Origin: Basidiobolus meristosporus CBS 931.73
Lineage: Eukaryota > Fungi > Basidiobolomycota
DNA length: 64,000 bases
Direction of reading: 5' to 3'
NCBI GenBank assembly: GCA_002104905.1
Contig: MCFE01000097.1
Span: 1-64,000, forward strand
Of this stretch, positions 1 through 64,000 are shown piece after piece. Position numbers and translations under genes: made by a program. The first letter of the stretch is position 1. Each line of letters begins with the position of its first letter. The notes under the pieces were generated by a model. It searched no databases. It was not told the origin of the DNA and saw nothing but the letters and a program-made list of their open reading frames with translations.

Positions 1-446
1 TCTGGTCAATAGTTATGAAGACAAAGAAGTACCTGTGCCTGTACAAGAACAAACTTGGGAAAGAATCAAATATAATAAAAGATACCAACTCTGAGTATTC
101 CTCACAAGTAGTGCCTTCAAGGCCAGTTGGCTATCAGCGCAGTTTCCTGGGAGTGTCCTGTGGTCTGGAGTTGGAAGTTCAGGTAGCAGTAGGTAGCAGT
201 GATCATGCCAATCAACAGGTTGATATATTGATAAAAGAAATGATGATTTGTTGTTGAGGGATTGTCTCCCTGATACACTTTTCTCACTGGCTAAGTGAAT
301 ACTAATCATGGTGTTCCAGTAGGTTCCAGAGATCAATACAAATCTTGATGACATCAGAATGAGCTAAGAGTATTCTAAGTAGGTGCCAGAATGTCCTAAG
401 AGGCACAGCAGATCCAACCCATCAGGAATCAGTACTCTGAAATCTG

Positions 447-746
447 TGTAACATAGGGATACCATATATGGTATAGAAATGGTAGGGATGGGGACACAGG
501 TTGATCATGTGCCACAGCTACTGGCACAGGTACCGGCCTAATATAGAAGCACCTACACCTAATAAGTGTACATTAGGTGAGGGATAACTTATGCACTAAG
601 GTAAGCAGGTGTGATAGTCAGCCAGCTTATGGGATAGTATTGATCAAGTAAGACAAATGGGATAAAACTAAAATAAGTGTAGTAGAGAAGTAGACAATAT
701 GGGAATGAGCACATCTGTCAGTGGGTGTCACTGTGACCCCACTACA
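447..746 (-). repeat. Putative LTR of an unidentified retroelement
   Basis: Minus strand reads TGTAGTGGGG...CCCTATGTTACA (TG...CA, 300 bp) and begins exactly where homology of the orphan repeat gene to 25180+ stops. No second copy, TSD or clear PBS seen. Confidence 0.3.
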
Positions 747-748
747 CC

Positions 749-1600
749 AGCCTCTTGAATATTAGCCCACTTTCATTATTGCACTCAACAGCTTCTCAGA
801 TCTTCCATGACTTTTGATTTTAGGCTTTTGCATCAATACCACATTGTCTCCCCCCCATTCTGCGATAGGTTTTCTGTGGGCTTTATCATTGGGCACTGTT
901 GATGTGCTTCAAAGACTATATGGTGTTCCTCTGCTGTTACATTGGAAAATGGCTTGAGTGACATTGAGCTACTTGAGTTCCTTCTTTGCAGCAAAGTTAT
1001 TGCTTTCCCTCCCAGGGATGTTGATTGCTCTACATGTATCATCCGCTCATCCTGTTTCTAGACTATTTCCTTATTTCTCTAGGCCACCACATCTATCCTA
1101 TCTGCCACTGCACCTAATTGCTCCACTAATGTTTTGGTGTGTGCTAACAACATACTTGCTCATAGGGGTGGTGGTGATGTTATGATGACAACCTGCTGGT
1201 CTTCAACTAAAGGTACTGTGTTTATTACATTCTCATCTATCTGAGCATAATGTTCAGCTTGCAACTCCACAGAGGTTTGCAGTTGCCTACTTGACTGAGA
1301 GCCTGAGGAGTCTGCAATATTACCTTCAGTTGGCACACTTTCAACATGGTCTTTTTTATATGTAGCCCTGCTTGTTGCACTGAATGGCAAAGCAAGCTGA
1401 TGTCCAACCATTCTTCTGCAGCCATCAGTGGCAAGGTTTGGTTGGGAACCAGACAACTTTGCTATTTTTTTGGTAGCATATATATGGAAGTGAGTTAAAC
1501 CAAAGGGAAAATAGTGTTACACATATGTATGTATGTGGTGCCACAACTTTATTTATAATGCTTACTTTGGTAGGTCATAATTGAATCTTACATTCATGTA
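749..1600 (-). pseudogene. Orphan repeated gene X, N-terminal fragment
   Basis: Colinear nucleotide homology with ~25170-26028, including upstream region. ORF pieces 1160-1456 and 833-1042 match 25708-25908, 25358-25636 and 25125-25466. Contains stops and frameshifts; no recognised domain. Confidence 0.7.
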
Positions 1601-1699
1601 GGTGCAATGTCTCAAATACAACACTGTCTTAAACTTGCATGGGTATTAATCAAAAGTGATACAATAGCATTGCATTGTTGAAGAACACACTGTTTGCCC

Positions 1700-2030
1700 C
1701 ATGGACAAGACTACTTTGATTCAGTGCCATAAGAAAAGAGAAAAAGACCATGTGGCTTTTGTAGCAAGCCTCTCAGCCATGAAGTATGCAGACAGCATAG
1801 GAAATGCAACAAGGCTCACAGCAAGTGTGATGCCACACAAGTCATATTTAATCCTTCATTAGTCACCACTGTACCAACATTATCTTGCCAGCCAGTTGAT
1901 ACTTCTATATTGGCACCTGGCCATCTTTGTCACCTTGCTCAAACTGAGTCAGGTGAGTTTGTGATGCCTTTTAGCTCTCCTCAGCCTTCTGAATATGGCA
2001 CATAGAGTGATAACTCTGACAAAGAAGGCT
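1700..2030 (+). pseudogene. Possible N-terminal Zn-finger part of the CACTA transposase
   Basis: Frame from 1751 reads CGFCSKPLSHEVCRQHRKCNKAH (CxxC...H), on the same strand as and upstream of the CACTA remnant at 4600+. Assignment is inference. Confidence 0.25.
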
Positions 2031-2725
2031 CACTGATGGATTGTGAGCCTTTCTCCCCTAACAACATTACCATGCATGAGCTCACAGTCAATGATCTTCA
2101 TCCTTATTGGCTGAGTAATACAATCAATTATGTGAGAGCTTCCATCAGCTGTTGAGATTGAAGTTGATTTAGTGGGTTCCCAGTTGATACCAGCCTTCAA
2201 AGCAAATTGCTCAGATATGTACTCATGCAATGCTCCTGAGTCAACCATGATCCTGTCAGGTACTCCATTATTTACTCCATTCAAATATAATATCATTCCT
2301 AAGATTGAGGTCATCAAGGATAGGTATTTGCTGTCATATCAAAGGTGTGCTCTGAGTCTTCTTTAAGCTCATCCCCCTTGTTACTATGCTCAAGGGCTTC
2401 TATATGGTTCAAGGTTCTTGATATCTGATGTCCATTTCTTCTCTGAGGGCAGTACTTTGCAATATGTCCCTGCTGGTGGCAATTGAAGCAAAGTCCTCTG
2501 TTCTTACATTCTTCCAAGGTAGGATTCTTCTGCATAGCATCTATTTCCATTGGCACTGGCTCTGATTGTCTTCTTTCATAGTGCTTGTAGCCTGTCTGAT
2601 TAGTTATTGTGGGCTTCCCAACACCAAACATAGTTGAATTGTTGGCAAGGGCAAGCTTGATGGCTTCTTCAATAGTCTGAGGTGTTTGACAAATCACTTC
2701 CTTGCAAGTTCCTTCTGTCAACCCA
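2030..2725 (-). mobile_element. Ty3/gypsy gag-protease fragment
   Basis: PVPMEIDA linker, CCHC knuckle CFNCHQQGHIAKYCP, then aspartic protease motif IMVDSGA in the next frame. No RT or LTRs attached. Confidence 0.85.
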
Positions 2726-2739
2726 TCAACAAGAATTCA

Positions 2740-4584
2740 ACTACTGAACTGGTCAGCAGTGCAACATGCTGACACATTTTTTTACTTGCCAAAGGCTCTG
2801 GTAGTGGAGGCATTTCATGTGGGTCATCATCAGTCAGTTCACCAGAAGTAACTTGCTGATGGTCAGGTGAGTTGGCATGTGCAGGTGCAACTTGATGTGC
2901 TAGCATAGCCCTTGGCTTAGTTTGATGTGATCTTGCTTATTGACACAACTTGGCCTGTCCCAAAGGACCTGTATCTGAGTTAGCAGCTCAACAAGTTCTG
3001 GTGGTTTTGCTCTGAAGCATGCATGTTGACCTCACACACATTGACACAGTGAGGAGTGCTCTTGTGAAGGGTGCTGGTATAGCTTGGAATGGAGTGCGCT
3101 GGCATGCTGAGGTTGCAAGGGATGGTAAGGAATCCAGCAAGGGGTGCCAGTGCAGCCTGGATGCTGTTGCTTGCAGTCTGCGTTCTTCCTCTTGATGCTC
3201 ACCTTCTGATTCCTCAAGGTATTCACTTACCTTCTGTCTAATACTTTGGAACTGTAGCCTGGATGAGTCCTGTGTATATTGCTCTTGGAAGCCACCTGGC
3301 TCTACTAATATTTCATATAGTACATTAGTCATTTGAGGCAAAGACACCTTCAAAACTTGCTCATTTCCCAAAGTTAAGGCACAAAAAGATGTGCTTGGAC
3401 TGTACTGAGCAAATTGCAAGCAAATTGTTTCTGTACGGCTTCCTCATCAAATTTCCTCACTCTCAGCTCATTTTTGCATTCAATACTTGTCTTGTTATAT
3501 AACTTCTTACATACATCTGCTGGCATCTTGATGTAGAGCTTATGTCACAACATTCTACTCATATTCTTTCATCTTTGTCAACTCTCTGAGGTATCTGGTT
3601 CTGCAAGATTAATGAGTAGTGCCCAAATACCTATATGAAGGCTCATCATAGACACTTGGACCACACTAAATTTATTGGGCAAGAATTCCAATAGATCCAG
3701 CATTGACTTCTCTAGCCCTGACTGTGCTTGTGAGCTGTTGGATGGGTTTTGTCAGGGTTGTACTAAGGGTGAGTTGAGACTTGGTACAAGGACCATAGTG
3801 ATGGATTTGGATACTTATACAGTGGTGTATTGGCATCAACCAGGTCTTATGTGAAATAGATATGAAAACTAATGAGATTGTTGAATTTTTGTTATGTTAT
3901 GCATGATGCATCTTGGATTGAATTGTCATGGATTGGATCCCATCTATTGCAGATCTCAAATTTGATTATAGACTTGTTTGTAAAGCATCAATAAAAATAC
4001 CAAGTCATTGTTATACAATGATTTTTGCAACATAATGATGGATTCATGGAAACTGATGGAGATTTAATCATAATGCATGGAAAGTCATATAAATAAGGCT
4101 GATGGTACTAAATTGATTCAAATTACCTCAGCCCAATTGCCTACCAATTTCAAAGTGACTCACTCATCATATTGTGTGCTTAACAAGAAGAAGCTCTCAA
4201 TTAGATACTTAATCATCATAGAGTGAGGGTAGAGCATTCATTTGGATCTCTGAAGAGACTAAGCATATTGGCAGGTAGATATATAGGAGAGTTATATAAA
4301 GGAGAAAACCGTGGAATAGCTGAAATAGTTAAGATACTCATCAATACACAGTATTTTCATACAAGTAGACTTCCACTGAGAGAAATGTGTCAGTAGCATT
4401 TTGAAGAGTATATAAAGCAATCAAAGCACTACTCTGAGCAACATAAGTAAGATTTAGTAAGTTTACCAGTAGCTGTATCCTACCACTGGCATTATGGTAG
4501 AAATTATAGTGCCAGACGGTGCCATACAGTGCCAAATCAATCCAGCACTATAAAAAGGCTAGCACTATCTAACAGAACAAGTCT
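2740..4584 (+). mobile_element. PHIS (PIF/Harbinger-like) DNA transposon, truncated and internally deleted copy
   Basis: Inverted homolog of 14145-17000. Ends in TIR ...AACAAGTCT (4584) followed by ACT. Transposase C-terminus HRVRVEHSFGSLKR is kept (stop 4448-4450) but the ~620 bp carrying the first catalytic motifs is deleted near 4170. ORF2 remnant on minus strand ~2990-3750. Confidence 0.8.
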
Positions 4585-4599
4585 ACTATGTGCATGGTA

Positions 4600-6350
4600 T
4601 AAATGAACAACTGTTATGTGGCTGGCAATATATATCCAGAGACAATCCTGATACTAGCATGTATTAACAGTTGTATGACATTCACCTCAGAAATGCAACC
4701 ATTGAAAAGTATTCAGCTTGGCAGGAATCCTGTATCATTGGGGAAGACATTGTTCATACTTCAGATATATTCCGGTAATACCCCATCTGAAGAAGCTCAT
4801 GCAGTCCAACAAATAATGTGAGGCTATAAAGTTTGGCACTAAGTTTCAATCAAGTGCAAACATACCCAATATATTTGATGGCATACATTACAAACAGCTA
4901 AAATGGACAGGCTACTATGAAGGTATGAACAACAATGCACTTCCCTTGGCACTTGATGGATTCTCAGGTATTCTGCTAGCAAATCCTGCTGGCCACTGAT
5001 TCTCATCAACCTGAATTTGCTACCTATCTTAAGGTATGAGAGCCAAATCTGATGGTAGTCTCACTGGTATCTGGGACTAAATCACCATTCAACCTGGATA
5101 GCTACCTGTATCCATTGCTGGATGCACTTTGTAGGCTTTCAAGCAGGATAATATAGATGGCTGTCATGTCAAAGCACATATCATTATCTGCATTGGAGAT
5201 ACCCCAGCCATCAGCAAGGAAGCTTGCTATCCAGGCACATTTAAAGGCATTGCTGCCTATTGTGTGAGATCTGGGGGATTTACTTCATAACTCACACTTA
5301 TTATCAATAACTTAACAACCAAACATAAACACAAGAACATTGTCTTCCTGAGAGAACATACAGAAGTCAGCATACAATTGCAGCAAAGATGGTAGGCTAT
5401 TAGCTATTGGCTGGAATATCGAATTAATCAGAAACCAGAGATACTCAACATAGAAGGAATCTGTTTGAGTAAAACCTTTTCACTGGGAGCTGTAGATCTA
5501 CTTTTCAATAATATTCCTGTACTGATGACCAAGTTGTACATGTAGCATTTTGTGCTGAATGAGCACCTTGGTATACTGGAGATATTTGAGAGAATTGGCA
5601 AGATGTTACAGAGTATCTGCTATCCTAGGTGTTTTTCACAGGCTCCAATCAACATTCACACTCATCTGCAACAATACAAGTGCAAGGTTTTGATGAACTG
5701 CATATGTATTAATTGAATCAGCCTTTTGAAGCTATCTCAACCTAGAATTAATTAGAAGCATTGGGAGCCATATGTAGTCATAGTATAAATACTGATCCAG
5801 AAGCAGATCACTAACACCAACCTAACAGTTTTACTAAAGTTGTTTGTAATAAGATTTAAGCAGCTACACTACTAGTATAAGGTTAACTGTGTAGAGCACT
5901 GCCACCACTGAATCCATACTCCGCTCCATGTTGCTTGGTGTGTGGAAACTATTGGGCCTTGCTTCACCTTTTGAGAGTTTCGTATGGGGCAGATGTGTAG
6001 GGAGATAGGAAGATGAGTCAAGTTGCAAGTACTACCATATCCCAATTTCATCAAGAATATTAACTTTTAGTCTGTTATAGGTGAGATGAGTTGGCTCATG
6101 GGGGACAGCCAGGAAGAGTCAGAGAATACTCAGTACCGATGTGCACATAGAAACACTTATGCCTATAGCATTAAGAAGCTAACTAGCCCCAATGTGCGGG
6201 TCACCAGTAAAATAATGCAAAGTTGAGTTGGGTGCAACAAGCAACTTGATTTTATTAGGAAAACTCTACCAAGGTATGCCAAATTTCTCTTGGTCACAAG
6301 CCAATTTCTACACCTTCAATATTGATTTCCTACAAACAAGAGCTGGAGTG
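4600..6350 (+). pseudogene. CACTA/EnSpm (CMC) transposase remnant
   Basis: Ordered motifs across frameshifts: CINSCMTF, YIPVIPHLKKL, NIFDGIHYKQL, LALDGF, SCWPLILINLNL, GTKSPFNLDSYLYPLLD, GDTPAISK, FSQAPINIHTHLQQYK, HVAWCVETIGPCFTF*EF. This order matches Transposase_21/Tnp2-type proteins. Confidence 0.8.
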
Positions 6351-6719
6351 TGTTGAAATATTGGACTATTTGGTATCATTCAGCAGCTAAATATTTATTT
6401 AACAGTTCTAGACTAGTCTTGGTCAATGAAGGACTAATTTGCAGTCCTAACTTTGCCAGTTTCCTCACATCTATGATCTTTTGATTATTCCCCCATGGTG
6501 AGGATCACATTAGCACTTTGACCAAGCATTATGTACTAACCCTGAAACTGCTACAGAATGCTTCTGAATATTGAGAAACCCTCCTTACTTAGTGTTACTG
6601 CTGTATTACCTCTACAAAGGTATAATTACTGATCCTCTTTATGAATAAACAACAGATCAAGTATTTTCACTTTATCTTGATAAGTTCCTTATATCCAGAT
6701 CACTTCTCAAATTGCAACA
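6351..6719 (+). repeat. 5' LTR, copia family A
   Basis: TGTTGAAATA...TTGCAACA; homologous to 10905-11273. Confidence 0.92.
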
Positions 6720-8552
6720 GGTTATGAGCCTCAATTGCCTTAACCTATTCTAAGGATGACTTCTACCACCAAACAGAGCAACACAAACAGCTTCCCTGTA
6801 AAGGAGAGGTTTGATGGGAAGAACTACCTACTTTGGAGAATCAAGATGCAGATCCTCCTTGCAGAAAGAAAGCTTTGGAATACAGTAGCAGGGAACCCAA
6901 AGGAGCAGCAGAAAAGTGGAGAAGTTTTAAGAGAAGTAGAAAAAGGCCTTTGATGCTATATGTATCAATGTGCAAGATTCCTTCATTGGACAAATACATG
7001 CTTCATATACTGGCAAAGCAGCATGTGAATCTTTAGAGAAGATCATTAGTGCAAAGTCAGTATTAAGCAAGCTTTATTCAAAGCAAAAGTTCTTCAACAA
7101 ATGGAAGAAGCCAGATGATGAGATGACACAACTCATTACTAGAGTGGAGACTCTTGCAGAAGAGTTCTACAGCACTAATGCTGGTGTAGATGATGAACAA
7201 AAGATACACTGTCAGCTTTGCAGCCTACCAGACATGTATGATCCACTCATACTTTCTTTTGAAAGCAGAGAAGACAACTTGACTTTGGACTATGTCAAAG
7301 GCAGACTTCTCTATGAAGAACTCAGGTGTAATGATCAAGCAGAGAAAATTGAAGAAAATGCTTTATTAAGCTCAGAAAGGGACGCAGAAAAGAAGGGAAA
7401 GCAACAAAACCAAAGATAACCTGGTTGCTGTAACTACAGTAAGAAGCCAGAATACTGGGCAAGAGAATGCAACAAGAAACAAGTAGACAGAAAACAGAAA
7501 CTAGAGCAGGCAAACCATATAAATACTGATGAACAGTTATTTGTGACTGTACAAGATGGTGCAAGTAACGAAAGTAATGAATGGTAAACTGACTCTGGAG
7601 TATCACAGCATATTTGTGGTATAAAGGAGTGGTTCAGCAATTTAAAGACTATTCCTGTGAGAAAGGTGTATCTGGGAGACAACTCTGCACTAGAAGCTAC
7701 AGCCAGTGGGTTTCTACTACCAAATATGAGTGATATCTCAGAGGCTACAGCAGTAAAGCTGACTGACATAATTTACGTACCTGGAATAGCTAAGAATCTA
7801 CTCTGAGTCAGTAAAGCAACTGCTCAGGGACTGAAATTTGCTCTTACTAAGCTCAACTGCTCAACACTGAGTGAAAATGGACAATTATTAGCTTTGGGAG
7901 CCAGAGATCACAGTTTATACTAGTTACAATGCAAGATCATTGTACCTGAGTTTGCCAACATTGCTGAAGCTGATGGAACTAACTGGGAGATATTGCATAG
8001 AATGCTAGGACACATTAGGGAACAGACAATGAGCCAACTGGTGAGAAATGAGCTTGCTTCAGGCCTAATTTTACTCAGTGGCAATCAAATAGAGTTTCTG
8101 TAAGGGATGCTCATATGGCAAACAAGCTAGGCAACATTTCAGGAGCTCAAGAGGCATCAACACCACCAAAGTTCTGGCTATTGTACACTCAGATATATGT
8201 GGGCCCATGAGAACACAGACTTTTTAGCTTAGAGATACTATATGACTTTTGTTGATGACAAGACAATACAGACATGGGTATACTTCCTCAAACAAGGATG
8301 AGGCTTTAGAGATGCCTAAACACTTCAAGAATATGGCAGAAACACAAACTGAGTGTATATTGAAGATACTTCAGAGTGACAATGGAGGGGTATACTGCTC
8401 AAAGGAGTTTACAAAATACTGCTTATCTACTTATATAACTCCACAGACCATTGTTCCACATACTCCACAGCAAAATGGAGTAGCAGAACATGCAAATAGA
8501 ACAATTGTGGAGATGGTAAGATCTATGCTACATGATAAGGGAATGGACTACA

Positions 8553-9067
8553 AGTTTTGAGCTGATTCTATTGCTACCATGGTTTACATCAAGAATAGAT
8601 GCCCATCAACAGCACTACATGATTCTACACCCATTGAAGCATCTACAGGCAATTAACCTGACCTCCAGCACCTCAGGATCTTTGGCAGTGATGTCTTTTA
8701 TCACATCCCTGAAAAAAAAGCTCAAAGCTGGGACCAAAGAGTAGAAAAGGTATCTTTCTTGGGTATTGTGATGATACTAAAGGGTATAAAGTGTAATATG
8801 GCAAAATTCAGTTTTGAGCTGAATCTGTTGCTACCATGGTACACATCAAGAATACATGCCCAACAACAGCACTACATGATTCTACACCCATTGAAGCATA
8901 TACAGGCAAAAAAACCAGATTTCCAGCACCTTAGGATCCTTGGCAGTAATGTCTTTGATCACATCCCTGACAAAAAATGCGCAAAGCTGGAACCAAAGAG
9001 TAGAAAAGGGATCTTTCTTGGGTATTGTGATGACACTAAAGGGTATAGAGTGTAATATGGCAAAATT
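8553..9067 (+). repeat. ~258-bp tandem duplication inside copia-A integrase C-terminal region
   Basis: AGTTTTGAGCTG...GTAATATGGCAAAATTC occurs at 8553 and again at 8810; the copies have diverged. Confidence 0.9.
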
Positions 9068-10904
9068 CAGAGGCTCATCACAAGCAGGGATGTGGTATTT
9101 GAGGAGAATTCAGATCAGCAAGCTGCAGGTATTATTGGCCAGCTGCCCAATGATGAAATCAGCGTTAATGAAGATGATATGTACAATATTCAGCCATATA
9201 CCAAAGACAATTCCACCAGTTCCAGATCAGAGCAGATTATCCCAGTTGGGAGCTCTACCATAATCAGAGATGCCCTTGGTTCCTGGTGGCAGATATCCAG
9301 TGATCATGAAGCTGCTTCTCTTGCCTTATGTGCCAAACCTCAGATTCTGGAACAGGCAATGCAAAGTCCAGATGCTACTATTTGGCAACAAGCCATGCAG
9401 GAGGATTATCAATCATTGATCAAAGCAAAAACATGGGAACAGGTAAATCACCAAATGGACAATGCCAATAGAATGTAGATGGGTCTACAATACCAAGATT
9501 ACCTCAAATGGTACTGTTGATAAGTACACGGCTAGATTGGTAGCTAAAGGCTATTCCCAGATCCAGGGACTAGACTTTAAGGCATCATTTGCTCTGGTTG
9601 CCAGGTTTAACTCCATTAGGACTGTTCTAGCCCTGGTATCTGTACACAGTCAATATCTACACCAAATGGACGTCAAAGCAGTCTTTTTAATTGGGGATTT
9701 GCAAGAAACTATTTATATGCAGCAACCAGATGACTTTACCATTCCAAAAGGCTCCCATAAGGTGTTCAGAATCAGAAAGCTGTTGTATGGCTTGAGTAGG
9801 CACCTAGAGCATGGTGTAACAAGATTGACAAATATCTAGAGGAGATTAGGTTCAGATGTAGCACTGCAGACCAGTGTATATATGTGAAACAGCTCAACAA
9901 GGGTGTGATTATCCTATTTCTTTGTGTGGCTGACCTACTAAAAGCTACCAGTGACCAGGAGGCACTTAAGCAGACATAATCAGATCTCTTCAACAAGTTT
10001 GAGATGAAAGATCTAGGAAAATTGAGCTATTTTCTTGGAATTAAAGTGAATCACAACATAGCTACACAGAAAGCTGTGCTGAATCAGTCTAGGTACATCA
10101 GCAACATTCATAGACGCTTTAAAATGGATAATTGTAAGCCTGCAGCTACCTCTATGGACATTAATTGAAAATTGAGCAAGTCAGCCAGTTTTAGGTGAAA
10201 ACTGCTCAACTACAGACCAAAACTCTTCCTATCAATCAATGATTGGTAGCCTCATGTACTTGATGGCTTCTTAACATCCATATATTGCAGTGGCAGTTGA
10301 AAAAGTTGGTCAATTCATACAGAATTATGGATCAAATCAAATTACAGCAATTAGGCAGATTTTCTGATATCCACAAGGTACCATATATATGGTAATAGAA
10401 TACTTTGGAGCAGCTAATAGGCAAATATTTGATGGTTATAGTGATTTAGATTGGGGTAGAGATCTGATTGACATATACTCTAACACTGGGTATGTATTTC
10501 TTTATGCTGGTGCAGCTATTACTTGGAATTGCAAGAAACAACCAACTGTGGCCCTATCTACAACTGAAACTGAATATATTGCTGCTTGCCAAGCAACTAA
10601 GGAGGCTATATGGCTACGCAAATTATTTAAGAGCTTCAATTTAACTCAGATGAACCAACCTGTATTTACAAGATAATCAAATTTGTATTTCATAGCTGGA
10701 AATCCTACTAATGACACCAAAACTAAGCAAATAGATATACAACACCACTTTGGGAGGGAAGCTGTAGAAAATAACTTAGTAGAGTTAGTTTACTGTCTAA
10801 CTGACAAAATGGCGGCAGATATACTGACAAAACCACTAGCTAGACCATAAGTTAAGAATCTCAGAGAGGAACTAGGATTAAGAAATTATTTAGTTGAGGG
10901 GGAG

Positions 10905-11273
10905 TGATGCAATATTGGACTATTTGGTATCATTTAGCAGCTAAATATTTACTTAACAGTTCTAGACTAGTCTTGGCTGCTGTAGGGCTAATTTGCAGCC
11001 CCTACTCTGCCAGTTTCTTTGCATCTATGACCCTATGATTATTCCCCTTTAAGGAAGATTAAACTAACACTTTTTACCAACATTATGTACCAATCCTGAA
11101 ACTGTTACAGAATGCTCCTGAATGTTGAGAAACCCTCCTTACTTAGTGTTACTGCTGTATTACTTCTACAAAGGTTCAAATAATGATCCTCCTTTTGAAT
11201 AAACAGCTGTTCAACTGTTGTCACTATATTATGATAAGTTCCTTATATCCAAATCACTTCTTAAATTGCAACA
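10905..11273 (+). repeat. 3' LTR, copia family A
   Basis: TGATGCAATA...TTGCAACA directly after the PPT. Confidence 0.92.
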
Positions 11274-11470
11274 GTGTGCACCTATAAGAGGGACAAGAAT
11301 CCAGCAGGGAGAAGAAATATATTGGCTAAATACAAAAAAGTACTTTGCAGATATTCAGGAGGTATTCATGGCGGATGTAGTGGCAACAAAGCATATGTTT
11401 GCAAGGTGTATATGTTAGTTACCAGCAGTACAAAGTAAATTGCAACTTTGCAAGTATCACACTAAAAAGC
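11274..11470 (+). pseudogene. Continuation of the CACTA transposase beyond the copia insertion
   Basis: Contiguous with 6350 once the TSD-bounded copia is removed. KYFADIQEVFMADVVATKHMFARCI resembles the C-terminal YFxEVxxFF...hxlA pattern of these transposases. Confidence 0.5.
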
Positions 11471-11879
11471 CACAAAGTTGAGGTCATATCAATATGTCTA
11501 TTGTGGCAGGTATGGGCATTTGTAGTGGTTGGTATGCATGAGGCCATAGTTTTTTTTGACTTGAACTATTTGTTGAATACCCAAGGTAGTAGTGGGTAAG
11601 CAAATAAAGTGGGCCAATACTGCAGTGAAGTATATTAATTGCGCAAGGGGAGGTAGAAAAAGAAATGCCATTTAGTAAATTACTACAGTAGCATTATACA
11701 GAACTAGTTGTAGGGCGCCATAATGCCATTATAATGTCATTGGAGGCTTGCAATGAGGCTGTCAAAACTCCATCAAGTTTCTTGTCATACCAGGCAATGA
11801 GATATACTGGCTGGTTAGATCCACTGAAGTGGTTATGGAGCTCACTAAGACTGCAACAATACCATGCCACCCTTAGCAA

Positions 11880-13306
11880 TATTGTAAATATTCAGAATTT
11901 CACCTAACATAGCCACTTAAATCGTTACCTTCAAATCCTAGAGAATACTGACCAAATTCCTTGTTGGGATTTACTTGATATATTTTCTCCAAAATATCAG
12001 GTACTCAGACCATGATAATTCTTAGAGTTGTCCAAACAGCCCTAAACTTTGCATACATGTACTTGGTTTTGTGAAAATTTGCAATTCCACCTGATTATTC
12101 TCCTAACTTAGTCACTTAGATCTTTACCTTCAAATCCTAGAGTTTACTGACCAAGTGCCATGCTGATATTGACTCAAAATATTTTCATCAAAACTCCAGG
12201 TACCCAGGATATGAAAATACTCAAAGTTGTTCAAGCAGCCCCATACTTTGCACACATGTTGTTGGGAACTTCTTTAACCTATACTACATGTTTTCTATGC
12301 CAAGACCATGTAAAAGTATAAATACTACTGTTACATTCAATTAATCATTAGACTTGTTCCGTTGGATAGTGCCACATTGAGCCATGAGTGCCAAATGATG
12401 CCATAGTGTGCCAGAGAGGTCAAGTGAGCTTACACTTGGCCACAGAGTGTGAAACATAGCTCTGCATCTTCATGTAAAGCAGCCCCTGTGTTTCACCCAT
12501 TGTGCAGGAGAAAATCCTTTTTTTGACCTTTTTTTGTGGATCAATGTAGCTCAGGATGTGTAAGAGCACAGGAGAACTGAAGACATGCATCTGGTACTCA
12601 ATACCCATGGCACTCTGAATCTAGCTCTTGTAGCTTGTATCATGTCACAAAAATGAATGGCACTATCTTGGTCCACTGGTACTATCTGGCACTATATTTA
12701 AATATTTGCTCTAAAGTAAGATCTATACAAAGCACTTATAGTGCCAGATACTACCAGTGGACCAAGATAGTGCCATTCATTTTTGTGACATGATACAAGC
12801 TACAGGAGCTAGATTCCGAGTGCCATGGGTATTGAGTACCAGATGCATATTTTCAATCTGCTTGTGCTCTAACTTATCCTGCACAACTTTGATCCAAAAA
12901 AAAGGTCAAAAATGGATTTTCTCCAACACAATGGGTGAAACACAGGGGCTGCTTTGCATGAAGATGCAGAGCTATGTTTCACACCCTGTGGCCAGGTAGA
13001 GGCTCAATTGGCCTCTCTGGCACAATATGGCATCATTTGGCACTCATGGCTCAATGTGGCACTATCCAATGGAACAAGTCTATTAAGTGAAAACCACATA
13101 ATCTACTTGTCCTCCCACCCACTTCCAATATCTCCAAGACTCCTACAATACTTGGGACCTTCCAAAACCTATTTTATATGCTTGTTATGCCAAGACCATG
13201 TAAAAGTATAAATACCACTTTTACACTTGTTCAATCATTAAATGAAAACCGCATAATCTACTTGTTCTCCCAATTACTTACAAATATCTCCAGGACTCTT
13301 ACAACA
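11880..13306 (+). repeat. Cluster of family-B LTRs (partial 11880-12065; 12070-13150 split by a MITE; partial 13151-13306)
   Basis: Match to the LTR-B consensus seen at 27624, 30560 and 36955 (CACCTAACTTAGTCACTT, AAAGTTGTCCAAACAGCCCC, AAAAGTATAAATA, CCAAGACTCTTACAACA). Confidence 0.85.
12350..13081. mobile_element. 732-bp fold-back MITE of the PHIS family
   Basis: ~345-bp inverted arms (12350-12696 and 12738-13081) around a ~41-bp loop. Termini AGACTTG...CAAGTCT, TSD ATT/ATT. Removing it restores the LTR-B consensus AATCATTAAGTG. Confidence 0.95.
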
Positions 13307-13309
13307 AAA

Positions 13310-13950
13310 GTAATGTTATACTCTTGCATGGCCTAGGCAAAGCTGACACATACATATATTGCACAGATTTATTGTGCAGACTGGCACATGCAATGCTAAA
13401 CCTTGCAGTGCTGGCTGAAGACCAGGGTACATGAGAGTTAGTGAGTGAGGAGTGGCATAGAGCCACAGGGCTCCCATAAGAGTCATGAAAGATGAGCATT
13501 GCAGCAGAAATACCTATTGAATGGTGCACCCAATGGAATCACTTGTTGAGTGTGGGGTTGGGCTCAATGTTAGCAATGTGTATAGGGACATGTATAGGTT
13601 AAAACAACTAGCAATTGAGGTACAACTGAAGTTTTGATGGGAATAAATCAATGTGTATGCATGGAAAGTAAGAGAAATGGTTGAGTCAGGAAGTAAGGAG
13701 TGTGAAAAAGAAGCATTAGCCAATCAATGTACACAAACATAAGATGTGATTAAGTGTCTGGGATCAGAAAGTGAGAGAACAGGCAGAGGACCAATCAAAA
13801 GCCATTGTTGTATTGTTGTGATGAAAAATTTTGACCAAGTTTTTTGTGAGATCAGAGGTTCAATGATTTTTACACAATCATGGCATAGTGTTGTGATGAT
13901 ATCAGTACCTCTTAGTCAAGGGACCTTTATCTTACAACAGCCTTTTGCCA
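13310..13950 (+). pseudogene. Orphan repeated gene X, C-terminal fragment
   Basis: Inverted homolog of ~22300-22900 (shared peptides LVECGVGLNV, QLAIEVQLKF, GRGPIKSH). Confidence 0.7.
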
Positions 13951-14268
13951 GGATTTCTATAATACTTCCCATACAGAAAATCAATTGGATGCAGACTGGT
14001 CTGCAAGACAAAATACAAGGCTGATAGTACAACTCAAATATACAAAGCAAGACTTGTAGCCAAAGGATACACTCAAATAAAAGGACTTGACTATATTAGG
14101 TCCTTTACACTGGTAGCCAAGTTTTATTCCATCAAATCAATGCTAGACTTGCTCCATTGGATAGTGCCACATAGTAACAGCCAGTTTATAGTGCCAAATC
14201 AATCAGGCACTCTAGTTTCTACCACCTTGACAGTGGTAGGATATAGTTACTGGTAATTTTATTTAATC

Positions 14269-15200
14269 TTACTTATGTTGCACAGAATAGTGCTTTCCTT
14301 GCATTATTAACTCTTCATAATTCTCCAGGCACATTTCTCTTAGTGGAAGTCATCTTGCATGAATATACTGTGCATTGATAAGTATGTTAACTATTTTACC
14401 TCTTTTACTGTTTTCTCCTATATATGACTTTCCACTGTATTTACCTGTCAATGTGCTTTATCTCCTCAGATATCCAAATGCATGCTTTACTCTAACACTG
14501 AAATGATTAAATATCCCATTTTAGAGCTTCTGCTTCATGCTAAGCACACCATTCCTTGGCTTCCTATAAGCTGTAATACATCCCAATCTCGGACAATCCT
14601 CTCCTATATAAGCTAAGTCTGCCATACATTTATCCCCTCTACTGAATTCTGGATGATTCTCTGGGAGTGCATAGGGTATTATAATGCCTAATTCCAGCTA
14701 GTTGCCTACTAAACCAGATTATGTTATCCTCAATGGCAGACAGTGCTTGAAACTTTGCACAGTGCACCTTGCATTTGGCAGGATAAAAGTGCCTCTGCCC
14801 TCCAAAAGGTCTGTTAATCCTGACTTGGAAGGTATCCAAAATACTCCTTATATGGAACCTGTTGCTGAACACTCTGGGATATGGAAGTCTATTAGAGCTT
14901 CTGGGACTAGTATTCCAAGCTTACTCTAAGTCTTTCTTACCCTCTGCAAGGTGGTTCTCCATTACTGCCAGCTGGGATTGAAAGCTTCTTGGGCTTTTAT
15001 TACCATGGATGGTGGGATGAGTTCTTGTAGGGCAATAGTTCTTGAAGTATCAGAGAAGCTTAACAAGGGATCTCCTTGAGTAGATTGGGGTAAATGGTCC
15101 ACAGTACTTGGCATAGATCTCCTCTAATGTGTCAGAAGGATATCTACTGGTAGTGATGGGATTGATGAGAAAAACCATTCAGATGTGTAAGTCATATTAA
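14269..15200 (-). pseudogene. DDE_Tnp_4 (IS5/Harbinger-type) transposase
   Basis: ILDTFQVRINRPFGGQRHFYPAKCKVHCAKFQ...LAGIRH, MADLAYIG, ITAYRKPRNGVLS, FNHFSVRVKHAFGYLRR. 5' limit uncertain. Confidence 0.85.
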
Positions 15201-15554
15201 AATTGATAGGTGATTGAGTTGAAGTTATTTGAATCAACTTGGTGCAATCAGCTTTATTTATCCAATTTTCCATGCATTGTGAATAAATCTCCATCAACTG
15301 CCATGTATCCCATCATTATGTTGCAAAAATCATCCTCTAATAATGACTTGGTATTTTTATTGAGGCTTTACTCACAAGTCTATAATCAAATTGGAAATCT
15401 GCAATTGATGCAATCCAATCCAGGTCAATGCAATCCAAGAAGTATCATGCATAACATATGGAAAATTCAACAATTTCATTAGTTTTCATATTTATTTCAA
15501 ATAAGACTAGGTTGATGCCAATACACTACTGTATAATTATCCAAATCTGTCACC

Positions 15555-16330
15555 ATGATCCCCATAACAAGTCTCAACTCATCTTTAGTGCAACCCAGAC
15601 AAAACCCATCCCCCAGCTCACAAGTGTGGTCCAGACCAGAGAAGTCAGTGTTAGATCCATTTGAATTCTTGCCAAGTGATTTTAGTATGGCCCTAGTGTC
15701 TATAATGAGCCTGCTTACAGATATTTGGGCACCACTCAGTAATCTAGCAGAACTAGATACCTCAGAGAGTCAACAGAGATGGAAAAACGCAAGTAGAAAC
15801 TTGTGGCATGAATTCTACATCAAGATGCTAGCGGATGTATATAAGAAAATATATAACAAGACAAGTGTTGAAATCAAGAATGAGCTGAGAGTGAGGGGAT
15901 TTGATGAGGAAGCTGCATGGGAACAATTTTGCATGCAATTTGCTCAGTGTGGGCTAGACACATTTGTTTCTGCCTCAACTTTGGGAACCAAAGAGATTTT
16001 GAATGAGGTTTGCCTTAAATGACTAATGTACTGTGTGAAATATTAGTAGAGCCAAGTGGCTTTCACAAGCAATATATACAGGACTCATCCAGCCAACAGC
16101 TCCAAAGTATCAGACAAAAGGTAAGTAAAAACCTTGAGGAATCTGAAGGTGAGCATCAAGAGGAAGAATATAGACCACAAGCAACATTGTCCAGATTGCG
16201 CCAGCATGCATTGTTGGATTTCTTACCATCCCTTACATCTTCAGCATGCCAGTGTACATCAGTCCAAGCTACACAACACCCTTCACAAGAGCACCCTGCA
16301 TTTGTTATGATCTGCCGCTTAAATGTTTAA
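15555..16330 (+). pseudogene. PHIS ORF2, putative Myb/SANT-like DNA-binding protein (frameshift ~16015)
   Basis: IWAPLSNLAELDTSESQQRWKNASRNLW resembles the W...RWKN helix of MADF/trihelix domains. A second copy lies at ~2990-3750. Harbinger elements typically carry such an ORF. Confidence 0.45.
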
Positions 16331-19300
16331 GTTAGATCAGTTTTTAGTCAAATCAATTAGTACATGCTTAGGCTATCAGTATATCAGTATTATCTATCAA
16401 ATCAGTGGCATTAGTCAGCAAATGAATCAGCAGAACCTTATCAGACAGAAATAGATATATTAAGTAAGATCTTATTGGGTGATAATGATGCAATCAAATG
16501 AGTCATCAGCCACAACCTACATTAGGAAATACAATTAGTCAGCAATTGATCTGGCAAAATGTATATAAGGAGCTGCTGGAATCTCAATAAAAATCAGTTC
16601 AAGTTTTAGTGAATACAATACTAGCTAAATTCCCTATTCCTCTACAACTCTTATACCAAGACTTGTAACACATTGAATCAATGCATATTGGGTCAACATG
16701 TGTACTCCAGAGCAAAACCATCAGAACTTGCCATACTCATTGTTTGGACACAGGTCCATTGGAGCAGGCCAAGTTGCATCAATAAGCAGCATTACATCAC
16801 ACTCAGCCAAGGGCCATGCCTGTGCATCAAATTGTGCCTATGCATGCCATTGCACCTGAACATCAGTAAGTACCTTCTGGTGAACTGACTGATGATGAAC
16901 CACGTGAAGTGCCTCCACCACAATAGCCTTTGGCAAGTAAAAGAACATGTCAGCACATAGCACTGCAGGCCAGTCATGTATAATGATCTGGAGTAATTAA
17001 GTATGGCCAAGCTGCAGCATTGCATTTGTCAACTAGGAGACAAAATACTGACTACAAATGCACAAGTAGCTAAGAAGATAGTCAATGAGTAAGTAGTTTA
17101 GGTGTGCAAAGTGAATCACTGCCAAATGCTTCAGTAGTGATCCCTGTGAGAAGAAAGTCTGGGAGAAGATAATGCACCTGCATTGAATTGCTACTATTTG
17201 TCATGATCCAAACAACACATTTTTTTTACAATCTAAATCAAGCCATTGCAGGTTACCAATCACTAAATTTTAGATTTAAGTAATATCAAGGTTGTCTCAC
17301 ATTTGAGACAGAACCCCTATAAATAAACACCCTGCATATATAAATACATCATCTGTAAACTAGTGCAGCCATTTGATCTGTTTTGCACCTATCCAATTGG
17401 TTGCATGCTAGCTATGACACCTTGTCCAATTGCTAGGATCAGCTATTTACTTGCTCAATGGGCAAGATGTGATAATTGATGGCAAATCAGGTGGCTTGTA
17501 TATGTGTCAAAGAGCCAATTGAGGGCTGACAGCTTCAGGATACTTTTGGACCAACTAACCACTGAGATACCATCCAATTGGAGTGATGGTAACCAAGATG
17601 ATAAGTATAAGTGTAGTTTATATTGTGATGTGCATTTATTTACACTTACATTAAAGAAACATACCCAAATACCAGATTTTACCCACCACAATATCAGTAT
17701 CTGGTTGTGCACATGATGCAAACATTACAAGTTTGCATGATCATCTGTGCCAACCTCATTGTGTCAGATTGTGCCATAGTGTGCAAGATTTTCTCACATG
17801 GTTCAAAATTGTCCAAGAGTAATCCTGCCTACTGATAGCTACAATATTGCACTCAATTGCTCTTAGAGACTACAGATTGCACTGCGTGCCCTGGCACAGT
17901 ACAATGGAACAAGTCTATTGCCTATTGTAGCCAAATATAAGTTTCTTGTACATCAAATGGATGTAAAAGCCGTGTTCTTGAATGGAGGACCTGATGAGGA
18001 CATATACATGAACCCACATGATGGGTTAGTTGTCTGAGATAACCCCCATCTGATTGGCAAGCCTAAAAATCTCTTTACGGTTTCAAACAATCACCATGAG
18101 CCTGGGATTACAAGATAGATTCTTATTTGATATAATCAAGTTCTCAAAGGAGTACTGCCCACTAAAGTGTTTACTATAAGTCAAGTAGAGCAGATTCAAT
18201 TCTAATAGATCTGTAAAAGGATGATCTTAGTCCAGCCACCAATAACCTAGAAATATTTGAAGAGACTAAATCCAGTCTATCTAAAGATTCAAGATGTCCA
18301 ATCTAGGAGAACTTAGTTACTAATTAGGGATAAATTTCTCCATAGACAGAGGTACCCACACTATCACCCTAAGCCAATCTAAGTATATTCAACATATATT
18401 AAAGAAGTACAAAATGGAAGATTGTAAACCAGCAGCTACCCCAATGGAGGCAAACCTTAACTTGGTCAAAACCTCACCAAATCAAGAGAGCTTGGTTCTA
18501 TCTGAAAGCCCTGACTTTCCTTATCAATCTATGGTCAGCAGTCTAGTGTATAGCATGCTTGGAACATGTCCAGATATCAGATATTCAGAGGGAGCTGACA
18601 GCCAGTATAATCAGAACTATAGATCTGATTGTATTGCAGCAGTTAAGCAGATTTTTAGATTCCTAAAAGGAGCTGCTGATATCTGCTTAAGATACACTTA
18701 TAAGATCTCAGAATAGGATCTTAAGGGATACTCTGCTGCTGATTGGGGAAAAGATTTGGGCAGCAGAAGATCCACCACAGGATGCACCATTCTTTACTAT
18801 AAAGGAGCAATATCATGGAATTCAAGAAAGCAACCACCTATGGCACTTTCTATCACAGAGGCAGAGTATATGGCAGCCTGTGAAGCTACAAACAATGCAA
18901 TGTGGTTTAGGAAGCTTTTTAAAGATTCAGGCCTACGTCAAAAAAGGCCTATTACTTTATTACAACTAAAGATGTACCCATTTAGATAGAAATCCAACTT
19001 TTCTTGCTAGACCTAAGCACATAGATATTAGACATCATTTCATACATGAACCTATAGAGGATAACTTAGCTAACTTGGCTTGCTGTCTTATAGATGAAAT
19101 AGTTGCAGATATATTTACCAAACCATTAGCTAGAGACAAGATTGAATATCATAGGTGTAAGTAAGGACTTGTCAATACAAACATTTAGCTTAGTGGGAGT
19201 ATTGTAAAAACTTGTAATTCTACCTAAATATTCACCTAGCTTAGTTGCTAAGATCATTATCTTGAAATCCTAAAGAATATTAACCAAAATTCTTGTTGAG

Positions 19301-19549
19301 ATAAACTTAAAATATTTTGACAAAAAAATATGGTACCCATAACTTGAAAATTCTCAAAGTTGTCCAAATTGCCCCAAACTTTGCATACATGTTCTTGGGA
19401 CCTTCCTTAACCTATTCTATGTGTTGTAATGCCAAGACTATATAAAAGTATAAATACTACTTTACATTCAATATATTACTAGGTGAAACCACATAATCTA
19501 CTTGTTCTCCCAATCACTGCCAATATCTCCAAGACTCTGACAACACACA

Positions 19550-19757
19550 GAACATGAAAGTTCTTGAAGTTGTCCAAACAGCCCCAAAATTTGCACCCAT
19601 GTTCTGGGACATTCCTAAGCCTATTCTATATGCTTATCATGCCAAGATCATGCAAAAGTATAAATACCACTTTTACATTCAATAAATCAGTTAGTGAAAG
19701 CCATAAAAACTAGTTGTCCATCCAATTACTTACAATGTCTCCATGACTCTTACAACA
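19550..19757 (+). repeat. Partial LTR-B in tandem with the 19200 LTR
   Basis: 3' half of the LTR-B consensus ending CTCTTACAACA. Confidence 0.8.
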
Positions 19758-19901
19758 CTATTGTCATTCACTGGTTTTATCCTGGGCTATATTTAAACAT
19801 TAGCCCTGGAATAAAAACAACACCAAACACTTATAGAATATATATATATATGTGTGTGTGTTGGTTTTGCCTAGGCCATGTAAGAGTATAAATAATACTT
19901 T

Positions 19902-21043
19902 TGTTAAAAGAGCTTTGGAGATGCTGGAAGTGATTGGAAGAATAAGTATTTTATGCAGTTTCACCTAATGATTTATTGAATGTAAAGTAGTATTTATACT
20001 TTTACATGGTCTTGGCATACCAATCATGTAGAATAAGCTTAGGAAGGTCCCAAGAGCATGTGTGCCAAGCTTGGGGCTGTTTGGATAGCTTTGAAAATTT
20101 TGATGTTCTGAGTACCTGATATTATGGTTAAAATATTCTAAGTATATCCCAACAAGAATTTTGGTTAGTATTCTATAGGATTTGGAGGTAATGATCCAGG
20201 TGACTCAGTTAGGTGAATATCTATATGCTCAGTTTTAGCATGAAAAGTTGGATTTCTACCAAATTGTAATTATCCTTGATTATCTTGAAATAAAGTAATA
20301 TGCATTTTCTGACATAGACCTAAATCTGTAAGAAGCTTCCTTAACCATATTGCTTCTTTTGTAGCTTCATAGGTTACCGTATACTCTGCCTCTGCAGTGG
20401 AAAATGTTACAGTTGGGTGCTTTCTTGATTCCATGAAAATGCTCCTTGACAGCAAAGAAAGGTGTATCCTGTGGTGGATTGTTTGTCTTCCAAATTTTGT
20501 CCCCAATCAGCATCAGAGAATCCCACAAGATCCTGTTGTGACTCCTAATAGGTGTACCTTAAGCACTTATCAGCAGTTCCTTTTGTTGTAATTATAAAGT
20601 TGTCACCTAAATATATGTGCTAAACTAGTCATATAAATCCTATTTTTTTAATTAGCATTCTGTCCTGACCAAATTTCTTGTTGGGATTTACGTAGAATAT
20701 TTTCACCAAATTATCAGGTACCCAGCTTGTGATCTTTCTCAAAGTTGTCCAAAAGCCCCCAAACTTTGCACACATACTCTTGAGACGTTCCTTAACAAAC
20801 TCTACATGTTTGTTTACTTTACTTGATCAAAAGTATAAAAACCATACATTTGATCAATAAATCCACAAGTGAATAACCTGAAATATTCTAGTTCTCCACA
20901 TCAATTCCAACACTCCTCAGAGTATTGCAACACCATTTAGGTGTCTAAAAATCCACTTAACTGCTGCAATATGATTAGATTCCTAGTTCTGATTATATTG
21001 GCTGACAACTCCCACTGAATATAAGATATCTGGATGTATTCTA
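19902..21043 (-). mobile_element. Minus-strand copia-B remnant (LTR part 19902-20222, RNase H 20230-20583, RT end 20933-21043); left half of the host completed at 37305+
   Basis: FSTAEAEY...KEAIWLRKLLTDLG...FQDNQG on the minus strand; LTR-B reverse complement. Confidence 0.85.
20584..20932 (+). repeat. Solo LTR-B inserted at the RT/RNase H junction of a copia-B copy
   Basis: TG...CA; flanks CCTTT/CCATT; host sequence CAGCAGTTCCTTTTAGGTATC is restored on removal. Confidence 0.75.
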
Positions 21044-22299
21044 TGTTGTAAAACTTGGAATTCCACCTAAATATTCACCTGACTTAGTCACTTATATCAT
21101 GACCTTGAAATTGTAGAGGATACTGACCAAATTCCTTGTTGGAATTTACTTAGAATATTCTCACCAAAATGCCAGGTACCCAGAACATGAATATTTGCAA
21201 AGTTGTCCAAACAGCCCCAAACTTTACACACATGCTCTTGGGGCCTTCCTTAACCTATTCTTTGTTTTGTATGCCAAGACCATGTAAAAGTATAAATATT
21301 ACTATCACATTCAATAAATCATTAGGCAAGAACTGCGTAATCAGCTTGTCCTCCTAGTCACTTCCTATATCTCCAAGACTCTTACAACAACATAGTCACT
21401 TTAATCATCCCCTTCAAGTCCTATGGAGTACTGACCAAATCCCTTGTAGGGATTTATTTAGAATATTTTCACCAGAATATCAGGTACTCAGAGCATGAAA
21501 ATTCTCAAAGTTGTTCAAACAGCCCCAAACTTTGCACACATGTTCTTAGGAACTTCCTTAACTTATGCTACATGTTTGTAATGCCAAGATCATGTAATAA
21601 TATAAATAGTACTTTTGCATTTGATTAATCATTAAGTGAAAACAACATAATCCACTTATCATCCCAAATCACTTCCAATATCTCCAAGACTCTTACAACA
21701 GGCTATGAGCCCCAAGCTGGCACTCTCTGCAATGTCTACCACTGCTATTATTGGAACTTCCTAAAAACATGGGAGTCTTAAAGTACCAGAAGAACTAACA
21801 GAGTGCCTATAACTGCATTTTCCTTAATGTTAAAGACAAATTGCTGATTCAATGCTCAAGATCAAAAATGGCAAGCAATGCCTGGAAGCCATTAGAAGAC
21901 ACCTGCCAGTCATGTTCAGCTGCTAAGAAAATGAATCTAAGATAAATATTCTTTACTACAAAGATACTGCCAGGAGAAAAAATGAAAAATCTAATTAATA
22001 GAAATACCATGCTGATGGATGAGATAGAATCTATGGGTGTACCAACTTCTGATGAAGATGTGAAAGTTATCATCCTGAAAGCCCTGACAGATAAGGTTCA
22101 GGGCCTTGTATCAGCCCTAGAGTCCAGAACTGAAGGCTTGACCTTAAATTATGTATATGGAAGGCTCCTGGATGAATAATTAAGAAAATCAAGTGCCAAC
22201 AAGAAGAAAAAAATGCTTTAATAAGCATTGATAACTAACAAAGGAGGTACTCAAGACCTTGCAAAGGCAACAGCAACCCCTATGAAAAATTATTGAGAT

Positions 22300-23345
22300 G
22301 ATCCCAACATAAGGCCTTCACAAAGTTAATGTCCTGAGACTAAGAGGTAATGATTTTGTCAGGACACTGTCCAGACCATTGAAAAATAATTGCACCCCAG
22401 ATTTCACAAAAAACTTTGTCAAATTTTTCATCACAACAATGTATAAGTGGCTTTTGATTGGTCCCCTGCCAATTTGCTCACTTTCCAATCCTGGACACTC
22501 TATTGCCTCCTACATTAGTGTGAGTTGATTGGATATTGCCTCTTTTTCACACTCCTTACTTCCAGACTCAGCCAATTCTCTTACTTTTCATGCATACAAA
22601 TTGATTTATTTCCATTGAAACTTCAGTTGTACCTCAATTGCCAATTGTATTGACCTATACAAGTCTCTATACCCTACACTAACATTAAGCCCAACCCCAC
22701 ACTCAACAAGTAACTCCATTAAAATCCACCACTCAATAAGTATTTCTGCTGTAATGCTCTGGTTCCACAACTTTGGCAGGAAGCCAACGGCTTAATGCCA
22801 CTGTTCATTCACTGGTTCCCACATGTCCTGGTCTTCAGCTGGCACTGCAAGGTCTAGCTCCTCATCTGCCAGTCTTTGCAATAAATCCTTGCAATAATCC
22901 AGTATATTTTCTTGAGCACTGCTCTTGAAGAAGTGCTGCAACCTCTTGGTGTGCCTATTAATGTTCCAAAACTGCACTGAAGGCATTGTGATAGTCTTTT
23001 GAGCTCTTGACAATGTAACCTTGTCTGTGAGTGGGATCTCCACACTGTCAACAATGGAGGCTGTGGTAGATAAATTGCCTTTTTCAGCAAACTCATCTAC
23101 CTTGCTGGAGTATAGCTCAACTAGCTGCACCTCCAACTCTTGTGAAAACAGCTGTTTTCTAGTTGGTAATTCTTCTTGGCTATGATGGGATTCAGTCTGT
23201 TCCTGGCTTGCAGCAGTAATTGGCAAGAACTGCATTTTTTTTTGCATGCTTCCCTGTCTCAGACTTGGGTAGACATTTTTCCCTTTACCTTTTCCTTTAT
23301 CATTGCCAGGTCTTTCACTGCTACTTTGTCTGAGTGCTTCTGTTG
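22300..23345 (-). pseudogene. Orphan repeated gene X, C-terminal part
   Basis: ORF 22792-23247 plus downstream frames. Homologous to 13310-13950; segment 23295-23345 is homologous to 24745-24800. Confidence 0.65.
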
Positions 23346-23687
23346 TGTTGTATTATGATTAGTTTGGGGCTTGTTCTACAATGTGAGGCTAATCAACAAT
23401 ATACAACAACTTCCAGTATGCTAATACTGAAATAGCTTATTGGGAGTTTGATATACCAATAGAAGATATAACTTTCACTAATTTCCTCAATCTTAGGCTC
23501 AAAATATACTGTAGGCAGTGTTGATCACTTCTACAGCAGTGTTCTGGCCTTCTGTCAAATAATGGGCTTATATACTTTTTAGTAACTTTTACTTATGTGG
23601 AAGTCACTTTCCTTTCTGAGAAAATATTTCCTAGTATGGAAGTTCTGAACTCCCCTTTAACCTAAAGGAGTGTGTGGTAGAAGTCAC

Positions 23688-23903
23688 TAAAGGGGTCTTT
23701 AGACCTAAAGGGGTGTCTACAGGGGTGTCTTTAGAGTAAAGGGGCTTCTTGTAATGGTCTCTAAAGTGGACTTTACACTAAAGGGGTGCCTAAAGGGGCA
23801 TTGTTAGAGTAAAGGAGTTTCTTAAAGGGGTCTCTAAAGGAGTCTTTAGACTAAAGGGGTGTCTAAAGGGGTGTCTTTAGAGTAAAGGGGTTTCTTAGAG
23901 AGG
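23688..23903. repeat. Minisatellite: 3 x ~73-bp units built from TAAAGGGG sub-repeats
   Basis: Units start at 23688, 23762 and 23835. Confidence 0.85.
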
Positions 23904-24239
23904 ACTTTTCCAACAGAAAAGTGGTAGTTTCTTGTAGAAATTAGATTGGATTCTTGTGAGCCTTGCAGTCTCTTTACTGATGTAGTACCAGTCAAAGTCA
24001 GAATTCTCAACAGTGCAAGTGATGCAGGGGAAGTCTTATAACCTTTAAACTTGTAATTTTAGTGTGTAGATTCTGGAAAGAAAGGCCCTCTGTTTATTTT
24101 TCAGCTGGGGAAGTCATATATATGAAAATTCTGAAGGATCAAAGTTTTTGGGCAATTGCGCAAGCAATACACATGGTACAAAGCTAAAATTTTGCAGTGG
24201 CACAGATTGGACATAGGCGCAGCACCTGTGAAAATTGTA

Positions 24240-26028
24240 CATGATTTGATTGGCTGGTTCAAAAGTTAAACGCGATCAAAGTCACCATAGTAATCCTAGC
24301 AATAAGGCATATTATGTATATTAATTGGACTTTTTGGTTATAACTCCTTAAGTACTGCTTCAAATGAGCTGTAATTTGAAACATGTGTTGGCTACTACTT
24401 GTTCTGTATGACATAATATTCTTGGGTGGATTGCTTGCCAGGGTCTGGAGCATTTGTCCTTCAAAGTTGGAAATTCTTGATCTTTCACTTGTGTGTTACA
24501 ATAGAAAAAAGCAAAATAAAGATATGAGTGCAATATTGGTTTGGAGATATTATAGTAATGGAATACTTTCCATTACCACACTTCTTGTAACAAACTACAT
24601 TTTCTCCTGGATAAATTCTGCTCTGACGCATCTGTTTTGGCCTGCTTGTCCCTTGCTGGCACTCTTCTGGCAACCTGACATTTCTTTTCAGCTTGTTTTA
24701 AGCTCTCAACCTTAGTTGTGACCAGCTCCTGTAAAAGCGGCTGGTTTTTATCACTGCCAGGTCCTTGACTGCTACTTTGACTGGGTGCCTCTTGAGTGGT
24801 ACTACGCTTTTTCCTTGATTAATGTTGTGCAGGTGCACCCATGTCTGCCTGCTTGTCCTTAATTGGCACTCTTCCAGCTGCCTGATGTCTCTTTGACGCT
24901 TGTCTGGAGCTTTTGGCCTTGCTTATAATGGGCTCTTGAGGAAGCCGCTGGTTTTTAGCCATAGCACCCTTGTTCTTATGCCTTTGATAGTTTCTGCTAT
25001 TCATAAGATACTTTCTTAGCATTCCAATGCTGGCCCAAAATCTGTTTGCCCGTTTGAATCCAGGATAATGCGCATAGAACAGGTCAAATGCATTCTGCTT
25101 GGCCTTGAGTTCCTGATGGTCCCATCATATGCTGGCCTTAAGGTGATGGCATGCTAGACTTCTGACAGCCTCTTGTATATTAGCCCACTCTTCATTATTG
25201 CACTCAATGGCTTCACGGATCTTCAATGTCTTTTGATTTTTAGGCTTTGGTATCAACACCATATTGTCTCCCTCCCATGCTGTGATAGGTTTTTCTGTGG
25301 GCTTTATCTTTGGGCACTGTTGTTGAGCTTCAGAGGCTGTATGGTGTTCCTCTGCTGTTACATTGGGAAATGGCTCAATTCTTGGCTGTGACATTGAGCT
25401 ACTTGAGTTCCTTCCTTGCAGCAAGATACTGCTTTCTCTACCTGGGATATTGATTGCTCTACACATATTATCCGCTCATCCTGTTTCTGGACTACTTCCT
25501 GACTTCTCTGGGCCATTGCATCTATCCTATCAGCCACTGCACCTAATTGCTTTATTAATGCTTCAGTATGAGCTGACAACATACTTGCTAATATGGGTGG
25601 TGGTGATGTTATTATGGCCACTTGCTGATCTTCCACTGAGGGTACTGAATTTGCTACATTCTAATCTGCCTGAGCATAATGGTCAGCTTGTGGCTCCACA
25701 GAGGTTCTCAATTGCCTACTTGACTGAGAGCCTGAGGAGTCTGCATTATTACCTTCAATGGGCACACTGTCCACAGGGCCTTTTTGGATATAGCCCCGCT
25801 TGTTGCACTGAATGTCAAAGCAAGCTGTTGTCCAACTGTGCTTCTGTTGCCGTCAGTGGTGGGGTTTAGTTGAGAACCAGACAACTTTGCTTTATTTTTT
25901 GGTGGCATATATATGGAAGTGAGTCAAACCAAGGGATAAACAGTGTTACAGATACGTGTGTATGTAGTGCCACAACTTTATTTATAATGCTTACTATGGC
26001 AGGTCATCATTAAAACTTACATTTGTGC
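24240..26028 (-). pseudogene. Orphan repeated gene X, long copy (starts MPPKNKAKLSGS near 25908)
   Basis: Series of frameshifted K/S/Q-rich ORFs. Homologous to 749-1600; internal repeat 24635-24750 vs 24845-24960. Confidence 0.7.
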
Positions 26029-27972
26029 AGTCCATATTGATGAACCCCAGACTGTAACAGAGGCCCTAAATAGCCCTCAGACAAAGTTTTGGTGATCTGC
26101 AATGACTGAGGAATATCAGGCCCTGATGGAAAATCAAACTTGGGACTTAGTCAAATTACCAATCAACCAAAAATCTATTGGATGCAGATGGGTCTTCAAG
26201 ACAAAATACAAGGCTGATGGTACAATTGAAAGATACAAAGCAAGACTTGTAGCCAAATGATACTCTCAAACAAAAGGACTTGACTATACTGAGACCTTTG
26301 CACCGGTAGCCAAGTTTAATTCCATCAGGTTGATATTGGCTATTGCAGCCAAATAAAAGTTTTTTATTCATCAAATAGATGTAAAAATTGCATTTTTGAA
26401 TGGGGAACTTGATGAGGATGTGTATATGGACCAGCCTGATGGGTTTGTAGACCAAGATAACCCCCATTTGGTCTGCAAGCTTAAAAAGTCACTCTATGGT
26501 CTCAAACAATCACCAAGAGTGTGGAATTGCAAGATAGATTCTTATTAGGAATCTTTGAGTTTCAGAAGGAGTAATGCTGACTATAGTATATACTATAAGC
26601 CAGATAGAGCAAATCCAGTTTTCTTAGCTCTGTATGTGGATGATCTTATTATGGCCACCAATAACCCAGAAACATTAGAAGAGACAAAATCCAGCCTATC
26701 CAAGGAGTTCAAGATGTCCAATCTTGGAGAACTCAGTTACTACTTAGGGATTAAGTTCTTCATAGACAGAAGTACCCAGACTATCACCCTAAGCCAATCC
26801 AAGTATATTCAAGATATACTAAAGAAGTACAAAATGGAAGACTGTAAACCGGCAGCTGCCCCAATGGAGACAAACCTTAACTTGGTCAAAACTCAACCAA
26901 ATCAAGAGAGCTTGGTGCCATCTGAAAGCCCTGACTTTCCTTATCAGTCTATGGTTGGCAGCTTGATGTATATCATGCTTGGAACACGTCCAGATATCTC
27001 ATATTCAGTGGGAGTTGTCAGCCAACATAATCAGTACTATGGATCTGATCATATTGCAGCAGTTAAGCGGATTTTTAGATACCTAAAAGGAACTGTAGAT
27101 ATCTGCTTAAGATTCACTTATAAGGATTCAGAACAGGATCTTGTGGGATACTCTGATACTGATTGGGGACAAAATTTGGAAGACAGAAGATCCACCACAG
27201 GATACACCTTTCTTTACTGTAAAGGAGCAATTTCATGGAATTCAAGAAAGCAACCAACCATAGCACTTTCTACCACAGAGGCAGAGTATATAGCAGACTG
27301 TGAAGCTACAAAACAAGCAATGTGGTTAAAAAAGCTTTTTACAGATTTAGGCCTATGTCAAAAAATGCCTATTACTTTATTTACAATAGTCAAGGATGTA
27401 TACAATTAGGTAGAAATCCAACTTTTCACGCTAGAACCAAGCACATAGATATTAGACATCATTTCATACGTGAAGCTATAGAGAATAACTTAGTTAGCTT
27501 AGTTTACTGTCCTACAGATGAAATGATTGCAGAGATATTTACCAAACCACTAGCTAGAGACAAGTTTGAATATCTTAGGTCAAAATGAAGATTAGTAAGT
27601 ATGAACATTTAGCTGAGTGGGAGTGTTGTAAAAATTTGTGTTTCCACCTAAATATTCACCTAACTTAGTCACTTAGATCATTACCTTCATATCCTAGAGA
27701 AATCTGACCAAATTCCTTGTTGAGATTTACTCAGAATATTTTCACCAAAATACCAGGTACCCAGAACATCAAAATTCTCAAAGTTGTCCAAACAGCCCCA
27801 AACTTGGCACAAATGTTCTTGGGACCTTCCTTAACCTATTCTACATGCTTGTTATGTCAACATCAGGTAAAAGTATAAACACTACTTTTACATTCAATAA
27901 ATCATGAAGTGATAGCTACATAATCTACTTGTTCACCCAATCACTTCCAATATCTCCAAGACTCTTGCAGCA
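26029..27972 (+). mobile_element. Copia-B module A: RT-RNase H-PPT-LTR (LTR 27624-27972)
   Basis: KARLVAK, LYVDDL, GYSDTDW, HARTKHIDIRHHFIRE; PPT CTGAGTGGGAG. Confidence 0.93.
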
Positions 27973-30910
27973 ATTTGGAGCACTGTGAAGCCTGCATATA
28001 TGGGAAACAAACCAGATAACCATTCAAGAGCTTGGGGTAAATCAAAACTAATAAAAAATTAGATCTAATTCACTCAGATCTGTGTGGACCTATGCAAAAT
28101 TTATCCTTAGGCGGAATGATGTATTTAATCACTTTTATTAATGATTATACAAGATACACGTGGGTTTACTTCATGGAGCTCAAAGACATGGTGGAGAGAG
28201 AAACTGGTGAAAAAATCAATAAAATATGCTCTGACAATGGTGGAGAATATACCTCAATACTCTTTATCTACTTCTGCAAAATTCATTGGATAAAGCAAGT
28301 GACTACTGCACCATACTTCTCACAGCAAAAGGGGTAGCAGAGCATGCAAACAGATCAATGACTTGTATGGCAAGATCTATGATCCATAATCAAAAATTAT
28401 CCTATGATATTTGGGTGGAATCATTGGCCACTGCTGTATACCTTAAAAATAGGAGTTATAACAGAAAACTTTATGGTTCCATTCCATTTAAAGCATGGTA
28501 TGGGTACAGACCAAGTGTAGAACATCTAAGAATATTTTGGTGTAGAGCATGTACCAAGAAGCTGGCCGGAAATCAGTCAAAATTTGAGCCAACAAGTGTA
28601 AAATGCATATTTTTTGGCTGCCACAATGACAGTAGGGCATACAGACTCCACAATACCAAGGCAAAGAAGCTAATCAACTTCAGGGATGTGTTATTTGATG
28701 AAAATTCAAAATTTTCACAAAAAATGACATCAGATGATGATAAAAATCCGATCTCAAGTCCACCAATTGTCAGGATTGAATCAGAGCAAAACAATGAAGC
28801 TTTGTTCACCCCAGAGAATTCTACAGCTGTGGTTCAGCCAGAAGCAGTGCCCAAGTACATCCCAGAAGGGATCATTCCAGTATCAAATGCCTGGAGATCC
28901 AATTGGACAAGAAATAGCCCAAATTACTACATCAATGAGGATACACACTTAGCCTATGCCTATTAAGTCCATATTGATGAGCCCCAGACTGCAATAGAGG
29001 CCCTAAATAGCCCTCAGACAAAGTTTAGGAGATCTGCAATGGCTGAGGAATATCAGGCCCCAATGGAAAATCAAACTTGGGACTTGGTCAAATTACCAAT
29101 CAACCAAAAATCAAGAGGATGTAGATGGGTTGTCAAGACAAAATACAAGGCTGATGGTACAATTGATAGATACAAAGCAAGACTTGTGGCCAAAAGATAC
29201 TCTCAAACCAAAGGACTTGACTATGCTGAGACCTTTGCACCAGTAGCCATGTTTAATTCCATCAGGTTGATATTGGCTATTGCAGCCAAATATAAGTATT
29301 TATTCATCAGATGGATGTAGAATCTGTATTTTTGAGTGGAGAACTTGATAAGGATGTGTATGGGGACCTGCATGATGGGTTTGTTGACCAAGATAACCCC
29401 AATTTGGTTTGCAAGCTTAAAAAGTCTCTTTATGGTCTCAAACAATTACCAAGAGCCTGGAATTGCAAGATAGATTCTTATTTGGAATCTCTGGGTTTCA
29501 AAAGTAGTAATGCTGACTTTAGTATATACTATAAGCAAGATAGAGCAAATCCAGCTCCATAAGCTCTGTATGTGGATGATCTTATTATAGCCACCAGTAA
29601 TCTAGCAACATTGGAAGAGACATAATTCAGCCTATCTAAGGAGCTCAAGTTGTACAATCTAGGAGAACTCAGATACCACTTAGAGATTAAGTTCCCCATA
29701 GACAGAAGAACCCAGACTATTACCCTACGCCAATCCAAGTATATTCAAGATATACTAAAGGAGTACCAAATGGAAGGCAGTAAACCGGCAGCCACCCCAA
29801 TGGAGACAAACCATAACTTGGTCAAAACTCAACCAAATCAAGAGAGCTTGGTGCCATCTGAAAGCTCTGACTTTCCTTATCAATCTATAGTTGGCAGGCT
29901 GATGTATATCATGCTTGGAACATGTTCAGATATCTCATGCTCAGTGGGAGTTGTCAGCAAGCATAATCAAACTATGGAACTGATCATATTGCAGCAGTTG
30001 AGTGGATTTTTAAATACCTAAAAGGAACTGCTGATATCTGCTTAAAATACACCTATAAGGATTCAGAACAGGATCTTGTGGGATGCTCTGATGCTGATTG
30101 GGGGCAAAATGTGGGCAACAGAAGATCCACCATAGGATACATCTTTCTTTCCTGTAAAGGAGCAATTTCATGGAATTCAAGAAAGCAACCAACTGTAATG
30201 CTTTCTACCACAGAGGCATAGTATATGGCAGCCTGTGAAGCTACAAAAGAAGCAAAGTGGCTAAGAAAATCTTTTACAGATTTAGGCCTAGGTCATGAAA
30301 CACCTATCACAGTATTTCAAGATAATCAAGGATTTATATAATTAGGTAGTGATACAACTTTTCATGCTAGATCTAGGCACATAGATATTAGACACCATTT
30401 CATATGTGAAGCTATTGAGAATAACTTAGTTAGCTTAGCTTACTGTCCTTAAGATGAAATGATTGCAGATATATTTACAAAACCCTTAGCTAGAGACAAG
30501 TTTGAATATCTTAGGTCATAATTAGGACTAGTCAGTATGAACATTTAGCAGAGTGGAAGTGATGTAAAAGTTTGTAATTCCACCTAATTATTCACCCAAT
30601 ATAGTCACTTAGAGCAATACCTTCAAGTCCCAGTGAATACTGACCAAACTCCTTGTTAGGATTTACTTAAAATATTTTCACCAAAATACCAGGTACCCAG
30701 TACATGAAAATTCTCAAAGCTTTTCCAAACAGCCCCAAACTTTGCACACATGCTCTTGGGACCTTCCTTATCCTTTTTTATGTGTTTGTTATGCCAAGAC
30801 CATGTAAAAGTATAAATACTACTTTTACATTCAATAAATTGTTTAGTGAGAACCACATAATCTACTTGACCTCCCTAATCACTTCCAATATCTCCAGGAC
30901 TCCTACAACA
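27973..30910 (+). mobile_element. Copia-B module B: integrase-RT-RNase H-PPT-LTR (LTR 30560-30910), gag-less
   Basis: LEHCEACIYGK, HSDLCGPM, SDNGGEY; RT and RH motifs with stops. Confidence 0.93.
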
Positions 30911-31968
30911 GAATATTACTCAAAACTCTTCATCCACTTATGCAAAATTCATGGGATAAAGCAAGAGATTACTGCGCCATACTCTGCACAGCAAAATGGG
31001 GTAGTAGAACATGCAAGCAGATCAATAACTCAGATGGCAAGATCTACAACTCATGATCAAAAATTGTGATATGATTTTTGGCCAGAATCAGTTGTCATAA
31101 CTGTATACCTTGAAAATAGCAGTTATAATGGAATACTTTGTGATTCTATTCCAATTGAAGCATGGAATGGATACAGACCAGGTGTAGAACATCTAAGAAT
31201 ATTAGGGTGTACAGCATATGCAAAGAAACTGCCTGGAAATCAGTCATATTTCAGCCAACAAGTATAAATTGCTTATTTTTGTGCTACTGCAATAAGAGTA
31301 AAGCATACTAACTCTACAATACCAAAGCAAAGCAGGTTACCAGTTCCAGGGATGTGTTGTTTGATGAAAATTCAAAATTTCACAAAAAATGACATCAGAT
31401 GATAACAAAAATCTGATCTCAAGTGTACCAATGGTCAGAATTGAATCAGAGCAAAACAATGAAGCTTTTTTCACTCCAGAGTACTCTACAACCATGGTTT
31501 AACCTGAATCAGCGTCCAAAAATATCCCAGAATTTATCATTCTAGTATCAAATGCCTGGAGATCAAACCAGATGAGATATAGCCGGTATTACTATATCAA
31601 TGAGGGTACAGACTTTGCCTATGCCTATTCAGTCCATATTGATGAGCTCCAGACTGTAATAGAGGCCTAAAATAGCACTCAGACAATGTTTTGGAGATCT
31701 GCAATGACCGAGGAATACCAGGCCCTGATGGAAAATCAAACTTGGGACTTAATCAAATTACCAATCAACCAAAAATCTATTGGATGTAGAAGGGTCTTCA
31801 AGACAAAATACAAGGCTGATGCTACAATTGAAAGATACAAAGCAAGACTTGTAGCCAAAGGATACTCTCAAACAAAAGGACTTGACTATACTGAGACCTT
31901 TGCACCAGTAGCCAAGTTTAATTTCATCAGTATGATATTGGCTATTGCAGCTAAATATAAGTTTTTTA
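30911..31968 (+). mobile_element. Copia-B module C: integrase C-half plus RT start
   Basis: [23 protein letters not shown]; truncated by the minus-strand LTR at 31969. Confidence 0.9.
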
Positions 31969-32378
31969 TGTTGTAAGAGTCTTGGAGATATTGGAAGTGA
32001 TTGGGAGGACAAGTAGATTACGTGGTTTTGACTTAATGATTAATTGAATGTAAAAGCAGTATTTATACTTTTACCTGGTCTTGGCATTACAAGCACATGG
32101 AATAGGATAAGAAAGGTCCCAAATACATGCGTGCAAAGTTTGAGGCTGTTTGGACAACTTTGAGAATTTTTCATGTTTGGGGTACCTTGTATTTTGGTGA
32201 AAATATTTTGAGTAAATCTCAATAAGAAATTTGGTCAGTATTCTCTAGAATTTGAGGGTAATGATTTAAGTGACTAAGTTAGGTGAATATTTATGTGGAA
32301 TTGCAAACTTTTACTTCACTTCCACTCAGCTAAATGTTCATACTGACTAGTCCCAATTTTGACCTAAAGTATTCAAAC

Positions 32379-32727
32379 TGTTGTAAGAGTCTTGGAGATA
32401 CTGGAAGTGATTTGGAGAACAAGTAGATTATGTGGTTTTCACTTAATGATTTATTGAATGTAAAAGTAGTATTTATACTTTTACCTGGTCTTGGCATTAC
32501 AAACACGTAGAATAGGTTAAGGAAGGTCTCAAGAGCATGTGTGCAAAGTTTGGGACTGTTTGGACAACTTTGAGAATTTTCATGTTCTGGGTACCTGGTA
32601 TTTTGGTGAAAATATTCTGAGTAAATCCCAACAAGGAATTTGGTCAGTATTCTCTAGGATTTGAAGGTAATGATCTAACTGACTAAGTTAGGTGAATATT
32701 TAGGTGGAAATATGAATTTTTACAACA
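32379..32727 (-). repeat. Solo LTR-B inserted in RNase H of module D
   Basis: Perfect 5-bp TSD CAAAC/CAAAC. Confidence 0.92.
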
Positions 32728-34985
32728 CAAACCTGTCTCTAGCTAATGGTTTGGTGAATATGTCTGCAATCATATCATCTGTAGGACAGTAAACTAAGCT
32801 AACTAAGTTATTCTTTATAGCTTCACATATGAAATGATGTCTAATATCTATGTGCTTGGTTCTAGCATGAAAAGTTGGATTTCTACCTAATTGTATGCAT
32901 CCTTGATTATCTTGAAATAAAGTAATAGGCATTTTTTGACATAGACCTAAATCTGTAAAAAGCTTTCTTAACCACATTGCTTTATTTATAGCTTCACAGG
33001 CTGCTATATACTCTGCCTCTGTGGTAGAAAGTGCTATGGTTGGCTGCTTTCTTGAATTCCATGAAATTGCTCCTTTACAGTAGAGAAAGGTGTATCCTGT
33101 GGTGGATCTTCTGTCTTCTAAGTTTTGTCCCCAATCAGCATCAGAGTATCCCACAAGATCCTGTTCTGAATCCCTATAAGTGTATCTTAAGCTGATATCT
33201 ACAGTTCCTTTTAGGTATCTAAAAATCCGCTTAACTGCTGCAATATGATCAGATCCATATTTTTGATTATGTTGGCTGGCAACTCCTACTGAATATGAGA
33301 TATCTGGACATGTTCCAAGCATGATATACATCAGCCTGCCAACTATAGATTGATAAGGAAAGTCAGGGCTTTCAGATGGCACCAAGCTCTCTTGATCTGG
33401 TTGAGTTTTGACCAAGTCAAGGTTTGTCTCCATTGTGGTGGCTGCTGGTTTACAGTCTTCCATTTGGTACTTCTTTAGTATATCTTGAATATACTTGGAT
33501 TGGCTTAGAGTGATAGTCTGGGTACCTCTGTCTATGGAGAACTTGATCCCTAAGTAGTTACTGGGTTCTCCTAGATTGGACATCTTGAACTCCTTAGATA
33601 GGCTTGATTTTTCACTTCCAATGTTTCCAGCTTATTAGTGGCTATAGTAAGATCATCCACATATAGAGCTAATAAAACTGGATTTGCTCTATCTGGCTTA
33701 TAGTATATACTATAGTCAGCATTACTCCTTTTGAATCTCAAAGATTCCAAATGAGAATCTATATTGCAATTCCAGGCTCTTGGTGATTGTTTGAGACCAT
33801 ATATTGACTTTTTAAGCTTGCAGACCAAATGGGGGTTATCTTGGTCACCAAACCCATCAGGCTGGTCCATATACACATCCTCATCAAGTTCTCTATTCAA
33901 TGATGCAGTTTTTACACCCATTTGATGAATAAATACGTATATTTGGCTGGAATAGCCAATACCAACCTGATGGAATTAAACTTGGCTACCGGTGCAAAGG
34001 TCTCAGTATAGCCAAGTCCTTTGTTTGAGAGTATCATTTGGCTACAAGTCTTGCTTTGTATCTTTCAATTGTACCATCAGCCTTGTATTTTGTCTTGAAG
34101 ACCCATCTGCATCCTATTGATTTTTGGTTGATTGGTAATTTGACTAAGTCCCAAGTTTGATTTTCCATTGGGGCCTGATATTCCTCAGTCATTGCAGATC
34201 TCCAAAACTTTGTCTGAGGGCTATTTAGGGCCTCTATTACAGTCTGGGGCTCATCAATATGGACTTAATAGGCATAGGCTAAGTGTGTATCCTCATTGAT
34301 ATAGTAATTTGGGCTATTTCTTGTCTGATTGGATCTCCAGGATTTGATACTGGAATGACACTTCTGGGATATCCCTGGGCACTGATTCTAGATGAACAAC
34401 AGTTGTAGAGCCCTCTGGAGTAAGAAAATTTTTATTGTTTTGCTCTGATTCAATCCTCACAATTGGTGGATTTGGGATCATATTTTCATCATCATCTGAT
34501 GTCATTTATTGTGAAAATTTTGAATCTTCATCGAACAACACATCCCTGGACTTGATTGGCTTCTTTGCTTTGGTATTGTAGAGTCTGTATGCTTTACTCT
34601 CATTGCAGTAGCCCAAAAATATGCATTTTACACGTTTTGGCTCAAATTTTGACTGATTTCTGGGCAGTTTCTTGGCATATGCTGTACACCCAAATATTCT
34701 TAGATGTTCTGCGCTTGGTCAGTATCCATACCGTGCTTCAAATGGAGTGCAATCACACAGTATTCTGTTATAACTCCTATTTTTAAGATGTACAGCAGTG
34801 GCAACTGATTCTGCCCAAAAAATAGGATAATTTTTTATCATGGATCATAGATCTTGCCATATCAATTATTGATCTGTTAGCAAGTTCTGCTACTCCATTT
34901 TGCTGTGGTAAGTATGGTACAGTAGTCTCTTGCTTTATCCCATGAATTTTGTAGAAGTGGATGAAGAGTTTTGAGGTATATTGCC

Positions 34986-35334
34986 TGTTGTAAGAGTCTT
35001 GGAGATATTGGAAGTGATTGGGAGGACAAGTTGATTATGTAGCTTTCACCTAATGATTTATTGAATGTAAAAGTAGTATTTATACTTTTGCCTGGTCTTG
35101 GCATAAAAAACATGTTGAATAGATTAAGGAAGGTCCCAAGAACATGTGTGCAAAGTTTGAAGCTGTTTGGACAACATTGAGAATATTCATGTTCTGGCTA
35201 CCTGGTATTTTGGTGAAAATATTCCAAGTAAATCCCAACAAGGAATGTGGTCAGTATTCTCTAGGATTTGAAGGTACTGATCTAAGTGACTAATTTAGGT
35301 GAGTATTTAGGTCCAAATACAAATTTTTACAACA
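34986..35334 (-). repeat. Solo LTR-B inserted in integrase of module D
   Basis: Flanks TTGCC/TTCTC; removal restores the SDNGGEYTS coding sequence. Confidence 0.85.
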
Positions 35335-37304
35335 TTCTCCACCATTGTCAGAGCGTATTTTCTTGATTTTTTTGCCTGTTTCTCTCTCCACCATGGCTTT
35401 AAACTCACTGAACTTAGACAGAGCTTTTTCCTATCTCTCCATGAAGTAGACCCATGTGTATCTTGTATAATCATCAATAAAAGTGATTAAATACTTCATT
35501 CTGCCTAAGGATAAATTTTGCGTAGGTCCACACAGATCTGAGTGAATTAGATCTAATTTTTTATTAGTTTTGATTAACCCAGAGCTCTTGAATGGTTATC
35601 TGGTTTGTTTTCCATATATGCAGGCTTCACAGTGTTCCAAAGTGTTGTAAGAGTCTTGGAGATATTGGAAGTGATTGGGAGAACAAGTAGATTATGAGGT
35701 TTTCACTTAATGATTTATTGAATGTAAAAGTAGTATTTATACTTTTACCTGGTCTTGGCATTACAAGCACGTAGAATAGATTAAGGAAGGTTCCAAGACC
35801 ATGTGTGCAAAGTTTGGGGCTGTTTGGACAACTTTGAGAATTTTCATGTTCTGGGTACCTGGTATTTTGGTGAAAATATTCTTAGTAAATCCCAACAAGG
35901 AATTTGGTCAGTATTCTCCAGGATTTGAAGGTGATGATCTAAGTGACTAAGTTAGGTGAATATTTAGGTGGAAATACAAATTTTTACAACATAACCTAGC
36001 AACATTGGAAGAGACTAACTCCAGCCTATCTAAGGAGTTCAAGATGTCCAATCTAGGAGAACTCAGTTACTACTTAGGGATCAAGTTCTCCATAGACAGA
36101 AGAACCCAGACTATTATCCTAAGCCAATCCAAGTATATTCACAATATATTATAGAAGCACCAAATAGAAGACTGTAAACCAGCAGCTACTCTAATGGAGA
36201 CAAACCTTAACTTGGTCAAAACTCAACTAAATCAGGAGAGCTTAGTGCTATCTGATAGCCCTGACTTTCCTTATCAATCTGTTGCTGGCAGCTCAATGTA
36301 AGTCATGCTTGGAGCATGTCCAGAGATCTCATATTCCGTGGGAGTTGTCAGCCACCATGATCAGAACTATGGATCTGATCATATTGCAGCAGTTAGGTGG
36401 ATTTTTAGATACCTAAAAGGAACTGCTGATATCTGCTTAAGATACACTTATAAGGATTCAGAACAAGATCATGTGGGATGCTCTGATGCTGATTGGGGGC
36501 AAAATTTGGACAACAGAAGATCCACCACAGGATACACCTTTCTTTACTGTCAAGGAGCAATTTCATGGAATTCAAGGGAGCAACCAACCATAGCACTTTC
36601 TACCACAGGCACAGAGTATATGGCAGCCTGTAAAGCTATAAAAGAAGCAATGTGGTTAAGAAAGCTTTTTACAGATTTAGGCCTAGGTCAAGAAACACCT
36701 ACCACATTATTTCAAGATAATCAAGGATGTATACAATTAGGTACAGATCCAACTTTTCATGCTGGAGCTAAGCACATAGATATTAGACATCATTTCATAT
36801 GTGATGCTATTGAGAATGACTTAGCTAACTTAGCTTATTGTCCTTCAGATGAAATGATTGCAGACATATTTACAAAATCATTAGCTACAGACAAGTTTGA
36901 ATATCTTAGGTCATAATTAAGACTAGTCAGTATGAGCATATAGCTGAGTAGGGATGGTGTAAAAATTTGTAATTCCATCTAAATATTCACCTAACATAGT
37001 CACTTAGATCATTACCTTCAAATCCTAGAGAATACTGACCAAATTCCTTGTTGGGATTTACTTTGAATACTTTCACCAAAATATAAGGTACCCAGAAAAT
37101 GAATATTCTCAAAGTTGTCCAAGCAGCCCCAAACCTTGCACACATGTTCTGAAAATCTTTCTTAACTAATTTTATGTGTTTGTTATGCCAAGACCATGTA
37201 AAAGTATAAATACTACTTTCACATTCAATAAATCATTAAGTGAAAACCAAATAATCTACTTGTCCTCCCAAATCACTGCCAATATCTCCAAGACTCTTAC
37301 AACA

Positions 37305-38900
37305 TTCTAAGCATGATATACATCACACTGCTGACTATAGGTATCTAAAAATCTGCTTAACTGCCACATTATGAACAGATCCATAGTTCTGATTTTACTG
37401 GCCGACAACTCCCACTGAATGTGAGATATCTGAATGTGTTTCAAGCAGGACGTAGATCAGACTGCTGCCAATATATTGATAAGGAAAATTGGGGCTTCCA
37501 GAAAGTACCAAGCTCTCCTGATATGGCTGAGTTTTGACCAAATTAAGGTTTGTCTCCATTGGGGTAGCTATTGGTTTACAGTCTTCTGTTTGGTACTTCT
37601 TTAATATATCCTGAATACACTAGGATTGGCTTAGGGTGATAGTCTGGGTACTTCTGTCTATGGAGAACCTTATCTTTAAGCAGTAACTGAGTTCTACTAC
37701 ACTGGACATCTTGAACTCTTTAGATAGGATGGATTTAGTCTCTTGCAATGTTTCAAGGTTATTGAAAGCTATGATAAGATCATCCACATATAGAGCTAAT
37801 AGAGCTGGATTTGCTCTATCTGGCTTATAGTATATATTATAGTCAGCATTACTCCCTTTGAAACTCAAAAATTCCAAATAAGAATCTATCTTGTAAGGCC
37901 TCTGGTGATTGTTTGAAACCATATAGGGATTTTGTAAGTTTGCAGACCAAATGGGGGTTACCTTGGTCAGCAAACCCATCAGACTGGTCCATATACATGT
38001 GCTCATCATGTTGTCCATTCAAAAATGCAGTTTTTACATCCATTTGATATATAAAAAGCTTATATTTGGCTGCAATAGCCAATATTAATCTGATGGAATT
38101 AAGCTTGGCTACTGGTGCAAAGGTCTCAGTATAGTCAAGTCCTTTTGTTTGAGAGTATCCCTTGGCCACAAGTCCTGCTTTGTATCTTTCATTTGTACCA
38201 TACGCCTTGTATTTTGTCTTAAAGACAAGTCTGCATCCAATTGATTTTTGGTTGATTGGTAATTTGACCAAGTTCAAAGTTTGATTTTCCATCAGGGCCT
38301 GATATTCCTCAGTCATTGCAGATCTCCAACACTTCATCTGAGGGCTATTTGGGGCCTCTTTCACTGTCTGGGGTTCATCAATATGGACTGAATAGGCATA
38401 GGCTAAGTTTGTACCCTCATTGATATAGTAATATGGGCTATTTCTTGTCTGGTTGGATCTCCTGGCATTGGATTCTGGAATGATAACTTCTAGGATATTA
38501 CTGGGCATTGATTCAGGCTGAACCACAGTTGTAGAGTCCTCTGGAGTGAAAAATTTTCATTGTTTTGTTCTGATTCAATCCTGACTATTGGTGGACTTGA
38601 GATCAGATTTTCATCATATCCTGTACAATCATCAATAGAGGTATTAAATACTTCATCCCATCTAAGGATAAATTTTGCATAGGTCCACACAGATCTGAGT
38701 TGATTAGATCTAGTTTTCTCTTAGTTTTGATTAGCCCAGAGCGCATGATCAGTTGTCTGGCTTTTTTTCCATATATGTAGGCTTCACAGTGCTCCAAATT
38801 AGCTAGGGAATCAATTTTTACTCTGGAAATTAGCTGATCTTTAATCATTTTGAGCAAATAATCAGATATGATTGATGTAGCTAAGAATGAGTTGTCAATG
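37305..38900 (-). mobile_element. Copia-B module F (inverted): GAG-pre-integrase/integrase fragment and RT; right half of the host split at TTCTA
   Basis: ORFs 37620-38018, 37849-38526 and 38603-38959 (NLEHCEAYIYGK, NSDLCGPM); integrase core deleted. Confidence 0.9.
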
Positions 38901-40035
38901 GCACCAGGCATTATGTAATCACTATAGAGATTTTGAGGGAGGTTGGATGGGCCCTCCACTGAAATGAAGATTGAAATAAGACAATGAAGTGGAAAGCTAA
39001 TTAGCAGGTGTGAGGTAGCTTGCTCAGTCCATATGTTCCACTACTTAGGGATATTTGGCTCAAAAATGTGGTGATCTGTTTTAATTCAGCCCAACTGGTA
39101 ACACATTGATATCCTCATCAACACGCTTGTCATCATATTAGATTGGGGATATGGCGGCTGGTAATATTGATTTGCATGTATGGGTAGTCAGATCAAAATC
39201 CGCTGAGCCTTAGTACTACTTGAGCAGCGTCAAACAAACCATGGTTAGAGAGTGAACTTGCTCACAAAATGGTTACAGGCGAGCCGCGCTGGACATGTCC
39301 CACCTCTCAGGGATTGACCAGGACTCCCCAAACCCTATCCCTCTGAAAAAGCGACGTGGGAGTAGTCAAGGACCTCCAATTTCAAATCATGGAGTATAAG
39401 TCATTTCACCCAGCCCACTACTTATTCAATGGGCGAATAATTTAGGGTGAAGTGTTCGTTATTATGGCCTGATTTAATATAGCACGAAACAAGTTACTTC
39501 AAATCGAAGCAGCAATGGCACCACATCAAACGCACATGTTCACAAGAGCGGTTGATCTGGTGCGACGGCACGGGATGGAAACAATCCAAATGCTCACGCA
39601 ATAAACCTGTGCATGAAAATGAAGTATGCCACCCCTGATGTCACTGGCTATTTTTAACCTCGACCTAATAAAAATAACCTCGCCCATAGTCCAGAAGTGG
39701 GCTCATTCCCGCCAAGAATGGGAGTAGGTTTGTTTGGTGATCGACCTGATTTGGTAGGCAATTTACCTGGGCAATGAAAGATGATGCCAGAAATAAACTG
39801 AGACCACTTTTGAAGTTGGTGTTCCGATCATCTATTACAATCAGAGTCTAATTTATGAATCCTGTCCAAAACCGGACCCAAGTTTCAGATAAGCAACCTT
39901 GAATACTTCCCAATACACAAGGCATCACACTTCCCATCATAACATGACAAGTCGGAATTGGGAATAACATGGATTTTATTAGACAAATCTACAGTTTATA
40001 ATAGTACAACAACGAATCAATGCAGAAAAGGGGAA

Positions 40036-40590
40036 CTATGCGTGATGATAGCAGGACATCTGGTAATCTTTCAAGGTCAGTCCACATTTCTCATAGAAGG
40101 CGATGTTGGATTGATTGGTGTTCAGAATGACCTTGTAACAACCGAGCTTCTCGCTGAGGGCTTTGAGCTGCTCAATCATACGGACTCCAAGTCGCTTGCC
40201 TCGTTGGGAGTCGTCAATCACGATATCTTCGATGTGGGAAGATTTGGCGCAGCCGCGGATGAATTTGTACTCTACCAGTAGGGTGCCGCATCCAACGATG
40301 CGACCGCTCTCTTGGTCTTCGATGACGACTACGTAGTAGTTCTTGGTGTTGCGCATGGCCTCGAAGGTTTCGACGAATGTGGCCTCGGAGGTCTCCCCAA
40401 CAGAGGTCAACTGAGCCAGACATTCAAAGAAACCTTTGTTGTAGTCGGTTGCCGCGAGAGGTCTCATCAGCAGGCCATTCGGCAGGGTTGCTTGAATCTC
40501 GGACGAGAGCAGATCGTACGAGAAGAGGTACTTGGAGTTCTTAGAGACCGGAACAAGGGTGACTTCAGAGTTGGCACTGTGGATGGGCAT
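40036..40590 (-). CDS. GNA1: Glucosamine-6-phosphate N-acetyltransferase (GNAT), intronless, 184 aa
   Basis: MRPLAATDYNKGF, LLVEYKFIRG, HIEDIVI, GKRLG, GCYKVIL, FYEKCG. Start taken at MPIHS. Confidence 0.9.
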   Translation of the reverse strand: MPIHSANSEVTLVPVSKNSKYLFSYDLLSSEIQATLPNGLLMRPLAATDYNKGFFECLAQLTSVGETSEATFVETFEAMRNTKNYYVVVIEDQESGRIVGCGTLLVEYKFIRGCAKSSHIEDIVIDDSQRGKRLGVRMIEQLKALSEKLGCYKVILNTNQSNIAFYEKCGLTLKDYQMSCYHHA

Positions 40591-41415
40591 TGTGAGGCAA
40601 CGATAACTGAGGATCAGCCAAGGACCATTCATCTCTTATATAGAGATGGATTAACAGCATCCACACGAGATAATTAAAGGATAACCAATTGTGTTGAATC
40701 TCCAGTAATCGTGACGCGTGGTACGATTATCTTGTGAACATAGCCTTCAGAACCTTGATAACTGCTGTTTCAGAGAGGGCCATAAATGGCAAGGTGTCTC
40801 ATCGTTCCTAATCTCCGGTTGATCGAGTTACCAATGTGGATAAATCCATTTTCTATCTTTGTTGATCCAGGGAAGCAGTGGGTTTCAGTTGCGCCGGTGA
40901 AATCAGATAGATGACGGGTGGATTTCGTCAAGATTAGATGGCGCATTTAATGCACACTTTGCAAATGGAATTTATGCCAATATAGTAATCGTGGACTGGC
41001 CGGCACGCGTGAGTGCGCAGGGGAAATGATAGGATTGTTGGCTAGGTTCTCATGGTTGGTGTACACTTGGAACTAGCTTTATTGAATGGGCGCGCCCGTG
41101 ATAACGCCTGTGGCTACGATCAAATACAACCCTTCAGACGGGCTTTGGAGTTTGACCATGCCATTACCAGGTTGAATGAACCGAAGAGTAAGGGTGAAAT
41201 GAACCTCTGATCCATACGATACTGTAAGTTTTAGTTTAGGTTGGGTTGGGTTGATAAAGATTACGGTTTAATTTGGATGTTCGTGTGTACTTTCAAAATT
41301 GAAGAGTGAAATGCTTGGAATAAAACTAGCTTACATTTGTAGTGAAACAAAGGCGATAGTGGTGGTAATGAGTGATAGTGGCGGCGGCTAAATTAGATGT
41401 GACACGGTCTCTTGA

Positions 41416-43583
41416 TTAGGCATCGATGTTGTCGACCGGGACTGGCTTGATCTTGTCTGCTGGTTGGAAACCGAACAGCTTTCCGAAGAACCAGAGCTGC
41501 GCTTCCGTCGATCGAATGATATTCGTGGCAACATGAAGCCCGTGCTGATCATTCTCGAACGTCACATAGGCCACCGGCACTTTGCTATTCCGCAAAGCGT
41601 TGACCATGATTTCAGCTTGCTTGGCGGGGACAATCTGATCATTCAAGCCCTGGAAGAAGATGCAGGGACTGGTGATTTGGTCAGCATGATGAAGTGGTGA
41701 CCGCTTTTGATAGACCGCTCTTGCTTCCGGATAGGGCCCCAAAAGACCGTCTACATGATGAGCAAGTTTAATCAGCGATTCAGTAGGCCTTAGGGCTAAT
41801 GCAGCTTACCAAGATACTTCGCTTCAAATTTGTGGATACCTAGGACCAACATTTCTAGGTCAGACACTCCGGAGTAACTGGCGCCAGCTTTGAATACATT
41901 GGGTCGGAATACAAGACAACAAAGGGTGGTGTATCCGCCAGCAAACCCTCCAGTGATCGAAAGACGCTTGGGATCCACAGAGCCCCGATCAACCAAATAC
42001 TTGGCCGCATTGCAGCAATCATCAACATCGATGATCCCCCAACTACCTTTAAGTCGGTTTCGGAACTCCCGGCCGTAGCCAGTACTTCCGCCATAATTCA
42101 CATCCACTACCGCAAATCCTCGCGAGGTCCAATACAGGATCTTCAAATTGAAGTAGCTGAACGTTTGTGAGGTAGGTCCACTATGAGACATGGTGAGAAG
42201 CGGTGGCTTTTGGTCATCTGGGCCCTTGAATCGGTCGTTTTTGGGTGGATAGTAATACCCGTATGCTACTTGCCCATTTTCGGTGGGGAAGGTAATGGAT
42301 TCGGGGATGGAAATGACGGATTCTGGAATATGGACTCGACCGGTCTCAATGATGGTTTTGATGACCTTTTCGGCTTGGACATCATACAGCACCAGACTCA
42401 GTTCGTGGTAAGGATTACCGGCAGTGAAAATCAGGATGTCGTGGTTGCTCTCCGGATGCCTCAAAGCCCTCACGTTCGATATAATGGTGAACGGGGTTGG
42501 CAATTCTTTCAGGGATTTCTCCTTCGTGTCGATGATTCCGATGTGGAAGGTTCCTTCCACAGCGTATGCTGCAGCAATCTTCGTTGCATCTGAGCAGAGA
42601 ATGGAGAATGTCGAGCGATTAAAAAGCCATTCCGGAACTGAGAATTCGGCCTTCATCGGCTTTTCGAGCACTAACTCGGGGATATTTTGCTCCTTGTCGT
42701 AGTGATAAAGATTCCAGAATCCGGTTCTGTCGCAAGCAAAGTATAACGAGCCATCGCTGTTGAACCTAGGCTGACCAATGCTTTCAGGAAGAACATTATG
42801 ACCAGCAATTTCCTTGTTCTCTGATAGGGTTACTTCTCCATCAGAATCGATGGCCAACACCCCAGTACAGAGACGAGTACTGTCCCAAGGCATAAAGGGA
42901 AGGTTCCACGTGATGTATGCCAACTGTGTAGGGTCGGAGGGGTTAACTCTTGGGGAAGAGTAAAAGTCGTGGCCTTGAGTCAAGACGGTAACGTTGAAAA
43001 CATCCTCGGGCAGATCGAGTCGGACAACAACTAGAGTATTGATTACATCCTCCCGTCCTTCACCAAGTGGTTTGTGCTCTTCCCTGACGCAGATCAAGAA
43101 CTTTCCCGAATCATGAATAGTAGGGTCAGCATATCTATAGGAACCATCATCAGGGGTTACTGGGATAATTTTCTCCGGTTGGTTAAGATCTATTTTATAT
43201 AGTCTGAAGTCGAGGTCGTTAGAGAAAACAACTATGTTTTCTTTAACATTGAAACTTCCACCACCGTATTCGTGTACACCTATAAAAAGTATAGAAAAAC
43301 ACAGCTTAGTATAAGGTTAACCACGTTGCATTTTAGTCGACGTACGAGTCCTAGGGCTGAATGGATGTGGTGTAAGCTCCACAGCATTCTCATCCAAGCT
43401 CTCCTCAAGTCGTTTTAGGAGCAAGACGGCGCGTCCACCTTCTTCTGGCCTACCCTCTACCCAAAAGACGGTATTGGTACTGGGCTCAACATGGACATCG
43501 TAAATAGCCACTGAAGAAGAAGCAAGTAGAGTTGCGGAGATAGGACTCTCCCAGGAACCGTAATCACGTACTTCGGCACTCAT
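41416..43583 (-). CDS. S9-family (prolyl oligopeptidase/acylaminoacyl peptidase-like) protein, 3 exons; nucleophile Ser replaced by Phe
   Basis: YGSWESPI, spliced RTRVHEYGGGSF, YWTSRGFAVVDVNYGGSTGYGR, GGFAGGY, QGLND, QHG. Introns 43280-43345 and 41751-41809. Confidence 0.9.
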
Positions 43584-44186
43584 ATCTGTGTTTAAGAAAA
43601 GGACCTTCCTAAAATTAAACTATACAAAGGAAGAGAATGTGTATTTTAATCTAGCTTCGTTTAAAGGTAATGTGTGGCCCTTGATTTCAAAATTTGGAAA
43701 ATCTGGTAATAAATCATCTATCGAATTTCTAATTTCCCAGCTTTTTACTGACCATTCAGCGTGCGTATATTTTGATGAGCTGGACAAGTCATTTTCTATG
43801 TGAGATGACAGCATCATCGCAACACGGTGTTCACTCATGTTTTCCCTTGGCACATAGGATCATTGGATCTCGATGACCAGGCTTTTTTCGATTCCTAGAA
43901 CGTCCAGACTTCCCATCAACATGGTAATTATTTAGTCGCCTAGCCATACAACTAATGTGGAGACTGTCCGATCAAAATGGGGAATTTTTCGGCATGTGAG
44001 CTAATGGATGTAGACATACAAAGTCATAAAATGTTCCTCATTTTTACTTCATTCTGCTATTATTTGCATCTCATCAAGTGCTTCAGATACGTTGTTTGAA
44101 CTTCCAGTAACACCTCTATCACTTCCCTCAACTTTTCAGTCATATCTGTACTCCACAGCTGAATAAAATTCTTGCCTACCTATATA

Positions 44187-46222
44187 ATGGGGAAAGGAAA
44201 GCGCGCCCTTCAACATATCTTTTCAACCAGTTCAATCTCGAAAGACGAAGAAAAGGAACCCTACCTTTTAACGCCTCCCTTATCCTCGGCTGCCCACTCT
44301 CTATCGCCACTATTAAGCGAAACTGATAATGATTCTCCTCTAGTAAGAGATCACTTGGTTCCCGCTCGAAATCCACCCAAAACGGTGAAGAGTCACCCGG
44401 AGGAGCTGGAGGATGTACCGTTACCGATCTTGATCACAACCTACTTCGGCTACATCGTGCTTATTCTCTTTGGCCACATCAGGGATTTGTTCGGGAAGGT
44501 GTTTACCAGCTCCGAGTATATACCGTTCAGCTTCATCGATGTATGCTATTTTTACCCATTACGATTTCGAGTGCCTTATTTATCTGACACCTCTCTAGGG
44601 CTATGCACCCATGATATCGGATTTCGAGAGTTTCTACAGACGCAGACTTTATCGTCGTATCAGCGACTGTTTCAATCGACCTGTGATCGGTATACCCGGA
44701 AGATTCGTCACTCTTTTGGATCGAACCAGCGTAGATTTCAATTCCACTTTCAGGTAAAAAAAAGGAATTGCGAAGTTTCCAGTGCGCATGTACTGATATC
44801 TATTGGGTAAACAGATACACCGGGGGAACAACCACCCTCTTGAACCTGGGCTCCTACAACTACCTTGGCTTCTCCGAGAACGATGGCCCTTGCACCGATT
44901 CTGTTGAAGACAGTTTACTAGAATATGGGCTCAGCACAAACAGTACCCGTTTCGAAGGAGGTTCGTTTATTTTCATCGCTAGGCCTAGTCACAAGACCAA
45001 GCCCGACTCACACGAGATCACCCTTAGGAACTCATGAGCTTCACAATGACGCCGAGGAGTTAATTGCTCGATTTGTTGGGCAGGAAGCTGCCATGATTGT
45101 AAGCACTGGGTATGCTGCCAATGCGACCACCCTTCCTGCTCTGGTCACCAAGGTATTATTGTTAGAGTTAATGGACACGCTGTTAGGACGCGTTTACTCA
45201 CCACAAGTATTTTAGAACTGTCTGGTGATATCTGACGAGTTTAACCATCCATCACTTATCAGCGGTGCCCGAATCTCTGGTGCGGCTAGTCGTGTCTTCA
45301 AACATAACAGTAAGCGTTTGTGAATAGTTTTAACGAAGCAGCATTGCTGAGATCTCAAACTCCAAAATAGGCATCGATAGTCTTGAGCAGGTCCTTCGCC
45401 AAGCTATCTCTCAGGGGCAGCCACGTACCCATCGACCATGGAAAAAGATCCTGGTGGTTGTCGAAGGTCTTTACACAAACGAGGGGTCTATCCTTCGGCT
45501 ACCAGAGATACTCGAATTAAAGCGGAGATACAAATTTTATCTCTACATTGACGAGGCACACTCCATCGGCTCCCTTGGATCCTGTGGCAGAGGAATATGT
45601 GATTATTGGGGGGTCTCACCTTCAGAGGTGGACGTCATGATGGGGACATTCTCCAAGTCCTTCGGAGCGGCTGGTGGGTACGTTTCTGGCTCACGAGAGA
45701 TCGTCGAACATCTGCGTCTACAATGCTATTCCTCGGTCTATGCGGAGACTCTATCAATTCCGGCACTACAACAGATCATCTCGAGTGTGACAATCGTCAT
45801 GGGCGAGGATGGAACCAACGAGGGAATCCGAAGGCTGGAGAGACTGGCCTTCAACGCCCGCTACTTCTCCTCCAGGCTTCGGGAGATGGGCTTTATCATC
45901 TATGGGGATATTGATTCACCGATCATTCCATTGGTCCTGTTCAACCCGGCGAAGATTCCGTAAGTATCTCGCTCTACCAATTTCCACAATCCCTCAGTTT
46001 AACTGACTTCTCTCCAGGGCCTTCTCGCGGGAGTGTCTTGCCCGGGGGATCGCGGTCAATGTGGTTGCCTACTCGAATACTCCGCTGGTGAGTGGGAGGG
46101 CAAAATTCTGTATCTCCGCGACGCACACCAGAGAGGATCTGGATTGGGCGCTCCAGCAGATCAGCGAGATAGGTGATCTCCTGAGACTTAAATTGTGTAA
46201 ATTTCCAAAAACCCACGCATGA
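44187..46222 (+). CDS. LCB2: Serine palmitoyltransferase LCB2-like subunit, divergent (6 introns by my splice model)
   Basis: [75 protein letters not shown] (PLP lysine present). Confidence 0.92.
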
Positions 46223-46478
46223 TTCACCGTCATGTCAGTGTTCGTGTAATATCTCCTAAGCTTTCAATGTAAAAATCCGCCTATTTCTAGTAACAAAACA
46301 AAGGAACATATTTGTGCCATTTATTCATCCAAAAGATTCACCCGTTACCAGTTGATTGACCATACTCGGATGGTCATGGTAGTTGATGAAAATAAATCTA
46401 ATGTAACGCACTGATCATTGCTGAATCGATGATGCTAAATGGGGGTTGGGTGTGCAATGGAGGGGTGCCCCATGCAGT

Positions 46479-47823
46479 CTAAAGAATGGCGGCTTCCTCG
46501 TCGGAATTCATCCATTTCATCGCCATCTCGTAAGCCCACAGCGTGGCGGCGTTCGCAGGGAAAGCACGAGCCATGGTGGGTCCGAAGCCACGGAAGAAGG
46601 CCCGGTAGCCCGACTCGGCGTTCAATTTGATGGCACAGTCGATGAAGTTCTTGTAACTACAGGGAAAGAGCCAGTGATGAGAAGAGGAGATCGATTGTTC
46701 CGGCCTAGTGGATGAAAGACTACCTTCTATCGTTCTGCATGCGACTTTTGATCACATCCTGAGGATAGCACACTGTCCAGCAACCGATGCCGGCTATGCC
46801 ACCGGCCATGAGCAACTCGAATCCATTGAGTTCCCGACCGGCCGCAAAGCTGTGTGAAAAGCTGGCCTTGAGCCCTTCGTAAATACCTGAATGTATGAAG
46901 GAGATAGGTTGGTCAGGTTGAATTTGGAGGTCTGCAGCACCCTAGCGAACAATAACATACCAAAGTAGGCAGCGAAACTTGGGATATCTCGGATGATAGT
47001 AATACTGATACCACGGTACAATCCTCGAATTCCGTGTTCAGAGAAGGTTCTCACCCCGCAGTTGAACACCCCAGTGTACTGTTGGGGAAGATATGGTTAG
47101 TGACAGGCCCACTTGAAGTAACCACCCGTGGATCGTTTACCGGTTTGACTGCATCGGCGGCTCCGGTGGCCACCGCATTGCTTTGAACCTGGAGTTTCAC
47201 CTTCAATAGCTCCACAGGACAATTAATGAACGACATGACCGAACCAGCCATACCACCGGCGACGGTGATCTGGGCTATGTTCTTGATTAGTACTGGCGGG
47301 AATAGGGTAGATGGTCAAGAGAAACATACTCAGAGTCAGAGGTTGGTCTTCACCAGTACGGAGCATTCTTCGGAAATACCCATTGGCACTGAATACCACG
47401 GCGTTGCTGAAAACCATCCACTTGTTAGCAAGAAACTCTCTCAGGATACGAGCAGTCTATTCGGATTTTTACCAAAAGCCAATACCGGCCAAGGGGGAGG
47501 TGACTCCTCGGTAGAGTCCAGCCAACTACAGATTTGACTCACGGTAAGTACGGGACATGCCGGGAAAGTTCGAAAAGTGTTGCTTACCCCTTCTTCTTTC
47601 AGTGTAACTCGGAAGCAATCCATGCCGCCGGTATATTTGGGAGGAACCCCTTGAGTTTGGAGACGAACCTACATGGAAACCCAAGTCAACACTCCGTATT
47701 GCTAGTGTGCTAAATAGTGAATCTTTTCACCTTAAGAGTATCGAAAGGGTGCCCGGCTACAACTTGAGCCCATCCTCCAATAGTACCGGCAATGAAGTCT
47801 TTGGCTGAGTCAGGAATGGTCAT
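46479..47823 (-). CDS. Mitochondrial carrier protein (carnitine/basic amino-acid carrier-like), multi-exon
   Basis: Three PxDxxKxRxQ signatures after splicing: HPFDTLKVRLQ, CPVELLKVKLQ, YPQDVIKSRMQ; also RDIPSFAAYF and RAFPANAA. Confidence 0.9.
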
Positions 47824-48340
47824 TTCTAAAATGCAATAAAGTCAATGATTCTTCCTTAGAAACAAACCCTTGAAATCTCGCTCACGATCAACTACCTCAA
47901 CGTGGATCTGTCAGTCAAGAGGAATGCTAAGGCTTGTCTTCACTTCAGAAAGAGGTTGATGGTAGAGGGGGAGAAGATTCAGCTTATCACCCATTGTGAA
48001 ATGTCCAGAACTTGCCCGAAATGGCAACCAGATGAGATAAAATGGACTCACATGATTCTATAGGACAAATAGGTGATGGGACAGAGTAGATTATTCCATT
48101 TAAGGCACCAAACTTAATATCATTTTTTTTCCATCTTTGCGTGACAATTTTATTTATCTTTGTACAGGTTGAATAAGTTAGTGAACTATTAGTAAGCAAT
48201 TAGGTTGATGGTGGTGAGAGGGGGAAGGGTGTATTAAAAATGGACTCGACCCATTAGAATAATGTAAGGGCATTAAAAAGTATATATGTAGGTGAGAAGT
48301 ATGTGGGAAAAATGTATGTGATGTAGGTGTGAGGTTGGTT

Positions 48341-50239
48341 TTAGGCAGCACAGGCGATATGTCCATGTTCGAAAGGTACGGAGCTCAGACAATGATGAGT
48401 CAGTAATTTCTTGAGTCTATAGTTGGACATCTGATCACCTGAAGAGGCGGCGCGCTGAAACCACACGGCGGCTTCTTCTAGGTTGGCCTCCATCCCAATG
48501 CCTTTCTCAAGGCAATTACCCAGGTGGTATTGTGCCGAGACGTAGCCCTGTTCAGCGGCGCGACGGAACCAATACACAGCCGAGGTGGGTATACGCTTGG
48601 TACCAAAGCCATACTGAAGACACAGACCGAGCTTGTCCTGAGCACGAGGGTGATCTTGCTGTGCTGCCTTGTAGTACCAGTGAACAGCATTCTCCTCATT
48701 TTTTTCCACGCCAATGCCACTTTGATAGCAGTAACCGATGTTGCATTGAGCCCAAGGATTACCTTGCTCCGCAGAGCGCATGTACCAGTAGACCGCCTTC
48801 TTCAGATCTCGCTCAACACCGCAACCTTCTTCGTAACAGAACCCAAGGGAGTTCTGAGCAATGACATTTCCTTGTTCAGAGGCACAACGGAACCATTTGA
48901 CTGCCTCCTTATCATCCCTCTTGGTTCCCAAACCATTACGATAGCAAAGACCTAAAGAGAGCTGGGCAGGGGCATGGTTCTTGTAAGCAGCCAAGGTGTA
49001 CATGTAAACGGCATTCTCCAGATCAACCTCGACACCTACACCATTCTGATAGCAGTACCCGAGAGAATGAAGGGCGAAAATATTTCCTTGGCCAGCTGAG
49101 GCGTTGTACCATTTGACTGCCTCTTTCTCGTTCTTCTCTACGCCAATGCCGTTTTGGAAACAAAAGCCAAGGTTGTGCTGGGCTCGAGCGTGGCCTTGGA
49201 GTGCGGCCCGACGGTACCAATAGGCGCCTTTGGTCTCATCTTTCACAACGCCGATTCCATTCTGGTAGCAGTAACCGAGGTTACACTCAGCCCAAGGATA
49301 GCCTTGCTCTGCGGAACGGGTGTACCACCTGGCGGCTTCCACTTCGTTCCTTTCCAAACCAATGCCGTCCTCATAACAGTAGCCAAGAGAGTTTTGAGCG
49401 AAGGCGTTTCCTTGCTCGGCGGAAAGTCTATACCATCTGACGGCCTCAACGACATCTCGCTCAACACCGATGCCATCTTCGTAGCAGTAGCCGACGTTGT
49501 AGATGGCCACAGATTCGCCTTGCTCAGCTGCGCGTCTGTACCATCTCATCGCCTCCACCTCATCCTTGGCTACACCGAAGCCTTCGCCATAGCAGTACCC
49601 CAAAATCCCTTGACCACGGGGATGGCCCTGCTCAGCAGACTTCTTGTACCATTTGTAGGCCTCGTGGGGATCTTTGGAAACGCCGATCCCGTCGTGGTAA
49701 CAGACACCAAGGCAGTATTGGGCAGCGGAGTGATTTTCGAGAATAGAGGCATCCAGCAACCAGGAGATTCCGGACTTGCCAAGCTTCTCCACTCGCTGCT
49801 GCCACATGTCGGCTTCGGCCCAATCGATCTTCACGTTGGGTCGACCGTACTTGCGCAGGAAAGCCAACCTAGCTTGGGATAAGCCGTCACCAAACTCAGC
49901 AGCCTTGAGGTAATACTCCTCGGCCAGTTTGAAGTCTCGGACGACACCCAAACCGAACTCGTAGCAGAAGGCCAGTAGCCCGATGGACTGATGATAGCCA
50001 TGCTCCACGGATTTCTCGAAATACTCCACCGCTTTCGCCTCGTTGAGTGGGAAGTTTTGGCGTCCAAATAAGTAGTGCTCACCCAGGGTGAACAGACGGT
50101 GTCCCTCGTTAAGGCGGGTCGAGGGGGGCTGGACCAACTTGCTGACCATGTTGTGTGTGCGAATTGAGCCGGGCTTTTTGTGAATACGATGTAGTAGCTT
50201 CTTGGATCTAGTGACTAGGAAAGAAGACAGGGCAGCCAT
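48341..50239 (-). CDS. Sel1-like repeat protein (~15 repeats, 12 contiguous 36-aa units), intronless, 632 aa
   Basis: Repeated AQxxLGxCYxxGxGVxxDxxxAxxWYxxAAEQG. Start taken at MAALSS. Confidence 0.93.
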   Translation of the reverse strand: MAALSSFLVTRSKKLLHRIHKKPGSIRTHNMVSKLVQPPSTRLNEGHRLFTLGEHYLFGRQNFPLNEAKAVEYFEKSVEHGYHQSIGLLAFCYEFGLGVVRDFKLAEEYYLKAAEFGDGLSQARLAFLRKYGRPNVKIDWAEADMWQQRVEKLGKSGISWLLDASILENHSAAQYCLGVCYHDGIGVSKDPHEAYKWYKKSAEQGHPRGQGILGYCYGEGFGVAKDEVEAMRWYRRAAEQGESVAIYNVGYCYEDGIGVERDVVEAVRWYRLSAEQGNAFAQNSLGYCYEDGIGLERNEVEAARWYTRSAEQGYPWAECNLGYCYQNGIGVVKDETKGAYWYRRAALQGHARAQHNLGFCFQNGIGVEKNEKEAVKWYNASAGQGNIFALHSLGYCYQNGVGVEVDLENAVYMYTLAAYKNHAPAQLSLGLCYRNGLGTKRDDKEAVKWFRCASEQGNVIAQNSLGFCYEEGCGVERDLKKAVYWYMRSAEQGNPWAQCNIGYCYQSGIGVEKNEENAVHWYYKAAQQDHPRAQDKLGLCLQYGFGTKRIPTSAVYWFRRAAEQGYVSAQYHLGNCLEKGIGMEANLEEAAVWFQRAASSGDQMSNYRLKKLLTHHCLSSVPFEHGHIACAA

Positions 50240-51447
50240 TACGAAGTGTAAGAGCAAACTTATGTGGTACGTGCGAGCACAATTATTTGGATAGGTAGGG
50301 TCAGTTTTCAAGCAAGGAGCCAGTCTATGCTAAAGGGAGAGAGTTGGGGGAAGTGCAGTGGAATTGAACAGCAGTTCAGGCTCTTCTATAAAGGAGCAGA
50401 TTCCAAAGTAAGACAAAATTTAAGAAGGGGTAGAGGGGTAATTAAGAATCTGGCCAACTAGGGAGGTTCAAGTGAAACCAGGGTTGGTTGATGAATATAA
50501 AAACTCTAAGCAAGGTCAAGGGGAGTAGCCAGGATGATTAGTTCTTAAATAATTAAAGACATGTACCGGTTGAAGGCAGTCGAGTGGTCCGGATTTTTTT
50601 CAATTTTTTGCCACTTGATTAGAGGTCAATTTCGAGCTTCGGCTTCTCTTAGCTAAATTCGTTGGCCCACTCAAATATCGTAGATTGGGATTGGACTGGG
50701 AACCGTCCAATATGTTGCCATCGCTAGGAAATCCACCACTAAATTAGTCGCTACAATTTAATTAGACGAAGGAAGGACTGTGTCGAAGGTTCAGCAGGAA
50801 TTCCATCTTAGGAAATGATTGGAGAAAATGATCGCGATTGAAACCAGTCAAGCTCCCATTTCTCGGTGTATTGGCCCAGTTGGCCTCATCCCTGACTAGA
50901 TGGAGGTTACATGACGCAAAGTGAGGTTCTGTTCTGCTGCCACATTGATCGCTACTGTCCATCGTCTCTTCGTTAGAGGTGTAAGGACGATAGTGCCTCG
51001 GGGAGTCTGGAATCTCCTACCTCAGAGGCCTCCATTGCCTGTGGAAAGGGAAGGGGAAGGTGTATATTTGATTGGCCATAAGTGGAGATTTCGACAGCCT
51101 CGTGGCCATCAAAATGGGGAGGGCCTGAAGCTTATAACCGTCGTATCACATTAAAGGTATTAGAGATGCACACCAATCCCGATCAGATGGATCACAGCGC
51201 TTGCCGATAGAAGCTCTTCCTAGGAATTCATGATGCAAATTGGCCGTCCAGTGCCGCCCAATGATCAGTTAATTCGGTCATAGATTTCCCCACGCAATGA
51301 TCTATCCACCAGAAATCCATTACATTTGCCAGCCAGTGCCTATTTATACCGACCCCTCTCCAGATATGGTGCGAGGCGGAGACGATTGGCTAGGGCTGGT
51401 GCTAACCATATCCACTTGCCACATGGCCTGCCTATTGAAATGACTTG

Positions 51448-51931
51448 ATGTTACAACCGTTGTTAGAAATTGATCCGTTGCAGGGAGTACTGATTTGTAA
51501 ATGCATGTTGATTTGCTGAGTTGATTTATTACTCATATGCTTACAATATTAATGTAGTTTGCCTTTCTACGGAAAGAGCAGCCCTTGGTCAAGCGGGCAC
51601 GGCCACCAGTAGGCTGGCAAAGAACCGTGCCACAGGTCCTGCAGAGAACAACGGTCTGCACATGACCGAAAATGGTGATGATATTGAAACAACCACGCCA
51701 TTTGACCTACATGAGGTGTGAGTTGGGGGACTGCACCAATCTCTTCGTTTGGAGGTGTTCTCGTGCTCCACCGATGGGTTCAAAAGATCAACTGCTAACT
51801 ACAGTAAAGAAAGTATCAGCACACCGCACGCCGATCCTCAACAGCTTCGAACACCCTTTCATCAGTTAAACACTGCCCTACGGTTGATATTCTCACGCAA
51901 TCAATGGAAGCCAACTTACCACCATGCTTAA
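51448..51931 (+). CDS. Hypothetical 111-aa orphan protein (3-exon model)
   Basis: Exons 51448-51496, 51558-51717 and 51805-51931 join in frame. The second intron has GTGAGT...CTAAC...TACAG; the first is weaker. No recognisable homology. Confidence 0.25.
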
Positions 51932-52207
51932 TGCTGGGATAAATGAAACCCAAAGCACGAGTGACGAAGGGGAGCTGGCGAATTTTCATTTGGCAGAAAC
52001 ATATCACTATGGAGAATTTTCCAAGATTCACCACAGCTTACCTTGTGGGTTTTATTGATTACAGCATGCATGCATGCTTTGACTATGGTTAGAGAAGAAC
52101 AGATAGTTGATACACGTCGGGTTTCGAGCGAATGGGTGGGAGTTGCTTAATATTATTGAAATGGCTAGAAGAAAGCTGAGGGTGGTGGAGACCACTGGGC
52201 GCTGGAG

Positions 52208-53130
52208 TTAGCCAATAGTCCCACTATTCTCCATCTCGCAGATTAGTTCTGCTAAAGGCTGGATCTCCTTTTTGTCGAGCAAATCAAACTCCTTGGCGAA
52301 GGTCATGAAATGCCCAAATAGAGATTGAAAGTGCCCTTCTGCACACAAGTGCAACAAAGGCTCATAATGACAATGGAACATGTGAGCGAACACTCGGAAT
52401 AGCTGCTTGGTAATCATCCGAATGGTCAGTGAGAAGTCTCGTGGAAATTCACGGCCTGTTGATAGATTGGTGAGTGTTCAGCAGTACTCTTGCCAGGCTC
52501 AAGGAAAGAACGTACCGGCCTTGGTTGGGAACACATTTTCATCGTTCAACATGTTCTGTATCCACGACATAACATAATCGATATATTGTGGTGCTGGTAG
52601 CTTGACACTTTTCTTCTGAGAATCAACCCAAGTGTACTCCACTCTAAAAGGCGAGGCTTCGTGAGAAATGGGTCTGGTTGGTATCATCAATAGTAAATGC
52701 ATCCTACCCTGGTCCAGCCGACATGGTTGAACAATCTCTCATGGTGCAGAAATCGCTTATGGACCCGTAAAACAGGTTCAGATAGTTGAAAAAGTCGAAG
52801 ACTAAGAAGAGAGCATTTCGTTAGGCGAGCGAGACTTGGGGAGAGTCTTTTACCCTTAAACCAAACCGTTTACAGCCAACCACTCATTTTCATCTACGTA
52901 TTTCGGGAGTGCCACGATTGGCTTGAAGCTTCCTTTTACTAAAGAGGAATGAACGAATGGAGAAGACAGGAATAGTGGGCGTGGGGTCGGCGTGTTTGGC
53001 CGTTTGACTTTGTTTTTGGATGTGAGTTTGCTGGTTTCAAAAGATTCATCAATAACTGGTTGGATGATGTCCTCCGAGGAATGTATTTATGTATATATCT
53101 ATATGTATACCTGATGTTGAAAAAGCTCAT
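52208..53130 (-). CDS. MOB2: MOB kinase activator, Mob2 type (5 exons)
   Basis: Spliced [78 protein letters not shown]. Confidence 0.9.
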
Positions 53131-53596
53131 AGGCAGTACACGCTATTGGCAAGATGGGTTGTTGTGTGTCGGACGCCGCAACAATTTGCTTCAGGCTACC
53201 AAGGTTTCGGAGTTGATGGAGAAAGTGGTAAGGAAATTTGATGGAGATGGTGCAAAGAGGATAAAAAGACAACTATGGGGTGTGGGTATAATATATGTGA
53301 GACTGGAGATCCGAAAGAAAAAAGGGAATGCTTTGGTAATCTATGAACTGGTTCACAAGGGCTGAGAAAAGAAAGGAACAAGCAGATATAACAATCGTCA
53401 TGCAATCCAAGGCTGAGGGTATGTCCATCTGAGCGATTAATCAATTGTATTTATTTTCATGATTAAGTTGGTTTAGACAGTTGGGAGAATCAACATTTAT
53501 TGATACTACAGTAAAATAATAACAAAATGGGGGAAATATGCGATGGATACTATGATTTAGTGCTGAGGAGGGATAGGTTGTGGCTGAGGAATGTAC

Positions 53597-55098
53597 TTAG
53601 ATTTGGCCACCATTAGGGTTGAGAATATTACGGAAGAAGCCGGGGCCATGCCAGATGCCCTTCAGTATTCCATTCCAATAGAATTCGGGAAGGAGGTGGG
53701 CGGTAAGGTGGAACATTGAGCTTCTCTCCACTGCCTGATTGACCGGGAAGGTTTCGAGGGGCTTAGAGGTGTAGCCACTGAACTCAGCTAGGACAAGCTT
53801 GTTCTTTCCAGTCACAAGTGGGCACGAGGTATAGCCGTCGTACTTGGCAGTCAACTCCTTACCAGCCATTGAAGATAGCAAATTACGCTTTACAACCTGG
53901 GACTCCGAGGTGATCGCTGCCGCAGTTTTACCAGTTGGGCAAGAAGAGCAGTCACCAAGGGAAAAGATGTTTGGGTATCTGGTGTGTTGAAGTGTGGAGG
54001 CATCAACATCAACCCAACCCGCCGCATCTGCAATAGGTGAGTTCTTAATGAAATCAGGTGCACCCATTGGTGGAGTCACATGGAGGAAATCGTAGTTGTA
54101 AATTTGTTCTTCGGTACCATTGGGTCCGGTCTTTTTGAATACTGCCTCCCGGTTTTCAGGTCTAATTTCGGTAAGCTCTGTTGTGGTATTGACGGCTATG
54201 CCTCTTTCTTGACAGATCTTGGATAAAGTCTTGGCATATTTATCGATACCAAAGAGTTTCCCGGTCGCTGTATTGTACATCACATTGGCTTTATCGCGGA
54301 CACCATTATGGCGGAATTGCTCTTCCGCTAAGTACATGATCTTCTGAGGAGCACCAGCACACTAACAGAGGTCACAATTTAGAGGCGGTTTTACGAAAAG
54401 CGTGTATTAATACGTACTTTGATTGTAGTGGAGGGCATAGTGAAGATGGCATTTCCACCCTTAAAGTTATTTATGAATTCCCAAGTTCGTTGAACGCTGT
54501 CAGCAGAGTAGTTACTAGTAACACAGTCTTTTCCAAGAGCCTCCTTGAGTCCCTTAATGTTTCCCCAGTTGATCTGGATACCGGCGGCAACAACCAAGTA
54601 ATCATAGCTGATTCTCTGGCCATCGCTCAAAACTACCACATTCTTTTCTGGTTCGAAGCCAGCAGCAGAGTTCTGAATCCAGTCAACTTCTTTGGACATA
54701 ACATCCTCCATCTTCTTCTTGGACTGATCGAAACTCTTGAGCCCGCCGCCAACGAAAGTCCATAATGGTTGATACTAATAGACGGCCAGGGTTAGTGTGA
54801 CCAGCGACGAACGTATCTCTGAGTGCACTTACATAATGAACACTTGAAGGTTCGATCACTGCAACATTCTTGCTACCCAATATTCTTGATAAGGTTGAAG
54901 AAACTGATATAACGATAGCTGTTTAGAGAAGAATGCTCGTAAAGTTGTTGATGTGCACCTGCATTTACCTGATAAGCCGCCAGGGCCGCCACCAACGACC
55001 ACTACCTTATACGAGGAATTGGCAGCAGTCGAAGCATAGTGACGGGTGAAGAGAGAACTCTGAGAATTGGGGAAACGGCTTAGGGTGGCTCTTAGCAT
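53597..55098 (-). CDS. SQOR: Mitochondrial sulfide:quinone oxidoreductase (Hmt2/SQOR), 4 exons
   Basis: Presequence-like N-terminus, VVGGGPGG, YQPLWTFVGGG, KCAGAPQKI, GDCS, GYTSCPLVTG; both catalytic Cys present. Confidence 0.95.
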
Positions 55099-55157
55099 GA
55101 TGAAGTCTCAAGCGCTCAAACTCCAAGTGATGCTCGACATTCATCAGGTAATGTCTC

Positions 55158-55164
55158 TTTTATA
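55158..55164 (-). promoter_or_regulatory. Candidate TATA box of SQOR
   Basis: TATAAAA ~60 bp upstream of the ATG. Confidence 0.4.
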
Positions 55165-56202
55165 CCTGGAAGCTAGCATACCCAGGTAACACAAGAAAAA
55201 TTCACACCATATTGAGTGTTTGCGCAAAGTGGCATCATATTAGCCAATGTGGGGTATACTACTTCGGAGCGTTCACAATTATAGAAATTAACCTAAGAGG
55301 ATGATGTTTTATTTTTCAGCCTTTACAAGCGTATAGTTTGTGTATCCATGATTACTATAAGGTTATATGAATATCCCTCGACCCATATATGGCTGCTCAC
55401 AGATATCCCTCCTTGTTTATTTTAAGGAAAGCACTCACGAGTCCTCCCGTCAAGTTGTGGATATTTCCTTCAATTTGAGAAGGCTAGACCTTGCATTTCA
55501 CGTGCGAGCAGATTCCCCTCCGAAATCAAACATGTACATTCTTTTTGTAACTAACATTGCTTTCGGCAAAAGTGATCCCGTTGGATTTCAAGTCCTTGAA
55601 TTAAACTCTTGCCTCCCTATTCGTCAATTAGACCGGATAAATTGGTCGCTTAGATCACTCAGCAGTAAATTGGGGAATCGGCATATGTGAGAAGTAATAA
55701 CTTGTCACCCACCACCCGTGCCAACATTACTAATGATGGTGAGCTTCAGATAAATATTCAAGGGCTTAAAGGATTCCAGTTGGCATGGATTTTCAAGGGG
55801 CTCGATATATCAGCGTATGTCCTCACCAACATATCTGCATCATTACTGAATCACCAGCATATCCGTATCATTACTGAATAGTTTGCTCCATCTATGGTTG
55901 ATCAGATGTTAAATTGTTGAAAATAACATGAAATCGGATAAACTAAAGCAGAATGTCGAGTATACCTGGCGTATAGATTCCGCAATCAATTGCGCCCCCA
56001 ACTATACTGGATAGCTTTGACCATTCGCGACAACGTGATCATCAGGTTCTGACTCTGGGATTCAGAATGTATATTTATATGAAACCACATTGACAGGTGC
56101 CAATTGCTGATCATACATGCTAATGTATGCAAGCTCTTGTACCAAAGTGCACCTTACACCTTTATTCGTTTTATCCTGGTTGAGATAAATTGCCAAGATT
56201 AC

Positions 56203-56208
56203 TATAAA
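56203..56208 (+). promoter_or_regulatory. Candidate TATA box
   Basis: TATAAA ~55 bp upstream of ATG 56259. Confidence 0.4.
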
Positions 56209-56258
56209 TTAACACACTACGCTAAGTTCACTCCAACCAATTCCCTAAACACCACAAC

Positions 56259-56933
56259 ATGAAAGACACCACTCTCAAGATGTCGATAACACTAATTGGC
56301 TTAAGTTCCTTTTTTGGTCATGCGAACAGCTTCAGTGTTGTGAATTCTGTCAAGCAACAGGCATTCAGTATGATGGATCTCTCCTTCCCACCACTGACCC
56401 AACCAACGAGCCATTTCGCTGATGGAATTCACAATCCCAGTCTGAAGTGCCAATCGGCCATTCTGGTGGCTAGCCAAAGTTACCCAAATTTAAATACGTG
56501 CTTCTCACAAATGCCCCTGTTCTTTTCGACACTGGATGATGTGTGCAAGTCTGAGTGTTTGCAGGACACCATCAGTGGCGCAAAATTGGTTACAGAGAAC
56601 TGTGATCCTCCTAGTTTAGACTCCAATAGTCAAAGAGTATATAACTCCTGGGCCAATAAGGATGCAGCTACTGTAGCGTGTGAGGAGGTTGATGGGTCAC
56701 ACTGCCTCTCCAAAGTCATTCGGGCAGGAGTAGCGTTAGAGAACAACTCCGTCAGGCGCGACCCAATGCCACAGGAGGAGCTCAAGAGGGCCATCTGCCT
56801 GCCTTGCACTGAACAATTCTACAAGGCAGTCAAAAAACCTGGAAATGAGCCGGTGCTGTATTATTATCAAATAATGGATCCACAGAAACTGTTCACCGCT
56901 TTCGAGGAGTATTGTGGGTACAGAGCTGAATAA
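56259..56933 (+). CDS. Secreted cysteine-rich protein of unknown function, 224 aa
   Basis: Uninterrupted ORF, hydrophobic N-terminus, 10 Cys, no obvious C-terminal GPI/TM segment. Confidence 0.8.
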   Translation: MKDTTLKMSITLIGLSSFFGHANSFSVVNSVKQQAFSMMDLSFPPLTQPTSHFADGIHNPSLKCQSAILVASQSYPNLNTCFSQMPLFFSTLDDVCKSECLQDTISGAKLVTENCDPPSLDSNSQRVYNSWANKDAATVACEEVDGSHCLSKVIRAGVALENNSVRRDPMPQEELKRAICLPCTEQFYKAVKKPGNEPVLYYYQIMDPQKLFTAFEEYCGYRAE

Positions 56934-57477
56934 CCGAATGCGAAGTGCATCGCAAGCGTAAGGTTGATGATTGAGACACCGCTTCATTTGAATAAAGCTA
57001 TTTTTTGTACACTGAGTTTGCGAGCACTGGTTATTCCCCACCCCTCCGAAGCTATATAGACGGTCTATTCGGTTTTCAATTATTTAGAAACAGTCACTGT
57101 TCCAATACATTTCTGAGTCCTATTATTATGTACTGGAAATTAGTATTCGATAATGCAATTTGCGCTGATTGCTATTTTTGCTTGAAAAGCAGGGTACACG
57201 GACAGTCTCTGTTGAGCATATTTTTGATAGTAATACCAATATTCATCACTCAAAGATTCGTAGATTCTATTTATCATTCTCAGACCTAGCGAATTAGCTA
57301 TTCCTACTTTTCGGAATGGCAGTTGCTGGGGTAACCTCATGTAAATATAGACCATGAAAGCTGACCAAATACTTGGTAATTGCTTATCAATCATAGCTCC
57401 AAATGGCTCGCCATTCTAAATCAGAATTTCATTTCCTCGCGACATAAAAATAGAGTCTTCCTTCGTCAAGACTTGAG

Positions 57478-57483
57478 TATAAA
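57478..57483 (+). promoter_or_regulatory. Candidate TATA box
   Basis: TATAAA ~70 bp upstream of ATG 57548. Confidence 0.4.
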
Positions 57484-57547
57484 GTGGCCAGCATGGTGGT
57501 GAACTTGCACTCAGACATTGATTTCCCTACATTCAGTTATACTACTA

Positions 57548-58627
57548 ATGATGTACAGAATAAGTTGCTTCGTTCTCCTATCTTTTGCTTCCACACTCGC
57601 GGTACAGGGGCAAGACACTGAGATGAAGACCCACACTTACCCTTTAGAAACAGTCACATGGTACATTGAGACTGAACTTGTCACTGGGACTATTCCTGCC
57701 CACACCCAAATAGCCTCGGTGTCAGCAGTCGCCTACACCGAAACTCTGAGTGGTGATACGATCATTGAAAATGCAGGCCGTTCGGATGTTACAAGAGCCA
57801 TTTCCCCAGAAACGGTCACTCGAGAAATACCTGGGACAGTGGTTGAGGATTCTCTGCAGTTGACCAGCATCACTAGAACCTTGTGGTCTTCGCAGTTTAC
57901 TGAAACACTTTCTGAACAAACAATTACCGAGTCCGATATTACCGATGACCTGAGTACGATAACTGGCCCAGCTACTAGTGGAGTGATTATTGGGACAGTT
58001 GTCGAAATGCTCTCCTCAAGACAAGTAATCAATACAATTCCGGGGCCAACCGTAACCAACTATATTGGAGTAGGTGATCCTTTGGTACAAACAAGTGCCG
58101 GGTCAGTAACCACTCAGTACAGCGCATACACCGAGTATATTGAAACGCTGGACTCCACCCTTGTAACTCGGGTTATCCCCACCTCATCTATAATGCGCCA
58201 GGTTACCATTAGCACCATCTCTTCCTCTGGCAGTGTAAGTGGCATCAGTAGCTCAAGAGGCCCTTCCGTTTCCCCCTCTGGTAGTGTAAGTGGCATCAGT
58301 AGCTCAAGAGGCCCTTCCGTTTCCCCCTCTGGTAGTGTAAGCGGTATCAGCAGCTCAAGAGGTCCTCCAGTCACCCCTACGGTGACAGTCACCTCGAATG
58401 TAACAACAACAACTACTGCGGGAGCGACCGTTAGCCAGACTACCACTGTACACAGTACCCTTGGGACTCAGCATGCAGGCAGTCTTACTCATTCGAGTGG
58501 TAGGTCAATCACCTCTTCCCCGTCCGGCACGAAATGCCCTACCCCATCGACGACTTGCAAGCCCAAGTCAATTAGATGCCACACCAAGCCTAAGCCCAAG
58601 CCCTCAAAGTGCCACACCGAACCCTAA
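57548..58627 (+). CDS. Secreted Ser/Thr-rich protein with 17-aa repeats and a basic Cys/Pro/Lys tail, 359 aa
   Basis: Signal-peptide-like MMYRISCFVLLSFASTLAVQG; long ORF. Confidence 0.8.
   Translation: MMYRISCFVLLSFASTLAVQGQDTEMKTHTYPLETVTWYIETELVTGTIPAHTQIASVSAVAYTETLSGDTIIENAGRSDVTRAISPETVTREIPGTVVEDSLQLTSITRTLWSSQFTETLSEQTITESDITDDLSTITGPATSGVIIGTVVEMLSSRQVINTIPGPTVTNYIGVGDPLVQTSAGSVTTQYSAYTEYIETLDSTLVTRVIPTSSIMRQVTISTISSSGSVSGISSSRGPSVSPSGSVSGISSSRGPSVSPSGSVSGISSSRGPPVTPTVTVTSNVTTTTTAGATVSQTTTVHSTLGTQHAGSLTHSSGRSITSSPSGTKCPTPSTTCKPKSIRCHTKPKPKPSKCHTEP
58226..58369 (+). repeat. Coding tandem repeat, ~2.8 x 51 bp (SGSVSGISSSRGPSVSP)
   Basis: Units start at 58226, 58277 and 58328. Confidence 0.95.
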
Positions 58628-58847
58628 GTCGACAAAGGAAAAACTTTATCGTATCGCAAATGGGATATTTTTAAGATTCAATAAAATAGTGTACTTGAAA
58701 ATGCGCAGTCGGTAATTTCCATCCAGCATATCAAGAGGTCTTTGCATGCATGCAAAAGGAGGTTTTTCTGTCAAGAAATTGGTCACTGAACTATTTATAA
58801 TCTGAGGAAGTCGCTTCCACGAGAATCCAGCCTCTCTTCCATTGACA

Positions 58848-59452
58848 ATGCTTTCCAAGTCCATACTCACCATTTCAGCCACATTCTTTTTCATTACTGC
58901 CAGTGCATTTTCGCCGGAGCGGTTGATTTGTATTGTTAATCGTGAGAGGGTCAATCGCGGACTCAGGCCGCTAGTACTCAGCAGGTAAATTCAGGCCAGC
59001 AGAAGGAGACAGTACATGTAAAAAATTAACGATCTATATCTGTAGTGAGCTGAACGATGTGTGCCAGCGTCATTCCCGGATGCAAGTCAAGTACAATCGG
59101 ATGACCCATGATAGATACGATCATTCATCAATGGATAAGGCAATCAATGAGCACGGCCTCAGGTGGACACAGTATGGCGAAAATGTCGCGCGTGGGCAAA
59201 CCAGTGAGGAGAGTGTGATGCGCGCATGGATGAATTCACCACGTAAGTGTTGAAGCTTCTCCCTTTCCTTCGATGACGATATCCTGTTGCATGTGTTTGG
59301 GAGCTAATCTGAATTATTGTCTAGCACACCGGCGGAACATTCTCAATCCTGGGTTTACCCATATGGGTGGGGCCTTGGGTCAGCCAGGATACTATTGGAC
59401 CCAAGGATTTGCCACTGTCCCAGGCCGCTACAACCCGCCAATTTGTCCATAG
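58848..59452 (+). CDS. Secreted CAP/SCP (PR-1/YkwD-like) protein, 3 exons
   Basis: Signal peptide, VNRERVNRGLRPL, RMTHD, YGENVARGQ, AWMNSPAHRRNILNPGFTHMG, YWTQGF. Candidate TATA at 58792-58800. Confidence 0.88.
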
Positions 59453-60752
59453 AAGTGCTTAGATACTGCAGTAAATTAAATCACATAACACTCACGCTTG
59501 CCACTTGAAACAATAAATATAATACGTATTCAAGCGCATGTTCACACAGCTTGAATATTAGACACTCTCCGAATGTTATTACCGTTGACAAAAACCACTG
59601 GGCGGGAATAATATAGTGAGCTACAGAGTTGGAAGTAGCCTAATGCCAATTAAAGATAAAGTTTTATACAGTATTTTTAGATCTTAATAACAGATCTGAA
59701 TACTAGGCTACCCATTTCGAAGTTTCTTCCGATAAATGGTCCGTAAAACCCAAGGTATGTACTCTGGAGAGTGAAGTGACTCCCTGCATCTGATAGAGAT
59801 CAGTTATGCATCACCATTTATCATACATGTTAAAACTTTAGATCGGCTTCGCAGGCATGTACAGCACAAGCACCCAGTGACTGATTTTCCCGGAGGATAA
59901 TGCCAGATTTTTGTGTTAGGCTTTCAGTTATGTGTTGTACAGTGGAGATATTCTCTAATTGCTGATATCAATTCATTGGCAATCAATCGCCTTGCCCAAA
60001 CGTTTTTAAAGTTGTCCGGTATGTTAAGCTCTCCCTACGCAATAAGAAAAATCCAACCAACATTTTTTCGATTTCCGTTTAGTCGAAGTGAGTACACATT
60101 GGAATAATAACTCATAAAAATTGGGACGGACTGCTATATACTTGGTGGAATTGCTGCGTTTACCCAAGGCACAACTAAACCCATCGCCTCAGGCCTGTTA
60201 CACTGTCACATATCGCAGTGTGCCATCTCAATGATAAAACCAAAAATGGGCAATAGACTGTTGATTATGTCATACAATAGGAACCATTACAGAAATAAAC
60301 CACAGCGATGCTTACACATGATAATCCTATGCTGTGGAATTTCCCAGCGATATTCCGAATATGTGGACAATCTCCATCAAGAAAGTCACATTCTCAATTG
60401 AATGTGGGATATCCTCAATCTTTACTAAATGATGCAATCAACGAACACTTGCCAACTAGGGGATTTGATCGACGCTATATGTTTCCCATAGGATGCGCAA
60501 TCATGGGACTTGCTACTTAGTGTAAGACGAGCTTCATTACGTGGGTATTTAGCATGCCGAAGGATACTGAACAATGCTAAGCAAGAGCGGTGTGAACGGT
60601 TCAGTAAAGATGAACACCCATTAAGGTATCTGCAAGCCCTGAGCTACCATATTTCCTGCCCTGAGTCACCATACCTACTACGTGATAACCATAAGTGCTG
60701 GAATAACATTCCCACCGTCCATATCTCGCACGGAAAGAGAGAGCTCAACTTG

Positions 60753-60759
60753 TATATAA
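60753..60759 (+). promoter_or_regulatory. Candidate TATA box of the subtilisin gene
   Basis: TATATAA ~45 bp upstream of ATG 60798. Confidence 0.45.
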
Positions 60760-60797
60760 GTGCTCCACTCACCATCTCTTGTCTTCAGTTCGAAACA

Positions 60798-62044
60798 ATG
60801 GTTAGCTTTAACTTCCTTGCAATCACCACTCTGGTCACCGTAGTATTCTCGAATGCCCTGGTTGAGGCTCAACTTGGGAAGCTGGAGAATCGCTATATTA
60901 TCAAACTGAAGAGCGAGGCCAACTCAAAGCAAGGTAAACTCCTCATTCCCGACATTATAATGGTTCGTACTAAAGATGATACCGTTTAGTTGACCAATTC
61001 TTGAAGTCGAAGTTGGATCAATATAACCGTGGTCGTAGTGGCGGCAATACTATTCGTAATGAACTACGTACTAGATTCAATATGGATACATTCAAGGCGT
61101 ATGCAGGAACTCTCAGCAAGGATCTGGTTTCCGAGTTGCGTAGCCATTCGGATATTGACTACATTGAGCCTGAACAAGTGTACACCCTGCATGAATCACA
61201 GACAAATCCTCCCAGCTGGGGCCTATCCAGAATCTCTCAAAGAGTGCTGAACCTGACTGCTCCATACTTGTATCCCGACTCAGCTGGAGAGGGAGTCGAT
61301 GTCTATGTAATCGACACTGGGATTTATGCTGCCCATCAAGACTTCGAGGGTAGAGCCAGTCTTCCTATCAGTTTCATCGATGGCGAAGCAGCAGAGGATC
61401 TAAACGGCCATGGAACACATGTTGCTGGAACCGTCGGTGGCAAGACTTTTGGTGTTGCCAAAAAAGCCAACCTGATTGGCGTCAAAGTATTAAGTGGGGC
61501 AGGTACTGGGAGCACATCTGGCGTGATTGCTGGTGTCAATTGGGTAGCGAACCAAGTAAAGTCTAGTGGACGCAAAAGTGTAGCCAATATGTCATTGGGT
61601 GGCGGTAAGAGTCAAGCTCTTGTCGCCGCTGTGGAGGCAGCTGTCAAAGCCGGTGTTAGTTTCATTGTTGCGGCTGGTAATGAAAGCCAAGATGCCTGTA
61701 ACTTTACACCAGCCAATGCACCATCCGCTTTTGCAGTTGGCTCCACCACCCAAACCGATTCTCGTCGATACACTAGTAATTGGGGAGCATGTGTTAAGCT
61801 CTCAGCTCCGGGAACTGAGATCAATTCAGCATACATAGGGGCAGTGGATGCCTCCAAGAAGCTCTCCGGCACCAGTATGGCAAGTCCACATGTTGCTGGT
61901 GTTGCCGCACTACTCTTAAGCAAGGGCACTGTGTCAACACCACAAGAAGTCTACGATGCTTTGACTTCTGCTGCGACCAAAGACGTGCTGACCGATCTCA
62001 AGGGGGCCACGCCTAATCTCCTATTATACAGCTCACAGGAGTAA
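60798..62044 (+). CDS. Secreted subtilisin-like serine protease (S8A, proteinase K type) with I9 prodomain, 2 exons
   Basis: Signal peptide, YIIKLK prodomain, SWGLSRI, catalytic VIDTG, NGHGTHVAG and SGTSMASPHVAG. Confidence 0.96.
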
Positions 62045-63022
62045 ATACTGGCATCCATTCGATGGATCTGGCTGAGTATGTATTTATGCACAACGCATCC
62101 AAACCCATCCAAGAAGTAAGATTAAGAATTAGTAAAACGAATTCTGCATTAAAACGTCCAATACAAATTTGAACAATATTCACATTATGTTTAAAGATCA
62201 CGAGGTCTGTTGCTTGGCTTTCTATACTTGGAAATACCCACTGCGGCTTGCATACGGTGAAAGATATACATCAAAATAGTAGATGGAATGGAATTCTGAG
62301 GGTTTAGGCGTGTTTTTCTTTGTCAAACATGAAATCATCATCACCTTTTGAATATGCTTGCACTGGGCTAAGAGAATATGTCAAGCACAAGTTGATATGT
62401 TTCATCGTGATCTGCTCAATCGAGATATGCTCATCTGCCATCTGTAAGTTGACTGGCTACTGGAGCACTACTATACAAACATTGGAAATTCCACCAATAC
62501 TACTTGAATATATGTGGCTACTGTTCCAAAATATGGCCTATGGAACAGTTATGTCTCACTTCTTTCGGGCTTTTATACCGCATGGTTGATGTCGTTGATA
62601 GCAGCTTCATAGCCCAGTTTAGAATAGGCCATTGCCATATTTCGTCTCCAGAATCATTAGCCAGATTTATAAGCCAGTCATATTTACATTATCAGGTTGC
62701 TTAAATTCCAACTGGAAGGTAGGGGTGATATGTAAAACATCTCAACAATGATGCCAGAAAAGGTAAGCTGGTCAGCCTGCATCCTATTTATGTGTGAGTA
62801 TGTACTGCATATGCATAGCACAGATAGAAGATCCAGTCGCCACAACTATAGGATTAAGTGGGTAGACTCCACCTTATTGTTCTATGTAGTACTTATTTGT
62901 TCTGTCTGTATATACTTGATGATGGTTTTACTAAGCACATCAACATCTCATCTGATCTTTTGGAAGCATAATCAATTGATGCGACAATATTGTTGTAGAT
63001 TTTGTATTTTAAACCCAAATAT

Positions 63023-63750
63023 TGTTGCAAGATTCTAGGGAGTTTTGGAAGTGATTCGGAGGACTAGAGGAATTGCATGATACTCGTTTGTTGTTTTTTT
63101 GAGGTCAATAATGTATTTATACGTTTAGGAGAACTTTGTAAAGCTAACAATAAGAATGTCTTATAGAGGGCTCCAGGAAGCTGTGTGCAAATACTGGAGG
63201 CTTTTGGACAAGTTTGAGAATACAGATAACTTCCAGACCTTAACTAATTCCGAGAATTATCCAAAATCTTACATACTAAATCTTGACAAAACAAGCACAT
63301 GGAAGTACTCTAAGAGCATGTATGTAAGTAAATCCTGACAAGGAATTTGGTCAGAATTCTCAAAGAGTTGTAGGTAACAATCCAAGTGACTAAGTTAGGT
63401 GAATATTTAGGTAAATTGGGGCAGGAAATATCAAGGTTTATAAGCAGTGTTCTCAGTAACTAAGTTGATGGACTATTTAGGTGGAAAAAAGTTGCAAGAT
63501 TCTAACAAGTATTGGAAGTGATTTAGAATACTAGAAGAGTTACATATTGTTTGCCTATTGTTTTATTGAGTTCAAATAAAGTATATATACTTTTAGGGGA
63601 ACTTCTTAAGCCTAATCATATGGATGCTTTAAGAAAGGTCCAAGGAAATAGTGTACAAAGTTTCAGGGGCTTTTGGACCAGTTACCATTTCTTGATCAGT
63701 GGAATATGGGATCATTCAGGTTTAGTCACTCCTGAGTATGGCTCAAAATT
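63023..63750 (-). repeat. Two diverged LTR-B-related copies
   Basis: TGTTGCAAGA...GGAAGTGATT and GACTAAGTTAGGTGAATATTTAGGT match the LTR-B reverse complement; second copy from ~63490. Confidence 0.7.
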
Positions 63751-64000
63751 AGGAATATCGCCATAGCTATTCTAATGAGTTCTCAAAGATACTCAAAAGC
63801 CTATCTAATAGCAGAGCAACTGAAGGAAAGCGTATAACTTGTAGGTGTTTTGTCAGATAGTGTATGAAGGATTAATAGGCTTGTTACAGGTAGATACACT
63901 AAATAGCAGTATATTGAGCCAACTTGGCCGTGCAGAATAGCTCAAGTGATCATGGTATCAGCAAGATTTGATTGATATAACAATTATCAGTTTAAGAATG

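Follow-up and report, generated by a model that had tools for sequence, protein, structure and literature searches.

A divergent, expressed clade of LCB2 paralogs in Basidiobolus with a predicted rewiring of the carboxylate clamp and tunnel gate

Introduction

A conserved Arg and the PATP and YSM loops are regarded as constant in every SPT and, more broadly, throughout the alpha-oxoamine synthase family. An LCB2-like gene of Basidiobolus meristosporus CBS 931.73, located in the 64,000-nt stretch of DNA analysed here (the window), departs from all three at once. An earlier note on this DNA read the departures as a remodelled substrate pocket, suggesting another amino acid or acyl-CoA substrate, or a regulatory subunit. 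The locus raises the question of what such a gene does: whether it is an enzyme that works differently, an ordinary SPT subunit under other control, a subunit on its way to losing catalysis, or a duplicate in decay.

Results

Gene model and family assignment

The gene spans 44187-46222(+), where seven exons separated by six GT..AG introns of 58-67 nt each encode an LCB2/SPTLC2-type protein of 555 aa (Table 1). A stored B. meristosporus CBS 931.73 protein labelled 'PLP-dependent transferase' (P0285, the name used below for this copy) is 100% identical to all seven exon translations. The earlier description of an intact multi-intron gene is thus upheld, with the frame matching P0285 and the splice sites borne out by the transcript contig described below.

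Homology was searched exon by exon, each exon being a separate query. Against PDB chains, exon 6 matched residues 286-479 of human SPTLC2 at 5.9e-79 with about 65% identity, followed by Arabidopsis LCB2a (1.1e-74) and yeast Lcb2 (6.5e-67), and SPTLC2, Lcb2 or LCB2a was the first match for every exon reaching PDB chains. Exon 6 also hit Pfam PF00155 (1.1e-21). The best solved-structure match, human SPTLC2 (PDB 6m4n, 7k0i), retains YSMEG, PATP and RxRF, unlike P0285. As in canonical fungal LCB2 (yeast Lcb2, PDB 8c80 chain C, and the Basidiobolus proteins P0298 and P0303), an N-terminal membrane/amphipathic helix precedes a fold-type I alpha-oxoamine synthase domain, and the FESFY Tyr equivalent to yeast Tyr110 and the AY before the PATP loop are kept. 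Fold, helix and a position nested in the LCB2 tree together assign the predicted protein to the LCB2/SPTLC2 family.

Table 1. Exons and motifs of the LCB2-like gene and its neighbours; positions are those of the window.
Feature	Coordinates	Strand	Remarks
Glucosamine-6-phosphate N-acetyltransferase (GNA1) homolog	40039-40635	-	upstream of the LCB2-like gene; 3e-39
Peptidase S9 gene	41419-43583	-	upstream
Exon 1	44187..44540	+	aa 1-118; N-terminus and membrane/amphipathic helix segment; aligns with yeast Lcb2 46-91
Exon 2	44599..44753	+	FESFY segment; aligns with yeast Lcb2 98-147
Exon 3	44815..44960	+	aligns with human SPTLC2 162-209
Exon 4	45028..45152	+	STGYAAN at 45102-45122; relative to SMGFATN, Met->Thr and Thr->Ala
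Exon 5	45216..45309	+	first codon (45216-45218) Asn, Gly in all others compared; NHPS at 45243-45254, PLP-stacking His kept
Exon 6	45371..45959	+	YTNEG at 45472-45486, T and N at 45475-45480
Exon 6 motif DEAHSIGS	45550-45573	+	
Exon 6 motif TFSKSFG	45646-45666	+	PLP Lys at 45655-45657
Exon 7	46018..46222	+	includes stop codon; AYSNTP loop at 46067-46084
Exon 7 motif RAKF	46097-46108	+	Lys at 46103-46105 in place of the conserved Arg
Mitochondrial carrier gene	about 46479-47100 and beyond	-	downstream
Sel1-repeat gene	48344-50329	-	downstream

Two groups of LCB2 in Basidiobolus

When a profile combining one Mucorales LCB2 with separate exon rows was used as the query, Basidiobolus proteins came out on top, and they fall into two groups. 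The divergent group comprises P0285 together with P0286 (94% identity to P0285) and P0288 (81%) from B. meristosporus and P0287 (84%) from B. ranarum. The canonical group, at 63-65% identity to P0285, is formed by P0298 of B. meristosporus and P0303 of B. ranarum. P0298 lies on another contig than P0285, and reads show at least one further copy of canonical type, so that the window gene is indeed a paralog, as the earlier note had supposed. A search with full-length P0285, in which the 8000 candidates sharing most words were scored, returned nothing beyond the divergent four closer than the canonical pair, and exon 6 compared with a library of 50%-identity representatives gave matches of at most 66% identity. 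Within the data searched, the divergent clade appears confined to Basidiobolus.

A maximum-likelihood tree of 33 LCB2s unites the Basidiobolus sequences in a single clade (support 99/96) in which the divergent four are sister to the canonical copies, which agrees with the assignment as a paralog. The divergent four share a stem of 0.48 (support 100/100) and have short crown branches; the stem is about four times longer than that of the canonical pair (0.11). From this topology, the divergent clade appears to have arisen by duplication within the Basidiobolus lineage, a Basidiobolus-specific event that would be independent of the duplication behind human SPTLC2 and SPTLC3.

The seven-exon structure and identical internal exon lengths are common to all four divergent genes. 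Introns 1-5 share alignment column and phase with the LCB2 gene of the chytrid Spizellomyces, and three recur in Syncephalastrum. The canonical Basidiobolus genes, P0298 and P0303, are intronless, unlike P0285 with its six introns, and so is the Conidiobolus LCB2 gene. By these shared positions, the divergent gene retains the ancestral fungal arrangement of introns. An N-terminal SSxAHSxSP segment is likewise kept by the divergent copies, Conidiobolus and Massospora and is gone from the canonical Basidiobolus copies.

The surroundings of the gene bear on how the two groups came to be. The order GNA1 homolog, peptidase S9, LCB2-like gene, mitochondrial carrier, Sel1, S27e and Mob1 is kept at the loci of P0286 and of B. 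ranarum P0287 and in part at that of P0288. GNA1 and peptidase S9 paralogs occur at the canonical loci too, but they are more distant (36% and 56% identity, respectively). Taken together, the tree, intron positions, N-terminus, synteny and canonical-locus paralogs suggest an old block duplication, after which introns disappeared from the canonical copy and sequence divergence took place in the copy that preserved the ancestral structure. The canonical copy might instead be a simple retrogene inserted at a random site, but this is weakened by the GNA1 and peptidase S9 paralogs that adjoin it, and block duplication followed by intron loss fits better. Duplicated segments are numerous in B. meristosporus.

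No PKS, NRPS or lipid-pathway genes were found within the 64-kb window or at the paralog loci, which rules out a biosynthetic-cluster or self-resistance locus. The GNAT upstream of the LCB2-like gene was considered as a Sli1-like N-acetyltransferase of myriocin or long-chain bases, a candidate discarded on its homology to glucosamine-6-phosphate N-acetyltransferase. An oxidoreductase and a subtilase are also among the neighbours.

Spliced transcript contigs and selection

No read run was labelled RNA, and the evidence for expression consists of contigs from one run, X3 (27 Mb of contigs), labelled 'DNA?'. A 2875-nt contig of X3 matches the window gene with 0 mismatches and skips all six introns exactly at the model junctions; we conclude from it that the P0285 gene is expressed. 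Intron-skipping joints were absent from the DNA run X1. Loose ends of other X3 contigs match the P0288 and P0286 genes exactly, and all three divergent copies of B. meristosporus thus appear as spliced transcripts. X3 also contains a canonical-type contig that matches neither L003 nor L005. Word depths in X3 were 679 for P0288, 393 for P0285, 18 for P0286 and, obtained by subtracting from the depth summed at 44453, about 2300 for the canonical-type contig; such depths reflect expression levels poorly.

Between P0285 and P0286, dS is 0.47 and dN 0.027, giving a dN/dS of 0.057. Of the 41 differences in one contig piece, the 16 listed within exon 6 all lie at third codon positions. Between species, dS is saturated, and dN amounts to 0.089 in the divergent orthologs against 0.093 in the canonical ones. 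Relative-rate tests place lineage-specific changes at about 2:1 in the divergent copy (e.g., 76 vs 32, chi-square 17.9). The divergent clade went through a burst of change and then came under strong purifying selection.

These data bear directly on the possibility that the gene is a redundant duplicate drifting to loss, its motif changes being neutral decay. The many duplicated segments of B. meristosporus would provide a setting for such a fate. It is nevertheless already contradicted, and we give it almost no credence: all four copies have an intact reading frame and intact splice sites throughout, dN/dS is 0.057, the same replacements are fixed in two species and spliced transcript contigs exist for three copies. 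The earlier note had named as damaging to its proposal a gene that is the sole LCB2 or one that is unexpressed and evolves neutrally. Being the sole LCB2 is contradicted by P0298 and the further canonical-type copy, lack of expression by the correctly spliced contig, and neutral evolution by the low dN/dS and a between-species dN equal to that of the canonical pair.

Changed and kept residues

The motif changes listed in the earlier note (YTNEG, AYSNTP, RAKF, GYAAN and NHPS) were all located in the sequence, but they differ in weight. Among 409 fetched LCB2-type sequences, the SM of YSMEG occurs in 377, making YTNEG a true departure from a near-invariant motif. Arg at the RxRF position occurs in 317 of the 409, with Lys only in the four divergent Basidiobolus copies, and RAKF likewise stands as a real change. 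PATP is found in 213, the remainder having only conservative variants. For AYSNTP, the claim holds in part: Ala->Asn is clade-wide, but AY is ordinary (yeast has VVAYPATP) and Pro->Ser at the first PATP position is private to P0285, the sister copies having PNTP, PNAP and PNVP where P0285 has SNTP. Similarly, the Thr->Ala of GYAAN is common to the four copies but its GY is ordinary (GYGTN in yeast). NHPS we dismiss as a notable change, since NHxS varies naturally (A/T/S).

Other samples lead to the same residues. Across 150 diverse representatives, hardly any variation was seen in YSMEG, PATP or the second Arg of RxRF, and the Ser and Met of YSM(E/D)G are invariant in 125 background sequences. 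Conservation of at least 90% among 125 canonical LCB2s defines 199 columns; 14 of these differ in all four divergent copies, and 93% of the conserved columns are retained. Under strict invariance, 81 columns are constant in 121 non-Basidiobolus LCB2s; the canonical Basidiobolus copies keep 81/81, and the divergent clade has seven altered in every copy and 13 in at least one. Replacements found in all four divergent copies, given with window-protein numbering and the human SPTLC2 residue in parentheses, are T249A (T241) in GFATN, G261N/S (G253) at the first residue of exon 5, S327T/A (S319) and M328N (M320) in YSMEG, T386S (T378) in TFTKSFG, A508N (A500) in PATP and R517K (R509) in RxRF. M245T and A359S/T, at near-invariant columns, are also common to the divergent copies.

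The clustering of these changes at the active site, asserted in the earlier note for one gene, extends to four copies from two species. Seven PLP/substrate motifs account for 37 of the conserved positions and contain eight of the 14 fixed changes, against 2.6 expected (hypergeometric P = 9e-4, with motif windows taken from prior knowledge and partly set after the data were seen). All four copies retain the PLP-stacking His, the DEAH residues Asp and His, and the Schiff-base Lys, as had been noted for P0285. Relative to a canonical SPT, then, the full set of PLP residues is there, and what has changed is the conserved Arg, the PATP gate loop and the YSM(E/D)G loop.

Discussion

A specialised isozyme as the preferred reading

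Paralogy, expression and selection of the divergent LCB2 are established, and altered function is likely. Published work on SPT helps to place the changed residues. In bacterial SPT, the substrate carboxylate shifts to Arg390, the SpSPT counterpart of human R509, after acyl-CoA binding, and mutating the equivalent residue leaves the external aldimine intact while the detectable quinonoid is gone (PMC6148460). The PATP/Arg loop is mobile, binds the serine carboxylate and stabilises the quinonoid, and selectivity for the amino-acid side chain depends largely on the loop corresponding to the partner LCB1 subunit (PMC11906848). In yeast SPT, the PATP loop gates the substrate tunnel and adjoins the ceramide site (PMC10550967). 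In the S. multivorum enzyme, Ser185 of the Ile183-Met186 loop contacts PLP O3' and catalytic waters, and Thr241 and Ser243 hold the PLP phosphate (PMC10196870). That enzyme has TFSK, and T378S therefore merely reproduces the bacterial state.

Mapped onto these roles, the remodelling falls on the carboxylate clamp, the O3' loop and the gate, and not on the side-chain pocket. Since selectivity lies largely with the partner subunit, altered catalysis, gating or regulation is no less likely than a new amino-acid substrate. The divergent LCB2 probably works differently from the ordinary copy elsewhere in the genome, and we hypothesize, at a probability of about one in two, that it is a specialised isozyme of LCB2 type, PLP-dependent as before, in which the carboxylate clamp and the tunnel gate are rewired. 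It would still pair with LCB1 in the ER and perform the decarboxylative Claisen condensation, the rewired step being one after formation of the external aldimine. There, Lys takes the place of the Arg that accepts the amino-acid carboxylate and allows the quinonoid to form, the Ser of the PLP O3' loop is replaced by Thr/Ala, and new Asn side chains stand in the PATP gate and beside the PLP-O3' Ser loop. Arg->Lys with two new Asn looks like coordinated rewiring rather than loss. The expected outcome would be another substrate preference (a polar or unusual amino acid, or another acyl-CoA) or other kinetics or gating than in the housekeeping enzyme.

Several considerations speak against a specialised isozyme. 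By analogy with the bacterial SPT mutant, Lys at the Arg position may cripple catalysis. The continued erosion of invariant positions within the clade fits relaxed constraint on canonical catalysis. The choice of side chain lies, in this enzyme family, mostly with the partner-subunit loop mentioned above. Finally, the case for expression comes from contigs of a single run labelled 'DNA?'.

A bolder form of the proposal, which we regard as possible but doubtful, is a second, chemically distinct Basidiobolus SPT with a Lys+Asn carboxylate clamp and an Asn-lined gate. One candidate role would be the synthesis of a non-canonical amino-lipid from a more polar amino acid (aminomalonate, homoserine) or a functionalised acyl-CoA. 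Another would be that of an inhibitor-insensitive bypass enzyme, conceivable for a gut and soil fungus exposed to SPT poisons.

Ordinary product or reduced catalysis

A more conservative interpretation is that the enzyme still makes 3-ketosphinganine from serine and palmitoyl-CoA and that its changes tune regulation and not chemistry, e.g., ceramide/ORM gating via the PATP loop or lower sensitivity to myriocin-like or sphingofungin-like inhibitors. The retained PLP residues agree with it, as does the proximity of the PATP gate to the ceramide-sensing site, where the two ceramide-contacting Tyr residues are retained in P0285. Beyond the confirmed TFSK, the Ala of GYAAN is like the residue in bacterial SPT and AONS, and T378S is like that of AONS. 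Extra SPT copies have, in addition, been proposed as a resistance device in fungi (PMC13612406, PMC10936153). However, Arg->Lys, Met->Asn and Ser->Thr/Ala affect residues conserved in all LCB2s surveyed and without a known regulatory role, and no inhibitor gene cluster lies nearby. We consider an isozyme with the ordinary product rather unlikely.

More improbable still, in our judgement, is an LCB2-like subunit with weak or no catalytic activity, an incipient pseudoenzyme that would compete for LCB1, ORM and the small subunits and so modulate SPT output. It is kept alive by variation from copy to copy in the catalytic shell, where the Thr of PATP becomes Ala or Val and the B. ranarum protein carries Gly->Glu in GFATN and KSFS for KSFG. 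The conserved Arg is moreover gone in 4/4 copies, P0285 scores about 30 bits below P0298 on alpha-oxoamine synthase family profiles, and strong selection on the remaining protein fits conserved binding surfaces. Set against this, the PLP Lys, stacking His, Asp and His persist in all four copies despite saturated synonymous divergence. The comparison with LCB1/SPTLC1, itself a divergent relative from this enzyme family and a working part of the SPT complex, is telling: this known non-catalytic subunit is devoid of the PLP Lys and the catalytic His, Asp and Arg (PMC6148460), and P0285 has altered only the Arg.

Known systems and significance

SphA (PDB 9pep), MyrA and Fum8 resemble the specialised isozyme proposed here in that they use PLP to condense an amino acid and an acyl thioester, and their class takes non-serine substrates such as aminomalonate or alanine. 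SphA is nonetheless distant from exon 6 of P0285 (E 1.8e-9 vs 5.9e-79 for SPTLC2), and all three are cluster-encoded, unlike P0285. Among human subunits, SPTLC3 already shows that a second catalytic subunit can have an acyl-CoA preference of its own, and we take it to retain YSMEG, PATP and RxRF.

Our literature search found no description of the divergent Basidiobolus LCB2 clade, and a 2026 survey of fungal sphingolipid genes mentions for B. meristosporus only an expansion of ceramide synthases. Here, a natural lineage has replaced the Arg, PATP and YSM elements together, and strong selection has since preserved the outcome in several copies that are expressed. With an untouched canonical enzyme beside them, the divergent copies offer a ready-made experiment on the role of those residues. 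The clade may supply SPT variants that take new substrates or tolerate inhibitors, and it may also point to unexplored sphingoid lipids in an early-diverging fungus able to infect humans and animals. It also provides a clear case in which the intron-bearing copy of ancestral structure diverged and the intronless copy kept the housekeeping sequence.

Two versions of the window locus

Comparison of the interval 44000-46400 of the window across sequencing runs X1, X3, X4 and X5, together with L001, the locus of the sister divergent copy, revealed the locus in two versions in the B. meristosporus DNA run, one of the P0285 type (the divergent LCB2 of the window) and one of the P0286 type (its 94%-identical copy). 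The two are separated by a dS of 0.47, and their word depths in that run stand at approximately 3:1. At the 40 differences that were listed, of 411 in all, the letters of the minor version agree with those of the 14-15 kb contigs of a differently named organism, C. A hybrid could account for the two versions, as could unequal homeologs or mixed nuclei.

LCB2 gene number and structure

Introns are absent from canonical LCB2 in both Basidiobolus species and from the Conidiobolus gene. The N-terminal SSxAHSxSP segment was lost in canonical Basidiobolus LCB2 and is kept in the divergent copies, in Conidiobolus and in Massospora. An extra canonical-type copy, reading ENVPLFILIS and KRFKSAEYAP, is found in DNA and transcript contigs; since it matches neither L003 nor L005, the canonical Basidiobolus LCB2 loci, the number of LCB2-type genes in B. 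meristosporus is five or higher.

The change of the PATP loop, one of the near-invariant motifs altered in the divergent Basidiobolus clade, is seen elsewhere. The entomophthoralean fragment P0180 has independently acquired YSLEG, SIGT and a PNTP loop, with RVRF kept; therefore, the Ala-to-Asn replacement has arisen more than once.

Genomic surroundings

The second gene upstream of LCB2 in the window encodes a glucosamine-6-phosphate N-acetyltransferase homolog, which has a paralog at L003, and in B. ranarum a peptidase S9 paralog (56% identical) is found near canonical LCB2. These neighbors look like old paralogous blocks.

Features of the window and of related loci
Feature	Location	Strand	Details
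Canonical LCB2	L003 8001-9626		no introns
Canonical LCB2	L005 8001-9608		no introns
Conidiobolus LCB2	L006 2585-4213		no introns
Extra canonical-type LCB2	window 44439 and 44494, loose contig ends		runs X1, X3
P0180, entomophthoralean LCB2	Logan fragment		86% identity with the LCB2 of Massospora
N-acetyltransferase homolog	window 40039-40635	-	3e-39 to human GNPNAT1
N-acetyltransferase paralog	L003 4394-5032		upstream of canonical LCB2; 36% identical to window homolog
Open frame, 662 codons	window 48344-50329	-	13 Sel1 repeats
Open frame, 374 codons	window 57503-58624	+	signal-like start; repetitive Lys/Pro-rich tail

At the sister locus (L001 8199-11871), the Sel1-repeat gene and the mitochondrial carrier gene are publicly annotated as a single model of 869 aa, a probable fusion of two gene models. 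The 374-codon frame of the window has no Pfam match. Overall GC content is 41%, and numerous broken copia-type retroelement reading frames occupy both strands at approximately 2000-39000.
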